A stretch of DNA of 64,000 nucleotides. It comes from Clostridia bacterium. Lineage in GTDB: Bacteria > Bacillota > Clostridia > Oscillospirales > Acutalibacteraceae. Both the position numbers and the translations under genes were made by a program. The stretch is taken from assembly GCA_017439585.1 (NCBI GenBank), contig JAFSIV010000001.1, positions 14,614 to 78,613 of the forward strand. Reading direction: 5' to 3'. Below are positions 1 through 64,000 of this stretch, in pieces. Below the pieces are notes generated by a model. It saw nothing but the letters and a program-made list of their open reading frames with translations, ran no database searches and was not told where the DNA came from. How positions within the stretch are numbered: position 1 is the first letter of the stretch; each line of letters begins with the position of its first letter.

Positions 1-1
1 C

Positions 2-136
2 GAGCAACTAAAATTAAATGGCATTTCAAAAGTAAGCGAAGGTATTTTTGGTGCTGATATGAAGGTAAGCCTTATAAACGACGGACCTGTTACAATAATT
101 TACGATACAGATATTTGGAGTAAAAATGGAAATTAA
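2..136 (+). CDS. dtd: D-aminoacyl-tRNA deacylase, C-terminal fragment (5' end outside window)
   Basis: Frame 2 reads ...[33 protein letters not shown], the conserved Dtd C-terminus (GADM..L.NDGPVT). Stop TAA at 134-136. Absent from the ORF track because it is truncated. Confidence 0.75.
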
Positions 137-749
137 AGCTTTGCCATTGGGCTATATTAGGGTTAACTGCTATTTGATTAAAACCGAAAAAGCGGCGATA
201 GTTATAGACCCCGGTTATAAAAATGAGAAAATTGATGAATTTCTTTTAGAAAACGAGGATAAAGAGCGATTAATTTTATTAACCCATGCGCATTTTGACC
301 ATATTGGTGCGCTTCCGCTTTTGAGGGATAAAACAGGGGTTAAAATCGCAATAGGTGAAGATGAAAATGAACTTTTAGCAGATGCTTCGCTTAATTTGTC
401 CGACCGTTTTCATGCTCATATACCGCCTTTTTCGGCTAATGTTTTATTAAAAGACTTGGAAGAAATTCAAGTTGGAGACATTAAAATAAAAACTATTTTC
501 ACTCCCGGTCATACCAAAGGCTCAGTATGTTATTTAATAAATGATATTTTGTTTTCGGGTGATACCTTATTTTTTGAGTCGGTAGGCAGAACCGATTTCC
601 CAACAAGTGATTTTAATTTGCTTGCCAGCTCAATAAAAAGATTATATGTTTTGCCTGATGAAACGGTTGTCTATTCGGGACACGGCGAGTCTACCACAAT
701 ATCTCACGAAAAAATTTTTAATCCTTATTTTAACAGTGATAACTTATGA
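126..749 (+). CDS. MBL-fold metallo-hydrolase (glyoxalase II-like)
   Basis: HxHxDH metal motif ([11 protein letters not shown]), with later PGHTKGS and SGHG ligand motifs. Length 207 aa. Confidence 0.85.
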
Positions 750-2197
750 AATTATGTTTGATTAATCATTCTTTTAAGTATGAACTTGAAAAGTTAATAA
801 GAATTTTTTTGCCATTTGAAAAAATAGAATTTTTTGATACTTTTATTTCAGAGGATAACGTTGTAGTTACTGAAATAAAAGGGAACAAAGCGAAAGCTTC
901 GCTTTATTTAAACAATGAACTGTTTAAATACGAAATTTTATTGAATAGTTTTGATGAAAAAAACAAAGAATTAAAGCTGGCTACCGCTTTATTTAACTGT
1001 TTTTGCGAGGCTACGGGATATATCTCTCAGTGGGGTTTATTAACGGGAGTAAGACCTGCTAAGCTATGGTCAAGACTAAAAGACAGTATGGGCGAAACCA
1101 ATGCAGAGCGATATTTTAAAGAAGAACTTTTGGTAAGCGATAAAAAGGTTTCACTTTGTAAAAAGACTAATTTAGGCGAGGATACAATTATAGGTCTTTC
1201 AAAACCTAATTCGTATAGTCTTTATATTTCAATTCCTTTTTGTCCAACAAGGTGCAGTTATTGTTCCTTTGTTTCTCATTCGATTGATAAAGCAAAAAAG
1301 CTTATTCCTGAATATGTTAACAAGCTTTGCGAGGAAATTATAATAACCTCAAAAATTGCCAAGAAAAATAACTTAAAACTAGAAACGGTTTACATAGGCG
1401 GTGGAACTCCAACTGCTATTGATGAATATAATCTTGAAAGGATTATGAAAACTGTTTCAGAAAATTTTGATTTATCTAATATTAGAGAATATACAGTTGA
1501 GGCTGGCAGACCTGACACGATAACTGCCCAAAAGCTTACGGTTATTAAAAATAACGGTGCTACTAGAATCAGCATAAATCCCCAAACCATGAACGATTCG
1601 GTTTTAGAGACAATCGGCAGAAAGCATACGGAGAAACAAACAGTTGATTCTTTTAAGCTCGCAAGAAGCTTAGGGTTTGATAATATTAATATGGACTTAA
1701 TTGCAGGGCTTCCGACCGATAATATTGAAAGCTTTAAAACAACCATTGATAAGGTTTTAAAGTTAAATCCAGAGAGCGTTACGGTTCATTCTTTATCCTT
1801 TAAACGCTCGTCTAACCTTAATTTTGATGATAATATTAAATCGCGTAATATTGACGCTGAGGCTTCTTTAATGGTTGATTTTGCCTTAGAAACGCTAACT
1901 GAAAACGGCATTTTGCCATACTATATGTATCGCCAGAGCAAAACAGTTGGTAATTTAGAAAATGTTGGTTATGCAAAAAAAGGCTTTGAATGTCTTTATA
2001 ATGTTTATATTATGGATGAAACTCATAGTATTTTAGCTTGCGGTGCTTCGTCTGTAAGCAAATTGAGAGAGCCTGGTGGCAATTTTATAGACCGCATATT
2101 TAATTTCAAATATCCGTATGAATATATTGACCGTTTTGATGAAATAATCGCCCGAAAGGACGGTATAAACGATTTTTATAATAAATACGGTATATAA
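746..2197 (+). CDS. hemZ: radical SAM coproporphyrinogen dehydrogenase-like protein (HemZ/HemN family)
   Basis: CxxxCxxC radical-SAM motif (CPTRCSYCSF) and a GGGTP motif. About 480 aa with a HemZ-type N-terminal extension. 4-nt overlap with the upstream gene. Confidence 0.8.
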   Translation: MKLCLINHSFKYELEKLIRIFLPFEKIEFFDTFISEDNVVVTEIKGNKAKASLYLNNELFKYEILLNSFDEKNKELKLATALFNCFCEATGYISQWGLLTGVRPAKLWSRLKDSMGETNAERYFKEELLVSDKKVSLCKKTNLGEDTIIGLSKPNSYSLYISIPFCPTRCSYCSFVSHSIDKAKKLIPEYVNKLCEEIIITSKIAKKNNLKLETVYIGGGTPTAIDEYNLERIMKTVSENFDLSNIREYTVEAGRPDTITAQKLTVIKNNGATRISINPQTMNDSVLETIGRKHTEKQTVDSFKLARSLGFDNINMDLIAGLPTDNIESFKTTIDKVLKLNPESVTVHSLSFKRSSNLNFDDNIKSRNIDAEASLMVDFALETLTENGILPYYMYRQSKTVGNLENVGYAKKGFECLYNVYIMDETHSILACGASSVSKLREPGGNFIDRIFNFKYPYEYIDRFDEIIARKDGINDFYNKYGI

Positions 2198-2227
2198 TAA
2201 AATAATTACTTTTTGGAGGAAATATAT

Positions 2228-2587
2228 ATGGAAATTTTTGAAAACGCTATGGATAAAGCTCGTGAGACTATGGATGTTGCAACTGCGAAGGCTAATGAGG
2301 TTATTACCGTTCAAAAGCAAAAATTTGAAATTGCAACCTTAAAAACCAAGCGCAATAAGGATTTCGAATTGCTTGGAAAACTTTATTTTAAAAAGCTTAA
2401 AGGCGTTGATACTGATGACGAGGCTATTGAATTGGTTGTTAATGAAATTACCGATAAAACTCGCGAAATTAAAAGACTAAGAGCCGAAATTGATGCTGTT
2501 AAGAATGGAATCAAATGCCCTGAATGTGATTCGCTTTTAGAAGAAGATGCAGAGATTTGTCCTGTTTGCGGCGCAAAGATTGATTGA
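2228..2587 (+). CDS. small coiled-coil protein with C-terminal zinc ribbon
   Basis: ATG at 2228 lies 8 nt after GGAGG; the ORF-track TTG at 2213 overlaps the RBS. C-terminal CPEC-x10-CPVC. Confidence 0.6.
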   Translation: MEIFENAMDKARETMDVATAKANEVITVQKQKFEIATLKTKRNKDFELLGKLYFKKLKGVDTDDEAIELVVNEITDKTREIKRLRAEIDAVKNGIKCPECDSLLEEDAEICPVCGAKID

Positions 2588-2597
2588 GGTATAAAAA

Positions 2598-3314
2598 ATG
2601 GATGTTAAAATTGGTATAGTAATTGCCGATGCAGATGAATATAAGCCTATAAAGGAATATGCCAAAAAGATAGGGTTTAGCGAGTATAACCCTCTTAAAA
2701 GAACAGGTCATAAGTTTAAAATTTCGGCAGAAAAGGGTAGTGCTGAGGTTTTGGCTTTACTTTGCGGAATTGGTAAAGTTAATTCCGCCGCTGCAACGAT
2801 GCGTCTTATAGACGACGGTTGCGATATAATCTTAAATTTTGGTCTTTCAGGAGGTGTTTCGGGTATTTCTCGCGGCGAGATTTGTCTTTGCGATAGATTT
2901 TTAGAACACGATTTCGACCTAACAGGTATCGGTTATAAGCCTTGCGAAAAACCATTACAGGAATATATATATAATGCGGATGATAGTTTAATTAATCTCT
3001 TTAAAACTATAAAACCCGATATAAAACAGGGTACAGCCGTTTGCGGCGATAGTTTTGTTTGCGACGAAAATGTTAGAAATTTTCTTAAAAATGAATTTGG
3101 CGCTATGTCTTGCGATATGGAGACTGCCGCAATAGGCTATGTATGCGCTTTTTCTGATATTCCTTATCTTAGTCTCAGAAAAATTTCTGATGATGCTGGA
3201 AGCTCAGCAGAGGATGCATACAAGCAAATGAATTCGACTGACGATACAGCGTTATTTGATTATTTTATTGAATTAATTAAACTAATCATTAATTCTGAGA
3301 AGTATGGTAGATAA
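2598..3314 (+). CDS. mtnN: 5'-methylthioadenosine/S-adenosylhomocysteine nucleosidase
   Basis: PNP_UDP_1 fold motifs CGIGKVNSAAATMRLI and SCDMETAAIGYVC. About 230 aa. Confidence 0.85.
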   Translation: MDVKIGIVIADADEYKPIKEYAKKIGFSEYNPLKRTGHKFKISAEKGSAEVLALLCGIGKVNSAAATMRLIDDGCDIILNFGLSGGVSGISRGEICLCDRFLEHDFDLTGIGYKPCEKPLQEYIYNADDSLINLFKTIKPDIKQGTAVCGDSFVCDENVRNFLKNEFGAMSCDMETAAIGYVCAFSDIPYLSLRKISDDAGSSAEDAYKQMNSTDDTALFDYFIELIKLIINSEKYGR

Positions 3315-3316
3315 TT

Positions 3317-4954
3317 ATGAGTGAAGTTGCAAGCCGTAATTTAAAACGCTCAGCTGCAATTATGCTTTTTGCCACCATTTTGGTAAAGCTGATTGGCGGT
3401 CTTTTCAAATTGCCTTTGGCATCTGATTCTGTTCTAGGTGATTTAGGCTTTGGATATTTCTCGGCAGCATACGATGTTTTTACTCCGATTCATTATATTG
3501 CTATTTCAGGTTTTCCCGTTGTTATTGCCAAGCTGATTTCTGATAATCTCGGTAAAAACAATCTTTTTGAAGCCAGAAAAATATTTATTCTTTCTCGCAG
3601 AATGATAATTTTTCTATCACTTATATGTTTTGTAGTATATTTAGCTGTACTTAGTGTTATTTATTTTTTATTTGGAAAAAGTTTTAATAAATTTTATTCC
3701 TTATATGCTATTGCCCCTGCGATAATTTTTTGTTTTATTTCCTCTTGTTACAGAGGTTATTTTGAGGGCTTTAATAATATGACACCTGCTGCGGTTTCTA
3801 ATATAATAGAAGCTTTTGGCAAGCTTTGTTTAGGCTTAGGACTTTCTCTTATTTCTATTTGTATAGGCTTTGATATTTCGGTTTCTGCCGCTTTTGCTAT
3901 TTTAGGCGTAACGCTTGGAAGCTTAGCCTCAGCTGTATATTTAAGACTTAGATTTAATAAAGAGAGAAAAGATTTTGATAATACTCTTAAAGGCATAAAA
4001 GACAACAAAATCGGTTTTAAAATTTTAATGATTTCTTTGCCGATAGTTTTATCCTCGTTAACAACGAGTATAATGGCATTTATTGATTCTTTAACCGTTT
4101 CAAACGCAGGCGGATTTTTAAATTTGAATATAAATTATTTTGCTTCGCTTATTTCAGAGCAGAAAATAACCGAAAATTTATTGCCAACTGTTTTATACGG
4201 TATAAGAAGCAAAGCGTTTACATTATTTAACCTAGTGCCAACTCTAACTCTTTCTATTGCAGTTGCCTTAATTCCTTCGATTTCAAAGAGCTTTGCCGAA
4301 AAGAATACATCAGAGCTTAAAGAAAATATTGGCGCGGTTGTTAAAATAACCTCGCTTATTGTTCTACCCGCCGGTTTTGGATTTATAGTTTTCGGAAGAA
4401 GAATTATGGAGCTTTTATATGGCGTAGGTGCTTCTAGCCAAATAGGTGGAATAATGTTAACCGTTTTCGGTTTTGCCGCTATTTTTGCTGGCTTCTCTTT
4501 ATCACTTGCCGGAATTTTGCAGGGTATAGGCAAACAAAACATTGTTTTACTTAATATTGCAATAGGTGTTCTTATAAAAATATTACTGAATTTTATTCTT
4601 TGCAAAATTGAAAGCATTAATATTTTAGGAGCAGTTTATTCAACCGCCATTTCCTTTTTCGTGATTTTTATTTTGCATTTTATAGTTTTAATAATTCATA
4701 CAGGCAGAATTACAAGTATTGGTAAAAATATCATAAAACCTTTATTAGCTTCTTTTATTTGCATTTTAATAAGCTATTCATTCAGTTTTATAGACAACTC
4801 AAAAATTTTCACTGTTTTAGCAATGATTATTGCGGTTATAATTTATTTTGTGGCTTTAATATGGCTTAAATGCATAGAAGAATCGGATTTTTATTTGTTA
4901 CCGAGCTCAGAAAAACTAATAAAAATTTCTAAAAAATTTAAAATTATACGATAA
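3317..4954 (+). CDS. MOP-superfamily polysaccharide/lipid II flippase (YabM/MurJ-like)
   Basis: 545 aa polytopic membrane protein with about 14 hydrophobic segments. It sits just upstream of the hup-yabO-yabP-yabQ-divIC cluster, as yabM does in Bacillus. Confidence 0.7.
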   Translation: MSEVASRNLKRSAAIMLFATILVKLIGGLFKLPLASDSVLGDLGFGYFSAAYDVFTPIHYIAISGFPVVIAKLISDNLGKNNLFEARKIFILSRRMIIFLSLICFVVYLAVLSVIYFLFGKSFNKFYSLYAIAPAIIFCFISSCYRGYFEGFNNMTPAAVSNIIEAFGKLCLGLGLSLISICIGFDISVSAAFAILGVTLGSLASAVYLRLRFNKERKDFDNTLKGIKDNKIGFKILMISLPIVLSSLTTSIMAFIDSLTVSNAGGFLNLNINYFASLISEQKITENLLPTVLYGIRSKAFTLFNLVPTLTLSIAVALIPSISKSFAEKNTSELKENIGAVVKITSLIVLPAGFGFIVFGRRIMELLYGVGASSQIGGIMLTVFGFAAIFAGFSLSLAGILQGIGKQNIVLLNIAIGVLIKILLNFILCKIESINILGAVYSTAISFFVIFILHFIVLIIHTGRITSIGKNIIKPLLASFICILISYSFSFIDNSKIFTVLAMIIAVIIYFVALIWLKCIEESDFYLLPSSEKLIKISKKFKIIR

Positions 4955-5114
4955 AAATATAATTTTCTTTTTAAAAAAGTAAATAAATAGTTAAATTTTG
5001 AAAAATTTAACTAAAATCTATTGATTTTTTTTGAAAAGTATGGTAAATTATTTATATACATTATGTGTATTAATTTTATTTGGTATTTTTTAAAAAAATT
5101 TGGAGGTTTTAAAA

Positions 5115-5387
5115 ATGAACAAGACAGAATTAGTTGCTGCAATTGCCGCTAAGGCAGAAATTTCAAAGAAGGATGCTGACAAGGCACTTGCTGCTTTTGT
5201 TGATACTGTTGTTGCAGAATTAAAAGCAGGCGAAAAAATTCAACTTGTAGGTTTTGGTACTTTTGAAGTACGTGAGCGTGCAGCTCGTGAGGGTGTTAAC
5301 CCTGCTACCGGCGCTAAAATTAAAATCGCCGCTTCTAAGAACCCTGTTTTCAAAGCAGGTAAGGCTTTAAAAGAAGCTGTTAACTAA
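5115..5387 (+). CDS. hup: DNA-binding protein HU
   Basis: MNKTELV...[21 protein letters not shown]...KAGKALK is canonical HU. ATG at 5115 follows GGAGG. An intrinsic terminator follows. Confidence 0.95.
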
Positions 5388-5402
5388 TTATTAGTTTAAG
5401 CG

Positions 5403-5432
5403 AGCCGTCCTTTATGGGCGGCTTTATTTTTT
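5403..5432 (+). terminator. intrinsic terminator after hup
   Basis: agccgtcc-tttat-gggcggct stem followed by a T-tract. Confidence 0.8.
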
Positions 5433-5444
5433 ACGGAGGAATAT

Positions 5445-5684
5445 ATGCGTTTAGATAAGTTTTTAAAGGTTTCTAGAATTATAAAAAGGCGAACTATTGC
5501 AAACGAAGCCTGTGATGCCGGCAGAGTTATTGTTAACGGCAAACCGGCTCGCGCTTCTTATGATGTTAAGGTTGGAGATAAAATTGAGATAACCTTTGGT
5601 ACAAGGGAGTTTAAAGCTGAGGTTATATCGGTTAAAGAGGTTGTTAAAAAAGAAGATGCCGCTTTAATGTATAAAATAATTTAA
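5445..5684 (+). CDS. rqcP: S4-domain RNA-binding protein YabO/RqcP
   Basis: MRLDKFLKVSRIIKRRTIA... is near-identical in pattern to the B. subtilis YabO N-terminus. 79 aa. Confidence 0.85.
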   Translation: MRLDKFLKVSRIIKRRTIANEACDAGRVIVNGKPARASYDVKVGDKIEITFGTREFKAEVISVKEVVKKEDAALMYKII

Positions 5685-5744
5685 GATTTTGCAGAATAAA
5701 CTAATAGCTCTTTAAATATATTTAGATAGGAAATTATTTTTGGA

Positions 5745-6023
5745 GTGTTGGTTTTGGAAGAAACTTTAAATAAAAATCATAGTATAATAACCGAAAATCG
5801 CAAAAAAATCACCCTTACCGGCATAAATCAGGTTCTTTCCTTTGATGATGAAACAATTATGCTGGATACTTCTTGCGGAAAGCTTGCTATCAAAGGAATA
5901 GGGCTTCACATTATAAATTTTGATGCTGAAAGCGGTGACCTTTCAGGCGAAGGAAAAATATCTGCTTTGATTTATACCGCCGAAGAAAACGGCGGGGGAT
6001 TTTTATCCCGTATTTTTAGATAG
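5745..6023 (+). CDS. yabP: sporulation protein YabP
   Basis: About 90 aa, located between yabO and yabQ with YabP-like length. Start is uncertain: GTG 5745, or in-frame TTG 5754 lying 9 nt after GGAG. Confidence 0.75.
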   Translation: MLVLEETLNKNHSIITENRKKITLTGINQVLSFDDETIMLDTSCGKLAIKGIGLHIINFDAESGDLSGEGKISALIYTAEENGGGFLSRIFR

Positions 6024-6026
6024 CTT

Positions 6027-6485
6027 ATGTGGGAAATCAGTAATTCTTTTCAGGTTTTATCTTTTTTCAGAGCTCTGATTCTTGGTGTATTTCTAGGTTT
6101 TTTCTATGATTTTTGGCGCTCAGTCAGAAAGGTTAAAAAATTTGGTACCTTATCTGTGTTTTTTCAAGATTTATCATATTTTTTCATTGCATCACCTATA
6201 ATTTTTTCTTTTCTGTTAAGCTTAACAAATGGAGAAATCAGAGCATTTATTTTTATTGCTATTATATTAGGATTTATAATATATAGAGTAACTCTTTCGG
6301 TTTTAATATTTAAAATTTTTATCTGTGTTTTTAAATTTATTTTTATAAATTTTACTCGCTTAAATTCGTTTTATTATCGAATGTTTGATAGCTTTTTTGC
6401 ATTTTTAAAGAAAATATTCGACTTTTTTATGGCTTTTTTTGAAAAATGGAGAAATTATAGGAAAAAAGTCTTGAAAAAGAAGTAA
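6027..6485 (+). CDS. yabQ: spore cortex biosynthesis membrane protein YabQ
   Basis: 152 aa hydrophobic protein immediately after yabP, in conserved gene order. Confidence 0.7.
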   Translation: MWEISNSFQVLSFFRALILGVFLGFFYDFWRSVRKVKKFGTLSVFFQDLSYFFIASPIIFSFLLSLTNGEIRAFIFIAIILGFIIYRVTLSVLIFKIFICVFKFIFINFTRLNSFYYRMFDSFFAFLKKIFDFFMAFFEKWRNYRKKVLKKK

Positions 6486-6538
6486 TGTTTGTTGTATACT
6501 ATATAAGATAATTTATATTAATTTGGGGATTTGATGTT

Positions 6539-6841
6539 ATGTCAGGAAAACCTGTTAAGCGTAAACCTAAAAAACAACGCAGTATCATAGTGCGCATTTT
6601 AGTTTTGGGCGTTTGTGTTTATATGGTTGTAACATTAGGCTCGCTTTTAGGTAAACTTAATGAAAGCAAAGCCGAGCTTAAAGCCTTAAAGGAACAGGAA
6701 ACCCAAATGATTACCGAAATTAACGAGCTTCGTTCTTTGCTTGAAGGCGATAATAGAAAAATAATCGAAAAGGCCGCGCGCGAGCGTCTTGGATATATTT
6801 ATCCTGATGAGCAGATTTTTGAAGATATTTCAGGTAATTAA
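6539..6841 (+). CDS. divIC: septum formation initiator (DivIC/FtsB family)
   Basis: Basic N-terminus, a single TM segment, then a coiled coil (LKALKEQETQMITEINELRSL) and the ERLGYIYPDE motif. Confidence 0.85.
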   Translation: MSGKPVKRKPKKQRSIIVRILVLGVCVYMVVTLGSLLGKLNESKAELKALKEQETQMITEINELRSLLEGDNRKIIEKAARERLGYIYPDEQIFEDISGN

Positions 6842-6879
6842 AAATTTAACAAGGAATTTTAGGGGGATTTCATTTTTTT

Positions 6880-7335
6880 ATGCAGCTTACTGTTGGACAA
6901 ATTGTTGAAGGCAAAATAACCGGTATAACCAATTTTGGTGTTTTCGTTGATTTAGGCGATGGAAAATCCGGTTTGGTACATATTTCTGAGGTAGCCCGCT
7001 CTTATGTTAACGATATTAAAGAATTTGTTAAAATAAATGATGTTGTTAAAATGAAGGTTTTATCTATATCTGAGGATGGTAAAATCTCGTTAAGTATCAG
7101 GCGCGCTCTTGAAGATGAAACCGAAGAAAAACCAAAGCGTCAGCCTCGCAGAGAAAAGCCCCAGTCTGCGCCCTCAAAGCCGGACGGTTCTTATACTTGG
7201 ACTCCCATGAAGCCTGAGCCTGCTAGCTTTGAAGAAATGATGAACCGTTTTAAACAAACAAGTGATGAAAAATTTTCAGATTTAAAACGCAAAAATCCTG
7301 AGGTTAAGCGTTCAAAACGCGGAGCTATGAAATAA
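6880..7335 (+). CDS. S1 RNA-binding domain protein (YabR-like)
   Basis: S1 fold GKITGITNFGVFVDLGDGKSGLVHISE with a basic/acidic tail. Follows divIC as in Bacillus. Confidence 0.85.
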   Translation: MQLTVGQIVEGKITGITNFGVFVDLGDGKSGLVHISEVARSYVNDIKEFVKINDVVKMKVLSISEDGKISLSIRRALEDETEEKPKRQPRREKPQSAPSKPDGSYTWTPMKPEPASFEEMMNRFKQTSDEKFSDLKRKNPEVKRSKRGAMK

Positions 7336-7339
7336 AATT

Positions 7340-7378
7340 AGGGCGGTTTCGCTTAATGCGTTATCGCCCTTTGCTTTT
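7340..7378 (+). terminator. intrinsic terminator after the S1-domain gene
   Basis: agggcg...cgccct stem followed by ttgctttt. Confidence 0.6.
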
Positions 7379-7403
7379 GATGTGATTATTTTGAGAGGTT
7401 AAA

Positions 7404-8528
7404 ATGAATAAAATTAATTTAGTTGCACCTTGTCTTTTTGGAATTGAAAGCGTTGCCGCTGATGAATTCAGAAGAATGGGCTTTGAGAATATTGTTACGG
7501 AAAACGGACGTGTTTTACTCTCAGGAGAGGAAAATATGCTAGCCAGAGCTAATATATGTTCGCGTTTTGCTGAGAGGATTTTAATAAATGTTGGTGAATT
7601 TGAGGCAGTTACTTTTACCGAGCTTTTTGATGGTGTTAAAGCGTTGCCTTGGGAAAATTTCATTGGTCGCGATGATGCTTTTCCCGTTAACGGTTGGAGC
7701 ATTAATTCTCAGCTTTTTAGTATTCCTGATTGCCAGTCTATCATTAAAAAAGCGATTGTTGAGAGACTGAAATTAAAATATAATATAAATATTTTCGCAG
7801 AAACCGGTCCTGAATATAAAATTCGTTTTTCAATTCATAAAAACAGGGTTACGATGATGATTGATACCTCAGGTGATGGTCTTCATAAGAGAGGATATAG
7901 AAGAAATTCTAACGATGCTCCTTTAAAAGAAACCTTGGGCGCGGCAATGTGCGACCTGGCGAGAATTTATCCTGATACTAAGATTTTCGACCCATTTTGC
8001 GGTAGCGGTACCTTGCTTATCGAAGCTGCTTTAATGGCAACAAATATAGCCCCTGGACTTCGCAGATATTTTGCGGCTGAAAGATTTGGTTTTTTAAATG
8101 ATAAAATATGGCGCGAGGAGAGGACTCGCGCTCAGGATTTAATTCGACATAATATTGATTTTAAAGCGCAAGGTTTTGATATAGACCCTGCCTGTGTAGA
8201 GCTTACTTTGGCTAACGCTAAAAAAGCGGGTGTTGAAAAATATGTTAAAGCCTCTATCGGAGATATTAAAGATTTTTCCGCTTTAAAGGAAAGGTGCTTG
8301 ACTATAACTAATCCGCCTTACGGAGAACGATTATTAGATGTTAAAGCGGCAGAGGAGTTATATAAAATTATGGGAGACCGCTTTGTTAGAGGAGACGGTC
8401 AAAAGTATTATATAATCAGTCCTCACGACGAATTTGAGAAACATTTCGGCAGTGTTGCAGATAAGCGCAGAAAGCTTTATAACGGTATGATTAAATGCCA
8501 ATTATTTATGTATTTCAAAAATAAATAA
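7404..8528 (+). CDS. THUMP-domain class I SAM-dependent RNA methyltransferase (RlmL/YpsC-like)
   Basis: SAM motif FDPFCGSGTLLIEA and catalytic NPPYGERL. 374 aa. Confidence 0.85.
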   Translation: MNKINLVAPCLFGIESVAADEFRRMGFENIVTENGRVLLSGEENMLARANICSRFAERILINVGEFEAVTFTELFDGVKALPWENFIGRDDAFPVNGWSINSQLFSIPDCQSIIKKAIVERLKLKYNINIFAETGPEYKIRFSIHKNRVTMMIDTSGDGLHKRGYRRNSNDAPLKETLGAAMCDLARIYPDTKIFDPFCGSGTLLIEAALMATNIAPGLRRYFAAERFGFLNDKIWREERTRAQDLIRHNIDFKAQGFDIDPACVELTLANAKKAGVEKYVKASIGDIKDFSALKERCLTITNPPYGERLLDVKAAEELYKIMGDRFVRGDGQKYYIISPHDEFEKHFGSVADKRRKLYNGMIKCQLFMYFKNK

Positions 8529-8533
8529 AATTA

Positions 8534-8574
8534 AAAAGTGTAGCATTACCGATTCGGTTTTGCTACACTTTTTC
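8534..8574. terminator. bidirectional terminator between convergent genes
   Basis: aaaagtgtagca / tgctacactttt arms, A-rich on the 5' side and T-rich on the 3' side. Confidence 0.75.
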
Positions 8575-8575
8575 T

Positions 8576-9658
8576 TTAAATTAATAAAGCAATAATTAAA
8601 ATAATAATCGCTATTATAAAAATTATTAAAATTATTTTGCCTTTTGGAAATGCTTCAAGAATTTTATCTTTAACAGTAACTTCTTCCGTCTCAGAAGTGG
8701 TTGGGTTATTTTCGGTTTGGGTATTTGGACTATCCGATACAGAAGATTCAACCTCAGAGCTATTGTTTTTGCCGGTTTCTGAACTTGATACCTCGGGCGA
8801 CGATTCAGGTTCAATTTGCTCTGCAACTAAATTATTTACATAATCGTTTGGCGGAGCAACATTACCAAATTCGTTTTTAATATCACCTTCGGTTGAATCT
8901 TTAAGAGTGTAACTGATTTGGTCAACAAATTCAGCACATCTAATACAATGCCTAGACATCAAACCGCTTTCTTCCTTGGTTGCCGCTTTATCAATCGTGA
9001 AATCCTTTGAAAATTCGTGTCCGATAGGGGAGTTATTTCTAAGCTCAACATGACCGCAATCATTACAGGTTCTACTATCATAGCCGCTTTCAAGACAGGT
9101 TGGGATTGCCGCAACAGTCCAATCAGAATAGTTTTTATGAGGGCAATTATCCTCGCTTAAACCAACATCAACACCGCCGGGAATGATTTCAGGCATAATT
9201 CTATGAAGCTTCCAGTTGCAAAAATCTCCCGAACCGTATTTAATACTGATTTTAGTAAGCCCCGCCTTAGTTTTAGGTTTAATTTTAAACTTTAAGCTAA
9301 TAAGTGTTCCGTTGTTTTTTCGGTCTAAGCTTTCGAGGGTTACGAGGCGGATAAGGTTTTTAGAGGGATGATCCTGAATTTCGTGAGCAAATATAACATT
9401 ACCAGGTAAATCTTCAATTAATTGCAGAGCTGAAGAATCGTATGTAATTGAAATGGTAATCGCTATAATACCCGGATTATCTTCTATGGTGATAGGAACT
9501 ATAACTGTATCACCGGTATTTCCACTGACTTTTCCAATGGTTATAACGCCTTGGTTAACAATAACTTTTTCAGCAGCAAAACAGGGAACAGATATAGCAG
9601 TAATCATTAAAGCTACTAAAATAATGCAAAATATTGATTTGAAAATATTTTTAAGCAC
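8576..9658 (-). CDS. membrane-anchored cohesin-domain protein with Cys/His-rich module and Ser/Glu/Thr-rich stalk
   Basis: N-terminal signal/TM. Cohesin-like beta module (GNTGDTVIVPITIEDNPGIIAITISITYDSSALQL). Cys-rich segment CPH...TC...CNDCGH...HCIRC. Low-complexity SSPEVSSSETGKNNSSEVESS linker. C-terminal TM IILIIFIIAIIILIIALLI. Confidence 0.7.
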   Translation of the reverse strand: MLKNIFKSIFCIILVALMITAISVPCFAAEKVIVNQGVITIGKVSGNTGDTVIVPITIEDNPGIIAITISITYDSSALQLIEDLPGNVIFAHEIQDHPSKNLIRLVTLESLDRKNNGTLISLKFKIKPKTKAGLTKISIKYGSGDFCNWKLHRIMPEIIPGGVDVGLSEDNCPHKNYSDWTVAAIPTCLESGYDSRTCNDCGHVELRNNSPIGHEFSKDFTIDKAATKEESGLMSRHCIRCAEFVDQISYTLKDSTEGDIKNEFGNVAPPNDYVNNLVAEQIEPESSPEVSSSETGKNNSSEVESSVSDSPNTQTENNPTTSETEEVTVKDKILEAFPKGKIILIIFIIAIIILIIALLI

Positions 9659-9783
9659 AGTAAATCTCCTAAAATTTATTATATAAATAATATAACATTT
9701 TTTTAATTCTAAGTCAAATACTATCTTATGTTTTCAAATATTGGAAATCTAAAATAAAAATTTTAAAAATATGCAGTTTATGC

Positions 9784-9812
9784 TTGAAAAAATGCATATT
9801 TTTGTATATAAT
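9784..9812 (+). promoter_or_regulatory. sigma-A-type promoter of the nusB operon
   Basis: TTGAAA (9784-9789), 17-nt spacer, TATAAT (9807-9812). Embedded in the 11-bp inverted repeat 9765-9775 / 9793-9803. Confidence 0.55.
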
Positions 9813-9872
9813 AATATTATATATGTCTATATTTATATAGATTTATGATTTTTCGATTTTGAGGAGATTTGT

Positions 9873-10265
9873 ATGACACGAAAAATGGCCCGTGAAGAAG
9901 CTTTTATATTAACCTTTGAAAAAGCTTTTTCGAGTGACGATGTTGGGGAAATATTTGAGATTGCCAAAGAAGTTCGCGATTTAGAACCCGATGAATACAT
10001 AGAAAGAGTTTTCTTCGGAATTTTTGATAATATCGAGGAAATTGATGGTATTATTTCCGAAAACGCTGTTGGTTGGAAAATCGGAAGAATTTCAAAAACC
10101 GCTTTATCGGTTTTAAGGCTTGCTATTTTTGAAATTAAGTATTGCGATGATATTCCCGCATCTGTCTCGGTTAATGAAGCGGTTGAGCTTTGCAAAAAAT
10201 ATGCAACAAAAGAAGATTCCGCTTTTGTAAACGGATTGCTTTCGACCGTTATTAAAAAATCATAA
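9873..10265 (+). CDS. nusB: transcription antitermination factor NusB
   Basis: 130 aa; AREEAF...LRLAIFEI...VSVNEAVELCKKY...FVNGLL NusB signature. Confidence 0.9.
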   Translation: MTRKMAREEAFILTFEKAFSSDDVGEIFEIAKEVRDLEPDEYIERVFFGIFDNIEEIDGIISENAVGWKIGRISKTALSVLRLAIFEIKYCDDIPASVSVNEAVELCKKYATKEDSAFVNGLLSTVIKKS

Positions 10266-10268
10266 ATT

Positions 10269-11480
10269 ATGAATATATCTGCATTAACGGTTAAACAGTT
10301 AAACCTCTATGTTCGCTCCCTTTTAGAAGGCGATCCTAGACTTGCAAATGTTTTAGTTCAGGGCGAAATATCTAACTTTAAAAATCATTATGCAAGCGGT
10401 CATTTTTACTTCACCTTAAAAGACAGTGAGGCAACTATTCGATGTGTAATGTTTAGAACAAATGCCTCTCGTCTTAAATTTGAGTTCCAGGACGGTATGC
10501 AGGTGATTTTATGGGGTAGGGTTTCGATTTATGAAAAAGACGGTCAATATCAGTTTTACTGCGAGGAAGCATATCCCTCAGGTATTGGTGATATTGCCAT
10601 GCAGTTTGAACAGACTAAGGCAAAGCTTGAAGCCGATGGCTTGTTTGATGCTGATAATAAACGTCCTATACCTAAGTTTCCTAAATGCATTGCGGTTGTA
10701 ACCTCTGATACCGGAGCTGCCGTTCAGGATATTTTAAATATACTGTCTCGCAGGTGGGATTTAGCTGAGATAATTTTATGTCCCGTTTCGGTTCAAGGTG
10801 AGAACGCAGTTGGCGAAATGATTGATGCTCTTGAAAGAGTTTATAATCTAAACCGTGCAGATGTTATAATTATTGGCAGAGGCGGCGGTTCAAAAGAAGA
10901 TTTATATGCATTTAACAGTGAGTCGCTTGCTCGAAAGATTTATGAATCTCCCGTGCCTGTAATTTCAGCTGTTGGTCACGAAACCGATTTTACAATTTGC
11001 GATTTTGTTGCCGATTTACGAGCGCCAACTCCGTCGGCTGCGGCAGAGCTTGCGGTTTGTGATAAAGCCGAAATATCAATGCGATTAGAAAATTATAAAA
11101 CCTCATTATCTAATTTATTAAAGGCTAAATATAACCTTAACAGAATTAAGCTTGATTCGGTTTTAAATTCACCTGTTTTTAAAAATCCGCAAGACTTTTT
11201 TATTAGTAATAGATATATTCAGTTAGACCGCTTTGAAGAAACTTTAAAGCGCTCTGCAAGTTTAAAGGTTGATAGTTTAAATTTAAAAACTTTATCTCTT
11301 GCCGAAAGATTAGATGTTTTAAGTCCGTTAAAGGTTATGGCGCGCGGATTTACTGCCGTTCAAAAGGACGGTAAAACAGTAAATAGCGTTAAAAATTTTA
11401 ATATTGGAGATAAATTAGAGTTAACCTTTTATGACGGTAAAGCAAAAGCGGATATAACTGAAATTTTTAAGGAGAACTAA
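10269..11480 (+). CDS. xseA: exodeoxyribonuclease VII large subunit
   Basis: OB-fold N-terminus (GEISNFKNHYASGHFYFTLKD), GRGGGSKEDL and AVGHETD motifs. Confidence 0.95.
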   Translation: MNISALTVKQLNLYVRSLLEGDPRLANVLVQGEISNFKNHYASGHFYFTLKDSEATIRCVMFRTNASRLKFEFQDGMQVILWGRVSIYEKDGQYQFYCEEAYPSGIGDIAMQFEQTKAKLEADGLFDADNKRPIPKFPKCIAVVTSDTGAAVQDILNILSRRWDLAEIILCPVSVQGENAVGEMIDALERVYNLNRADVIIIGRGGGSKEDLYAFNSESLARKIYESPVPVISAVGHETDFTICDFVADLRAPTPSAAAELAVCDKAEISMRLENYKTSLSNLLKAKYNLNRIKLDSVLNSPVFKNPQDFFISNRYIQLDRFEETLKRSASLKVDSLNLKTLSLAERLDVLSPLKVMARGFTAVQKDGKTVNSVKNFNIGDKLELTFYDGKAKADITEIFKEN

Positions 11481-11481
11481 T

Positions 11482-11697
11482 ATGGCTAGCCAAAATATTG
11501 ATTTTGAAAAATCTCTTAACGAATTAGAAAAAATTATTGAAAAGCTTGAAAATGGCGAGTGTTCGCTTGAAGAGTCTATTACTCTTTTTGAGCAAGGTAT
11601 GAAATATACAAACGACTGCAAAAAAGCCTTAGAAAAGGCTGAAAAGAAAATTATTACTTTAACTCAGGCCGAAAGAGAGGAAAATAACGGTGATTGA
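11482..11697 (+). CDS. xseB: exodeoxyribonuclease VII small subunit
   Basis: 71 aa; FEKSLNELEKIIEKLENGECSLEESITLFEQG is canonical XseB. Confidence 0.95.
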   Translation: MASQNIDFEKSLNELEKIIEKLENGECSLEESITLFEQGMKYTNDCKKALEKAEKKIITLTQAEREENNGD

Positions 11698-12568
11698 GCA
11701 AAAATTAATCCAATATAATACCATTTTAGAAAATAGAATTAACGAAATTTATCCCGAATTAGATGTTGAATACAATAAGGTTTTAGAAGCTTCAAGATAT
11801 AGCTTAATGTTAGGCGGCAAAAGAATAAGACCCGCTTTGGTTTTTGAATTTTGCAAGCTTTGCGGCGGTGATATAAATTCTGCCTTGGATTTTGCTATTG
11901 CTATTGAGATGATTCATACATATTCTCTTATTCATGATGATTTACCCTGCATGGATAATGATGATATGAGAAGGGGAAAGCCTTCTTGCCATAAAAAATA
12001 CGGAGAGGATATTGCTCTTCTTGCAGGGGACACTTTACTAACAGAGGCCTTTTTCATAGCTGCAAATGCAAATGTTAAACCTGAAATGGCATTAAAAGCT
12101 GTTAGTGTTTTAGCTTCTAATGCAGGGCTTCACGGTATGATAGGCGGTCAGGTTTTAGACCTTTCCTTTGAAGAAAACACACCTGATGTTAATGAGCTTC
12201 AAAATATGTATATGAGAAAAACAGGTGCGCTTTTAATAGCCTCTGCTATTCTCGGTTGCATAGCTGCAGGAAAGGATGACGAGGATACCATTAAGAGTGC
12301 CACAAAATACGGTTATAATTTGGGTCTTGCTTTCCAAATTATTGATGATATACTTGATGTTACCTCTACTGAGGCAACCCTTGGTAAGCCGATCGGAAGC
12401 GACGAGAAAAACGGCAAAACAACCTTTGTTTCGCTCTATGGACTCGATAAAGCTTTCGCCATTGCGGCTGAGCTTTCAAATGCCGCGCTTGATGCTTTGG
12501 ATGAACTGGGCGGCGATACCGAAACATTATATGAACTCACCAACTATTTGTTGGATAGAAATAAGTAA
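11690..12568 (+). CDS. ispA: polyprenyl (farnesyl/geranylgeranyl) diphosphate synthase
   Basis: Two Asp-rich motifs, IHDDLPCMDNDDMRRG and FQIIDDILD. GTG start overlaps the xseB end. Confidence 0.9.
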   Translation: MIEQKLIQYNTILENRINEIYPELDVEYNKVLEASRYSLMLGGKRIRPALVFEFCKLCGGDINSALDFAIAIEMIHTYSLIHDDLPCMDNDDMRRGKPSCHKKYGEDIALLAGDTLLTEAFFIAANANVKPEMALKAVSVLASNAGLHGMIGGQVLDLSFEENTPDVNELQNMYMRKTGALLIASAILGCIAAGKDDEDTIKSATKYGYNLGLAFQIIDDILDVTSTEATLGKPIGSDEKNGKTTFVSLYGLDKAFAIAAELSNAALDALDELGGDTETLYELTNYLLDRNK

Positions 12569-12587
12569 TTAAAAAGGACTGTAAAAT

Positions 12588-14411
12588 TTGGATTATCCGA
12601 TTTTAAGTAAAATTAAATCTCCTGATGATGTAAAACAATTAGACTCGACTCAAACTCAAAATTTATGTGAAGAAATTCGAGATTGCATCATAAATACTGT
12701 TTCAAAAAACGGCGGTCATTTGGCTTCAAACCTTGGAACCGTTGAGCTTACTGTTGCCTTGCACAAGGCATTTTCCTCGCCTCGTGATGCTATAATTTTT
12801 GATGTTGGTCATCAGTGTTATACTCATAAGCTAATAACCGGCAGATTTAAAGAATTTAATTCTTTGAGAACCAAAGGCGGACTTTCAGGCTTTATGAATC
12901 CCTTTGAAAGTGAACATGATGCGGTTATTTCCGGCCATAGCAGTTGCTCTATTTCTGCGGCTTACGGCATTTATAAGGCTAAGCGAATAGCCGGCGAGGA
13001 CGGAACTGCGGTTGCCGTTATAGGAGACGGTGCTTTAACAGGCGGTATGGCTTATGAAGCATTAAATAACGCAGGCAGCGGAAGAAGTAATTTTATTGTT
13101 GTTTTAAATGATAATAAAATGTCTATTTCAAAAAATGTTGGCGCGTTATCGAGAAGCTTAACAAAAATGCGAAACAAACCTAAATATCATAAATTTAAGT
13201 TTGCTTTCAGCAGTTTTCTTCTCAAAGTTCCGCTAATCGGAAAATGGCTTCATAATATAATTTTCTCTATTAAAGAGGGTCTTAAAGAAATAGTATACCG
13301 CAAAAACATTTTTTCATCTTTGGGTTATAACTATTTGGGACCGGTTGACGGGCATAATATTCCCGCTATGGAATCCTTGTTTAAAATAGCCCAAGGGTAT
13401 ACAAGACCTTCGTTAATACATGTTGTAACCACCAAGGGAAAAGGCTATTCTTTTGCTGAAACAAGCCCTAAGAATTATCACGGTGTATCTCCATTTAATA
13501 TTGAAGAGGGTGCCGACCTTTCAAATAGCAACAATTTTTCGGCAATTGCAGGTAAAACCCTTTGCGGTTTAGCTGCGGCAGATGATAAAATCTGCGCTAT
13601 AACCGCCGCTATGACCGAGGGAACAGGTCTTGCCGATTTTGCTAAGGATTATAAACCGAGATTTTTCGATGTTGGTATTGCTGAGGCGCACGCTGTAACC
13701 TTTGCGGCAGGTCTTGCAAAAGGTAGTTTAAAACCTTATTTTGTTGTTTATTCTTCGTTTTTACAAAGAGCTTACGACCAGATTATTCATGATGTTGCAA
13801 CTGCAAATTTACCTGTAAGACTTTTGGTTGACAGGGCTGGTATTGTTGGTGAGGACGGTATTACCCATCAAGGACTATTTGATGTTTCATATCTAACCTC
13901 TATACCAAATATTTCGATTTATTCTCCTGCAACATTTGAAGAGCTTGAATATAGAATTAAATTATCTGCTGCCGATAATAATTTTTGCGCTATCAGGTAT
14001 CCAAGAGGAGCAGAAAAAGCTTGCTTGGATTTTGATAAAAAGGCAGATTTTAATGTTATAAAAGGTAATGTTAATAAAGCTATCATAACCTATGGTAGAC
14101 TTTTTTCAGAAGCCTCCTCGGTTAAAGAAAAGGTTGATATTAACCTTGTTAAGCTTAATAAAATTTATCCTTTATCAAATTCTTTATGTGATGAACTAAG
14201 TAATTTTAATGAATTACACTTTTTTGAAGAATCTGAAAAAAGCGGCGGTATTGCAGAGCATTTATCAGCTATGCTTTTGGAAAAGGGATATAAAGGTAAA
14301 TTTGTTATTCATTCGGTTGAAAATAAGTTTGTTCCAACTAATAAGGTTACCGATGCATTAAAAGAATACGGGTTGGATGCAGAAGCTATGCTTAATGCAG
14401 TCAGCAATTAA
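12588..14411 (+). CDS. dxs: 1-deoxy-D-xylulose-5-phosphate synthase
   Basis: 607 aa; GGHLASNLGTVELT, GDGALTGGMAYEALN (TPP motif) and GIAEAHAVTFAAGLA. Confidence 0.95.
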   Translation: MDYPILSKIKSPDDVKQLDSTQTQNLCEEIRDCIINTVSKNGGHLASNLGTVELTVALHKAFSSPRDAIIFDVGHQCYTHKLITGRFKEFNSLRTKGGLSGFMNPFESEHDAVISGHSSCSISAAYGIYKAKRIAGEDGTAVAVIGDGALTGGMAYEALNNAGSGRSNFIVVLNDNKMSISKNVGALSRSLTKMRNKPKYHKFKFAFSSFLLKVPLIGKWLHNIIFSIKEGLKEIVYRKNIFSSLGYNYLGPVDGHNIPAMESLFKIAQGYTRPSLIHVVTTKGKGYSFAETSPKNYHGVSPFNIEEGADLSNSNNFSAIAGKTLCGLAAADDKICAITAAMTEGTGLADFAKDYKPRFFDVGIAEAHAVTFAAGLAKGSLKPYFVVYSSFLQRAYDQIIHDVATANLPVRLLVDRAGIVGEDGITHQGLFDVSYLTSIPNISIYSPATFEELEYRIKLSAADNNFCAIRYPRGAEKACLDFDKKADFNVIKGNVNKAIITYGRLFSEASSVKEKVDINLVKLNKIYPLSNSLCDELSNFNELHFFEESEKSGGIAEHLSAMLLEKGYKGKFVIHSVENKFVPTNKVTDALKEYGLDAEAMLNAVSN

Positions 14412-14428
14412 TCGGGTTTGGAGAAATT

Positions 14429-15238
14429 ATGGCAGAAAAGAAAAGATTAGATGTGTATCTGGTTGAAAACGGATTTTGCGAAAGCCGAGAAAAAGCAAAA
14501 GCACTTATTATGGCAGGCATAGTTTTTGTTAATAATCAAAAATCCGATAAAGCAGGGAATACTGTTAAAGAAAAGGATATAGTTGAGGTTAGAGGCGAAA
14601 CCTTAAAATATGTTAGCCGTGGCGGATTAAAGCTCGAAAAGGCGGTTAATTCCTTTGGTCTTGATTTAAACGAATTTATTTGCGCCGATATTGGTGCTTC
14701 AACCGGTGGCTTTACTGATTGTATGCTTCAAAACGGTGCTAAAAAGGTTTATGCTATTGATGTAGGATATGGTCAGCTCGCATGGAAGCTTAGAACCGAC
14801 GAGCGCGTTATAAACCTTGAAAGAACCAATTTCAGATATGTAACAAATGAGCAAGTACCTGATTTGCTCGATTTTGCATCGGTTGATGTATCTTTTATCT
14901 CTTTATCTCATATTCTACCAACCTTGCGCGAGCTATTAAAGAAAAACGGCAGAGCAGTTTGCCTTATTAAGCCTCAGTTTGAAGCTGGCAAGGAAAATGT
15001 TGGTAAAAAAGGTGTTGTTAGAGAAAAATCGGTACATATTGATGTTGTTAACAAAATTTTAGATTTAAGTATTAAAGACGGTTTTTCGGTTTTAGGTCTT
15101 GATTTTTCTCCCGTTAAAGGTCCTGAGGGGAATATTGAATATTTATGTTATCTTGAAAAAACCGAAACCCCTGAGATTTTAACCGAAAGCGATGCTATAA
15201 GTGTTGTTGAGGCTTCTTATAATAAATTAAACGATTAA
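14429..15238 (+). CDS. tlyA: TlyA-family rRNA 2'-O-ribose cytidine methyltransferase
   Basis: N-terminal S4 domain (KRLDVYLVENGF), VSRGGLKLEKA and DIGASTGGFTDC SAM motif. Confidence 0.9.
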   Translation: MAEKKRLDVYLVENGFCESREKAKALIMAGIVFVNNQKSDKAGNTVKEKDIVEVRGETLKYVSRGGLKLEKAVNSFGLDLNEFICADIGASTGGFTDCMLQNGAKKVYAIDVGYGQLAWKLRTDERVINLERTNFRYVTNEQVPDLLDFASVDVSFISLSHILPTLRELLKKNGRAVCLIKPQFEAGKENVGKKGVVREKSVHIDVVNKILDLSIKDGFSVLGLDFSPVKGPEGNIEYLCYLEKTETPEILTESDAISVVEASYNKLND

Positions 15239-15276
15239 ATCGTTTAGTATTTTTAAATTGTAAAGAGGTGAAATAA

Positions 15277-16122
15277 ATGGTTGTTGCCGTTATACCCAAT
15301 TTGGATAAACGAGGTTCTGCTGAGGTTGTTGAAAAGCTTGGCAAATTATTAAAATCAATGGATATCGAAGCATATCTTCCTGATAATATTTTAGGCACTG
15401 ATTTTAAACACGCGACTGATAACCAAATTTTTAAATTAGCGGATATTATCATAACAATCGGCGGAGACGGAACTATCATCCGTTATGCTAAGCGCGCCGC
15501 TCAGGATAATAAACCCGTTTTAGGTATAAATGCAGGCAGAATGGGTTTTCTTGCAAACATTGAGCAAAATGAATTAAATTTAATAAATAAACTTAAAACC
15601 GGTGAATTTTCGGTTGAAAAACGAATGATGCTCTCGGTTACTGCTTCTGAAAACGGCAAAATTATTGGTGAATATACCGCTTTAAATGATGCGGTAATAA
15701 CCAGCGGTTTTATTTCGCGTATTATAGATGTTTCGGTTGGTGTTGGCGGCGATTTTATTAACTACCGCGCTGATGGGCTTATTATTTCAACCCCAACAGG
15801 TTCAACTGCTTATTCTATGTCGGCAGGCGGTCCTATCATTGACCCGTTAACCGAAAGCTTTTGCATAACCCCGATATGTTCTCACTCACTTTCTGCAAAA
15901 CCGATTTTATTAGGTGCAGATAATGAGATTAAGCTAAAAGCTTATTCTAAAAAGAAAACCGATATTTTCTTAACTGTTGACGGTAGAAAAGCGATTGCTG
16001 TTAAGCCTTATACCGAAATCACCATAAAACGCTCATCTAATTTTGTTCAGTTGATAAGACTTAATGAGCGTTCGTTCTATAAAACCCTTTCTTATAAATT
16101 TAAAGACGGCAGGAGTGTGTAA
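15277..16122 (+). CDS. nadK: NAD(+) kinase
   Basis: GGDGT motif (TIGGDGTIIRYA) and STPTGSTAYSMSAGGPI. Confidence 0.9.
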   Translation: MVVAVIPNLDKRGSAEVVEKLGKLLKSMDIEAYLPDNILGTDFKHATDNQIFKLADIIITIGGDGTIIRYAKRAAQDNKPVLGINAGRMGFLANIEQNELNLINKLKTGEFSVEKRMMLSVTASENGKIIGEYTALNDAVITSGFISRIIDVSVGVGGDFINYRADGLIISTPTGSTAYSMSAGGPIIDPLTESFCITPICSHSLSAKPILLGADNEIKLKAYSKKKTDIFLTVDGRKAIAVKPYTEITIKRSSNFVQLIRLNERSFYKTLSYKFKDGRSV

Positions 16123-16123
16123 T

Positions 16124-16576
16124 ATGAAAAGTGCTAGGCAAGAAAAAATCTTAGAGCTTATCAAAAATCAGGTTTGTTTAACCCAAGAGGATTTGCAAAA
16201 CGGTTTAGAAGCTTTAGGCTTTAATGTTACGCAGTCGACCGTTTCAAGAGATATAAGAGAATTAAAATTGGTTAAAGGCAGGGACGAAAAGGGAAATTAC
16301 AGATATTTATCTAACCTCAATAATCATAATTCTCAAAGCTCTGATGCTAAATATCATAATCTATTTTCAGGTACAGTTAAGACGGTTAAATATTCAATGA
16401 ATAATGTTGTTATTAAATGCGAAAACGGTATGGCTTCAAGTGCCTGCGTTGCGGTTGACGAGTTATATGGCGATATGATGATTGGCTCGCTTGCAGGGGA
16501 CGATACAATAATAATTGTAACCGAAAGCGAGGCTCATTCAAAACAGCTTACCGAATCACTCAGAAAACTTTTATAA
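16124..16576 (+). CDS. argR: arginine repressor
   Basis: ATG at 16124 (MKSARQEKILELI...); the ORF-track extension from 16064 overlaps nadK. Winged helix NVTQSTVSRDIRELKL and C-terminal GDDTIIIV. Confidence 0.9.
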   Translation: MKSARQEKILELIKNQVCLTQEDLQNGLEALGFNVTQSTVSRDIRELKLVKGRDEKGNYRYLSNLNNHNSQSSDAKYHNLFSGTVKTVKYSMNNVVIKCENGMASSACVAVDELYGDMMIGSLAGDDTIIIVTESEAHSKQLTESLRKLL

Positions 16577-16592
16577 TAGCGGCGGATAAATT

Positions 16593-18254
16593 ATGTTAAA
16601 ATATTTACATATTGAAAATATTGCGGTTATAGAGCAAACCGATATCGAATTTAAAAGCGGTTTTAATGTTTTGACCGGTGAAACAGGTGCAGGTAAATCA
16701 ATTGTTATTGACTCCATAAATGCGGTTTTAGGCGAGAGAACTTCAAAGGATTTAATAAGAGCCGGATGCAGCGAAGCCTTGGTTTCTGCGCTTTTTGGCG
16801 AGCTAGACGATAAAACTGTTTTAAAACTAAAAGAATTTGATATTTCTCCTGATGAAGATGGAAATATTTTGGTTTCAAGAAAACTCAGTTTAAACGGCAA
16901 GGGTTTAATTAAAATAAACGGCCTACCGTTTACTGCTTCGGTTTTAAAAGAAGTTTCCTCTTTTCTTATTAATATTCACGGTCAGCACGATAATCAAAGA
17001 CTATTAAATGCAGAGCATCATTTTGAATTTTTAGATGCTATTGCCGAAAATGAAAAAGAAAAAACTGAATATTACTTGGAGTTTAAGAATTTAAATGCTA
17101 TCAGACGCTCTTTGCAAGAGCTTGAAACTGATGAGGATGCAAAAGAGCGCAAAATCGACCTTTTGAAGTATCAGATTAACGAATTAAAATCTGCTGATAT
17201 TAAAATTGGAGAAATTGAGTCTTTAAAGAAAAAGTTAGAAATTGCAGAAAATGCTGAAACAACCTTAAAGGCATTAAATACTGCTAACACTTTGCTATAC
17301 GGCGATGAAAATACAGACGGTATAACAACCCTTTTAAAAGCAGTCTCAAAGCAATTATCCTTATTAAAAGGCGAAAGCTTTGAAGAAAATTATAATAAAA
17401 TCAATAATATTTTAAGCGAAACCGAGGATGTTGCCGATTTTATCGGAAGCGCCTTATCAAGTGGAGAGCTTCAAAATATTAATGCAGATAGTATCAACGA
17501 ACGGCTTGACTTATTATATAAGCTTATGATAAAATACGGTAATACCGAAGAGGATATGTTATCTTTTCTTGAAAATGCCGAAAAAGAGCTTGATGAAATC
17601 ACCTTTTCCGACCGTAAAGTAGCCGAGCTTTCTGCTATGCTTGAAGCATCAAAAGAGAAACTGATTTTGCTTGCGGATAAGCTATCAAGCACCCGAAAAA
17701 ATGCGGCTATCAGATTCGAAACCGAAGTTACTGATGTTCTTAAAGAGCTTAATATGCCGTCGGTTTCTTTTAAGGTTGATATTAAGGACGGAAGATATAC
17801 AAAGCAGGGCAGAGATATTGTTGAATTTTTGATTTCTGCCAATGCGGGTGAAGCTTTAAAACCGCTTGCTAAAATTGCTTCGGGCGGTGAGCTTTCGAGA
17901 ACAATGCTCGCAATCAAAAGTGCTCTTTCGGATAAAGACAGTATACCTACTATGATTTTCGATGAAATTGATACTGGTATCAGCGGTTTTGCAGCCGACA
18001 AGGTAGGTACTCAGTTAAAACGAGTGTCAGATAATAAGCAGGTTATTTGTGTTACTCATTTGGCGCAAATAGCGGCTCGTGGCGATAACCATTTGCTTAT
18101 TGAAAAAAGCAGTAATAACGGAAGAACCTATACTGCGGTTAAATCTCTTTCTTATGAAGAGAGAATAAGTGAAATAGCCCGAATAATGTCGGGCACGGAA
18201 ATAACAGAGAATTTATATAATTCTGCAAAGGAATTATTAGATAGGAGTTTATAA
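16593..18254 (+). CDS. recN: DNA repair protein RecN
   Basis: Walker A GETGAGKS, long coiled coil, SGGELSR signature and Walker B MIFDEIDTG. Confidence 0.95.
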   Translation: MLKYLHIENIAVIEQTDIEFKSGFNVLTGETGAGKSIVIDSINAVLGERTSKDLIRAGCSEALVSALFGELDDKTVLKLKEFDISPDEDGNILVSRKLSLNGKGLIKINGLPFTASVLKEVSSFLINIHGQHDNQRLLNAEHHFEFLDAIAENEKEKTEYYLEFKNLNAIRRSLQELETDEDAKERKIDLLKYQINELKSADIKIGEIESLKKKLEIAENAETTLKALNTANTLLYGDENTDGITTLLKAVSKQLSLLKGESFEENYNKINNILSETEDVADFIGSALSSGELQNINADSINERLDLLYKLMIKYGNTEEDMLSFLENAEKELDEITFSDRKVAELSAMLEASKEKLILLADKLSSTRKNAAIRFETEVTDVLKELNMPSVSFKVDIKDGRYTKQGRDIVEFLISANAGEALKPLAKIASGGELSRTMLAIKSALSDKDSIPTMIFDEIDTGISGFAADKVGTQLKRVSDNKQVICVTHLAQIAARGDNHLLIEKSSNNGRTYTAVKSLSYEERISEIARIMSGTEITENLYNSAKELLDRSL

Positions 18255-18256
18255 AA

Positions 18257-19480
18257 ATGCAAATTTATGATGAATTAGTAGCCCGCGGTCTTATTGCTCA
18301 GGTTACAGATGAGGAAGAAATTAAGGAGCTTATAAACAACGGTAAGGCTACATTTTATATTGGTTTTGACCCAACTGCCGATAGTCTTCATGTTGGTCAT
18401 TTTATGGCGCTTTGTCTTATGAAGCGTTTGCAGATGGCAGGTAATAAGCCTATCGCTTTAATCGGCGGAGGAACAGGTCATATCGGAGACCCTTCGGGCA
18501 GAACCGATATGCGTTCTATGATGACTGCCGAGCAAATTCAACACAACTGCGATTGTTTTAAAAAGCAAATGAGCCGTTTTATTGAGTTTGGCGAAGGTAA
18601 AGCTCAAATGGTTAACAATGCAGACTGGCTTTTAAAGTTAAATTATGTTGACCTACTTCGTGAGGTTGGTGCTTGCTTCTCGGTTAACAATATGCTAAGA
18701 GCAGAGTGCTATAAGCAGAGAATGGAAAAGGGTCTTTCGTTCTTAGAGTTTAACTATATGATTATGCAAAGCTATGACTTCTATCATTTATTTAAAGAAT
18801 ATGGTTGTAATATGCAATTCGGCGGAGACGACCAATGGAGTAATATGCTCGGCGGTACTGAGCTTATCCGCAAAAAGTTAGGTAAAGATGCTTTTGCTAT
18901 GACTATTACTCTTCTTCTTAACTCAGAGGGTAAAAAGATGGGTAAAACCGTTGGTGGTGCTGTTTGGCTAGATCCCGAAAAAACTTCCCCTTACGAATTT
19001 TATCAGTATTGGAGAAATGTTGGAGATGCTGATGTTTTAAAATGCATCAGAATGTTAACCTTCTTGCCCTTGGAAGAAATTGATAAAATGGATTCATGGG
19101 AGGGCTCTCAGCTTAATACCGCTAAGGAAATTCTGGCATTTGAGCTTACTAAATTGGTTCACGGCGAAGAAGAAGCAACCAAGGCTCAGGAAACCGCAAG
19201 AGCGGTATTTGCGGGTGCAGGTTCTCACGAAAATATGCCAACCACTGAACTCACCGATAGCGATTTAACCGACGGTAAAATCGGGATTTTGGATATGATG
19301 GTTAAAGCAGAGCTTGTATCCAGTAAAGGTGAGGGAAGAAGACTTGTTCAACAAGGCGGTGTTAGCATAAACGGCGAAAAAATAACCGACCCTGCTTTCA
19401 GTTTTTCGGCTAATGATTTCAGCGAGGAAGTTATACTTAAAAAAGGAAAAAAGGTTTATAATAAGTTTATTCTAAAATAA
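18257..19480 (+). CDS. tyrS: tyrosine--tRNA ligase
   Basis: HVGH (HIGH-class) motif, KMGKT (KMSKS-class) motif and a C-terminal S4 domain. Starts 3 nt after the recN stop. Confidence 0.95.
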   Translation: MQIYDELVARGLIAQVTDEEEIKELINNGKATFYIGFDPTADSLHVGHFMALCLMKRLQMAGNKPIALIGGGTGHIGDPSGRTDMRSMMTAEQIQHNCDCFKKQMSRFIEFGEGKAQMVNNADWLLKLNYVDLLREVGACFSVNNMLRAECYKQRMEKGLSFLEFNYMIMQSYDFYHLFKEYGCNMQFGGDDQWSNMLGGTELIRKKLGKDAFAMTITLLLNSEGKKMGKTVGGAVWLDPEKTSPYEFYQYWRNVGDADVLKCIRMLTFLPLEEIDKMDSWEGSQLNTAKEILAFELTKLVHGEEEATKAQETARAVFAGAGSHENMPTTELTDSDLTDGKIGILDMMVKAELVSSKGEGRRLVQQGGVSINGEKITDPAFSFSANDFSEEVILKKGKKVYNKFILK

Positions 19481-19485
19481 AATTT

Positions 19486-19511
19486 TCGGGCGGATTTCCG
19501 CCCGATTTTTT
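19486..19511 (+). terminator. intrinsic terminator ending the nusB...tyrS gene string
   Basis: tcgggcgg-attt-ccgcccga followed by tttttt. Confidence 0.85.
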
Positions 19512-19529
19512 GTTTAAAACCTTTAAAAT

Positions 19530-20501
19530 TTGGTAATATTAATTTTATTAAATTTAAAGGGTGATTATTTGACACTGATTTTAATTATTTTAGCTTTAAT
19601 GCTTTTTGTATTTTTCGGGCTTACAGTTTATTTTTTCTTTATAACCTTTGTTAAAATGCGAATTCCTGATTTAGAAGATGTATATAATAAGGATAACGAA
19701 GTTTTTAAAGAGTATGTTGAAACCTTTAAAACAGGCGTTGATTTCATAAATAACAGTCCGTATACTTGGATTTATACTCTAAGCTTTGACGGATTAAAAT
19801 TAGCCGCAAGGTATTACGATATAAAATCAGATAAAACGATTATTTTGTTTCATGGATACCGTTCTTTACCTGCAAGAGATTTCTCTTATGCAGTTAAAAT
19901 GTATTCAGAGCTGGGATACAATGTTTTGCTCTGCGAACAGAGAGCACACGGCAGAAGCGAGGGTAAACTTATTTCTTTCGGTATCAGAGAAAGCAGGGAT
20001 GTTTCTTCTTGGGTTACTTATATAAGCGAAAAGTATAAATGCAGAAAAATTGCATTATGCGGTATTTCGATGGGAGCAACAACCGTTTTGTTATCCCTCA
20101 AAAATAAAATGCAAAATGAAGTTAAATGCGTTATTGCCGACTGCGGTTTCACTTCACCTGAGGAAATTATAAGAATTGTTGGTAAAAAAGCGTTTAATTT
20201 AAACGCAAAAATCTTTTTGCCTTTCTTAAATTTTTATTGCAAAATTCTCGGTAAATTTTCAATAAAAGGTGTCTCAACGGTCGATATTATCAAAAAAACC
20301 AAAATGCCTGTTTTATTAATACACGGTGAAGCCGATTCGTTTGTGCCTTGTGATATGAGTAAAGAGGTTTATAATGCTGCCAAAAACGGAAATGTTAGGC
20401 TTATAACCGTTAAAAATGCTAATCACGGAATGTCCGGTTTGGTTGACAGAAAAAATGTATATTGTGGTATTAAAAAGTTTTTAAGAGAAAATGTTGTATA
20501 A
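19530..20501 (+). CDS. membrane-anchored alpha/beta hydrolase
   Basis: N-terminal TM, HGYRS oxyanion region, nucleophile elbow GISMGA and late HGEADSFV. True start may be the TTG at 19569, which follows AAAGGGTG. Confidence 0.75.
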   Translation: MVILILLNLKGDYLTLILIILALMLFVFFGLTVYFFFITFVKMRIPDLEDVYNKDNEVFKEYVETFKTGVDFINNSPYTWIYTLSFDGLKLAARYYDIKSDKTIILFHGYRSLPARDFSYAVKMYSELGYNVLLCEQRAHGRSEGKLISFGIRESRDVSSWVTYISEKYKCRKIALCGISMGATTVLLSLKNKMQNEVKCVIADCGFTSPEEIIRIVGKKAFNLNAKIFLPFLNFYCKILGKFSIKGVSTVDIIKKTKMPVLLIHGEADSFVPCDMSKEVYNAAKNGNVRLITVKNANHGMSGLVDRKNVYCGIKKFLRENVV

Positions 20502-20596
20502 TTTTATGTTTTTTAAGCTTTTTAAGGTTGACATTTTATGGTTTTAATTATAAAATAATATTGAATAGAATAATTTTAGAAAGGAATGTAACGGCT

Positions 20597-21340
20597 ATGC
20601 GTAATTTAAAATTTAAACTCGTTAGTTTTGCTTTGATTATAGGTTTATGTCTATCGTTTGCCGCTTGCAATCCGGTGGATGATGATTACGGTGTTAAAAG
20701 CGAGGTTTCTACCGAGCTTGAAAACTCTTTAAATGCCGCCGAGCATGACGATACTCCAATTATGTCTTCTGATAGAGTAATGTCTAAATATTTTGATATA
20801 AGTCTTTTTGATGAGGAAAATTATGCTGATATTTATTTAGGCAAAAAATTTAAATTAAACGGCGTTTTAAATGGCGAAAAACTTGAAGTGCCTACCAAGA
20901 TTGCCGATTTAAATAAAAAGGGCTGGAAATTAAACGAAGGAAATGCTTATGACGAAAAATCATTAGTTTTTTCCTATGAAACTATTGAGGCTTCTATTAT
21001 AAATGAAAAAGGAGTAGTTTTAACGGTTTGGTTTTATAATTCGTCCCGTTCTTCAAAAACTCTCAGCGAATGTAATATTGTTAAGTACTTGATAAAAAAT
21101 GATTTTTATCAAGATAATCAAAATTATAATGAATTTAATGTGAACGGTATAACAAATTCAATGGCAATAACCGATGTTATTGATACTCTTGGAACTCCTT
21201 CGCATTTCTATAAGGTTTCGGATAATTCATATTATCTCGATTATTTTGCAACAAAGAAGGACCGCCGAAACGGAATAACGGTTTATATTAATCCTTTGGA
21301 GGATTCAATAACCTCCATTGAGTTTTCTTATTATAAATAA
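20597..21340 (+). CDS. lipoprotein of unknown function
   Basis: ATG at 20597 gives MRNLKFKLVSFALIIGLCLSFAAC with a lipobox (LSFAAC). The ORF-track start at 20528 is upstream of the predicted promoter. Confidence 0.6.
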   Translation: MRNLKFKLVSFALIIGLCLSFAACNPVDDDYGVKSEVSTELENSLNAAEHDDTPIMSSDRVMSKYFDISLFDEENYADIYLGKKFKLNGVLNGEKLEVPTKIADLNKKGWKLNEGNAYDEKSLVFSYETIEASIINEKGVVLTVWFYNSSRSSKTLSECNIVKYLIKNDFYQDNQNYNEFNVNGITNSMAITDVIDTLGTPSHFYKVSDNSYYLDYFATKKDRRNGITVYINPLEDSITSIEFSYYK

Positions 21341-21348
21341 TTTTTTTT

Positions 21349-21378
21349 GAAAGCGGAGAATAATCCGCTTTCTGTTTT
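21349..21378 (+). terminator. intrinsic terminator after the lipoprotein gene
   Basis: gaaagcgga-gaataa-tccgctttc followed by tgtttt. Confidence 0.7.
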
Positions 21379-21391
21379 GGAGTGATAATTT

Positions 21392-22582
21392 ATGAAAAAA
21401 CATTTGCAAACGGCTGATATTTTGCTTCCAAAGTCTGATTTCAAAGAGTGGTCGGTTATAGCTTGCGACCAATACACCTCTGAGCCAGAATATTGGGAAG
21501 AAGTTGCAAAAACAGTAGGGAATAAGGCTTCTGCTTATAATATAATTTTGCCCGAGGTGTTTTTAAGCGATGATAATAGCGAAAAAATTTCGGCTGTTAA
21601 TAATAAAATGCTCGAATACTTAAACTCTGATGTTTTTAACCTTTATGAAAACACAATGGTTTACATAGAACGCACCCAAAAGGACGGTAAAATAAGAAAA
21701 GGTGTATTAGGACTTATTGATTTGGAGGATTATAGCTATGTTAAAGGCGCTGATACTTTTATCAGAGCTACCGAGCAAACTGTTTTAGATAGAATTCCGC
21801 CTCGCGTTAATATCCGTAAGGACGCTTCTATTGAGCTTCCTCATATTATGCTTTTAATTGATGACCCAAAGCGAACAGTAATAGAGCCATTATCTGAAAA
21901 AACCAATGATTTTAACTGTTTATATGATTTTGAACTTATGCAAAATGCAGGTAGTATTAAAGGCTATGCTTTGGATGAAAATGCGGTTTCAAATGTTCAA
22001 AATGCTTTGTCTGATTTGGCGGATAATAGTGCTGACGGACTTTTATTTGCAGTTGGAGACGGTAATCATTCCTTAGCTTCTGCAAAGGAATGCTATGTTA
22101 AAGGCTTTGGTCCGAGATACGCTTTGGCAGAGGTTGTTAATATCCACGACGCTTCATTGGAATTTGAGCCGATTTACCGCGTTTTATTCGGTGTTAATCC
22201 CGAAAAGATTATTGCTGATTTTGTTGATGCCTTAGGCGGTATTTATGAGGGTGAAGATGCGCAAGAGTTTATTTGCACCTTTGGAGATAATAGAAAAACC
22301 ATTTCTGTTAAGCCAACTGGTAAACTCTGCGTTGCAACCTTGCAAACATTTTTGGATGATTACATAAAAAACACCGATATTAAAATCGATTATATTCACG
22401 GCGAAAATTCTGTTTTTGAATTATCTAAAAAGGAAAACACCTTAGGATTTTTGTTTAGCGGTATGGAAAAGAGCGAGCTTTTTGTTGCAGTATCGCAAGA
22501 CGGCTCTTTGCCTCGCAAAACGTTTTCTATGGGCTGTGCTGACGATAAACGCTTCTATTTAGAGGGTAGAAGAATTAAATAA
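21392..22582 (+). CDS. DUF1015 domain-containing protein
   Basis: 396 aa. The N-terminal pattern ILLPK..FKEWSVIACDQYTSEPEYW resembles my recollection of the DUF1015 family. Function unknown. Confidence 0.65.
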   Translation: MKKHLQTADILLPKSDFKEWSVIACDQYTSEPEYWEEVAKTVGNKASAYNIILPEVFLSDDNSEKISAVNNKMLEYLNSDVFNLYENTMVYIERTQKDGKIRKGVLGLIDLEDYSYVKGADTFIRATEQTVLDRIPPRVNIRKDASIELPHIMLLIDDPKRTVIEPLSEKTNDFNCLYDFELMQNAGSIKGYALDENAVSNVQNALSDLADNSADGLLFAVGDGNHSLASAKECYVKGFGPRYALAEVVNIHDASLEFEPIYRVLFGVNPEKIIADFVDALGGIYEGEDAQEFICTFGDNRKTISVKPTGKLCVATLQTFLDDYIKNTDIKIDYIHGENSVFELSKKENTLGFLFSGMEKSELFVAVSQDGSLPRKTFSMGCADDKRFYLEGRRIK

Positions 22583-22607
22583 TTTTATTTCAAGTGGTGA
22601 GTTGAAA

Positions 22608-23114
22608 ATGAAATATTTAATCGTTGTTGATATGCAGGTGGATTTTATAACCGGAAGTCTTGGTAGTAATCAAGCTAAGGCAATTGTTCAAAATGTTTTA
22701 AATAAAGTTAAATCATTTGATGGCAAGGTTATTTTCACCAGAGATACTCATTATGCCGATTATTTAAACACTCAAGAGGGAATAAAGCTTCCTGTTGAGC
22801 ATTGCATTAAAGATACTGCTGGATGGCAAATTTGTGATGAATTGAAAGAATACACCGAAACAGTTATTGATAAAGAAACTTTTGGAAGCATCAATTTGCC
22901 CGAAATTCTTAAAGGTTTTGGCGATGAAATTGAAGAAATTGAGCTTTGCGGACTATGCACTGATATTTGCGTTATATCAAATGCTATGATTTTAAAAGCA
23001 GCTTTTCCTGAAACAAAAATTATAGTTGATAGTAAATGTTCAGCGGGCGTTAGCAACGAAAGTCATAATACCGCCCTTGATGCAATGAAGGCAGTGCAAA
23101 TAGAGATAATTTAA
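22608..23114 (+). CDS. isochorismatase-family cysteine hydrolase (nicotinamidase-like)
   Basis: LIVVDMQVDF, TRDTH and catalytic Cys in CGLCTDICV. ATG at 22608 lies 6 nt after GGTGAG. Confidence 0.8.
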   Translation: MKYLIVVDMQVDFITGSLGSNQAKAIVQNVLNKVKSFDGKVIFTRDTHYADYLNTQEGIKLPVEHCIKDTAGWQICDELKEYTETVIDKETFGSINLPEILKGFGDEIEEIELCGLCTDICVISNAMILKAAFPETKIIVDSKCSAGVSNESHNTALDAMKAVQIEII

Positions 23115-23126
23115 AGTTGTTATATA

Positions 23127-23155
23127 ACACACCGCACAAAATGCGGTGTGTTTTT
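23127..23155 (+). terminator. intrinsic terminator
   Basis: acacaccgca-caaaa-tgcggtgtgt followed by tttt. Confidence 0.85.
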
Positions 23156-23199
23156 CATATTCAGGTGTAAATTTCCTACTATATTTTGTCGAATTTTGG

Positions 23200-23228
23200 T
23201 TGACATAACAGGGTAAAAAAGATATAAT
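23200..23228 (+). promoter_or_regulatory. consensus sigma-A promoter of the dockerin-hydrolase/cohesin gene pair
   Basis: TTGACA (23200-23205), 17-nt spacer, TATAAT (23223-23228). Confidence 0.6.
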
Positions 23229-23269
23229 GAATTTGTATGATTAATATAAATTTATTTAAGGAATGAAAT

Positions 23270-25051
23270 ATGAAATATTTTAATAAAATATTGTCGGTTT
23301 TAATTATTTCTATCTTAATATTTACAGGCAGTTTTGGAAGCGTTAGCTTTAATGCTAATGCCGAAACTATTGTAACCGCATTTATTGAGGGAACTAATGT
23401 TAATGTTAGAAGTGAGCCCTCAACCGCTTCAAATGTAACTATTTATGAAAAATTATCCAATACCAGTGTTACAGTTTTAGAACAGCGGTCGGACGGTTGG
23501 CTTAAAGTTACATACCATAACGGCACTAAACAGGTTACAGGTTATATCAAAAACGACCCTTCGTATATCAGAATTGTAACTTATAATACCGATGCTACCT
23601 TTGAACAGAAGCTAAAAGCTTTTCCTTCGAGTTATCATTCGGCTTTAAAAACCTTGCATGCTGCATATCCTAATTGGGAGTTTTTGCCCGACCCTGTGGC
23701 TTATTCTTTTACCGATGCAGTTAATCTTGAATCTCCTCCTTTTAAGCAGGTTGACAGCAAATATATTTCTTGGCGTACTATGGCTCCGGGTAGTTATGAT
23801 TGGAATTCAGGAAAGTGGATTTCAAATAACGGCAGTTGGTTTTATGCTTCAAGAGAGATTATTGCTTTTTATATGGATCCCAGAAATTTTTTAAATTCAA
23901 CCGAGATTTATCAATTTTTAGAACAAAGCTATAATCCTACCTTTCAAACAAAAGAAGGTTTAGCTAAAATTGTTTCGGGTACTTTCTTGGCAGGGAATTA
24001 TACCGAAAGCGGAAAAACTCATAACTATATTGATGTTATTATGTCTGCCGCTTTGGCTTCAAAAGTTAATCCTTATATTATCGCTTCTAAAATAATTCAA
24101 GAACAGGGAACTAAGGGCACTTCAAACCTTATTTCAGGAAATTACAGCGGATATGTTGGATATTATAATTTCTTTAATGTTAATGCAACCGGCAAAACTG
24201 ATGCTGATGTAATCAGAAACGGTCTTATTCACGCGAAAGCGCAAGGTTGGAATACAAGAGAAAAGTCTATTATAGGCGGCGCAAATTTCTTAGCAAAAAA
24301 CTACATTTCTAAAGGTCAGGATACCTATTATTATCAAGATTTTGATATAAAGGTTAATGACGGTTATATTCATCAATTTGCGCAGGCAGTTCACGATGCT
24401 CGAAACAAGGGCGCTAATATGGCGGATACTTATAAAAACGAAAAGAATTTATCATTAAGCTTTAAAATTCCCGTATTTACCGATATGCCAAGTTCTGCTT
24501 CTCCAAAACCTGTTCAAAATAGTAAACTTAATAATTATTATTTTGAAAGCATAAAGATAGATGGTTTAACCCCAACATTTAATAAATTCACTTATAATTA
24601 TAATCTGCAGGTTACTGGGAACTCAACCGTTTATGTTAAACCGGTTAGCGGTGCTACCTATGCAGGAGCTAGCAGTTATTCACTTAACAAAGGAAATAAT
24701 GTTATAAATTTAAAGGTTAAATCTGCAACAGGTTATATTATGGATTATACAGTTAATGTTAATGCAACCAAAGCTTGTACTTTAACTGTAAGCACCGGTA
24801 GCGCACCTGCAACTCCATCAACACCATCAACACCAAGCACACCGACTGTAACAATCAAAAAGGGTGATGCTAATGGCGACGGAGCGATAACTATAAGAGA
24901 TTTAGCCGATGTTAGACTTCATTTGCTGGGGCTTAAAAAGCTTTCGGGTGATAAGGCAAAAGCCGCGGATGTTAACGGCGATGGCGGTATTGCAATCCGT
25001 GATTTAGCTGATATCAGACTTCATCTTTTAGGACTGAAAACTATTAAATAA
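23270..25051 (+). CDS. secreted SH3b + GH73-like N-acetylglucosaminidase + cadherin-like beta-sandwich + dockerin protein
   Basis: Signal peptide. SH3b-like module (VNVRSEPSTASNV...GWLKVTY...GYI). Glucosaminidase-like core (YMDPRNFL...NPYIIASKIIQEQG...YYNFFNV...GGANFLAKNYI..GQDTYYYQ). PSTPSTPSTP linker. Two 25-aa dockerin Ca-binding segments (DANGDGAITIRDLADVRLHLLGLKK / DVNGDGGIAIRDLADIRLHLLGLKT). Confidence 0.8.
   Translation: MKYFNKILSVLIISILIFTGSFGSVSFNANAETIVTAFIEGTNVNVRSEPSTASNVTIYEKLSNTSVTVLEQRSDGWLKVTYHNGTKQVTGYIKNDPSYIRIVTYNTDATFEQKLKAFPSSYHSALKTLHAAYPNWEFLPDPVAYSFTDAVNLESPPFKQVDSKYISWRTMAPGSYDWNSGKWISNNGSWFYASREIIAFYMDPRNFLNSTEIYQFLEQSYNPTFQTKEGLAKIVSGTFLAGNYTESGKTHNYIDVIMSAALASKVNPYIIASKIIQEQGTKGTSNLISGNYSGYVGYYNFFNVNATGKTDADVIRNGLIHAKAQGWNTREKSIIGGANFLAKNYISKGQDTYYYQDFDIKVNDGYIHQFAQAVHDARNKGANMADTYKNEKNLSLSFKIPVFTDMPSSASPKPVQNSKLNNYYFESIKIDGLTPTFNKFTYNYNLQVTGNSTVYVKPVSGATYAGASSYSLNKGNNVINLKVKSATGYIMDYTVNVNATKACTLTVSTGSAPATPSTPSTPSTPTVTIKKGDANGDGAITIRDLADVRLHLLGLKKLSGDKAKAADVNGDGGIAIRDLADIRLHLLGLKTIK
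24866..25042 (+). repeat. internal duplication encoding the two dockerin F-hand segments
   Basis: Segments 24866-24940 and 24968-25042 encode near-identical 25-residue D-x-N-G-D-G-x-I-x-x-R-D-L-A-D units. Confidence 0.85.
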
Positions 25052-25063
25052 AGAGGTAAATTT

Positions 25064-26494
25064 ATGAAAAAAACAGGAAAAATATTACTTTCAGTATTAG
25101 TTATTTTTGTACTAATTGCTTCTATTTTTGCAATTAATGTTTCTGCCGCAGGTACTGTTATTTCATTAACAAAAAAGAGTTTAAAGGTTGGCGAAACTGT
25201 TACTGTAACTATTAGATTAAATGCCGGCGAAGCTATGTATGCTGTTAGTAGTATTATTAATTATGATGCTTCGGTCTTAGAGTATACTTCCGGCGATGCC
25301 ACTGGCGGTGCAGGTCAGTTAAAGATTGTTGAATCTCCCTCAGGACAGACTAGTGTTTCATATTCTCTTGGTTTTAAGGCTTTAAAATCTGGCAGCTCGG
25401 TAGTATCTGCTTCAAATGTTAGTTTTAGCGGTTTGAATGAAGATAAAGCTCTCACAGGTGCTTCGGTTTCTATCGCTGTTACTGATGCAACACAGTCGGC
25501 AAATGCTGATTTAAAATCATTATCTTTAAGCGACGGTGTTTTGTCTCCCGCTTTTTCTCCTAGTGTTACCACTTATAATGTTACGGTTAAAAACTCTGTA
25601 ACCTCATGCAAAATCTATGCAACAACGGCTGACAGTGCCGCTACTATGACAGTTCAGGGCTCTCAAAAGCTTCAAATAGGCAAAAACACCCGTTCGGTTA
25701 CTGTTACTGCTCCAAGCGGTGCTCAAAAAACTTATACTATTAATATTACTCGAAACGAAACCGATGATGAGATTATTGAAGAAAACCCCGCAGGCTCTTT
25801 AAATGTTACTATTGAAAACGCAACCTTTGTTTTAGTTGCCGATATTTCGGCTATTGAGTTATTTAAAGGATTTGAAATTGGTCAGGTTGAATATAATGGT
25901 CAACAGGTTCAGGTTTCTAAAAGTAAAAACGGTGAATTTTCGCTTTATTATTTAAAAGCTGCCGAGGGTGAAAAGATTGAGCCTTATACCTATAGTGAGG
26001 AATTAAAAACATTTGAAAAGATAAATTATTACAAGCAAGGAGAAATAACCTATATTTTCTCTGATATTCCAAGTGATTTATCTTTACCTAACAATTATTA
26101 TCCAACAAATGTTAGAATTGGTGGTATGGATATTAAGGGATATTCCGATAATAATTCTAATTTAACCGATTTCTATTATTTATATTGCTTCTCAGGTGAA
26201 GAATTTGAATTTTACAGATATGATAGCCGCGATAATATTCTGCAACGTTATCCCGAATTAACTGCCAACAATATAAAAGAGGTTGAACCACCCGCAAAAG
26301 AAACAGGCTTTTTAGCAAGATATAAAAGTCTTTCGGGCAATTCTAAGCTTATAGTTTTGGCAGCAGGTCTGCTTGTTTTATCGATACTTGCTTTATCAGT
26401 AATATTAATTATTCAGTTAATTCGCAGAAACAAGGTTAAAACTCCTGAAAACAATATTGATGATGAAGATTTTGATGTTATAACAATTGAATAG
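25064..26494 (+). CDS. membrane-anchored cohesin-like + cadherin-like beta-sandwich protein with an uncharacterised Tyr-rich module
   Basis: Signal peptide. Cohesin-like module (LKVGETVTVTIRLNAGEAMYAVSSIINYDASVLEYTSG). Cadherin-like beta-sandwich (ADLKSLSLSDGVLSPAFSPSVTTYNVTV...YTINITR). About 190 aa of unknown fold. C-terminal TM LIVLAAGLLVLSILALSVILIIQLI with an acidic tail. Confidence 0.7.
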   Translation: MKKTGKILLSVLVIFVLIASIFAINVSAAGTVISLTKKSLKVGETVTVTIRLNAGEAMYAVSSIINYDASVLEYTSGDATGGAGQLKIVESPSGQTSVSYSLGFKALKSGSSVVSASNVSFSGLNEDKALTGASVSIAVTDATQSANADLKSLSLSDGVLSPAFSPSVTTYNVTVKNSVTSCKIYATTADSAATMTVQGSQKLQIGKNTRSVTVTAPSGAQKTYTINITRNETDDEIIEENPAGSLNVTIENATFVLVADISAIELFKGFEIGQVEYNGQQVQVSKSKNGEFSLYYLKAAEGEKIEPYTYSEELKTFEKINYYKQGEITYIFSDIPSDLSLPNNYYPTNVRIGGMDIKGYSDNNSNLTDFYYLYCFSGEEFEFYRYDSRDNILQRYPELTANNIKEVEPPAKETGFLARYKSLSGNSKLIVLAAGLLVLSILALSVILIIQLIRRNKVKTPENNIDDEDFDVITIE

Positions 26495-26498
26495 TTCT

Positions 26499-26529
26499 AA
26501 AATAGCCTGATTTTTTCAGGCTATTTTTA
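26499..26529. terminator. bidirectional terminator between convergent genes
   Basis: aatagcctga-ttttt-tcaggctatt, flanked by an A-run and a T-run. Confidence 0.8.
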
Positions 26530-28071
26530 ATGTATTAAATTTAAAACATCATCCCTTTTAACGCTGCCCGAAACAAATAACAGAAATAAATAAACACTTA
26601 AAGACAATATTGATAAAATAACGGTATGTATAATCGGCGTTTTCAAATTTAAAAAAACTAATAAAAATTCACAAATATAAACCGAGAAAAATGCCGAGAT
26701 AAGAGGTATTATTATTTCATTTAAAATTATAAGCTTGCTGTTTGTTAATTTTAAAAGTCGATTAACATTTAAAAAACAAGTTAAAAAATTTGAAAAATAC
26801 ATTATGAGTATAAAACCGTTAAGACCGGTTTTTGATACCAAAAGTAAAATTAAAATTATTCTGATAACCGAATCAGAGATAGCTGTTCTGAAAGAAAACA
26901 GTTGTTGGTCTAAACCTTTTAAAATGCCGTCTGATATACTATCTAAATACATAAACGGAATAATAGGGGACAATGCCCTTAATAAAAAACCAACTTGATT
27001 GTCGTTATAAATTAAATTTCCAATTTCAACGCCGTTTGTAAAAAATATCGCAGTGAAAATAAAAGAGGTTATTAATGTTAACTTTAAAATATTCCTAGTT
27101 GTTGATTTAACGAGATAGTTTTGTTTTTTAATTATAGCTTGCGAAATTTCGGGTATCAACAAGGTTGAGACCGAGTTTAATAATGCCGATGGGAAAAAGA
27201 GAACAGGTAAAGCCATTCCTTTTATCATACCGAATTGCGATAAAGCGTTTTTACCCGAAAGGTGATATTTCGATAAATTTTTCGGTACTAAAATATTTTC
27301 CGCAGTTCTAAGCAGGGTATTTAGATATCTTCCTGAGGTTATAGGTGCCGAAATATTTAAAATTTTTCTAACAATCGGATAATCAGGTCTTGCTCTTCCG
27401 TTCAAATTTTCTAGTTTCTTGGTATCCCTTGTAAAACTGAAAAACAATAGAAATGCGCCAAAAATTTCCGAAATTGCATCTCCACCAATAACCGCGGCGC
27501 AACAAATTGCTAAACCTTTATCTGAAAACGTTCTAACTAAACAGACGATTATAACTATTCTTACAATTTGTTCAATAATTTGTGCAACCGAAGACGGTGT
27601 TACATTTCTTCTTGCAATAAAATAACCTCTGATACAAGAAGAAATCGCCATAAAAGGCAAGGATAAAGGAAGAATTTTTAATGCTATTTCTGCCCTTGCA
27701 TCACCCAGTAATTCGATGGCTATAAATTTTGCACCGAAAAAGACCAAAACTGCGGATAATAAAGCAATTATCATTGAAAGCTCAACAGAGCGCCTTAAAA
27801 TTTTTAAGCAGCCCTTTTTAGTTCCAACCGCCATTTCTTCGGCTATAAGTCTTGTGACTGCGGTGGAAATGCCGCTTGAAGCAAAGGTTGTTACAAGCAT
27901 ATACACCGAAAATATCAGTTGGTGAAGTCCAATACCCTCGCTGCCTATAAGCTTTGCTAACCAGATTTTAAAAATAATACCGATAAACCTTAAAATTACA
28001 GAAGTTACGGTCAAAATAGCGGCATTTTTAATAAATAATGTTTTTTTCAATTTCTCGCCCTCTAAAATCAA
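26527..28071 (-). CDS. spoVB: stage V sporulation protein B (MOP-superfamily flippase)
   Basis: 514 aa polytopic protein. The N-terminal KKTLFIKNAAILTV...AKLIGSEGIGLHQLIFSVY matches the SpoVB pattern. TTG start; an in-frame downstream TTG (LKKT) is also possible. Confidence 0.75.
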   Translation of the reverse strand: MILEGEKLKKTLFIKNAAILTVTSVILRFIGIIFKIWLAKLIGSEGIGLHQLIFSVYMLVTTFASSGISTAVTRLIAEEMAVGTKKGCLKILRRSVELSMIIALLSAVLVFFGAKFIAIELLGDARAEIALKILPLSLPFMAISSCIRGYFIARRNVTPSSVAQIIEQIVRIVIIVCLVRTFSDKGLAICCAAVIGGDAISEIFGAFLLFFSFTRDTKKLENLNGRARPDYPIVRKILNISAPITSGRYLNTLLRTAENILVPKNLSKYHLSGKNALSQFGMIKGMALPVLFFPSALLNSVSTLLIPEISQAIIKKQNYLVKSTTRNILKLTLITSFIFTAIFFTNGVEIGNLIYNDNQVGFLLRALSPIIPFMYLDSISDGILKGLDQQLFSFRTAISDSVIRIILILLLVSKTGLNGFILIMYFSNFLTCFLNVNRLLKLTNSKLIILNEIIIPLISAFFSVYICEFLLVFLNLKTPIIHTVILSILSLSVYLFLLFVSGSVKRDDVLNLIH

Positions 28072-28157
28072 ATCAATATAATAATATGATTTAGAAGTAA
28101 AATGAATACTTTTATTTTATTATTATCCTAAAAACCTCGTTTTTTGCTTAGATTTGG

Positions 28158-28186
28158 TTGACAAAAAGTTTTAAAAATTGTATAAT
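28158..28186 (+). promoter_or_regulatory. consensus sigma-A promoter of the aconitase-icd operon
   Basis: TTGACA (28158-28163), 17-nt spacer, TATAAT (28181-28186). Confidence 0.6.
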
Positions 28187-28222
28187 AAATTGTTTTGAAA
28201 TACCTTATGAAAGGAAAGTATT

Positions 28223-30151
28223 ATGGGTTACACTATTGCACAAAAAATTATTAAAGCGCATATGCTTAGCGGTGATATGACTGTTGGAAGTGAGGTTGCT
28301 CTTAAAATAGACCAAACCTTAACTCAGGATGCCACCGGTACAATGGCATATCTTGAATTTGAAACTATGGGATTAGACCGCGTTAAAACCGAACGCAGCG
28401 TTGCTTACATAGACCACAATACCTTGCAGTCAGGCTTCGAAAATGCTGACGACCACAGATATATTCAATCTGTTTGCAAAAAGCATGGTATTTATTTCTC
28501 ACGTCCCGGTAATGGTATTTGCCATCAGGTTCACCTTGAACGCTTTGGTAAACCCGGTAAAACTCTTATTGGCTCCGATAGCCATACTCCAACCGGCGGC
28601 GGTATCGGTATGCTTGCTATGGGTGCAGGCGGTCTTGATGTTGCTGTTGCTATGGGTGGCGGCGCATATTATATCACTATGCCTAAGATGTATAAGGTTA
28701 ATTTAACCGGTAAGTTAAACGACTTTGTAACCGCAAAGGATGTCAGCCTTGAAATATTGCGTATATTGTCCGTTAAAGGCGGTGTTGGCGCAATTATAGA
28801 ATGGGGCGGCGAGGGAATAAAAACCCTTTCTGTACCCGAAAGAGCAACTATTACCAATATGGGAACCGAACTCGGTGCTACAACTTCAATTTTCCCCTCT
28901 GATGAAATTACCAAAGCCTTCTTGGAAGCTGAGGGCAGAGGCGAGGATTATGTTGAACTTTCAAGCGACCTAGATGCAGTTTATGATAAGGTTATTGATA
29001 TTAACCTTTCCGAATTAAAGCCTTTAATTGCTTGTCCTCATAGTCCTGATAATATTGTTACGGTTGAATCCTTAAAGGGAACTAAGGTTGATCAGGTTTG
29101 TATTGGCTCTTGCACCAACTCTTCGCTTTTAGATATGTTGAAAGTTGCTGCTTTGCTTAAAGGCAAGGTTATTGACCCTTCTGTTAGCCTTTCTATTTCA
29201 CCCGGCTCTAAGCAGGTTTTATCTATGCTTTCTGATTGTGGCGCTTTAACCGATATTTTAGCTTCGGGTGCTCGTTTGTTAGAGTGCGCTTGCGGTCCTT
29301 GTATCGGTATGGGCTTCTCCCCAAATTCTGCCGGTGTTTCGCTTAGAACATTTAATAGAAACTTTGAAGGCAGAAGCGGTACTGCTGACGGTCAGGTTTA
29401 CTTAGTTTCTCCCGAAACTGCTGTTGCCGCCGCTATAACAGGTTATATTACCGACCCTCGCGAGCTTGGAACTATGCCTGCTATTTCAATGCCTGATGCA
29501 TTTAAGATTGATGATACCGCTGTTATCGCTCCTGCAAGCGAAGAAGAAGCAGAGAGTTTAGAGGTTTTAAGAGGTCCTAACATTAAACCTTTCCCAACTG
29601 AAATTCCTCAGGAAGATACACTTTCAGCCGAGCTCGCATTAAAGGTTGGCGATAATATAACAACCGACCATATTATGCCTGCGGGTGCTAAAATTCTTCC
29701 TTACCGTTCAAATATTCCTCATTTATCGCAGTTCTGCTTCGGTGTTTGCGATACTTCTTTCCCCGAAAGAGCAAAAGCACTCGGCAGAAGCATTATTGTT
29801 GGCGGTAGCAACTATGGACAGGGCTCATCTCGTGAACACGCCGCATTAGTTCCTATGTATTTAGGAGTTCGAGCTGTTATAACCAAGAGCTTTGCTCGTA
29901 TTCATGTTGCAAACCTTATAAATGCAGGTATTATGCCTTTAACCTTTAAGAATGCCGATGATTACGACAAGCTAAATCAAGGTGATAAATTAACCCTTAC
30001 TAACGTATTTGATGGTATGGAAAAGGGTGAAATTACTTTGCTTGATGAAACAACCGGCGAAAGCTTTGTTCTTTGCTGTAACTTCACCGAGAGACAAAAA
30101 GCAATTCTTAAAGCCGGTGGACTTTTAAGCTATACTAAAAAAGGAGAATAA
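28223..30151 (+). CDS. aconitate hydratase (640-aa type)
   Basis: Fe-S ligand motifs GSDSHT, IGSCTNSS and CGPCIGMG. Swivel-domain GGSNYGQGSSREHAA. Confidence 0.9.
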   Translation: MGYTIAQKIIKAHMLSGDMTVGSEVALKIDQTLTQDATGTMAYLEFETMGLDRVKTERSVAYIDHNTLQSGFENADDHRYIQSVCKKHGIYFSRPGNGICHQVHLERFGKPGKTLIGSDSHTPTGGGIGMLAMGAGGLDVAVAMGGGAYYITMPKMYKVNLTGKLNDFVTAKDVSLEILRILSVKGGVGAIIEWGGEGIKTLSVPERATITNMGTELGATTSIFPSDEITKAFLEAEGRGEDYVELSSDLDAVYDKVIDINLSELKPLIACPHSPDNIVTVESLKGTKVDQVCIGSCTNSSLLDMLKVAALLKGKVIDPSVSLSISPGSKQVLSMLSDCGALTDILASGARLLECACGPCIGMGFSPNSAGVSLRTFNRNFEGRSGTADGQVYLVSPETAVAAAITGYITDPRELGTMPAISMPDAFKIDDTAVIAPASEEEAESLEVLRGPNIKPFPTEIPQEDTLSAELALKVGDNITTDHIMPAGAKILPYRSNIPHLSQFCFGVCDTSFPERAKALGRSIIVGGSNYGQGSSREHAALVPMYLGVRAVITKSFARIHVANLINAGIMPLTFKNADDYDKLNQGDKLTLTNVFDGMEKGEITLLDETTGESFVLCCNFTERQKAILKAGGLLSYTKKGE

Positions 30152-30153
30152 TA

Positions 30154-31302
30154 ATGGAAAACTATGTAAATGCTGCGGTTGAACAATTCCGCACTATATT
30201 AGAAGAACAAATTGCAAGACAAAGAAAAATGGAAGCTAACAAGGCTTACACTGATTATAAAAAACTCGATAAAATTATTATCGGTATTTGCGGTGGTGAC
30301 GGTATAGGTCCTATCATTTCTGCTGAATCTGAAAGACTTTTGCAGTTTATTTTAAAGGATGAAATTGCGGCAGGCAAGGTTGAGCTTAGAACTATTGAGG
30401 GCTTAACTATTGAAAACCGTATTGCTCATAACAAGGCTATTCCTGATGATGTTTTAGCAGAAATCAAAGCTTGTAATGTTATTTTGAAAGCTCCAACCAC
30501 AACCTTAAAGGGCGGAACTCTCGAAAGTGCTAATGTTGCTATGCGCCGCGAATTAGACCTTTATGCCAATGTTCGTCCCGTTGCTGTTCCTGAGGACGAT
30601 ATTGATTGGACCTTCTTCCGTGAAAACACCGAGGGTGAATATGTTTTAGGTTCTCGCGGTGTTGAAATCCCCGATACCTTAGCTTTTGACTTTAAGGTTA
30701 CTACAAACGAGGGAACAAAGCGTATCGCCCGCGCCGCTTTTGAATATGCAAAGAACAACGGCAAAACAAATGTTGCTATTGTTACAAAGGCTAATATCAT
30801 GAAAAAGACAGATGGTAAGTTCTCTGAGATTTGCCACGAGGTTGCTAAGGATTATCCGGGTATTGAGGCAGAGGACTGGTATATTGATATTATGACTGCT
30901 AACCTCGTTAACCCCAGAGTACGCTCTAAGTTCCAGGTTATTCTTCTTCCTAACCTTTACGGCGATATTATTACCGACGAGGCTGCTCAGTTGCAGGGCG
31001 GTGTTGGTACTGCTGGTAGTGCAAACCTTGGCGATGTTTATTCAATGTTTGAAGCTATTCACGGCTCCGCTCCTCGTATGATGGAAGAGGGCAGAGGTAT
31101 GTATGCAAATCCTACTAGTATGTTTAAAGCAACCGAGATGATGCTTCGCCATATTGGATTTGTTGAATACGCTAATAAGCTTAATAAAGCTTTGCATATC
31201 TGCACTGAGGTTGATGTTAAATACACTATTACCGGCAGAAGCGACGGTGCAACCTGCTCTGAATTCGGCGATTACTTAATGCAAACTATTGAAAGTTTAT
31301 AA
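30154..31302 (+). CDS. icd: isocitrate/isopropylmalate dehydrogenase family protein (probable NAD-dependent isocitrate dehydrogenase)
   Basis: GDGIGPI, NLYGDIITDEAAQLQGGVG and EAIHGSAP motifs. Immediately downstream of the aconitase gene. Confidence 0.85.
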   Translation: MENYVNAAVEQFRTILEEQIARQRKMEANKAYTDYKKLDKIIIGICGGDGIGPIISAESERLLQFILKDEIAAGKVELRTIEGLTIENRIAHNKAIPDDVLAEIKACNVILKAPTTTLKGGTLESANVAMRRELDLYANVRPVAVPEDDIDWTFFRENTEGEYVLGSRGVEIPDTLAFDFKVTTNEGTKRIARAAFEYAKNNGKTNVAIVTKANIMKKTDGKFSEICHEVAKDYPGIEAEDWYIDIMTANLVNPRVRSKFQVILLPNLYGDIITDEAAQLQGGVGTAGSANLGDVYSMFEAIHGSAPRMMEEGRGMYANPTSMFKATEMMLRHIGFVEYANKLNKALHICTEVDVKYTITGRSDGATCSEFGDYLMQTIESL

Positions 31303-31310
31303 ATGATAAA

Positions 31311-31347
31311 AAAATAAAAGGCTCATATCGAGCCTTTTATTTTTTTA
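31311..31347. terminator. bidirectional terminator
   Basis: aaaaggctc-atatc-gagcctttt, flanked by A/T runs and placed between convergent genes. Confidence 0.8.
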
Positions 31348-31357
31348 TTAATTTACT

Positions 31358-31906
31358 TTATTTAGTTATCTCAGAAAAAACGGTTTTAAATTCGTTTGTT
31401 GCCGCGTCAATATTTTCCTCGTTTTGAGCGATTTGCTCGCGAGTTGTATCAAGAGATTTTATTAGTCTATCAACCTCATTTGTGAAATCATCTGAGGTTT
31501 TGATAATGCTTTCTCTTAATGCTTTTAAAGCCTCGTGAGCATCGTCAATAGAGGTTAGGTTATTGGTTACTTCTTGCTTTGAAAGCTCGGCATTAGCTTC
31601 GCTGTTTTCGATAATAGCCTTTGCGTTTGTTTGAGCAACCAAATATAATTTACCGATATTTTCGGATAAACGCTCAATTTCTTCGGATTTTGCATTAAAC
31701 TCAGTGAGTTTTACATTTAACTCATCTCGCTCAGCGGTGAGCTTATCCATATCATTTCGAGTTTTAGAAAGAGTATTTTCAAGCTCTTTCATTTCTTTTT
31801 TAAGAGCTTCCTCTTTTTTTGAAAAATTGCGGTGAGCTTTTTCTATATATTCAATAACATCTGAGCTGTTAAAACCGAAAAGGCTTTTTCTGAAACCTAT
31901 TGACAT
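31358..31906 (-). CDS. DivIVA-like coiled-coil protein
   Basis: The N-terminal F..SLFGFNSSDVIEYIEKA resembles the DivIVA F..RGY..DEV..FL motif. The remainder is heptad-rich coiled coil. Confidence 0.5.
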   Translation of the reverse strand: MSIGFRKSLFGFNSSDVIEYIEKAHRNFSKKEEALKKEMKELENTLSKTRNDMDKLTAERDELNVKLTEFNAKSEEIERLSENIGKLYLVAQTNAKAIIENSEANAELSKQEVTNNLTSIDDAHEALKALRESIIKTSDDFTNEVDRLIKSLDTTREQIAQNEENIDAATNEFKTVFSEITK

Positions 31907-32038
31907 TTTAATCTTCCTTTGTTTTTATTGTGAACTATATCATATCACATAAATTTAAATTAATCAAGCATTTTAAATTTAATTGACTTTTAAGATTAAA
32001 AATAGTATCATTTATATAGTTTGTTTTTGGAGAATTTT

Positions 32039-34384
32039 ATGGAATACTTAGAGCTTAGAAAAAAGGTTATTAAAAAATACTTCGGTCAAATGAACGACCG
32101 ACAATTTGAAGCGGTTACGACTGTTAACGGTCCTTTATTGGTGCTTGCAGGTGCAGGCAGCGGAAAGACTACCGTTTTAGTAAACCGCATTTTAAATCTT
32201 GTTAAATTCGGGGACGGCTTTAACAGTAATTACATATCTGATTTTACTGATAATGAAATTAAAATCGGTTTAGATTATCTTAATGGTATAAGAGACGATA
32301 TACCGGACGGTTGTTTTGCGGTTTACCCGTCCAACCCTTGGCAGATACTTGCTATTACCTTTACTAACAAGGCGGCAGGGGAGTTAAAGGAAAGAATTGC
32401 CGCAAAATTAGGTGATAATGCCAACGATATTTGGGCAGGCACTTTCCATTCGATTTGCGGAAAAATTTTAAGAAGAAATGCAGAGCTTTTGGGTTATACC
32501 TCTCATTTTACAATTTATGATACCGACGACCAACGCCGTCTTATGAAAGAAATTTATAAACAACATAATATAGATGAGAAATTTGTGCCTTATAAATCTG
32601 TACTTTCGGCGATTTCTTCAGCTAAGGATAAATTAATATCCCCCGAGGAATATGCGCAAAATATCGGCATTGATTACCGCCAAAAAATCATAGCTGATTT
32701 ATATAAGATTTATCAAAAAAAGTTAAAATCCGCAGATGCTATGGATTTTGACGATATGATTGTAAATACGGTTGAGCTTTTGGATAAAAACGAGGATGTT
32801 TTGGAATATTATCAAAATAAATTCAGATATGTTTTGGTGGACGAATATCAAGACACTAACCATGCTCAGTATGTGCTTGTAAGCCTTTTGGCTTCGGGTA
32901 AAAATAATATTTGCGTTGTTGGTGACGATGACCAAAGTATCTACCGTTTCAGAGGAGCTACAATCGAAAATATCTTAAATTTTGAAGAAAATTATAAAAA
33001 TGCTAAAACTATAAGACTTGAACAAAACTACCGTTCAACCTCTAATATTTTAAATGCCGCAAACTCGGTTATTTCAAACAATAAGGGAAGAAAGGGCAAA
33101 ACTCTTTGGACCGATAATGGAGACGGTGAAAAATTAAAGCTATATACTGCCGAGGATGAGCGAGAGGAAGCTCGTTTTGTTGCCGATAATATTCTCGAAA
33201 ATGTTAGAAACGGCGCTAATTTCAGCGACCACGCGGTTTTATACCGTATGAATGCGCAGTCTAATGCGCTCGAAAATGTTTTTGCAAGAAGTGGTATATC
33301 TTATAAAATTATCGGTGGAACAAGGTTCTATGACCGAAAGGAAATAAAAGATGTTCTTGCATATTTGCAGCTTATAAACAATAATAATGATGATTTAAGA
33401 TTAAGACGAATTATAAACGAGCCTAAAAGAGGAATAGGGGATACAACCGTAAACCGTGCTGGTGAGATTTCTGCTCAATTAGGTATTTCGCTTTTTGAAC
33501 TTTTTAAATCAGCAGACGAATACGCTGTTTTATCGCGTGCCAGCGGTAAAATCAAACAATTTGTTGAGTTAATTGAGAATTTAACAGAAAAATCAGAAGA
33601 ACTTTCTATTTCTGAGCTTTTTGATGAAATGCTCGATAAAACAGGTTATCTTATTGCTTTAAAGGCTGAGGGCGAGGAAGCTCAGGATAGGGTAGACAAT
33701 GTTATGGAATTTTCTTCTAACATAGCTCAATACGAGCTTGAAACCGAGGAACCTTCGCTTTCTGATTTCTTAGAGCAAATATCCCTTATAAGTGATATAG
33801 ATTCTTTTGATACCGAACAGGACAAGGTTGTTTTAATGACTGTGCACTCTGCAAAAGGCTTAGAGTTTAAAAATGTTTATTTAATCGGTATGGAAGAGGG
33901 CATTTTCCCCGGAAATCAATCTATTTATGGCGGTCCTGAGGAAATAGAGGAAGAACGCCGATTAGCTTATGTTGCTATAACAAGAGCTAAGAAAAAGCTT
34001 ACGGTTACTAATAGCTTTTCGCGTATGATTTTTGGTCAAACAACCAGAAATATGCCATCCCGTTTTGTAAACGAAATTCCTGACGAATATGTTGAAACTT
34101 CTTCGGCTTATTCGCCATATAAAAAGGTAGCTATCACCGAAAAAACTTATAACACAAAGGTTACAAGTTTTGCTAATTCTTTCACCGCGAGTGCAACTCA
34201 AAAATCCTATACGAGCACAGAAAAAACCGAATATACAGTTGGTATGCAGGTATCTCATAAGACCTTTGGTACGGGTATCGTATTATCTGTTACCAAAATG
34301 AGCAACGATACTATGCTCGAAATCGCTTTTGACAAGGTTGGTACTAAAAAAATAATGGCTAATTTTGCAAAATTAACAGTTTAG
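32039..34384 (+). CDS. pcrA: ATP-dependent DNA helicase PcrA/UvrD
   Basis: Walker A AGAGSGKT, DEYQDTN, VGDDDQSIYRFRGA, QNYRST and VHSAKGLEF motifs. ATG at 32039 lies 6 nt after GGAGA. Confidence 0.95.
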   Translation: MEYLELRKKVIKKYFGQMNDRQFEAVTTVNGPLLVLAGAGSGKTTVLVNRILNLVKFGDGFNSNYISDFTDNEIKIGLDYLNGIRDDIPDGCFAVYPSNPWQILAITFTNKAAGELKERIAAKLGDNANDIWAGTFHSICGKILRRNAELLGYTSHFTIYDTDDQRRLMKEIYKQHNIDEKFVPYKSVLSAISSAKDKLISPEEYAQNIGIDYRQKIIADLYKIYQKKLKSADAMDFDDMIVNTVELLDKNEDVLEYYQNKFRYVLVDEYQDTNHAQYVLVSLLASGKNNICVVGDDDQSIYRFRGATIENILNFEENYKNAKTIRLEQNYRSTSNILNAANSVISNNKGRKGKTLWTDNGDGEKLKLYTAEDEREEARFVADNILENVRNGANFSDHAVLYRMNAQSNALENVFARSGISYKIIGGTRFYDRKEIKDVLAYLQLINNNNDDLRLRRIINEPKRGIGDTTVNRAGEISAQLGISLFELFKSADEYAVLSRASGKIKQFVELIENLTEKSEELSISELFDEMLDKTGYLIALKAEGEEAQDRVDNVMEFSSNIAQYELETEEPSLSDFLEQISLISDIDSFDTEQDKVVLMTVHSAKGLEFKNVYLIGMEEGIFPGNQSIYGGPEEIEEERRLAYVAITRAKKKLTVTNSFSRMIFGQTTRNMPSRFVNEIPDEYVETSSAYSPYKKVAITEKTYNTKVTSFANSFTASATQKSYTSTEKTEYTVGMQVSHKTFGTGIVLSVTKMSNDTMLEIAFDKVGTKKIMANFAKLTV

Positions 34385-34444
34385 CAACAAGATTTTTTAA
34401 AAAATAAAGTATAATTTTTATAATATTTCGAAAGGGGAAAAGCA

Positions 34445-35248
34445 ATGACCGTAGGAAGTAGTGGTATTAAAAAAACTGCAAAATCTTTATTATCGGGCAA
34501 TATGTTGAAATCGGTTATAAGCTCGCTTGTATTTCTATTTTGCGTTTGGATAGGTGTTAATTTATCAACCGTTATTACAACATTTTGTGGTTCTGTTTAT
34601 TCGTATATTTTTCTCTTTTTCTTTACATTATGCTTAACAATACCGTTATTCTTCGGGCTTTTGCGGTTTACATGGCGGCTTATTAAAGACCTGGATGATA
34701 AACCAATTTCAGTTTTTTATTATTTTTCTCATATTTCTTTATATTTTAAGGTTTTAAAACTTGTCTTTGCAGTATTTTTCAAGCTTTTGCCTATCGCTGT
34801 AATTTTGTTTTTACCCGTTTTCTTTATCTGGGTTTTATCTCAAAGCTTTATTTTTGAAATGTTTGATATTTCAATACCGCTATGGTCTAGAAATTTAACC
34901 TATGCTTTATTTTTTTCAAGAACAATTTCTAACTTTTTACTTATATTTTTCTCTTTAAAATACTATATTGCGCCTGTTCTTTTTGTTGCAGATGAAAAGA
35001 TTGATGTCAGAGAAGCGCTTTATATGTCTTATGTTATTTCTAAGAAAACCAGTCTTGATTTTATTTTCTTAATCTTCAGTTTTACAGGTTGGATTATTGT
35101 TTCTTTATTTGCATTTCCCCTTATTTTTACTTTGCCATATTTTTTAACTGCTTACGCAGTTCATACCGATTTGGCAATAACCGAATACAACGAGCATATT
35201 GAGAAACTAAACGAAAAGAATTATCCGACTTTCAGTGTGGGTGTATAA
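34445..35248 (+). CDS. DUF975-like integral membrane protein
   Basis: 267 aa with 5-6 TM segments. The N-terminal IKKTAKSLLSGNMLKSV resembles the DUF975 start pattern. Confidence 0.5.
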   Translation: MTVGSSGIKKTAKSLLSGNMLKSVISSLVFLFCVWIGVNLSTVITTFCGSVYSYIFLFFFTLCLTIPLFFGLLRFTWRLIKDLDDKPISVFYYFSHISLYFKVLKLVFAVFFKLLPIAVILFLPVFFIWVLSQSFIFEMFDISIPLWSRNLTYALFFSRTISNFLLIFFSLKYYIAPVLFVADEKIDVREALYMSYVISKKTSLDFIFLIFSFTGWIIVSLFAFPLIFTLPYFLTAYAVHTDLAITEYNEHIEKLNEKNYPTFSVGV

Positions 35249-35249
35249 A

Positions 35250-35822
35250 ATGAAGGATGTAATTTTAGCTTCGGGGTCTCCCAGAAGAAAAGAGCTGTTA
35301 AAACTATTATTTGAAGATTTTGAAATAATAGTTTCCAAAAAAGATGAAACCTTGCCGAAAAATATTTCAGCCGAAAAAATCCCCGAATATTTAAGCTTTA
35401 TAAAAGGGGAGGATATCGCAAAAGAGAATCCTGAAAGCCTTGTCATTTCTGCTGACACAATTGTTTTGTTAAACGGTGAAATATTAGGCAAGCCAAAAGA
35501 TAAAGCAGATGCCTTTAATATGCTTAATTCTTTATCGGGTAATTTTCATTTTGTTATAACCGGTTGCAGTTTGTTTTATAAAGGTGAGCATAAAAGCTTC
35601 TCGGTTACCACAAAGGTTAAATTTTATGAGCTTGAAGAAATTGAAATTACTGAGTATATAAACTCCGCTGAGCCCTATGATAAAGCTGGAGGTTACGGAA
35701 TACAATCAAAGGGCGGTTTATTTGTTGAATTTATTGAAGGCGATTATAATAATGTTGTCGGTTTTCCAATAGCAGAGCTTAAAAGAGAAATAAGCAATTT
35801 TGCGCCTGTTTTCTTAAAATAA
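35250..35822 (+). CDS. maf: Maf-like nucleoside triphosphate pyrophosphatase
   Basis: ILASGSPRRKELL, ISADTIV and GKPKD motifs. ATG at 35250. Confidence 0.9.
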   Translation: MKDVILASGSPRRKELLKLLFEDFEIIVSKKDETLPKNISAEKIPEYLSFIKGEDIAKENPESLVISADTIVLLNGEILGKPKDKADAFNMLNSLSGNFHFVITGCSLFYKGEHKSFSVTTKVKFYELEEIEITEYINSAEPYDKAGGYGIQSKGGLFVEFIEGDYNNVVGFPIAELKREISNFAPVFLK

Positions 35823-35827
35823 TTTTC

Positions 35828-35856
35828 TTGACAATTTAAAATTTATAATATATAAT
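35828..35856 (+). promoter_or_regulatory. consensus sigma-A promoter of the glpP operon
   Basis: TTGACA (35828-35833), 17-nt spacer, TATAAT (35851-35856). Confidence 0.6.
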
Positions 35857-35870
35857 ATTTTTGGAGATTT

Positions 35871-35910
35871 GAGATGCAAAACACCTTAGGTGTATTGCAT
35901 CTTTTTATTT
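35871..35910 (+). promoter_or_regulatory. leader terminator/attenuator between promoter and glpP
   Basis: gatgcaaaacacc / ggtgtattgcatc: 13-position stem with one mismatch and a 3-nt loop, followed by tttttatttt. It lies downstream of the -10 box and 17 nt upstream of the glpP ATG. Confidence 0.6.
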
Positions 35911-35926
35911 TAGAAAGGGGAAAATT

Positions 35927-36481
35927 ATGACAAAAAGCGACCTCTTTTACATATTAGAACGAAGTCCGGTTATTGCGGCAGTGCGTGATGATAATTTCGA
36001 AGACGCTCTTTCTTCGTCCGCAGAGATAATTTTCTATCTTAAAGCTAATCTATTAACGGTTAAAAATCGTGTTTTAGCGGCTATAAACAGTGGAAAAATT
36101 ATATTTATTCATATTGATTTAGCAGAAGGAATTGCAAAAGACCAAACCGGCATTAAATTCTTAGCAAATATTGGTGTTCACGGTATTATAAGCACTCGAA
36201 GTCACTTAATTAAAAGTGCCAATGAAGAGGGCTTGATTACTGTCCAACGCTTGTTTGCACTTGATTCTCAGGGGATAAACAATGTTCGGGAAATTATGGG
36301 CTCGGCCGATTTTATCGAAATAATGCCTGGTGTTATTCCAAAAGTTATTGAGAAATTTGTTAAAACTAACGGAGATATTATAGCAGGCGGTTTAATCGAA
36401 ACAAAGGACGAAGTTATAACTGCTTTAAAGTTAGGCGCAATCGCCGTTTCAACAGGAAAAACCCATTTATGGGAGTTATAA
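35927..36481 (+). CDS. glpP: glycerol-3-phosphate-responsive antiterminator GlpP family protein
   Basis: Collinear with B. subtilis GlpP: PVIAAVRD, HIDLAEGI, HGIISTR, VQRLFALDS, IEIMPGVIPKVI, IAGGLI and AVSTGKTHLW. Confidence 0.85.
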   Translation: MTKSDLFYILERSPVIAAVRDDNFEDALSSSAEIIFYLKANLLTVKNRVLAAINSGKIIFIHIDLAEGIAKDQTGIKFLANIGVHGIISTRSHLIKSANEEGLITVQRLFALDSQGINNVREIMGSADFIEIMPGVIPKVIEKFVKTNGDIIAGGLIETKDEVITALKLGAIAVSTGKTHLWEL

Positions 36482-36497
36482 AAAGAGGAGAATATTT

Positions 36498-37610
36498 ATG
36501 AGTAAGACAAATATTGTTGATTGGAAAACTATTACCGATTTCGTTATTGATTCTTTTGTTGGTTACGGAATCCCTAGAAAAGATGCTGAAATATGTGCCG
36601 ATGTTCTTTTAGCTTCTGATAAAAGAGGTATTGAATCACACGGTGTAAACCGTTTTAAGCCAGTTTACCTTGACCGCATTAAAGCAGGAATTCAAAATCC
36701 TGTTACCGAAATTGAAATTGTTAAAGAAACTCCTACAACCGCAGTTATTGACGGTCATCACGGTATGGGTCAGGTTATTGGACATACTGCTATGTCTATG
36801 GCTATCAAAAAAGCTAAGGAATATGGACTTGGAATGGTTGCTGTTAGAAATTCCTGTCATTACGGTATTGCAGGATACTATACAACTATGGCAACAAAGG
36901 CAGGATGTATCGGTATGACAGGTACTAACGCCCGTCCCTCAGTTGCTCCAACCTTTGGTGTTGAGGGTATGTTCGGTACTAATCCTTTCACAATCGGTGT
37001 TCCTACCGATGAAGCTTTTGACTTTAACTTCGACTGCGCAACCTCAATTACTCAAAACGGTAAGGTTGAGTATTATGAGAGAATAGGTGAGGATGTTCAT
37101 CCTGGTACTATTATTGCTGATGACGGTTCTGCCGTTGAAGGCGATGCAGGCGTTGCATTAAAGAAAATTCGCGGCGGTACTGCTGCACTTACAACACTTG
37201 GCGGTATCGGTGAAGATTTAGGCGGTTACAAGGGCTACGGTTTTGCTCTTGCAGTTGAATTTTTATCTTCTATTCTTCAAGACGGCGCTTATGGTAAAGA
37301 CCTTGACGGTAAAGATGAAAACGGCAATATCCGTCCTTATCAATTAGGTCATTGGTTCTTAGCTATTGATACCGATCACTTTATGGGCGAGGATGTTGCT
37401 CGTAAAAAAGCAGGCAAAATCACCCGTAGTATGCGCGCATCTAAAAAAATGCCCAATGCAGAGCGTATCTATACCGCAGGCGAAAAAGAGTATGAAATCG
37501 AATTATCAAGAGCCAGTGGTGTGCCGATTAATGAGTCAGTTCAAAAAGAAATTATTCAAATTAGAGATGAATTGGGCTTAACACAGTATAAATTTCCTTG
37601 GGAGGAATAG
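36498..37610 (+). CDS. Ldh_2 family (malate/L-lactate/ureidoglycolate-type) NAD(P)H-dependent oxidoreductase
   Basis: About 370 aa; GIESHGVNRF, HHGMGQV, SCHYGIAGYY and GTNPF motifs typical of the Ldh_2 family. Confidence 0.8.
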   Translation: MSKTNIVDWKTITDFVIDSFVGYGIPRKDAEICADVLLASDKRGIESHGVNRFKPVYLDRIKAGIQNPVTEIEIVKETPTTAVIDGHHGMGQVIGHTAMSMAIKKAKEYGLGMVAVRNSCHYGIAGYYTTMATKAGCIGMTGTNARPSVAPTFGVEGMFGTNPFTIGVPTDEAFDFNFDCATSITQNGKVEYYERIGEDVHPGTIIADDGSAVEGDAGVALKKIRGGTAALTTLGGIGEDLGGYKGYGFALAVEFLSSILQDGAYGKDLDGKDENGNIRPYQLGHWFLAIDTDHFMGEDVARKKAGKITRSMRASKKMPNAERIYTAGEKEYEIELSRASGVPINESVQKEIIQIRDELGLTQYKFPWEE

Positions 37611-37612
37611 TT

Positions 37613-38785
37613 TTGGATATCCGTAAAGAATCACTTAACAAACATTATGAATGGCAAGGAAAAATTGAGGTTATTTCCCGTGCGCCTATAAATTCTCGCG
37701 AAGATTTATCTTTGGCTTATACTCCGGGTGTTGCCGAGCCTTGTCTTGAAATAAATAAAGATATAAACAAATCTTATGAACTAACCAGACGTTCAAATTT
37801 AGTTGCTGTTGTAACAGATGGTACTGCTGTTTTAGGTCTTGGTGATATTGGTCCCGAGGCAGGTATGCCGGTTATGGAGGGTAAATGCGCTTTATTTAAG
37901 GCTTTTGCCGATGTTGATGCTTTTCCGCTTTGTATAAAATCCAAAGATGTTGATGAAATTGTTAGAACAATTTATCTTTTATCTGGTTCTTTCGGCGGAG
38001 TGAATCTTGAAGATATTTCAGCTCCTCGCTGTTTTGAAATTGAAGAAAAATTAAAACAAATTTGCGATATACCGATTTTTCATGATGACCAGCATGGCAC
38101 CGCAATTGTTGTTGCAGCTGCTTTAATTAACGCTTTAAAGCTTGTTAAAAAAGAAATAGGAAGCATTAAGGTTGTTATAAATGGTGCAGGTTCAGCAGGC
38201 ATTGCAATAGGAAAACATCTTCTAAATATAGGTGTTAAAAATCTTACTTTTTGCGACCGTTTTGGTATTATTTGCGAGGGAGATGCAAATAACAATTCTG
38301 CGCAAGAAGAAATTGCTAGGTTCACAAACCTTGAACAAAAAAAGGGAAGTCTTGCTGATGCAATGAAGGGCGCAGATGTGTTTATTGGTGTTTCTGCTCC
38401 TAATATTGTAACTGAGGAAATGGTTGCTAGCATGGCTAATGATTCAATTCTTTTCCCAATGGCTAACCCAACCCCTGAAATTATGCCTGACCTTGCAAAA
38501 AAAGCAGGCGCGCGCGTTGTAGGAACAGGACGTTCTGATTTTCCAAACCAAATCAACAATGTTTTGGCTTTTCCGGGAATTTTTAGAGGCGCACTTGATT
38601 GTAGAGCTCGTTGCATAAGCGAAGAAATGAAGGTTGCTACCTCTTATGCATTAGCGTCTTTGATACCAGATGACGAAATAACCGAAAAAAACATTATTGC
38701 TAATGCTCTTGATAAAAGAGTTGCAGAGGTTGTAGCAAAAGCCGTAATTAAAGTTGCTCGCGAAACCGGTGTTGCAAGAATATAA
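37613..38785 (+). CDS. NAD(P)-dependent malic enzyme (short MaeB/YtsJ type)
   Basis: [43 protein letters not shown] and ANPTPEI. TTG at 37613 lies 7 nt after GGAGG. Confidence 0.9.
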
Positions 38786-38793
38786 ATTTTTTA

Positions 38794-38827
38794 ATATGTC
38801 AAGCAGTTTATAAAATGCTTGACATAT
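38794..38827 (+). terminator. hairpin after the malic enzyme gene (probable terminator) whose 3' arm carries the next -35 box
   Basis: Perfect 12-bp arms atatgtcaagca / tgcttgacatat with a 10-nt loop, followed by ttattttt. Confidence 0.55.
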
Positions 38828-38847
38828 TTATTTTTCGGTGATATAAT
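38819..38847 (+). promoter_or_regulatory. consensus sigma-A promoter of the T-box/trpB unit
   Basis: TTGACA (38819-38824), 17-nt spacer, TATAAT (38842-38847). Confidence 0.6.
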
Positions 38848-38854
38848 TTTTTTA

Positions 38855-39101
38855 TAAACTAAACCTGTGATTAAGAGTAGTAGCAAATATCAAGGCATTT
38901 AGAGAGCAGTTGATGGTGGAAATACTGTAGCTGAGGATTTGTGAATGGACTTATGAGGGCGGTCGAAAGCATTTGCTAGTAGTAACCGACGGGTTCCGTA
39001 CCCGTTATCAGAACGGCTTGCATTTTTGTGTGAGAATTAGTTAACTTTAAGGGTGGCTAAACAAGTATTTTCGTCTTGTCCCAATGGGGCAAGACTTTTT
39101 T
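38855..39101 (+). promoter_or_regulatory. T-box leader riboswitch, Trp (UGG) specifier
   Basis: Stem I elements AGAGAG bulge and GGTGGAAA distal loop. Specifier context GAA-TGG-A, with TGG at 38946-38948. Antiterminator GGG[TGGCTAA]ACAAG...CTTGTCCC with the T-box GGGTGG at 39051-39056. Competing terminator gtcttgtccc-aat-ggggcaagac plus T6 (39073-39101). The downstream gene is trpB. Confidence 0.85.
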
Positions 39102-39184
39102 ATAGGAGAAATTTTATGCTTTTAACAAAACGATGGCGTAGCTGTTATTAAAACCCAATTTTAAAATTTTTAAGGAGAATTATT

Positions 39185-40402
39185 ATGGAATTTAATAACA
39201 TTAATTTTGATACATATTTTAAAAACTATCCCGATAAAGACGGTTATTTCGGTAAATACGGCGGTTGCTATATTTCACCCGAGCTTGCAAATGCTATGAG
39301 AGAAATAACCGAAGCATATTTTTCAATTTGCCAATCAAGAAAGTTTATAAATGAACTTCGCAGAATAAGAAAAGAATTTCAGGGCAGACCAACTCCCGTT
39401 TCTCACCTTGAAAGGCTTTCCAATAAATACGGTAATGTTCAGCTATATGTTAAGCGCGAGGATTTAAATCATACCGGCGCTCACAAATTAAATCACTGTA
39501 TGGGCGAGGCTTTGCTTGCTAAATATATGGGTAAGAAAAAGGTTATTGCCGAAACAGGAGCCGGTCAACACGGTGTAGCATTAGCTACCGCTGCGGCTTA
39601 TTTCGGTTTAGAATGTGATATTTATATGGGTAGCGTTGATATTAAAAAACAAGCCCCTAACGTTGCCAGAATGAAGATTTTAGGCGCTAATGTTGTTGAG
39701 GTTAAGGAAGGTCTTGCAACCTTAAAGGAGGCAGTTGACGCTGCTTTTGACGCTTATGCTAAGGAATATAAAGATTCTATTTACTGCATAGGCTCGGTTT
39801 TAGGACCTCATCCATTTCCAATGATGGTGCGCGATTTCCAAAGCGTTGTTGGTATTGAGGCTAGGGAACAGTTTATGGATATGACAGGTCATTTACCGGA
39901 TGCTATTGTTGCTTGTGTTGGCGGTGGTTCTAATGCCGCAGGCTTCTTCTCAGGCTTTTTAAATGACCATGTAGATATTTACGGTATCGAACCCTTAGGC
40001 AGAGGTCCAAAGCTTGGAGACCATGCCGCTAGCCTTAAATACGGCACCGAGGGAATTATGCATGGCTTTAACAGTATTATGCTTAAAGACGAAAACGGAG
40101 AGCCCGCACCTGTTTACTCGGTTGCTAGCGGTCTCGATTATCCTTCCTCCGGTCCTGAACATGCATTTTTAAGAGATATAGGCAGAGTTAAATATGATGT
40201 TATAAACGACGAGGAAACTATTGACGCTTTCTATGAATTAGCTCGTTTAGAGGGTATTATTCCCGCTATCGAAAGCTCACACGCAGTAGCATACGGAATT
40301 AAGCTTGCAAAAACTATGGAAAATGGCTCTGTTCTTATAAATCTCTCGGGCAGAGGCGATAAGGATATGGACTATATCATAGAAAACTACGGTATTAGAT
40401 AA
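39185..40402 (+). CDS. trpB: tryptophan synthase beta chain (stand-alone)
   Basis: FGKYGG, PLP-lysine motif [16 protein letters not shown] and GGGSNAAG. 405 aa. No trpA or other trp genes adjacent. Confidence 0.9.
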
Positions 40403-40438
40403 TATCTATAAAAATTTCGCAAAATTCTAAAATTTTGC

Positions 40439-40467
40439 TTGACTTTATTCGCGACTTGTCTTATAAT
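40439..40467 (+). promoter_or_regulatory. sigma-A promoter of the tRNA-Thr/tRNA-Leu unit
   Basis: TTGACT (40439-40444), 17-nt spacer, TATAAT (40462-40467), about 22 nt upstream of the tRNA. Confidence 0.6.
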
Positions 40468-40488
40468 ACATAAGTCGCGAATAAATAT

Positions 40489-40564
<76 letters not shown>

Positions 40565-40592
40565 TAAATCTTGTTGGGTTTCAACAAGATAC

Positions 40593-40679
40593 GCCGATGT
40601 GGTGGAATAGGCAGACACAAGGGACTTAAAATCCCTCGGTAGCAATATCGTAACGGTTCAAGTCCGGTCATCGGCACCA
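40593..40679 (+). tRNA. tRNA-Leu (anticodon TAA), long variable arm, CCA encoded
   Basis: Acceptor gccgatg/catcggc, anticodon stem aggga/tccct with loop ct-TAA-aa, class II variable arm, GGTTCAAGTCC T-loop, then 3' aCCA. 87 nt. Confidence 0.9.
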
Positions 40680-40680
40680 A

Positions 40681-40713
40681 AAAACACTCGTTCTCTTGAA
40701 CGAGTGTTTTTTT
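40681..40713 (+). terminator. intrinsic terminator of the tRNA unit
   Basis: aacactcgttc-tctt-gaacgagtgtt followed by ttttt. Confidence 0.85.
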
Positions 40714-40715
40714 AT

Positions 40716-40879
40716 CCATTGAGAAAGCAATGGCATATCATCAACGATAGCAACGCTATCGTTGTATCTCATCAGTCCGTTAGGACTGTATATCATCACG
40801 CTTTAGGCGTGTATCAAAAATACTTTCGCAATGATGATATACAAAACTTCGTTTTGATGACATACAATGCTTCGCATTG
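40716..40879. repeat. array of six short hairpins separated by a conserved 8-mer (TATATCAT direct, ATGATATA inverted)
   Basis: Hairpins at 40716-40733, 40742-40764, 40773-40788, 40797-40811, 40842-40856 and 40865-40879. Spacers at 40734-41, 40765-72 and 40789-96 (direct), then 40834-41 and 40857-64 (reverse complement). See findings. Confidence 0.7.
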
Positions 40880-40925
40880 ATTTTTTGCCGCTTTTGTGCT
40901 ATAATACATCCAATGTGGTGATGTT

Positions 40926-41729
40926 ATGTTTTTGACAAAAAAGAGTTTTAGAAAAATTTTGATTATGGCGATATGTTTTTCTTTATTAGGAAGCATTTTT
41001 ATTGCTTTTTCAATTCTTTTTAACATTATGAATATATCGGATAATTCTTTATTGATTTCAGGAATAATAATTTATTTGCTTAATGTACTTATGATTTTTT
41101 TAAAGCTATATGACGAGGGTAAGGGCAAACTTATTATTCTCGCAAATAAACTTGTCCGTAAAAAATTAAAACCCGCTGAATTTATTCTACATTATGAATC
41201 TTTGAAAAAATCAAATGACCTTATTATTAAAAAACCAAGTATAAAAGTATTGCAATTTGTTGCGCTTGCTTATGATTCGTTAGATGATAGAGAAAACGCA
41301 CTTGCAACAGTTGATGAAATGATTGAAATTTCCAATGAAAAGAGAAAACCTTTCTCAAATCTTATAAAATGCTCTTTCTTGTTTTCTTATGGGGAATTTG
41401 AAGAAGCGGAATTGCTTTTTAATAAAACACAGAAACAAAAACTAAATATTATGTGTAACAGCTTAGTGGATGCCATTTTAAATAGTGATAGAGCAATGGC
41501 TATGGGCGATTATAAAACAGTAGAAGCATATAGTTTAAGAATGTTAGAACGCTCGTTTCCAAAGCTTGATAATCTTGGTAAACTTGTTGTCCATTATACG
41601 TTGGGCAAGGTTTATGAAAAATTACAAGATAACAGCAAAGCGATTACGAATTATCAATATTGTGTAGACTTTGGTGGAGAAACAGCAATAAAGATAACTG
41701 CCATCAAAAAATTACAACATATTAAATAA
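40926..41729 (+). CDS. hypothetical membrane protein with helical-repeat (TPR-like) C-terminal domain
   Basis: Two N-terminal TM segments, then alpha-helical repeats (ALAYDSLDDRENALATVDEMIEI..., YTLGKVYEKLQDNSKAITNYQYCVD). Promoter TTGATT-17-TATAAT with TGn lies at 40877-40905. Confidence 0.5.
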   Translation: MFLTKKSFRKILIMAICFSLLGSIFIAFSILFNIMNISDNSLLISGIIIYLLNVLMIFLKLYDEGKGKLIILANKLVRKKLKPAEFILHYESLKKSNDLIIKKPSIKVLQFVALAYDSLDDRENALATVDEMIEISNEKRKPFSNLIKCSFLFSYGEFEEAELLFNKTQKQKLNIMCNSLVDAILNSDRAMAMGDYKTVEAYSLRMLERSFPKLDNLGKLVVHYTLGKVYEKLQDNSKAITNYQYCVDFGGETAIKITAIKKLQHIK

Positions 41730-41795
41730 AGAAAATCCTGTTGTTATGCGGAGTTTTCACTTGTAATGAGAGGTATCGCGCAAGGTGGTGAAATT

Positions 41796-42290
41796 GTGAA
41801 AAGAACATTACTGTTAATTACAATCATTATTATGATTTTGAGTTTTTCTGCTTGTGATTTAAATCCTATTGTAAATAAATTAAATGGTAATGAAGCATCC
41901 GCAAAATCTCAGCAAGAAAAAGAAAAATATACTGAGCTTGCGGACGGGACGTATTTATATAAGCAGTCAAGTGTTTCTGCTGAGAACAAAATACAGTTTA
42001 GAGATGAACAGAATAATATTTTGCTTGATTCCTCTGATATTATGTTTGTATCTGCAAAATGGTCAGAATATAATGGTTATTATATACAACTTGAGTTTAC
42101 CGAAGAAGGAACTACCAATTTTGCAAATGCAACAAAAGAAAACATCGGTAAAAAAATATGCATTGTTTTTGATGAACAAATTTTATCTTCACCAGTAGTT
42201 AATGCAGAAATAACAGATGGAATAGCTGTAATTGCTAATTATGAAAGTTATGATGAATTGATTTCATTTTTTAATAAATTGGTTAAGTAA
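41796..42290 (+). CDS. lipoprotein with SecD/SecF P1-head-like domain
   Basis: GTG at 41796 follows GGTGGTGA and gives VKRTLLLITIIIMILSFSAC (lipobox). The C-terminal LEFTEEGTTNFANATKENIGKKICIVFDEQILSSPVVNAEITDGIAVI matches the SecD P1-head pattern (F..T..N.GK...IV.D..v.S.P.v...I..G.a.I). Confidence 0.55.
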   Translation: MKRTLLLITIIIMILSFSACDLNPIVNKLNGNEASAKSQQEKEKYTELADGTYLYKQSSVSAENKIQFRDEQNNILLDSSDIMFVSAKWSEYNGYYIQLEFTEEGTTNFANATKENIGKKICIVFDEQILSSPVVNAEITDGIAVIANYESYDELISFFNKLVK

Positions 42291-42340
42291 TCCTCGGTTT
42301 TCATAGCCTTTTAATTCGCGCCACTAAGTTCAAGCTACCC

Positions 42341-42376
42341 AAAAAATCCCGTTCCAATAAAAGAGCGGGATTTTTT
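42341..42376 (+). terminator. intrinsic terminator
   Basis: aaaaaatcccg...cgggatttttt. Confidence 0.7.
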
Positions 42377-42494
42377 AATTTTTTAATTCTTTACTAAAAT
42401 TTTATTACGCATTTTTAAATAATAAAAATTTAAAGTTGAATATATAATATAAATATGTTAAAATAAAATAAATCGTTTAGATAGGAATGATTTT

Positions 42495-43076
42495 ATGAGA
42501 ATTTGTGTTTACGGTTCTGCAAGTCCAACCATTGATAATGAATTTATAAAAGCTACTGAAATTATGGGCGAAGCTCTGGCTTTAAGAGGGCATAATTTGG
42601 TTTTTGGTGGCGGTGGTAACGGTCTTATGTGCGCGGCGGCGCGCGGTTTTAAAAAAGGCGGCGCGCATATTATCGGCGTTATTCCTGACTTTTTTAGAAA
42701 CGAAAATGTTGAGGCGATTTGCGATTTTTGCGATAAGCTTATTGAACCTAAAACAATGAGAGAACGCAAGGCGATTATGGAAGATCACGCAGATGCTTTT
42801 ATTGTTACACCAGGTGGCATTGGCACCTATGAAGAATTTTTTGAAATTCTAACCTCTAAGCAATTATGCCGACATAATAAACCGATCGCAATTTATAATA
42901 TCGGTGGTTTTTATAATGAAATTAATGCCGCTATGCATTCTGCTATAAATAAAAATTTCATTAAAGAAAACTGCACCGAGCTTTATTTTATAACAGAAAA
43001 TTTAGAGGAATTAATTAAATATATCGAAACACCCGTAACAACTGTCAGAACAATTAAAGAACTTAAAGACGGATAA
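42495..43076 (+). CDS. LOG-family (TIGR00730) nucleotide phosphoribohydrolase
   Basis: GGGGNGLM and PGGIGTYEEFFE motifs. 193 aa. Confidence 0.85.
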   Translation: MRICVYGSASPTIDNEFIKATEIMGEALALRGHNLVFGGGGNGLMCAAARGFKKGGAHIIGVIPDFFRNENVEAICDFCDKLIEPKTMRERKAIMEDHADAFIVTPGGIGTYEEFFEILTSKQLCRHNKPIAIYNIGGFYNEINAAMHSAINKNFIKENCTELYFITENLEELIKYIETPVTTVRTIKELKDG

Positions 43077-43091
43077 TTTTGGGAGATTATA

Positions 43092-43388
43092 ATGGTTAAG
43101 CATATTATTTTATGGAATTTGAAAAAAGAATTTAATACTGACGAAATTAAAAACGATATGAAACAAGCGTTAGAGGGATTAGTAGGTAAAATAGAGGGAC
43201 TTTTAACCTTAAATGTTGAAATTAACCCTTTTTCAACCTCTAATACCGATGTTATGCTATATTCTGAATTTGAAAATGAGCAAGCTTTAAAAAATTACGC
43301 TGTTCATCCAAAGCATGTTGAGGTTGCTGATACAAAAGTAAGACCTTATACCAAAGTTAGAACAGTATTTGATTTTGAGCAAAAGTAA
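43092..43388 (+). CDS. Dabb (stress-responsive alpha/beta barrel) family protein
   Basis: 98 aa; MVKHIILWNLK... and ...HPKHVEV pattern. Confidence 0.75.
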   Translation: MVKHIILWNLKKEFNTDEIKNDMKQALEGLVGKIEGLLTLNVEINPFSTSNTDVMLYSEFENEQALKNYAVHPKHVEVADTKVRPYTKVRTVFDFEQK

Positions 43389-43408
43389 ATTTTTATAGAA
43401 GGTATTTT

Positions 43409-44230
43409 ATGATTAACTTTTTTAAAGGGTTAGCTACCGGTTTAGGTGCAGTAGCACCCGGACTTAGCGGTAGTGTTTTGCTTGTAATCTTCGGGTTATA
43501 TAGGAAAACCATATCCGCTTTAAACGAACTGTTTAGATTTAAAAATATTTGGAAAAATATAAGATTTTTCCTTCCCTTAGGTCTTGGAATCGGTATCGGC
43601 GCTATGCTTTTCGGAAGACTTATTAATTTCTTGCTCGAGAATTTTGAAATGTATACCCGATTTGCATTTTTAGGGCTAATTTTAGGTACTATTCCGCTCT
43701 TTTTCAAAGAGGTTAAAAAGGAAGGTTTTTCTAAAAAATATTATCTGTTAATTATTGCATCTCTAGTTTTTGGTATCTTTATTTTCTTTTTTAATAAAGA
43801 TTTATTTCCTAATGTTGAAAATCCTGCATTCTTGCAATCAGTTTTATTAGGGTTTTCGGTTGCAGTTTCATATATTGTCCCCGGAATAGACAGTGCTGCC
43901 GTTCTTTCGGCTCTCGGTTTTTATGAATTATGGGTAAAAATCTTAGCTCACCCTTTTGATTACATTAACCTTTTTATACCGGTAGGTTTAGGCGCAGTTT
44001 TAGGTATTATTTTAATTTCCATAATCATTAATAAGCTTATCCAAAAATGCTATACAGCAACCTTTTCGGTTATTTTCGGATTGTTTTTATCGGTTATTCC
44101 CAGTGTTTTAAGCGATAAATGCGTTATAGGTTTAAATGCTTCTTCGGGAATATCTTTAATTATATTAGCTTTTGGTTTTATTGCTTCAATTTTATTCGGC
44201 AATTTGGAAAAGCTTAAAAAAGTAACATAA
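43409..44230 (+). CDS. DUF368 family membrane protein (candidate undecaprenyl-phosphate translocase, PopT-like)
   Basis: Duplicated PG-x-S/D motifs (GAVAPGLSGSVLLVIFGLY and YIVPGIDSAAVLSALGFY). About 8 TM segments. Confidence 0.65.
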   Translation: MINFFKGLATGLGAVAPGLSGSVLLVIFGLYRKTISALNELFRFKNIWKNIRFFLPLGLGIGIGAMLFGRLINFLLENFEMYTRFAFLGLILGTIPLFFKEVKKEGFSKKYYLLIIASLVFGIFIFFFNKDLFPNVENPAFLQSVLLGFSVAVSYIVPGIDSAAVLSALGFYELWVKILAHPFDYINLFIPVGLGAVLGIILISIIINKLIQKCYTATFSVIFGLFLSVIPSVLSDKCVIGLNASSGISLIILAFGFIASILFGNLEKLKKVT

Positions 44231-44240
44231 TAATTTAATA

Positions 44241-44265
44241 AAACACCTTCGGGTGTTTTATTTTT
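44241..44265 (+). terminator. intrinsic terminator
   Basis: aaacacc-ttcg-ggtgttt followed by tattttt. Confidence 0.85.
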
Positions 44266-44301
44266 GCCTGATTTGAAGCAAACTAAAATGAGGTGTTTTG
44301 A

Positions 44302-44616
44302 TTGACTACTTTTGAAAAAATATATAACGTTGTTAAACAAATTCCAAAAGGCAAGGTTGCAACCTACGGACTAGTTGCAACGCTCGCAGGAAATCCAAGA
44401 TGGGCAAGAGTTGTAGGTTATGCTTTGCATGTTAACCCCGAGCCTTTTATAATTCCTTGCCATAGGGTTGTAAACCGAGAGGGGAGAGTTGCCCCTGCTT
44501 TTGCATTTGGCGGCGAAAATGTTCAGAGGCAGTTGCTTGAAAACGAGGGAATAGTTTTCGAAAAGAATGGCTGTATTGATTTGAAAAAATATTGTTGGAA
44601 CGGTGAAATTTTATGA
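44302..44616 (+). CDS. MGMT-family protein (alkyltransferase DNA-binding domain only, active-site Cys retained)
   Basis: 104 aa. KGKVATYG, and PCHRVV with the Cys present. Lacks the N-terminal Ada/Ogt domain. Confidence 0.8.
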   Translation: MTTFEKIYNVVKQIPKGKVATYGLVATLAGNPRWARVVGYALHVNPEPFIIPCHRVVNREGRVAPAFAFGGENVQRQLLENEGIVFEKNGCIDLKKYCWNGEIL

Positions 44617-45095
44617 TTATACATCCAATTAAACCATTATACAGCCAAAACTCTGAAATTTTAATTTTAGGCAGCTTTCCTTCGATTAAATCGCGAGAGC
44701 AAATGTTTTACTATAGTCATCCGCAAAACCGTTTCTGGCGGGTTTTGGCAGCAATTTTCGAATTGCCAATTCCTGAGACTATCGACGAAAAGCGTGAGTT
44801 GATTTTATCTCATAATTTAGCGCTTTGGGATGTTTTGGCTTCTTGCGAAATATCAGGCAGTGCGGATAGTAGTATTAAAAATGCAATCGCAAACGATTTA
44901 AGTGAAATTTTAAATAATAGTAAGGTTAAGAAAATTTTTGTTAATGGGAAAACCGCAGAAAAATATTATATTAAATATTTAGAGCCAAAATATAAAATTA
45001 AGGCAATTTGCCTTCCGTCGACTTCGCCTGCGAATGCTACATATTCGCTTGATAAATTAATAAACGAATGGAATATAATAAAAAATAGCAACTGA
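44613..45095 (+). CDS. DNA-deoxyinosine (hypoxanthine) glycosylase, UDG family 6-like
   Basis: ILILGSFPSIKSRE..FYYSHPQNRFWRVLA and LPSTSPAN motifs. ATGA overlap with the upstream gene. Confidence 0.75.
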   Translation: MIIHPIKPLYSQNSEILILGSFPSIKSREQMFYYSHPQNRFWRVLAAIFELPIPETIDEKRELILSHNLALWDVLASCEISGSADSSIKNAIANDLSEILNNSKVKKIFVNGKTAEKYYIKYLEPKYKIKAICLPSTSPANATYSLDKLINEWNIIKNSN

Positions 45096-45112
45096 AATTC
45101 AGTTGCTATTTT
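45083..45112. terminator. bidirectional terminator
   Basis: aaatagcaactga-aat-tcagttgctattt between convergent genes; it includes the stop codon of the + gene. Confidence 0.8.
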
Positions 45113-45113
45113 A

Positions 45114-45833
45114 CTATTTAATTAAATCTTTAACAACCTCACTAGCGATTATAAGACCGGCAGCAGCAGGAACAAACGAGGAGGAAGCAGGGATTTGCTT
45201 ACCGTTTTCTCTGGCCTGTGTCTGAGGTTTGATTGGTTCTTCCTTTGAGAAAACTACCTTTAATTTTTTAATTCCTCTTTTTTTAAGCTCATATCTCATA
45301 ACGCGTGCCAGCGGACAAACAGAGGTTTTATAAATATCTGAAACTTCGAGCATGCTGGGGGAGAGCTTATTTCCTGTTCCCATTGAACTAATTATAGGAG
45401 TATTTTGCGAATCAGCCTTTAATATAAGCTCTATTTTAGCTGTAACAGTATCAATCGTGTCAACAATATAATCATATTTAGAAAAATCAAAGCAATCAGC
45501 GGTTGATTTATCAAAAAACAGCTTATGCTTAGTGATTTTAATATCAGGGTTTATATCAAGGCATCTGCTCGCTGAGGCTTCAACCTTCGACATACCGATA
45601 GTATTTTTTGTTGCAATAATTTGGCGGTTTATATTTGTTATATCAACATCATCGCTGTCAATTAAATCAATAGCGCCAATTCCGGAACGAACAAGAGCTT
45701 CAACAACATAGCCTCCAACACCGCCGATACCAAAAACTGCAACACGAGAATTTTGAAGCTTCAAAAGATTATCGGTTCCTATTAAATTTTCAGTTCTTGA
45801 AAACAGATTATCCATAACTTTATCCTTAAACAT
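45114..45833 (-). CDS. tcdA: tRNA threonylcarbamoyladenosine dehydratase (ThiF/E1-like)
   Basis: Rossmann motif VAVFGIGGVGGYVVEALVRSGIG, DSDDVDITNINRQ and SMGTGNK. Confidence 0.85.
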   Translation of the reverse strand: MFKDKVMDNLFSRTENLIGTDNLLKLQNSRVAVFGIGGVGGYVVEALVRSGIGAIDLIDSDDVDITNINRQIIATKNTIGMSKVEASASRCLDINPDIKITKHKLFFDKSTADCFDFSKYDYIVDTIDTVTAKIELILKADSQNTPIISSMGTGNKLSPSMLEVSDIYKTSVCPLARVMRYELKKRGIKKLKVVFSKEEPIKPQTQARENGKQIPASSSFVPAAAGLIIASEVVKDLIK

Positions 45834-45940
45834 TTTTTATAATTTTAAACTTTTAATTCTCATTTGTCAAGCCGACTGTTATTGACCTTTTAATAAAATT
45901 TTGTTATACTTTAAATATCTTAAAAAAAGGAGGGAATTGC

Positions 45941-47773
45941 TTGAATATTAATGCTTTTTCAGAAAAACTAAAAGAACTAAAACAAAAAGCTAACCGTTTA
46001 CCTTTGAATCCGGGCGTTTATATAATGAAGGATAAAGACGGCAAGATTATATATATCGGCAAGGCAAAAGCCCTCAAAAACCGCGTTACGCAATATTTCG
46101 GTGCAGGAAATCAGCACACCGAAAAGGTGCGGAAAATGGTTTCTAATGTATTTGATTTCGAATATATCGTTTGCACAAGTGAATTCGAAGCATTAATACT
46201 AGAAAATTCTTTAATAAAACAAAATCAACCTAAATATAATATTCTTTTAAAGGACGATAAAGGCTATTCTTATATTAAAATAAGCAATGATAAATGGAAG
46301 AAAATCGAATCTGCAAAAACGGTTGATAAAACAGGAGAATTTATAGGTCCGTTTAATTCGGGATATATAGTCAAAGAAACTGTGGCACAAGCCAAAAAAA
46401 TCTTTAAATTGCCCGATTGCAATCGAGATTTTGATAAACCTTCAAAACCATGCCTTAATTTTCATATCGGTTTATGCGATGCGCCTTGCAAGGGTAATAT
46501 TTCACTTAATGATTACCTTGAAAACATCGAAAATGCAAAGGAATTTATAAAAAACGGCGATAGCGAAGCGGTATCTATTGAAAAACTAACCAAAAAGATG
46601 CTAGAAGCCTCTGAAAATCTGCAATTTGAAACCGCCGCAAAACTCAGAGACCGAATTAATGCCATAAAGAAAATCAGAGAAAAGCAAAGGGTTGTTAGCA
46701 TTTCTTATAAATCTCAGGATGTTATTGCATCTGCTTTTATAGGCGAAACAGCTTGTGTTGAAATTTTAATATTCAGAAACTATAAATTAACTGATAAGCA
46801 ACATTTTATTATAGATGGCTTTTCTAATAAAGAAGCTTTATATAATGAATTTCTTACGGGATTTTATTCTAATAAAACCGATATTCCTTCAAGAATTTTA
46901 TTAGACTGCGAAGTAACCGAATTTAAAACTATTGAAGAATGGTTATCTCAAAAGGCAAATAAAAAGGTAAATTTCCTTAATCCAAAACAGGGCGACCAGC
47001 TTAAAATTTTAGAAATGTGTTTAAATAATGCCGCTGAAGACTTGTCCGAAAAAACCGAAAGAACCGGCAGGGAAATGTCCGCTTTAAATGAACTTGCAAA
47101 GCTTTTAGGACTAGAAAAGCCGCCTCGAATTATAGAAGCTTACGATATTTCTAATACCGCGGGCAGTGAAAATGTTGCAGGTATGATAGTTTTTAAGGAC
47201 GGCAGACCATACAAAGCTGCATACAGGCGTTTTAAAATTAAAAGTTTTTCAGGTCAGGACGATTATCGTTCAATGGCAGAGGTTTTAGACCGTCGTTTTA
47301 ATGAATTTGAAACAGGGGAAGACGAGTATTTTAAAACCTTGCCCGACCTTATTTTGTTAGATGGTGCCAAAGGTCAGATTTTAGCCGTTTTACCGATTTT
47401 AAAAAGGCATAATATAGATGTTTCTATTTTTGGTATGGTTAAAGACTCAAAACACCGCACCCGAGCAATAGCTACAACAGGCGGAGATATTGCAATTAAA
47501 TCTAACCGCAAGGCATTCACACTTGTAACAAATATACAAGACGAGGTTCACCGATTTGCTATTAGTTATCATAAAAAGCTCCAATCAAAAAATCTTTTAA
47601 AATCAGAGCTTTTAGAGATAGATGGCGTCGGCAAAAAAAGGGCAGAAGCTCTTATTAAACATTTTAAAAGCATTAATAAAATTAAAAATGCTTCTGTTGA
47701 GCAGCTTTGCGAAGTTGATAGCATTAATTTAGATACCGCAAACCACATTTTTACTTTTTTCGACAAAAGTTAA
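45941..47773 (+). CDS. uvrC: excinuclease ABC subunit C
   Basis: GIY-YIG (PGVYIMKDKDGKIIYIGKAKALKNRV), UVR domain (FETAAKLRDRI), endonuclease domain (IEAYDISN) and C-terminal HhH (IDGVGKKRAEALI). TTG start after GGAGGG. Confidence 0.95.
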   Translation: MNINAFSEKLKELKQKANRLPLNPGVYIMKDKDGKIIYIGKAKALKNRVTQYFGAGNQHTEKVRKMVSNVFDFEYIVCTSEFEALILENSLIKQNQPKYNILLKDDKGYSYIKISNDKWKKIESAKTVDKTGEFIGPFNSGYIVKETVAQAKKIFKLPDCNRDFDKPSKPCLNFHIGLCDAPCKGNISLNDYLENIENAKEFIKNGDSEAVSIEKLTKKMLEASENLQFETAAKLRDRINAIKKIREKQRVVSISYKSQDVIASAFIGETACVEILIFRNYKLTDKQHFIIDGFSNKEALYNEFLTGFYSNKTDIPSRILLDCEVTEFKTIEEWLSQKANKKVNFLNPKQGDQLKILEMCLNNAAEDLSEKTERTGREMSALNELAKLLGLEKPPRIIEAYDISNTAGSENVAGMIVFKDGRPYKAAYRRFKIKSFSGQDDYRSMAEVLDRRFNEFETGEDEYFKTLPDLILLDGAKGQILAVLPILKRHNIDVSIFGMVKDSKHRTRAIATTGGDIAIKSNRKAFTLVTNIQDEVHRFAISYHKKLQSKNLLKSELLEIDGVGKKRAEALIKHFKSINKIKNASVEQLCEVDSINLDTANHIFTFFDKS

Positions 47774-47780
47774 CTTTTTA

Positions 47781-47809
47781 TTGACTTTATTACGCTAATG
47801 TGATATTAT
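47781..47809 (+). promoter_or_regulatory. sigma-A promoter of the lysine riboswitch unit
   Basis: TTGACT (47781-47786), 17-nt spacer, TATTAT (47804-47809). Confidence 0.55.
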
Positions 47810-47813
47810 TTGC

Positions 47814-48019
47814 ACGATAGAGGTGCAGTTTGTCATTAGTATTTCGCCGTTTAGACGAACAGGTCTGCGAAAGAAAGGGGCAACTGCCGAAATAATAGAT
47901 TTTCTGTTCAGGATTTATTATTGGTTTGCAGCAAAATATGTTGCAGACTGTCACGTTCAGTGGAGAGCTATCGGGATTTTTTAAATTACCGTGATTGCTC
48001 TGTTGCATTCACGGTTTTT
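47814..48019 (+). promoter_or_regulatory. lysine riboswitch (L-box) with terminator expression platform
   Basis: Conserved L-box blocks GATAGAGGTGC, GCGAAAGAAAGGGGCAACTGCCGAAA and CTGTCAC...TGGAGAGCTATC (P1 gatag/ctatc). Followed by terminator accgtgattgc-tctgtt-gcattcacggt plus TTTT (47988-48019). Confidence 0.85.
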
Positions 48020-48043
48020 ATAATTTTAAAAAGGAGTTTTAAA

Positions 48044-49891
48044 ATGAAAAGACTTAAAAAACCGCTTTTAGTCATTATGTTGGCTGTTTTACTTAGTGTT
48101 ACCTCTGCTTTTGTTTTCAATGCAGCAGCAACTTCTGACAAGGCATCCGAAACCAAACAGTCTCCCGAATTTACAGTACATATTGATGACGGTGAGAACG
48201 ACCCCGAAGATATTGTTTACAATTTCTACTTGGAAGAGGAGAGCGAAGATATCGGTTCTGCTCAGGATTATGTGAATGACTATGAAAACAATATCACATA
48301 TGACCCTGATTTTAAAGAGCATCAAAAGGAAGCTTTAGGATTAGTTCGCGGCTCGATTAAATCCTATGCTACCATTTGGTCTTTATTACCCGCAGTTATG
48401 GCTATTGTTTTAGCATTAATAACAAAAGAAGTTTATTCTTCATTATTCCTCGGTATTTTAACCGGTGGTTTGATTTATTCAGGATTTAATCTTGAAACCA
48501 CAATGACTCATGTATTTAGCGACGGATTTGTAAGCAGTGTTGCTGATTCATATAATGTTGGTATTTTGATATTCTTAGTATTGCTTGGCGCAATCGTTGC
48601 TATGATGAACAAATCGGGCGGTTCCGCCGCATTTGGCAGATGGACTTCAAAGCACATAAAGAGCAGAGTTGGTGCTCAGCTTGCAACAATTTTACTTGGC
48701 GTTTTGATTTTCGTTGACGACTATTTCAACTGCTTAACAGTAGGCTCTGTTATGCGTCCTGTAACCGATAAATCTAAGATATCTCGCGCAAAGCTTTCTT
48801 ATTTAATTGATGCTACTGCCGCTCCAATTTGTATTATTGCTCCTATTTCTTCTTGGGCTGCTGCGGTTGTTGGCTTTGCAAAAGGCTCAGGCGCACAGGA
48901 CGGTATGTCGCTTTTCATTAATGCGATTCCTTTCAACTTCTATGCGCTCTTAACCATTGCTATGATGATTTTCTTAGCACTTGCTAAGTTCGATTACGGC
49001 CCGATGAGAAAGCATGAAGAAAATGCTAAAAACGGCGATATTTTCACCTCTAAAATGCAGGAAGCAACCGAACTTCTTACAGAAAACGAAAAGGGCAAAG
49101 TATTTGACCTTATAATCCCTGTTATTGTTTTGATTATAGCTTGCGTTTTCGGTATGATTTATTCAGGCGGTTTCTTTGCTTCTGATTCTTCATCATATAT
49201 GAACTTCATATCCTCTTTCTCAGGCAGTGATGCTTCGGTTGGTTTGGTATATGGTTCATTTATTGCCTTGATTTTCTCGGCTGTATATTTCCTTATCAGA
49301 AGAACTATTTCTTTCAAAACTATTATGGAATGTATTCCCGAAGGATTTAAAGCAATGGTTCCTGCTATCATGATTTTAGTTTGCGCTTGGACCCTTAAAG
49401 CAATGACCGATAGCCTTGGCGCTAAAATATTTATTGCTCAGTTAGTTGAGGGAAGTGCTAGCGGATTTATGTCCTTCTTGCCCGCAATAATCTTCATTAT
49501 TGCAGTTGGTCTTTCTTTTGCAACCGGTACTTCTTGGGGAACATTTGGTATCCTTATTCCGATTGTTCTCAGCGTATTCGGTGCAGAAAACGGAAATATC
49601 ACAATCGTTGCTATCTCTGCTTGTATGGCTGGTGCTGTTTGCGGCGACCATTGTTCACCCATTTCAGATACAACCATCATGGCTTCCGCAGGTGCGCAAT
49701 GCGACCATATTAACCACGTTTCAACCCAAATGCCTTATGCGCTAACAGTTGCGGCTGTTTCGTTTGTAAGTTATATTATTGCAGGATTTGTTCCTGTTTG
49801 GTATATCTCTTTACCAATCGCTTTGGCTCTAATGATTGGAACATTGTTTGTTATAAAGCTAATCTCAAATAAAAAATATCAAGAAAATTAA
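48044..49891 (+). CDS. Na+/H+ antiporter NhaC-family transporter (candidate lysine transporter)
   Basis: ATG at 48044 follows AAGGAG; the ORF-track start at 47921 lies inside the riboswitch. 12 or more TM segments of NhaC type, preceded by about 100 aa of signal/TM plus an acidic extension. Confidence 0.8.
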   Translation: MKRLKKPLLVIMLAVLLSVTSAFVFNAAATSDKASETKQSPEFTVHIDDGENDPEDIVYNFYLEEESEDIGSAQDYVNDYENNITYDPDFKEHQKEALGLVRGSIKSYATIWSLLPAVMAIVLALITKEVYSSLFLGILTGGLIYSGFNLETTMTHVFSDGFVSSVADSYNVGILIFLVLLGAIVAMMNKSGGSAAFGRWTSKHIKSRVGAQLATILLGVLIFVDDYFNCLTVGSVMRPVTDKSKISRAKLSYLIDATAAPICIIAPISSWAAAVVGFAKGSGAQDGMSLFINAIPFNFYALLTIAMMIFLALAKFDYGPMRKHEENAKNGDIFTSKMQEATELLTENEKGKVFDLIIPVIVLIIACVFGMIYSGGFFASDSSSYMNFISSFSGSDASVGLVYGSFIALIFSAVYFLIRRTISFKTIMECIPEGFKAMVPAIMILVCAWTLKAMTDSLGAKIFIAQLVEGSASGFMSFLPAIIFIIAVGLSFATGTSWGTFGILIPIVLSVFGAENGNITIVAISACMAGAVCGDHCSPISDTTIMASAGAQCDHINHVSTQMPYALTVAAVSFVSYIIAGFVPVWYISLPIALALMIGTLFVIKLISNKKYQEN

Positions 49892-49900
49892 AATTTTTGC

Positions 49901-49928
49901 TTGACAAAATTCTTTTTTATGGTAAAAT
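49901..49928 (+). promoter_or_regulatory. sigma-A promoter (extended -10) of infC-rpmI-rplT
   Basis: TTGACA (49901-49906), 16-nt spacer, TGgTAAAAT (49920-49928). Confidence 0.55.
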
Positions 49929-49934
49929 GGTATT

Positions 49935-50055
49935 CAAATGAAGTAGTACGCGATGCGTCCTCACCCTGAGAAAACTATCGAAAGGGTTAATAAGATTGCT
50001 TTTTTACTAATGCTATTCTTATGCGTGGATGTTTTTGCGTCCACGCATTTTTATT
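49935..50055 (+). promoter_or_regulatory. ribosomal protein L20 leader (infC operon attenuator)
   Basis: About 120-nt structured leader ending in terminator atgcgtgga...tccacgcat plus TTTTT (50021-50055), directly upstream of infC. This is the position and architecture of the Firmicute L20 leader. Confidence 0.6.
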
Positions 50056-50075
50056 AATCTTGGAGGTGCATTCTT

Positions 50076-50597
50076 ATCAGCATAAAAGAAATCGCAGTAA
50101 ATGAAGATATTAAGTTCAAAGAAGTTCGCGTTATTTCAGGCGAAGATGGTTCTCAGCTTGGTATTCTTCCAATTCAAAAAGCATTAGAGGAGGCTTATGC
50201 CAAAGATTTAGATTTGGTTTGTATATCTCCCAATGCTCAGCCACCGGTTTGCAAAATCATGGATTACGGTAAATACCGTTTTGAACAGGCCAAGCGCGAA
50301 AAGGAAGCCAAGAAAAACCAAAAGGTTATGGAAGTTAAAGAAATTCGTTTGGGACTCAGTATCGATGTTCATGATTTTGAAACAAAGGGCAGACATGCCA
50401 TGCGTTTCTTGCAGGACGGTAACAAGGTTAAAGTTTCTATCCGTTTCAGAGGAAGAGAATTAGGTCATCCCGAAATTGGTTTAGAAACTATGGCTAGATT
50501 TGCTGAGTTCTGTGCAGAAAAATCAACTGTTGAAAAGGCTGCTAAGATGGAAGGTCGTAATATGATTATGTTCCTTGCGCCTAAATCAAGCAAGTAA
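50076..50597 (+). CDS. infC: translation initiation factor IF-3 (non-AUG start)
   Basis: The in-frame reading from ATC 50076 (7 nt after GGAGGTG; an in-frame ATT sits at 50070) gives ISIKEIAVNEDIKFKEVRVISGEDGSQLGILPIQKALEEAYAKDLDLVCISPNAQPPVCKIMDYGK.... The ORF track reports only the C-terminal 127 aa from an internal TTG. Confidence 0.9.
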   Translation: MSIKEIAVNEDIKFKEVRVISGEDGSQLGILPIQKALEEAYAKDLDLVCISPNAQPPVCKIMDYGKYRFEQAKREKEAKKNQKVMEVKEIRLGLSIDVHDFETKGRHAMRFLQDGNKVKVSIRFRGRELGHPEIGLETMARFAEFCAEKSTVEKAAKMEGRNMIMFLAPKSSK

Positions 50598-50628
50598 ACT
50601 TAGTAACAAAATTTAAGGAGGATTTACA

Positions 50629-50826
50629 ATGCCTAAGATTAAAACCCATAGCGGTGCAAAAAAACGCTTTAAGCTCACTAAAACCGGTAAGGTAAAAAGA
50701 GCACACGCTTTCAAGTCTCACATCCTTAACAAAAAAACTACCAAGCGTAAGAGAAACCTTCGCAAGACCGTTACTGCTGATGTAACAAATGTAGCTAAGG
50801 TTAAGAAAATGATTCCTTACAAATAA
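50629..50826 (+). CDS. rpmI: 50S ribosomal protein L35
   Basis: [24 protein letters not shown] is canonical L35. Confidence 0.97.
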
Positions 50827-50852
50827 GAAGCTGAAAGTGGAGGTAAATTGAA

Positions 50853-51212
50853 ATGGCACGAGTTAAAGGTGCGTTAGCAACACGCAAAAGAAGAAAAAAG
50901 ATTTTAAAGCTTGCTAAGGGCTATTTTGGCGCAAAGTCTAAGCTTTTTAAGACCGCGAAAGAAGCGGTTATGAAATCCGGCAACTATGCATATATCGGTC
51001 GTAAACAAAAGAAGCGCGATTTCCGTCGTCTCTGGATTACCCGTATATCTGCTGCTTGCAAAATCAATGGTATAAACTATTCATCTTTCATCAACGGTTT
51101 AAACAAAGCTGGTATTGCTGTTAACCGCAAGATGTTAGCTGATTTAGCTGTTAACGATCCTAATGGTTTCGCAACCTTAGTTAAGGCTGCTAAAAAAGCA
51201 TTAGATAAATAA
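50853..51212 (+). CDS. rplT: 50S ribosomal protein L20
   Basis: [26 protein letters not shown] is canonical L20. Confidence 0.97.
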
Positions 51213-51219
51213 TTATACT

Positions 51220-51248
51220 TCGCCCGAATTAACCTTCGGGCGACTTTT
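51220..51248 (+). terminator. intrinsic terminator after rplT
   Basis: tcgcccgaa-ttaacc-ttcgggcga followed by ctttt. Confidence 0.8.
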
Positions 51249-51270
51249 CATTTTTATAAGTTGGAAAAGG

Positions 51271-52062
51271 ATGCTAATTTTGAAAGATTTTAAACTGATT
51301 ACAAGTAAAGATAATTCTCTTATCAAGCTTATTTCAAAACTTCAAACCTCTAAAAAATACCGTTATGAAAACGGTCTTTTTGTGCTTGAAGGACTCAGAA
51401 TTTGCAAGGATGCATTAGACACAGGAACTATGTTTGATAAGCTAATTATCTCTAAATCTGCTCTTGAAAAGCTTAGAACAGAGATTGAAATTTTATCAGA
51501 AAATGCAAATGAATGTATTGAAATACCTGATTACATTTTTGAAAAACTTAGTGATACTAAATCTCCTCAGGGAGTTTTAGCAGTATGCAAAATGCTAAAA
51601 AATAATACTGAGAAAATTGATATTAACGGTAGATATTTAGCTTTTGAAAATGTTTCCGACCCTTCTAATTTAGGCGCGGTTGCAAGAACCTGTGAAGCTC
51701 TTGGGGTTTCCGGCATTATTTTATCAAATGATGGCCTGGATCCTTATTCACCAAAAGTTTTGCGCGCTTCTATGGGAACAATGCTCAGAATACCGCTTTT
51801 TATTTTAGATGATTTTGCAAAAAATTTAGCCAGTCTTCCTCATAAAAAATACGCTTGCGTTGTTGATAGAGATGCGCTTTCTATTAAAACTGCTGATTTT
51901 AAAAACGGCTCTATCGTTATAATAGGCAACGAAGCAAACGGAATAACTAATGAAACAAAAGCTGTTTCTGATTTCGAGGTCACTATTAAAATGACCGGAA
52001 AAGCGGAGTCGCTTAATGCGGCGGCAGCGGCAGCTATTGCAATTTGGGAAATGATGAAATGA
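51271..52062 (+). CDS. TrmH/SpoU-family RNA 2'-O-methyltransferase
   Basis: SpoU motifs DPSNLGAVARTCEA, IIGNEANG and ESLNAAAAAAI. Confidence 0.85.
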   Translation: MLILKDFKLITSKDNSLIKLISKLQTSKKYRYENGLFVLEGLRICKDALDTGTMFDKLIISKSALEKLRTEIEILSENANECIEIPDYIFEKLSDTKSPQGVLAVCKMLKNNTEKIDINGRYLAFENVSDPSNLGAVARTCEALGVSGIILSNDGLDPYSPKVLRASMGTMLRIPLFILDDFAKNLASLPHKKYACVVDRDALSIKTADFKNGSIVIIGNEANGITNETKAVSDFEVTIKMTGKAESLNAAAAAAIAIWEMMK

Positions 52063-53213
52063 TAAAATACTATATTTGGCTTCAAAATGTTTTAGGAGTT
52101 GCTAATAATCGAATTAAGGAAATTTTAGATACCTTCGGCAACGCAAAAAATGTTTATAATTCCGATTTTAATACTCTTAAAAATAGCAGACTTTTTACTG
52201 CAAACGAATTAAAAAAATTAAACGATAAAAATTTAAAAGTTGCAGAGGATATTTCAATCAAATGCCGTAAAAACAATATTGAAATAATAGTTTTAGGAAA
52301 TGATAAATACCCTTTTTGCCTTTCGGTTATTGACAATCCGCCTTTGGTGCTTTATGTAAAAGGGAATTTGCCCGATTTCGATAAAATACCGTCTATCGCG
52401 ATTGTGGGTCCTAGAAAAGTAAGCGATTTCGGGAAAAGAGCTGCTTATTCACTAGGTTACAGACTAGCCAAATCAGGTATGACTGTTGTAAGCGGTGGAG
52501 CAATAGGTACTGATACTTATGCTCATGCAGGCGCATTAAAATCCGGTGGCACAACTGCTCTTGTTTTAGGCTGCGGTATTTTATATGATTATTTAATGGA
52601 AAACGAAAAGCTTCGCGAAGCGGTTTCGGCTAATGGCGCATTAATCAGCGAATATCCGCCTGATTTTCCGGCTTCAAGATATACTTTTCCTGTTAGAAAC
52701 CGTATCATTTCCGCGCTTTCGCTTGGAACAGTTGTTATTGAAGCAGGTGCTAAAAGCGGTTCGCTTATAACAGCCAGACACGCATACGAGCAGGGAAGGG
52801 ATGTTTTCGTTATTCCTCGTTCTCCTGAGGAAAAACAGTTTTCAGGCTCAAACGAGCTTTTGCGAGACGGAGCTAAGCCTTTAATTGATGCATCTGATAT
52901 TTTTAACGAATATATTATGCGATTTCCTGATAAAATCAATATTGAAAAGGCTTATAACGATAAGATTATAAACAATATTAAAACTGAAAATTATAAAATC
53001 ACCAAAAAAGTTGAAAATAATAAAAAAATTTCGCTAGAAACTCTTTCCAAAGAGGCAAAAATAGTGTATAATTGTTTAGATAAGCAAAAATTTTTACCCG
53101 AGGAAATTTTAGGTACTAATTTATCTTCAAGCCAACTGCTTTGTGCATTAGGCGAGCTTGAAATGGAATTAATTATAAAAGCCTTGCCGGGTGGATATTT
53201 TGAGATAATATAA
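52059..53213 (+). CDS. dprA: DNA-processing protein DprA (Smf)
   Basis: ATG at 52059 forms an ATGA overlap with the upstream stop. Rossmann-like core IVGPRKVS.YG, VVSGGAIGTD, FPVRNRIISALS and GSLITA. Confidence 0.9.
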   Translation: MIKYYIWLQNVLGVANNRIKEILDTFGNAKNVYNSDFNTLKNSRLFTANELKKLNDKNLKVAEDISIKCRKNNIEIIVLGNDKYPFCLSVIDNPPLVLYVKGNLPDFDKIPSIAIVGPRKVSDFGKRAAYSLGYRLAKSGMTVVSGGAIGTDTYAHAGALKSGGTTALVLGCGILYDYLMENEKLREAVSANGALISEYPPDFPASRYTFPVRNRIISALSLGTVVIEAGAKSGSLITARHAYEQGRDVFVIPRSPEEKQFSGSNELLRDGAKPLIDASDIFNEYIMRFPDKINIEKAYNDKIINNIKTENYKITKKVENNKKISLETLSKEAKIVYNCLDKQKFLPEEILGTNLSSSQLLCALGELEMELIIKALPGGYFEII

Positions 53214-53229
53214 AATCAGGAGGAAGAAT

Positions 53230-55329
53230 ATGTCTAAGCTTTTGATAGTTGAGTCGCCTACTAAGGTGAAAAGCATAAAGAAGTATCTGGGCGGAGATTA
53301 TAAGGTAATGGCTTCTATGGGTCATATCAGGGATTTACCTAAATCTAAGCTCGGAGTTGATATAGATAATAATTTTAAACCGCAATATATTAATATGCCA
53401 GATAAAAAGGATTTAATTAAATCCTTAAAGGATGCGGCGGCAGAGTGCGATGAAGTATATCTTGCAACCGACCCTGATAGAGAGGGAGAAGCTATTTCTT
53501 GGCACTTAGCTCAGCTGTTAGCACTGGATATTAATGATAAAAACCGCGTTACCTTTAACGAAATAACCAAATCTGGTGTTTTAGCGGGAATTAAAGAACC
53601 TAGACAGCTTAATATGGATTTAGTTGATGCTCAACAAGCAAGACGCGTGCTTGATAGAATTGTTGGTTATAAATTAAGTCCGTTCCTTTGGAAAAAGGTT
53701 AAAAGCGGTTTATCGGCAGGACGAGTTCAAACCGTTGCTCTTAAACTAATCGTAGAGCGCGAGCGCGAGATTGAAAAGTTTATCAGCGAAGAATTTTGGA
53801 CAGTTGATGCTAAGCTTGCTTCTGGCAGAAAATCCTTTTCTGCTAAGCTCTGCGGCGATATAAACGGCAATAAGTTTGAAAGCGTTAAAACAGGCGACGA
53901 GGCTCAAAGTATCGTTAATAGTTTAGAAAATGCAACTTATACTGTAAGCGAAATTAAAAAGGGAAAGCGCAACCGTCAGCCCGCACCTCCTTTCATAACC
54001 TCAACCCTGCAACAAGAGGCTTCAAGAAAGCTTGGTTTTACCGGTCAGAGAACAATGCGTATTGCTCAACAGCTTTATGAAGGTGTTGAAATAGCAGGAA
54101 CTGGTGTTACTGGTCTTATAACCTATATGCGTACTGATTCGCTTCGTATTTCAGAAGAAGCAAGAGCGGCGGCAAACAACTATATAACCGAGCGTTTTGG
54201 CAGCAAATATTTGCCGTCTACTCCTCGTTATTTTAAAACAAAAAGCGGTGCTCAGGATGCTCACGAGGCTATCAGACCTACCGTTATCACCCTTTCACCC
54301 GACAAGGTTAAGGATTCTCTATCCTCAGAACAGTATAAACTTTATAAACTTATCTGGGAACGCTTTATTGCTTCCTTAATGGCGGTATGCGTTCAGGATA
54401 CCGTTAATGTAATAATTACCGCTAACAACTATTTATTTAAAGCAAGCGGTTATTCGGTTCGATTTGACGGTTTTACTGCTCTTTATGAAGAGGGTAAAGA
54501 CGAAGAGGGGGATAAAGAGGGTTCACTTCCCGAAATGAACGAGGGAGATATATTAAAGCTTCGCGGTCTTGATGCTAATCAGCATTTTACTCAACCGCCT
54601 GCTCGTTTCACAGAGCCCACATTAATTAAAGCGTTAGATGAAAACGGAATTGGCAGACCTTCAACCTATGCTCCCATTATTTCTAACATTTTAAATCGCG
54701 ATTATATTGAGCGCGAAAAGAAATCACTTAAACCTACTAAGCTCGGTATGGTTGTTGTTGATTTGCTTGCAGAATATTTTAAGAAAATATTTGATGTTAA
54801 GTTCACTGCCGGACTCGAAGTTCAGCTTGATAAAATCGGTGCAGGTGAGCTTGACTGGATTGACACTATTTCAGGATTCTACGAGGATTTTGACAAGCAT
54901 TATAAAAAAGCAGAGGCTTCGCTTGACGGTAAGCGAGTTAAAGTGCCCGCAACCGAAACTGATGTTATCTGCGAAAAATGCGGAAGCAAAATGGTTATTA
55001 AATCAAGTCGCTTTGGTAAGTTCTTGGCTTGCCCAAATTATCCTGAATGTAAAAATACTAAACCCGTTCCTGAGGATGAGGTTAAACAGCCTTGCCCAAA
55101 ATGCGGTTCAAAGCTTATTAAACGAACCTCGAAAAAGGGCAAAAAGTTTTATGGTTGCTCTAATTATCCTAAATGCGATTTTGCTTCACCCGGAGTTCCA
55201 ACCGGAGAAATCTGCAAAGAATGCGGAAGCTTCATTATTTCAGGTATCAGAGGCAGAAATTACTGTATGAACGGTGATTGTATTACTAGAAAAACCAAAA
55301 CAAAATCTGAAAAATCAAAGGAAAATTAA
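53230..55329 (+). CDS. topA: DNA topoisomerase I
   Basis: TOPRIM (LLIVESPTK...ATDPDREGEAI), active-site region ITYMRTDS and three C-terminal CxxC...CxxC zinc ribbons. Confidence 0.97.
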   Translation: MSKLLIVESPTKVKSIKKYLGGDYKVMASMGHIRDLPKSKLGVDIDNNFKPQYINMPDKKDLIKSLKDAAAECDEVYLATDPDREGEAISWHLAQLLALDINDKNRVTFNEITKSGVLAGIKEPRQLNMDLVDAQQARRVLDRIVGYKLSPFLWKKVKSGLSAGRVQTVALKLIVEREREIEKFISEEFWTVDAKLASGRKSFSAKLCGDINGNKFESVKTGDEAQSIVNSLENATYTVSEIKKGKRNRQPAPPFITSTLQQEASRKLGFTGQRTMRIAQQLYEGVEIAGTGVTGLITYMRTDSLRISEEARAAANNYITERFGSKYLPSTPRYFKTKSGAQDAHEAIRPTVITLSPDKVKDSLSSEQYKLYKLIWERFIASLMAVCVQDTVNVIITANNYLFKASGYSVRFDGFTALYEEGKDEEGDKEGSLPEMNEGDILKLRGLDANQHFTQPPARFTEPTLIKALDENGIGRPSTYAPIISNILNRDYIEREKKSLKPTKLGMVVVDLLAEYFKKIFDVKFTAGLEVQLDKIGAGELDWIDTISGFYEDFDKHYKKAEASLDGKRVKVPATETDVICEKCGSKMVIKSSRFGKFLACPNYPECKNTKPVPEDEVKQPCPKCGSKLIKRTSKKGKKFYGCSNYPKCDFASPGVPTGEICKECGSFIISGIRGRNYCMNGDCITRKTKTKSEKSKEN

Positions 55330-56630
55330 TGAATAAGGTTAAAATTATCGGCGCAGGTCTTGCAGGCTGCGAGGCGGCAATGCAATTAGCAAATAGAGGA
55401 GTTAATGTTGAGCTTTATGAAATGAAGCCAAAAAAGAGAACTCCTGCTCATAAAACCAATTTTTTTGCCGAGCTTGTTTGCTCTAATTCTTTAAAAGCTT
55501 CAAGAATTGATTCTGCCGCAGGTCTTTTAAAGGAAGAAATGCGTCGTTTCGGCTCTGTTTGTTTGAAATCAGCCGATAGTTGTTCGGTTGCCGCAGGAGG
55601 AGCTTTGGCGGTTGACCGCGATATATTCGCAGAAAATATAACAAACGAAATTTTAAAACACCCAAATATCAAGGTTCTTGAAGAGGTTATTGAAAAAATA
55701 CCTGAGGATTCGATTGTTATAATAGCTAGCGGTCCTTTAACCGATTCTTTATTAGCAGAAGATATAAAGAAATATACCGAAAGCGAAAATTTAAGCTTTT
55801 ATGATGCGGCGGCACCCATTGTTACTGCCGATAGCATTAATATGGAAAAGGCTTTTTTTGCCTCGCGTTACGGCAAGGGCGACGATGATTATATAAACTG
55901 CCCTTTCAATAAAGAAGAATACGAGGCTTTTCATAACGAGCTTATTAATGCTGAATCTGCCCCCGTTCACGAGTTTGATAAACCCGTTACGGTTTATGAG
56001 GGTTGTATGCCGATAGAGATACTAGCTAAACGAGGTTTAGATTCTATTCGTTTTGGTCCTTTAAAACCCGTCGGTTTAACCGACCCCAGAACAGGACACA
56101 GACCGTGGGCGGCAGTTCAGTTAAGACGAGAAAATGCAAGCAGCAGTCTCTATAATATAGTTGGCTTTCAAACAAATTTAAAATTCAGCGAGCAAAAAAG
56201 AGTTTTTTCTATGATACCCGGTCTTGAAAATGCAGATTTTATGCGTTACGGCGTTATGCACAGAAATACCTTTATAAATTCACCAAAGCTATTAAACCGC
56301 GATTTATCCTTAAAAAAGAATAATAATATCTTTTTTGCAGGTCAGCTTTCGGGTGTCGAGGGTTATATGGAATCGGCCGCAAGCGGAATTATAGCGGGAA
56401 TTAATGCTTATGCAAAATTAAAAGGTGAAAATTCTACTATTTTACCTGAGTTTACTATGATAGGTGCGCTATTAAATTATATATGCGATGAAACTGTTTC
56501 AAATTTTCAGCCTATGGGGGCTAATTTCGGAGTTTTACCTCCTTTGGAAACTAAAATTCGCGATAAAAAAGAACGCTATAAAGCGTTAGCTGAGCGTTCA
56601 CTTAATTGGTTTGATACTAATAAAATATAG
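55329..56630 (+). CDS. trmFO: methylenetetrahydrofolate--tRNA-(uracil-5-)-methyltransferase
   Basis: FAD motif IIGAGLAGCEAA, ELVCSNSLK and GQLSGVEGYMESAASG. TAATG overlap with topA. Confidence 0.95.
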   Translation: MNKVKIIGAGLAGCEAAMQLANRGVNVELYEMKPKKRTPAHKTNFFAELVCSNSLKASRIDSAAGLLKEEMRRFGSVCLKSADSCSVAAGGALAVDRDIFAENITNEILKHPNIKVLEEVIEKIPEDSIVIIASGPLTDSLLAEDIKKYTESENLSFYDAAAPIVTADSINMEKAFFASRYGKGDDDYINCPFNKEEYEAFHNELINAESAPVHEFDKPVTVYEGCMPIEILAKRGLDSIRFGPLKPVGLTDPRTGHRPWAAVQLRRENASSSLYNIVGFQTNLKFSEQKRVFSMIPGLENADFMRYGVMHRNTFINSPKLLNRDLSLKKNNNIFFAGQLSGVEGYMESAASGIIAGINAYAKLKGENSTILPEFTMIGALLNYICDETVSNFQPMGANFGVLPPLETKIRDKKERYKALAERSLNWFDTNKI

Positions 56631-56642
56631 GAGATTTTTAAA

Positions 56643-57638
56643 ATGAGAGTTGTAATAGATGCTTTTGGCGGTGATAATGCACCGTTAGAAATTGTTAAGG
56701 GTGCTTCATTAGCTTCAAAAGAGTTTTCTGTGGAAATAACACTTACAGGTAATAAAGGCACTATTGAAAATATCATAAAAGAAAACAGTTTAGAGTTTTT
56801 TGGTGAGCTGATTATCATTGATACCGATGATGTTATCTCTATGCACGATGAACCTACCACACTTTTAAAAGCTCATAAAAATTCTTCTATGGGCTTAGCA
56901 TTTACCGAGCTTGTTGAGGATAAGGCAGATGCATTTGTATCTGCTGGGTCAACCGGAGCAATAGTTGTTGGCGGTACTTTAATGGTTAAGAGAATTAAAG
57001 GTATTAAGCGCCCGGCTCTTGCCGGTTTAATACCCTCTCCAAAAGGTCATTATATGCTTATGGATATGGGCGCAAATGCCGAGTGCAGACCCGAAATGCT
57101 TCAACAATTTGGTATAATGGCAAGCGCGTACTTAGAAAAGGTAGAAAACATTAAAGAGCCTAAAATCGGTCTTTTAAATATTGGTGTTGAAGATTCAAAG
57201 GGCACCGATCTACATAAAGAAAGCTATAAGCTATTAAAGGAAGCTCCTATAAACTTTGTTGGAAATATTGAATCAAGAGAAATGCCTAAGGGTATTTGTG
57301 ATGCCGTTATAACCGACGGGTTTACAGGAAATATTGCTCTCAAACTCATTGAGGGAACTGCAATAACCTTCTTTAAAATGATAAAAGAGGTTATGTATAA
57401 AAGTTTAATAAATAAATTGGCAGCAGCCGTTTTAAAGAAAGATTTATACGGTATAAAGAAAATGATGGATAGCTCTGAGGTAGGCGGTGCACCGCTTTTA
57501 GGTGTTAGAAAGCCTGTTATTAAGGCACACGGAAGCTCTGATGCGAAGGCTATTAAAAATGCCGTTAAGCAAGCTGTTACCTTTACCGAAAACGGCGTTA
57601 TTGATACTATTAGCTCAGCGCTCGCTGAAATAAAATAA
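56643..57638 (+). CDS. plsX: phosphate acyltransferase PlsX
   Basis: VIDAFGGDNAP, SAGSTGA, NIGVE and FTGNIALK motifs. Confidence 0.95.
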   Translation: MRVVIDAFGGDNAPLEIVKGASLASKEFSVEITLTGNKGTIENIIKENSLEFFGELIIIDTDDVISMHDEPTTLLKAHKNSSMGLAFTELVEDKADAFVSAGSTGAIVVGGTLMVKRIKGIKRPALAGLIPSPKGHYMLMDMGANAECRPEMLQQFGIMASAYLEKVENIKEPKIGLLNIGVEDSKGTDLHKESYKLLKEAPINFVGNIESREMPKGICDAVITDGFTGNIALKLIEGTAITFFKMIKEVMYKSLINKLAAAVLKKDLYGIKKMMDSSEVGGAPLLGVRKPVIKAHGSSDAKAIKNAVKQAVTFTENGVIDTISSALAEIK

Positions 57639-57651
57639 TAGAGGAATTTTT

Positions 57652-58332
57652 ATGAAAGAATTTGAGAAAAAGTTAGGATATACTTTTAAAAATCCAAATC
57701 TTTTATTAAATGCTTTAACCCACTCTTCTTATGCAAATGAAACGAGAAACGGCATTAGTTCTAACGAAAGATTAGAATTTTTGGGCGACTCGGTTTTATC
57801 GGTTATTGTTTCTGATTATATTTTTAAAGAATTTTCCAAAATCCCTGAGGGAGAACTAACTAAGCTCCGAGCCTCATTGGTTTGCGAAAAATCGCTTTGC
57901 GGTTTTTCAAGAGAGCTAGATTTAGGAAAATACTTAAAACTTGGAAAAGGCGAGGATAAAGGCGGCGGCAGAGAGCGTGATTCTATTTTAGCCGATGCTT
58001 TTGAAGCAGTGCTTGCCGCAATTTATCTTGACGGTGGTTTAGAAGAGGCTCGCCGCCATGTTATGAGATTTATTCTCCCTGAGCTTAAACAGACTGATGA
58101 CGAGGTTTTTAAGGATTATAAAACAGCTCTTCAAGAAATTATTCAAAGAAACCCCGAGGAGTCGGTGACATACACTTTAAAAGGTGAATCAGGTCCTGAC
58201 CATGATAAAATTTTTGAAGTTGAAGTTCATTTAAATTCAAATGTAATAGGTGAGGGCAGCGGCAAATCTAAAAAAAGAGCAGAACAAATGGCGGCAAAGC
58301 AAGCGCTATCCTTAATGGGTATTGAAATATGA
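57652..58332 (+). CDS. rnc: ribonuclease III
   Basis: Signature NERLEFLGDSVL, DAFEAVLAAIYLD and a C-terminal dsRBD (GPDHDKIFEVEV...GSGKSKKRAEQMAAKQAL). Confidence 0.95.
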   Translation: MKEFEKKLGYTFKNPNLLLNALTHSSYANETRNGISSNERLEFLGDSVLSVIVSDYIFKEFSKIPEGELTKLRASLVCEKSLCGFSRELDLGKYLKLGKGEDKGGGRERDSILADAFEAVLAAIYLDGGLEEARRHVMRFILPELKQTDDEVFKDYKTALQEIIQRNPEESVTYTLKGESGPDHDKIFEVEVHLNSNVIGEGSGKSKKRAEQMAAKQALSLMGIEI

Positions 58333-59330
58333 GTGCTAAACACTCTAATATTTCTATCTTTGTGCCTCATATTGGTTGCCCGAATAAGTGCAGTTTTTGC
58401 AATCAGCATTATATCAGCGGAAAAGTTAATGCGCCAATGCCTCGGGATATTATAAACGCGTTTGAAATTGCAAAAAATTCTAAAAATTATAATCCTGAAA
58501 CCTTTGAGATTGCATTTTTTGGTGGCAGTTTTACGGCGATAGACCGCGATTATATGACCGAGCTTTTAGAAACTGCATTTGAGTTTGTTAAGGAAGGTTC
58601 AGTTTCTGGCATCAGAATTTCAACCAGACCTGATGCGATAAATAACGAAATTTTAAAACTACTTAAAAAATACGGTGTTACCGCCATTGAGCTTGGTGCG
58701 CAATCGTTAGATGATGAGGTTTTAAGCTTAAACGAGCGAGGTCATAAAGCAGAAGATGTTTTTTCTGCATCTAAGCTCATAAAATCTTACGGTTTTAGTT
58801 TGGGACTTCAAATTATGACGGGGCTTTATGGCGATAATAATAAAAAGCTAATTGAAACCGCCAATAAATGCCTTGAAATTAAACCTGATACTATCAGGAT
58901 TTATCCAACCATTGTTTTAAAAGACACCCATTTAGCTATGCTTTTTGAAAATGGAATTTATAAACCCCAAAAACTTGAAGAAGCGGTTGAAATTTGTTCT
59001 AAGCTTTATACTTTATTTACTGAAAATAATATTAAAGTTATAAGACTGGGACTTCATACTATTGACGAAACAGCTTTTGTTGCAGGTCCTTGGCATCCTG
59101 CTTTTAGCGAGCTTTGCCAATCAGAGATTTTTCTTTCAAAAGCTTTAAATAAACTTAAAACCAAAGGAAATTACAGTATTTTCGTTAATAAATCAGATGT
59201 TTCAAAGATGATAGGGCAAAAGAAAAGCAATATTATTAAACTTGAAAATTTAGGTTTTTATTGCAAGGTTTTTGCTGATAAAAATATTAAACCAAATGAG
59301 ATTAAGATTAAAAGGGAAGTGAATAACTAA
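58329..59330 (+). CDS. radical SAM protein (ELP3-like core, no acetyltransferase domain)
   Basis: CPNKCSFCNQ cluster motif. Sits between rnc and smc, as I recall in other Clostridia. ATGA overlap with rnc. Confidence 0.8.
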   Translation: MSAKHSNISIFVPHIGCPNKCSFCNQHYISGKVNAPMPRDIINAFEIAKNSKNYNPETFEIAFFGGSFTAIDRDYMTELLETAFEFVKEGSVSGIRISTRPDAINNEILKLLKKYGVTAIELGAQSLDDEVLSLNERGHKAEDVFSASKLIKSYGFSLGLQIMTGLYGDNNKKLIETANKCLEIKPDTIRIYPTIVLKDTHLAMLFENGIYKPQKLEEAVEICSKLYTLFTENNIKVIRLGLHTIDETAFVAGPWHPAFSELCQSEIFLSKALNKLKTKGNYSIFVNKSDVSKMIGQKKSNIIKLENLGFYCKVFADKNIKPNEIKIKREVNN

Positions 59331-62300
59331 TGCTTTTAAGCTCAATAGAAATTCAGGGCTTTAAATCCTTTGCCGATAAAACGGTTTTAAAATTCGGTAA
59401 AGGTATAACTGCGGTTGTTGGTCCTAACGGAAGCGGAAAAAGTAATATTTCCGATGCTGTTCGTTGGGTACTGGGTGAGCAGTCTACCAAAAGCCTTCGC
59501 GGTCAATCTATGGAGGATGTTATTTTCGGTGGTACCGAAACCAGACGCCCACACGGATTTTGCGAGGTTACCCTTAATATAAATAATGTTGACAGAACTT
59601 TAAATTTCGATAACGATTTTGTTGCCATAACCCGCCGTTTCTATCGTTCTCACGAAAGTGAATATGCTATTAACGGAGTTTCTGTCCGCCTGAAAGATAT
59701 CCACGAGTTGTTTATGGATACAGGTTTAGGCAGAGACGGTTATTCTATGATAGGTCAAGGTAAAATTGACAATATAATTAGTTCAAAATCAGGGGAAAGA
59801 CGCGATATTTTCGAGGAAGCCTCAGGTATTTCAAAATACCGTTACAGAAAAATTGAAGCCGAAAGAAAACTAAATGCGGCTGAGGAAAATCTGCTTAGAC
59901 TTCACGATATTTTAGACGAATTAAAGTCTCGTGTTGGTCCTCTCCAAGAGCAAAGTCGAAAAGCTGAGAAGTTTTTAGAGCTAGCCGAGCATAAAAAAGG
60001 ACTCGAAATAGGTCTTTGGCTTTATACCTTAAATAATTCTAAGGAAGTTTTGCGAAATCAGGAAAGCAAAATTGCAAACTGCGAATTGGCATACAAGGAA
60101 ATTGAGAAATCCCTAGAAGAATTTGACCGTAAAACCGAGGAAAACACCTCATATTTTGCAAAATTAACCTCTGATATTGAAGGGGAGAGACTAAACATTT
60201 CCTCCTCTAATGAGGAAATTGTTAAGCTTGAAGGTCAGATTCAGGTTTTAGAAAACAATATTTTGCATAACAACGAAAATATTTCACGTTTAAATGAAGA
60301 AAACGAAAATCTTTCTCGCTCCGATTCAGATGCTTTGGCTGAAATTGAAGCTAAAAATCAAACAGTTGCAGAAAAAGAAGCATTTAGAAAAGAGCTTGAT
60401 GAGAAATTAAGGGCGCTTGAAACTGAGCTTTCAGAGTTGTTATCCGATAGCGATAATATTTCCCGAAAAATCGAGTCTCAAATCCGAGCTTTAAATGCAT
60501 TGTCTCAACAAAACGCAGATATGCGTGTTGAAATGGTAACTGCAAATACTGCTATCGAGGAAATCACCTCTCGCGAAGGAAACTATGCAGAACAAATTTC
60601 CGCTTATAATTTGGAAATCGAAAAATTAAACTCTGAATTTAACGAAACCGAAAAGCTACTTGCTCATTTCGAAGAAAATATTAATAGCACTTCTAACACC
60701 GTTAAAGGCTACGAGCTTCGTTTGGCTTCGAGGGTTAATACTGCTGAAAGCTTGCGTCAAGAGTTTGACAGTGTTAAGCTTGATATTGATGCTAAAAAGC
60801 GCCGAGTTCAGATTTTAAAGGAACTCGAAAATAATATGGATGGCTTTGCTCATTCGGTTAAAGAAATAATGAACCAAAGTAAAACAGGTATTTTAAAGGG
60901 TATCTGCGGTCCTGTTTCAAAGCTTATTAAGGTTGAAAAGGAATATAGCATAGCGGTTGAAACCGCACTTTCGAATGCTATTCAAAACATTATAACCGAA
61001 ACCGAGGCGGATGCTAAAAAGGCAATCAATTTCCTTAAATCTTCTTCAAGCGGCAGAGCTACATTCTTACCAATTTCTACAATTAAAGCCCGCGAATTTA
61101 AAGAGCAAGGCTTTGAAAGTATGCTTGGTTTTGTTGGTATTGCATCTGAATTAGTTGAATGCGATAAAAAATACCGCGAGATTATAAAATATTTACTTGG
61201 CGGCGCGGTTGTTGCCGAGGATATTGATTGTGCTGTAACAATAGCTAAAAAATACGGTTATAGAATTAAGGTTGTAACGCTTGACGGTCAGGTTATTAAT
61301 CCTGGCGGTTCATTAACCGGTGGCTCGCTTATTAAAAACGCAGGCTTGTTAAGCCGTACTACTGATATTGAAAAATATGAGGCAGACATTAAAAAGCTCG
61401 AAGCCAAAAGCAATGAATTATCCGAAAAGCTAACAAAGGCTAAGGAGGAAGTAGCAAAAGTTGATGCAGATATAACCGCCGCAAAAGCAGAGCTCATAAC
61501 CGCTAATGAGGATAAAATCAGGGCATTAGCCGAGCTTAAAAGAATTGATGATTTGCGAGCAAATATCATAGCATCACTTAACGCCTTAACTGATGAACAA
61601 TCAGCTTCTGCCGAAAAGCTTATTGCTTTAAAAGAGCAGTCTTTGAAAGCAGCAGAAAAAATCGCTGAAATAGACGGGGAAAAATCGAAGCTTCAAGCGG
61701 ATATTGACAGTATGACAGGTGGCAGAGATTCCTTAAACGAAACAAGAGAAAATATAACCGCTTCTATTACTGAAATAAAATTATCTATCATTGAAAACGA
61801 TAAAGATATAGAACAATTAAAATTATCAGCTTTGAATTTATCGCAGCTTATTTCTTCTCGCGAAATAAGAAGTGAGGAAATAAATAAAGAAATCGGCGAA
61901 ATTTCTGCTAACAGCGAGGCTTTAAGCCAAACTATTAATAGCATAAACGAGCAAATTTCGGCTTTGAAATTAAAAATTTCTGACTGCGAGCAGAATATTC
62001 AAAATATGTTAAACGAGCGAAACCTGACCGAAAAAGCAGGGGTTGAGCTTAGAAATTCTGAGCGCGAAAAAACCTTAAAACGCGAGCAAATCAGCGGCGA
62101 GTTAGCCCGTCTTTGCGAGCGAAAAGAGGTTATGCTCAAAGAATATGACGAGGTTATACGTAAGCTTTATGATGAATATGAGCTTACTCGCTCTGAGGCA
62201 GAAAAGGTAGCCTCAGAACCCGAAAATCCTGCCGAGGCTAAACGAACACTAGCTGAAATTAAAGGAAAAATCAGAAATCTCGGCAATGTTAATGTTTCGG

Positions 62301-62911
62301 CTATTGAGGAATATAAGGAAGTTAAAGAACGCTATGATTTCCTTTCTGCTCAAATTGAGGATGTTGAAAACACACGCACCCAATTATTTAAATTAATTAA
62401 TCAGCTAACCGTTCAAATGAAGGATATTTTCACCGAAGGCTTTGCAAAAATCAGTCAAAACTTCTCAAAAACCTTCACAGAATTATTCGGTGGCGGTGAG
62501 GCATCGCTATCATTATCAGACCCTGATAATATTTTGGAAAGTGGTATTGACATTAATGTTAAATTGCCAGGTAAAAATGTTCCTAGTCTGGACGGTCTTT
62601 CAGGTGGCGAAAAGGCTCTTATCGCCTTATCAATTTACTTTGCGATTATGCGCGTTAACGCACCGCCTTTCTGCTTCTTAGACGAGGTTGATACCGCTCT
62701 TGACGATATAAATGTTGACCGATTCGCTGATTATATGAAGAAATCAGAATTTGCAACCCAGTTTATATGCGTTACCCACCGTAGAGGCACTATGGAGGCT
62801 GCTGATATGCTCTATGGTGTTACAATGCAAGAAAAGGGAATAACCAAGCTCTTAGAGCTTAATGTTGCTGAGCTTGAAAACAAGCTTTTGCAAGGTAATG
62901 CTGGTGCATAA
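59330..62911 (+). CDS. smc: chromosome segregation protein SMC
   Basis: 1193 aa. Walker A GPNGSGKSN, two long coiled coils flanking the hinge, LSGGEKAL signature and Walker B FCFLDEVD. Confidence 0.97.
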   Translation: MLLSSIEIQGFKSFADKTVLKFGKGITAVVGPNGSGKSNISDAVRWVLGEQSTKSLRGQSMEDVIFGGTETRRPHGFCEVTLNINNVDRTLNFDNDFVAITRRFYRSHESEYAINGVSVRLKDIHELFMDTGLGRDGYSMIGQGKIDNIISSKSGERRDIFEEASGISKYRYRKIEAERKLNAAEENLLRLHDILDELKSRVGPLQEQSRKAEKFLELAEHKKGLEIGLWLYTLNNSKEVLRNQESKIANCELAYKEIEKSLEEFDRKTEENTSYFAKLTSDIEGERLNISSSNEEIVKLEGQIQVLENNILHNNENISRLNEENENLSRSDSDALAEIEAKNQTVAEKEAFRKELDEKLRALETELSELLSDSDNISRKIESQIRALNALSQQNADMRVEMVTANTAIEEITSREGNYAEQISAYNLEIEKLNSEFNETEKLLAHFEENINSTSNTVKGYELRLASRVNTAESLRQEFDSVKLDIDAKKRRVQILKELENNMDGFAHSVKEIMNQSKTGILKGICGPVSKLIKVEKEYSIAVETALSNAIQNIITETEADAKKAINFLKSSSSGRATFLPISTIKAREFKEQGFESMLGFVGIASELVECDKKYREIIKYLLGGAVVAEDIDCAVTIAKKYGYRIKVVTLDGQVINPGGSLTGGSLIKNAGLLSRTTDIEKYEADIKKLEAKSNELSEKLTKAKEEVAKVDADITAAKAELITANEDKIRALAELKRIDDLRANIIASLNALTDEQSASAEKLIALKEQSLKAAEKIAEIDGEKSKLQADIDSMTGGRDSLNETRENITASITEIKLSIIENDKDIEQLKLSALNLSQLISSREIRSEEINKEIGEISANSEALSQTINSINEQISALKLKISDCEQNIQNMLNERNLTEKAGVELRNSEREKTLKREQISGELARLCERKEVMLKEYDEVIRKLYDEYELTRSEAEKVASEPENPAEAKRTLAEIKGKIRNLGNVNVSAIEEYKEVKERYDFLSAQIEDVENTRTQLFKLINQLTVQMKDIFTEGFAKISQNFSKTFTELFGGGEASLSLSDPDNILESGIDINVKLPGKNVPSLDGLSGGEKALIALSIYFAIMRVNAPPFCFLDEVDTALDDINVDRFADYMKKSEFATQFICVTHRRGTMEAADMLYGVTMQEKGITKLLELNVAELENKLLQGNAGA

Positions 62912-62931
62912 ATCTTATTTTAGGAGTTCTT

Positions 62932-63843
62932 ATGGGAATTTTTAGTAAAATTAAAGAGGGTCTTAAAAAAACCCGAAATTCTATTGCAGACAATGTTAAC
63001 GGCATTTTGAATAGTTTCACAAAAATTGATGAAGATTTATTCGAAGAGCTTGAAGAAATACTTGTTATGTCTGACATAGGGGTTAATACCTCCGCTGAGA
63101 TTTGCGATTTATTGCGTAAAAAAATCAAAGAAACAGGCGAAAAAGACCCCAATGCTATTAAAGAAATGTTAAAAGCCATTATAACCGAAATGTTAGGTGA
63201 GGCAGAGGGCTTAAAGCTTGATACAAAACCCTCGGTGATTTTGGTTATTGGTGTTAACGGAGTTGGCAAAACCACTTCTATCGGAAAAATTGCTGCTCAG
63301 TTAAAGGCTCAGGGCAAAAATGTTGTTTTGGGAGCTGCTGATACATTCCGCGCCGCTGCTATTGACCAGCTTGGAGTTTGGGCCGAGAGAGCAGGAGTCA
63401 CTATGGTTAAAAGTGTTGAGGGAAGCGACCCTGCGGCAGTTGTTTTCGATACCATTGCCTCTGCAAAAGCGCATAATGCTGATGTTATCATTTGTGATAC
63501 TGCGGGCAGACTTCATAACAAAAAAAATCTTATGGATGAGCTTGCTAAAATTAACCGCGTTATTGCAAGAGAATTACCCGATGCATCGGTTGAAAGCCTT
63601 TTAGTATTAGATGCCGCAACAGGTCAAAATGCAGTTAATCAGGCAAAAGAATTTAATAATGTTACCGATATTACCGGTATTATCTTAACGAAGCTTGACG
63701 GAACTGCAAAAGGCGGTATCGTTATTCCTATTCATAATGAACTAGGTATTCCTGTGAAATTTATAGGTGTTGGTGAGGGTATTGATGATTTGCAGCCCTT
63801 TAATCCAAAAGAATTTGCAGACTGCATTTTTGACGGAGAATAA
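62932..63843 (+). CDS. ftsY: signal recognition particle receptor FtsY
   Basis: [21 protein letters not shown] and [10 protein letters not shown] GTPase motifs. Confidence 0.95.
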
Positions 63844-63846
63844 ACT

Positions 63847-64000
63847 ATGAAAATATTTATTGCAACTAAAAATCAGAAAAAATTAAAAGAATTAGATAGA
63901 ATTTTATCGCCTATGGGCTTTGAAATTTTATCTGAAAAAGACCTCGATTCTCCCTTAGAGGAAATCGAAGAAACAGGCACAACTTTTTGCGAAAATGCCA
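63847..64000 (+). CDS. rdgB: non-canonical purine NTP pyrophosphatase (RdgB/HAM1), N-terminal fragment (3' end outside window)
   Basis: MKIFIATKNQKKLKELDRIL...EETGTTFCENA matches the RdgB N-terminus (ATxNxxKxxE...EETGxTFxENA). Confidence 0.8.
   Translation, partial: MKIFIATKNQKKLKELDRILSPMGFEILSEKDLDSPLEEIEETGTTFCENA

Follow-up and report, generated by a model that had tools for sequence, protein, structure and literature searches.

The window, the whole 64-kb stretch of DNA that was analysed, contains a hairpin-linker array between a tRNA-Leu(UAA) gene, the last of a Thr-Leu tRNA operon, and the gene for a TPR membrane protein. Small hairpins of variable sequence alternate here with a constant linker of 8 nucleotides that changes orientation at the centre of the element. 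The features of the locus are as follows.

40593-40679, + strand: tRNA-Leu(UAA), the upstream partner (ARAGORN, Rfam tRNA)
40679-40886: window copy of the array with its terminator, slightly decayed
40679-40712, both strands: bidirectional intrinsic terminator of A-tract, 15-nt arms and T-tract (A6/T7); inverted repeat I1, 100% complementary
40707-40717, + strand: conserved left boundary T7-ATCC, kept as TTTTTTATCC in nearly all copies
40716-40733, + strand: hairpin H0, ccattg-agaaag-caatgg, an inverted repeat read in the sequence
40734-40796, + strand: left array, three linkers with H1 and H2
40734-40741: linker CATATCAT (left array)
40742-40764: H1, 10-bp stem (left array)
40765-40772: linker TATCTCAT (left array)
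40773-40788: H2 (left array)
40789-40796: linker TATATCAT (left array)
40797-40811, + strand: H3, cacgc-tttag-gcgtg, stem sequence conserved in many copies
40812-40822, + strand: A/T-rich spacer, a degenerate linker beginning TAT
40823-40833, + strand: centre segment CTTTCGCAATG, reverse complement of the consensus H0 5' arm and loop with one mismatch in the window
40834-40864, + strand: right array, two linkers with H4
40834-40841: linker ATGATATA (right array)
40842-40856: H4 (right array)
40857-40864: linker ATGACATA (right array)
40865-40886, + strand: terminal hairpin H5, caatgc-ttc-gcattg (40865-40879), plus ATTTTTT, the right boundary; overlaps the -35
40877-40905, + strand: outward sigma-70-type promoter, TTGATT, 17 bp, TGcTATAAT
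40926-41729, + strand: downstream TPR membrane protein gene, given as context only; the array is not functionally tied to it

All six perfect palindromes and five 8-mers listed by the first-pass annotation are present at these positions. Its description of the anatomy, variable CA...TG hairpins and a constant, oriented 8- or 12-nt word with a dyad near 40820, is right, as is its placement of the array between a terminator and a promoter without a promoter of its own. It had overlooked that 40823-40833 matches the H0 5' arm and loop in reverse complement, and that the T7-ATCC stretch at 40707-40717 belongs to the conserved element. Within the family, H5 corresponds to the terminal hairpin. The TTATCCA at the left boundary may resemble a DnaA box.

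The window copy departs from the family consensus at two places. Its H0 carries a C-to-A substitution relative to the consensus CCATTGC-GAAA-GCAATGG, and its right array is one unit short of the 3+3 consensus (the usual CAATTCC..GGAATTG hairpin with its linker), giving 3+2 linkers. The small hairpins of the array are free of T-runs, and only the left-hand part of the unit (40679-40712) qualifies as an intrinsic terminator. The region had been described as containing no ORF, which needs correction: mechanical ORFs of 58 aa (40704-40880, + strand) and 70 aa (40814-41026, - strand) cross it. In relatives, however, the units are 19-31 nt long, not multiples of three, and therefore no reading frame is conserved.

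A dispersed family of two-fold symmetric arrays

Such a locus could in principle be a chance aggregate of AT-rich words and short palindromes. Word counts in the window gave a divided answer. Over its full length the exact 8-mer shows no enrichment (5 observed, 3.4 expected), which fits the chance reading, whereas the 12-mer TGTATATCATCA with up to two mismatches occurs at 17 sites against 6.2 expected, a count reached in 0 of 100 shuffles, and five of these 17 sites fall within the 135 bp from 40732 to 40866. Folding of the array region on both strands, proposed as a check in the first-pass annotation, gave structures far better than those of shuffled sequence (z = -5.1 and -6.0). A covariance model of the right half has a sole match in the 64 kb, the array locus itself, once per strand: 40708-40807 on the minus strand (51.5 bits) and 40823-40911 (58.6 bits). 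More than 100 homologous copies show covariation. The chance reading, to which we give practically no credence, is refuted by the 12-mer shuffles, by the homologous copies from a pattern scan and by the covariation in their alignment.

The pattern scan, with one genome per species, returned at least 120 matches. Among the matches listed, nearly all come from MAGs of Acutalibacteraceae, Oscillospiraceae, Christensenellaceae and unclassified Clostridia, and the arrays (at least about 118) are all convergent, with 3+3 as the modal form. Because the pattern demanded convergence, other arrangements could have been missed; every copy seen is convergent, including the window copy and L014, both found without this pattern. 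L014 is an independent relative identified by protein homology, one of only six loci retrieved when metagenomes were scanned with the single TPR protein, and it has the identical plan with entirely different stems. The hairpin-linker array is a dispersed, modular, two-fold symmetric family of gut Clostridia (Oscillospirales and Christensenellales). The family is widespread and previously uncharacterised, its closest known counterpart being the orphan Gut-1 RNA motif; a literature search by motif words and by tRNA-downstream and palindromic themes returned nothing relevant beyond the 2010 paper by Weinberg et al.

In the consensus, a bidirectional terminator and a T-run with ATCC lead into H0, which is followed by three units of TATATCAT linker and variable hairpin. 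Then comes the centre, in which the H0 5' arm and loop recur in reverse complement, and beyond it three units of hairpin and ATGATATA linker, often followed by a sigma-70 promoter that has its -35 within the last hairpin. The number of units is variable, L135 being a case of recent amplification to 12 direct units. Several genomes give two or three copies each, some of them on the same contig (single contigs per genome were covered), and copies inside one genome have the right half in common while their left halves differ. Arrays with other linker words, of the Gut-1 type and others, fill the same terminator-to-promoter position.

Compensatory change in the stems and strand asymmetry

In 40 canonical copies among the matches listed, each hairpin position holds 22-30 distinct hairpins, and pairing is 0.88-0.99 within a hairpin's own arms compared with 0.38-0.65 when arms are swapped. 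In alignment A1, 98.2% of cells are paired (72.6% in shuffles) and 96 cells show double changes (20.9 in shuffles); neither observed value was reached in any of 500 shuffles. Compensatory change in relatives, which the first reading of the locus had suggested looking for, was thus found, and because the hairpins are kept by such change they must fold as single strands. The centre is exactly complementary to H0 in 67 of 101 elements among the matches listed (permutation mean 20, maximum 33), with at least five covarying types. Half of H0 and the centre form 11-nt inverted copies, and inversion of the segment between them would yield a uniform array; all copies seen are in the convergent state, towards which the scan pattern was biased.

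The two halves differ in their imperfect pairs and in their loops. G·T outnumbers A·C in the left half (17 to 4), where the loops are GAA, GCA or GNNA, and A·C outnumbers G·T in the right half (8 to 3), where they are TTC or TGC; the counts behind this asymmetry are small (25 against 7). The right-half covariance model finds left halves on the opposite strand. In either half, it is the strand with the linker reading TATATCAT that is optimised (G·T pairs, C-GNA-G loops), and the element is therefore two-fold symmetric. The suggestion that the hairpins are read as single-stranded DNA is still viable, given this asymmetry of pairs and loops.

The long spacer-spacer stem with hairpin branches that had been proposed for the element does appear in the minimum free energy fold. 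The linker variants are position-specific, however, and do not covary between the halves, so this stem is not supported. A rod model with linker-linker helices was rejected on the same grounds: linker s3 is mostly TATCTCAT, 33 of 40 copies have TATATCAT at the position with which it was supposed to pair, and the two do not covary. The strict conservation of the linker word, together with its position-specific variants, implies a specific partner.

Strong stem covariation and G·U-type pairs would also be expected of a structured, noncoding Gut-1-class RNA, whether an sRNA or a 3' trailer processed from the tRNA operon, with hairpins and single-stranded UAUAUCAU linkers that bind a protein or an RNA. 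Array and terminator on the window's minus strand have the layout of an sRNA body with its terminator, and the complementarity between H0 and the centre might reflect a long-range helix or an alternative fold. But no promoter is conserved on either strand, the minus strand of the flanks carrying nothing but the outward promoter in reverse, with no consistent -10 or -35, and the array is boxed between the terminator and a promoter that faces outward. Since the halves are optimised on opposite strands, no single transcript would carry every hairpin in the orientation that suits it better. C-GNA-G triloops dominate among the loops; such triloops are generally associated with very stable DNA minihairpins and are uncommon in RNA families. 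No Rfam family matches the array. Although the Gut-1 account in PMC2864571 classes the related motif as a likely RNA, we consider an RNA of this kind unlikely here.

Genomic position and neighbouring genes

The array lies mostly after stable-RNA genes (tRNA, tmRNA or the end of an rRNA operon) and often abuts an outward promoter. Among the matches listed, 53% of copies are directly 3' of a tRNA or tmRNA gene, and in 46 of 86 the array lies 27-43 nt beyond the end of a same-strand tRNA, with more than 20 anticodon types represented; other copies follow tmRNA or the end of an rRNA operon. tRNA operon ends without an array in array-bearing genomes come to about 19 of 86. A terminator hairpin is present in every related copy inspected and travels with the array. 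At the other end, the outward promoter stands in fixed register after the array in 35 of 95 copies among the matches listed, and a module of promoter and leader recurs before many unrelated genes. The terminal hairpin with the identical promoter also occurs without a window-type array (L176, L178 and L108). A 50-nt segment that precedes some arrays follows unrelated genes and has no match in Rfam.

No conserved partner protein emerged from the neighbourhood: when 500 neighbouring ORFs were clustered all against all, no real family resulted, the top "cluster" consisting of spurious ORFs that span the arrays themselves, and the Pfam matches of the neighbours are diverse. These results bear on the proposal that the array is a multi-site operator at which a transcription factor, bound to double-stranded 12-mers, controls the promoter of the TPR-membrane gene. 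The overlap of the last hairpin with the -35 and the fixed register upstream of the promoter would fit such an operator. However, the genes downstream of arrays are unrelated across about 85 loci, and orthologues of the TPR gene are found in at least eight different genomic contexts, their promoter lying behind different array dialects; the same promoter and TPR gene stand behind a Gut-1-type array or behind none. The spacing of the sites is variable and not helically phased, and binding to double-stranded DNA leaves the perfectly compensated, variable palindromes between the sites unexplained. The operator proposal is accordingly very improbable.

A different possibility is a non-autonomous mobile or integrative module, whose linkers would serve as arm- or end-type sites, or whose folded strand would act like attC, for a recombinase or transposase supplied in trans; the enzyme would insert terminator and array, with or without promoter and cargo gene, at tRNA or tmRNA 3' ends and at other terminators. 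One family of terminator hairpin, with its array, adjoins six different tRNAs plus tmRNA, and several copies may occur in one genome or on one contig. Duplicated tRNA 3' ends were seen at L041, L044, L062, L070, L090, L096 and L097. At L096, a perfect direct repeat of 21 nt from the tRNA 3' end stands on both sides of terminator and array, and six loci have an intact tRNA, an insert, a duplicated tRNA 3' fragment, the terminator and the array in succession. Decayed tRNA-like fragments precede arrays at non-tRNA sites, and the many contexts of the TPR gene with its promoter, behind different dialects, also fit a mobile unit.

Three inverted sites per arm recall attP arm arrays and the ends of transposons such as Mu and Tn7, in which two or three short oriented repeats per arm are likewise inverted. 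The 12-mer of the array begins with TG and ends with CA, as sites in attP arms and transposon ends do, and attP arm arrays share with it the association with tRNA and tmRNA 3' ends and the occasional duplication of those ends. Unlike these systems, the array has no tRNA-like core between its arms (its centre is not tRNA-like) and no recombinase gene nearby, it is found at more than 20 different tRNAs, and its compensated hairpins are not explained by an attP, Mu or Tn7 model. With attC sites it shares a variable part in which structure is conserved over sequence, short conserved flanking words, strand-specific features that suggest a folded single DNA strand, and an association with variable accessory genes. 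But attC is one long imperfect hairpin, whereas the array consists of many perfect mini-hairpins with no GTTRRRY R/L boxes, no extrahelical bases and no integrase among the neighbours, and the cassettes at arrays, unlike attC cassettes, carry their own promoters.

Other observations weigh against mobility. No transposase-like or integrase family is enriched within 4 kb of the arrays. The linkers show dyad symmetry, but neither target-site duplications nor classical terminal inverted repeats, as known from MITEs, accompany it, and the flanking tRNA 3' repeat of the kind seen in L096 is rare: a cognate repeat right after the array, tried as a general boundary, was found in only 2 of 75 copies among the matches listed. 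Copies in the same genome are not near-identical and differ by compensatory changes, which indicates long-term structural selection, and the spacing of the units (19-31 bp) does not follow the DNA helix. A blastn search of the element against phage and plasmid collections gave no match, and a viral scan for two direct 12-mers gave unrelated tandem repeats only. The full pattern has four true copies in IMG/VR, all at contig ends beside tRNAs and therefore uninformative on phage origin. We regard a mobile module as doubtful. The related suggestion of a recombination scar at tRNA-Leu is borne out in so far as many copies adjoin tRNA or tmRNA 3' ends, a few of them duplicated, but the element is a conserved structured module rather than a scar.

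Gut-1, other repeat classes and a candidate role

The first-pass annotation found the pattern unlike CRISPR, REP/BIME or attC. To call it unlike anything known would be too strong, as the architecture is that of the Gut-1 motif in Rfam. Both consist of rows of short variable hairpins with a conserved A/U-rich linker of 7-8 nt (RTGAWAT / ATWTCAY), direct in the first half and inverted in the second, and each has a centre with complementarity to its terminal hairpin. Each stands directly after a terminator, frequently a tRNA terminator (BAAZ01025322.1 in the seed; L108, L072 and L172), and they occur in the same genomes, sometimes side by side. The window's right half reads hairpin-ATGATATA-hairpin-ATGACATA-hairpin and so has the three or more short hairpins with RUGAWAU linker that mark Gut-1, and the window-type covariance model weakly detects Gut-1-type halves (27.8 bits, E = 0.004).

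The two types differ in the linker, TATATCAT/ATGATATA in the window type versus GTGAAAT or GTGATAT in Gut-1 (GUGAAAU and GUGAUAU in its consensus and seed), and in its order, the ATATCAT half standing first in the window copy and about 100 relatives and RTGAWAT first in Gut-1 arrays. The linker and first hairpin of Gut-1 (ATTTCAC, TCGCC) may resemble boxA and boxB of P1 parS. The Rfam model RF01706 describes one half only, as an sRNA. It has no match in the window at its gathering score (50 bits), nor at E <= 10 in 40300-41100, and none at E <= 10 on the TATATCAT-type copy in L090; in 20 loci its matches at the gathering score fall only on GTGAAAT-type arrays and on none of about 20 other copies. 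Gut-1 (RF01706) was described by Weinberg et al. 2010 (PMC2864571), whose Gut-1 account records it only as occurring in human gut sequences; neither that account nor the supplement entries on the motif describe the dyad, the link to terminators and tRNAs, or the promoter junction. Gut-1 is one dialect of a larger array family with a defined genomic grammar: a tRNA, tmRNA or rRNA terminator, a dyad array and a promoter.

Among other repeat classes, the REP/BIME elements of Enterobacteria and Pseudomonas come closest in location and arrangement. They too are extragenic and follow the 3' ends of transcription units, they are built from small palindromes in variable number with conserved motifs between them and alternating orientation, and like the array they have been proposed to act on terminators, supercoiling or RNA ends; the arrays always come after a terminator, and their linkers switch orientation at the centre. 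In REP as defined (PMC3733652), however, the palindrome itself is conserved and bears a GTAG or CGTC tag, whereas in the array the palindromes vary, bounded by CA...TG and flanked by TATATCAT with neither tag, and the linker is conserved. The array also differs from REP/BIME in its strong preference for stable-RNA genes, and its surroundings showed no RAYT gene.

BOX elements of Streptococcus pneumoniae and Correia elements of Neisseria are likewise small, modular and non-coding (about 100-250 bp), with partly complementary ends. BOX has a variable number of internal boxB modules, comparable to array units, and Correia elements can supply outward promoters, as arrays often abut one. Their module sequences are conserved, they have TIR or TSD features and no preference for tRNA terminators, and, unlike the array, they have no variable, compensated mini-hairpins between constant words. 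CRISPR arrays have a constant, often palindromic repeat of 24-48 nt, unique non-palindromic spacers and a single orientation; in the element, only 8-12 nt are constant and these form no palindrome, the palindromes make up the variable part, and the orientation flips.

The array is not an operator tied to one gene, nor is it an sRNA gene of the conventional, promoter-driven kind. The reading we tentatively prefer, and to which we give nearly an even chance, is a dispersed boundary element that folds as a single strand and whose function we infer from sequence and position. It would be a REP/BIME-like extragenic module between a very heavily transcribed RNA gene and the next transcription unit, and would act on either strand, depending on which one becomes single-stranded, or on RNA that reads through from one side or the other. 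Recognition would rest on the conserved linkers, which contain UCAUCA, lack G and would be bound by a putative factor, and the module may spread by recombination at tRNA 3' ends or terminators. The array-free tRNA operon ends weigh against the boundary reading. The reversed linker order of Gut-1-type arrays argues against models in which the proximal half must face the incoming RNA polymerase.

A broader proposal is more speculative, and we think it rather less than likely: the TATATCAT type, Gut-1 and further dialects would together form a new, two-fold symmetric class of genome punctuation in Oscillospirales, read as folded single strands and marking the junction between the terminator of a stable-RNA gene or cassette and the next promoter. 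Arrays of this class may be bidirectional insulators of transcription or topology, for example if the hairpin-spaced, G-free, UC-containing linkers helped to load a termination factor onto RNA reading through from either side, or they may be attC-like recombination sites of a system of promoter-carrying gene cassettes that targets tRNA and tmRNA 3' ends.

An orphan since 2010 and known only from gut metagenome sequences, Gut-1 now has a place in a larger family, found in more than 100 species-level genomes of abundant, mostly uncultured gut Clostridia. An unexplained RNA motif is thereby turned into testable hypotheses (a boundary or insulator, a single-strand DNA signal, a cassette recombination site), and precise array sequences are now at hand for pull-downs and reporter assays. 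Should the arrays prove to insulate or to serve in recombination, they could be put to use in engineering the Clostridia that bear them, and would help to explain the build-up of accessory genes beside tRNA genes.

The array downstream of tRNA-Leu

Re-reading of the sequence from 40400 to 41200 bore out the first-pass annotation of the array that follows tRNA-Leu (window 40679-40886): its hairpins (H0-H5) and the 8-nt linkers between them are all present where they had been placed, and the anatomy had been described accurately. The array is flanked by the following features.

40439-67: sigma-70 promoter, upstream of the element
40489-564: tRNA-Thr, upstream of the element
40593-679: tRNA-Leu-UAA, upstream of the element
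40679-40712: terminator hairpin after tRNA-Leu, with perfect 15-nt arms, an A-tract and a T-tract
40877-82 to 40900-05: good promoter downstream of the element; TTGATT (40877-82), 17 bp, TGcTATAAT (40900-05)
Downstream of this promoter: gene for a TPR membrane protein of 267 aa

The annotation had also proposed a genome-wide count of the linker words. Run across the window, this count showed no enrichment of the exact 8-mer (5 found, 3.4 expected), whereas the 12-mer with at most two mismatches occurs at 17 sites against 6.2 expected (0/100 shuffles reach 17), five of them packed into 135 bp. Both strands of the element fold much better than shuffled sequence (z = -5.1 and -6.0), and an Rfam scan of the element gave no match even at E <= 10. 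Elsewhere in the window, a lysine riboswitch (RF00168, 101.8 bits) was seen at 47810-47978 (+), upstream of a 656-aa ORF at 47921-49891.

A convergent family of covarying hairpins

The source organism is an uncultured Clostridia MAG. A relative found purely via protein homology (locus L014; TPR orthologue 59% identical) carries an array on the plan of the window copy, with, in order, TTTTTTTATCC, H0, three direct linkers, H3 with the same cacgc/gcgtg stem, a centre and two inverted linkers; its AAC and TTC loops are also the same, and the remaining stem sequences are completely different. A degenerate pattern of two direct linkers and one inverted linker, run on a one-genome-per-species collection, matched at least 120 records, about five of which are chance hits. 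The carriers among the matches listed are MAGs of Acutalibacteraceae, Oscillospiraceae/Ruminococcaceae, Christensenellaceae and unclassified Clostridia or Eubacteriales, from the guts of ruminants and other animals. About 118 arrays were parsed among these listed matches; all are convergent (direct then inverted linkers), and the modal form is 3+3. Some genomes hold two or three copies, on one or different contigs, and one locus (L135) has recently been amplified in tandem to 12 direct units. At L135 1-300 these units alternate between two near-identical hairpins, caccgcaggtg and cagccgcatggctg, which is evidence of recent unit slippage.

Consensus of the array, left to right in window orientation (s1-s3 and s1'-s3', linkers of the left and right half)
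Left end: terminator (A-tract, hairpin, T-tract), ATCC, H0
H0 types: CCATTGC-GAAA-GCAATGG, CCAAGCC-GACA-GGCTTGG, others
Left half after H0: s1, H1, s2, H2, s3, H3
Middle: short A/T spacer, then an 11-nt centre
Right half: s3', H4, s2', H5, s1', terminal hairpin, ATTT

Compared with this consensus, the window copy is one right-hand unit short (3+2), and its H0 has a C-to-A change that makes the hairpin shorter and leaves one mismatch to the centre. Of 101 distinct copies among the matches listed, 67 have a centre exactly reverse-complementary to the H0 5' arm plus loop (permutation control: mean 20, maximum 33), and at least five H0/centre types covary, loop nucleotides included.

Compensatory changes in the stems, which the first-pass annotation had suggested seeking in relatives, are abundant. 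Across 40 canonical copies among the matches listed, each position holds 22-30 different hairpins, and at variable stem positions a hairpin's own arms pair at 0.88-0.99, compared with 0.38-0.65 for arms swapped between copies. Two cleanly aligning hairpins were tested in an alignment of 33 right halves: 98.2% of cells pair (72.6% in shuffles), double-change cells number 96 (20.9 in shuffles), and the covariation score is 0.68 (0.16 in shuffles). None of 500 shuffles did as well, and the signal collapses in slid controls. These comparisons show structural selection on the array hairpins; the finding is real, and chance, on whose side the unenriched 8-mer would fall, has next to no probability. 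The linkers behave differently from the stems. Their variants depend on position (s3 is mostly TATCTCAT, s2' mostly CATATCAT), and no covariation between halves was found among the related copies listed; the long spacer-spacer stem proposed earlier does appear in the MFE fold, yet evolution lends it no support.

Strand preference was counted over 334 inter-linker hairpins parsed among the matches listed. On the window's + strand, left halves contain 17 G·T/T·G against 4 A·C/C·A pairs and loops of GAA (30), GTCA, GCA and GTTA, whereas right halves have 8 A·C against 3 G·T pairs and the complementary loops TTC (54), TGC (20) and TTGC. Because pair bias and loops both switch between halves, each half is optimised on the strand whose linker reads TATATCAT; no single transcript has every hairpin in the better orientation. 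A right-half covariance model also finds left halves, on the other strand (window 40708-40807(-), at 51.5 bits, is one case), and the element is a two-fold symmetric object. C-GNA-G triloops are classic, very stable DNA minihairpins. Short of proof, these triloops and the strand-split optimisation favour either a folded single DNA strand or RNA that reads through from one side or the other.

Flanking genes and exchange between copies

Among the matches listed, 86 copies extend far enough upstream; in 46 of them a tRNA on the same strand ends 27-43 nt ahead of TTTATCC, a gap that leaves the terminator alone in between. These tRNAs represent more than 20 anticodon types; tmRNA precedes the array in L030, L045 and L089, an rRNA-5S-tRNA operon in L090, and other arrays come after a decayed tRNA-like 50-mer sitting behind unrelated protein genes. 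One terminator hairpin family (TTCGACAAGTTTCGACTTGTCGAA, 11 loci) adjoins six different tRNAs and tmRNA, a second (7 loci) six tRNAs, and the terminator hairpin is itself part of the dispersed unit. Where a tRNA is absent, a conserved segment of ~50 nt (TCCTCGGTTTTCAGGCACATTTCATTCGTGTCATTAAGTTCAAACTACCCA) was seen before terminator and array (L090 2110-2160, L047, L113 and three copies in L108); it resembles a decayed tRNA 3' part and has no Rfam match.

On the right, 35 of 95 copies among the matches listed have a TTGATT -35 made up of the last hairpin and ATT, followed by 17 bp and (TGc)TATAAT as in the window. A promoter-leader module, CTTTTATGCTATAAT-ACAYCCAAGGCGGTGA-ATG, is repeated ahead of many unrelated genes, and where well conserved it is always preceded by an array of some dialect (array type by linker word): TATATCAT, ATTTCAT, ATATCAC, ATGCATCAT or a hairpin-free GTAATAAG/CTTCAC dyad. 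Near-identical modules (CTTTTATGCTATAAT ACAYCCAAGGCGGTGA n3-8 ATG) lie at window 40890-40925 and in L048 (four in 2 kb), L064, L108 and L173, driving many unrelated small genes in these MAGs and giving the regions a cassette-like look. The hairpin-free dyad fills the terminator-to-promoter slot at L009 2460-2560, L173 1755-1840, L177 ~2330-2440 and L178 ~2340-2420, its left arm pyrimidine-rich and G-poor with CTTACC/CTTCAC words, its right arm purine-rich with GGTAAG/AGTAATAAG words. It is possibly a third dialect, and resembles a Rho-utilisation site on transcripts entering from left or right. Another module, 'GAGTTCGAATTCATACG..AAAAA..GATATCTTTTTTGTAGCCCATAGAC', was seen after both TATATCAT-type arrays and those of the orphan RNA motif Gut-1 (Rfam RF01706), at L108 2020-2070 and in the right flanks of L030, L067, L026, L045 and L098; it resembles a decayed tRNA or tmRNA 3' end with a decayed terminator.

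Genes downstream of arrays are mutually unrelated and co-oriented in 72 of 84 cases among the matches listed, and the 4-kb surroundings show no enriched protein family. Relatives have the TPR gene in eight or more distinct contexts; the gene stands behind a Gut-1-type array in L172 and L176, and L178 retains the terminal hairpin and promoter alone ahead of it. Since downstream genes are unrelated and the TPR gene varies in context and array type, the array is not an operator of that gene, a role the first-pass annotation had entertained, and an operator of any kind, which the adjoining promoter would suit, is very improbable. Among the TPR orthologues (L009, L172-L178) context differs nearly everywhere, after glgB, rpoC or tRNAs or among small hypothetical genes; the gene behaves like an accessory cassette gene.

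Certain loci would fit an integrative or recombination site mobilised in trans. Six have an intact tRNA and terminator, a 130-190-nt insert, a duplicated tRNA 3' fragment, a second terminator and the array; in L096 terminator and array (about 220 bp) lie between perfect direct copies, 21 nt long, of the tRNA 3' end, and a few loci have tRNA 3'-end repeats 0.2-1.6 kb downstream. A cognate tRNA repeat right after the array is found in only 2 of 75 copies among the matches listed, no integrase or transposase was found within 4 kb of the arrays, and searches of phage and plasmid collections returned no copy of the element. We consider such a site unlikely. Paralogous copies within one genome share right halves and differ in their left halves by compensated changes. 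In L108, the copies at 942 and 3279 (oriented minus-strand coordinates) have H0 and centre types swapped (H0 gcag with centre ctgtcgg, H0 gacag with centre cctgcgg), which implies a crossover between paralogous copies inside the left half.

Kinship with Gut-1 and a proposed role

An Rfam scan of related loci identified Gut-1 in L048 and L108. The L108 match (63.7 bits) begins directly after a tRNA and terminator and is followed by inverted ATTTCAC units, with a 34-bit match on the other strand, the same dyad architecture as the window type. In the original Gut-1 seed alignment some members have GUGAUAU linkers and one lies directly after a tRNA and terminator; of the motif, the text of the original description (Weinberg et al. 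2010, PMC2864571) says no more than that it is present in human gut sequences. Shared linker words define a linker family, RTGAWAT/ATWTCAY, which includes the window word ATGATAT(A). The two linker orientations stand in opposite order in the two types, the Rfam Gut-1 model does not detect the window type, and our right-half model detects Gut-1-type halves weakly (27.8 bits). Given the opposite order and the lack of detection by the Rfam model, the array is a sister type of Gut-1, not a member, and hence not unprecedented. REP/BIME and attC, like BOX/Correia and attP arm arrays, have single traits in common with it and fail on defining features. The Gut-1 linker and first hairpin (ATGAAAT-TCGCC / ATTTCAC; L072 227-398, L108 1822-2004) presumably resemble phage P1 parS words, namely ParB boxA (ATTTCAC) and boxB (TCGCCA).

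A Gut-1-class RNA is fairly improbable. Gut-1's opposite linker order argues against models in which the proximal half faces the incoming polymerase, and is neutral for models based on ssDNA or a symmetric complex. The arrays constitute a conserved, structurally selected, two-fold symmetric module that goes with a bidirectional terminator where stable-RNA genes end, frequently abuts an outward promoter, and has neither a promoter of its own nor a partner gene in cis. Tentatively, we favour a REP/BIME-like boundary module that would act on DNA while it is briefly single-stranded, or on read-through RNA arriving from one side or the other. Its invariant linkers, which lack G and contain UCAUCA, would be displayed between the hairpins and recognised there, and module and terminator would have spread jointly by recombination at tRNA 3' ends. 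The family-wide grammar was not found in the literature searched; it consists of the linkage to terminator and tRNA, the dyad of strand-specific halves, the complementarity of H0 and centre, the promoter junction and the existence of multiple dialects.
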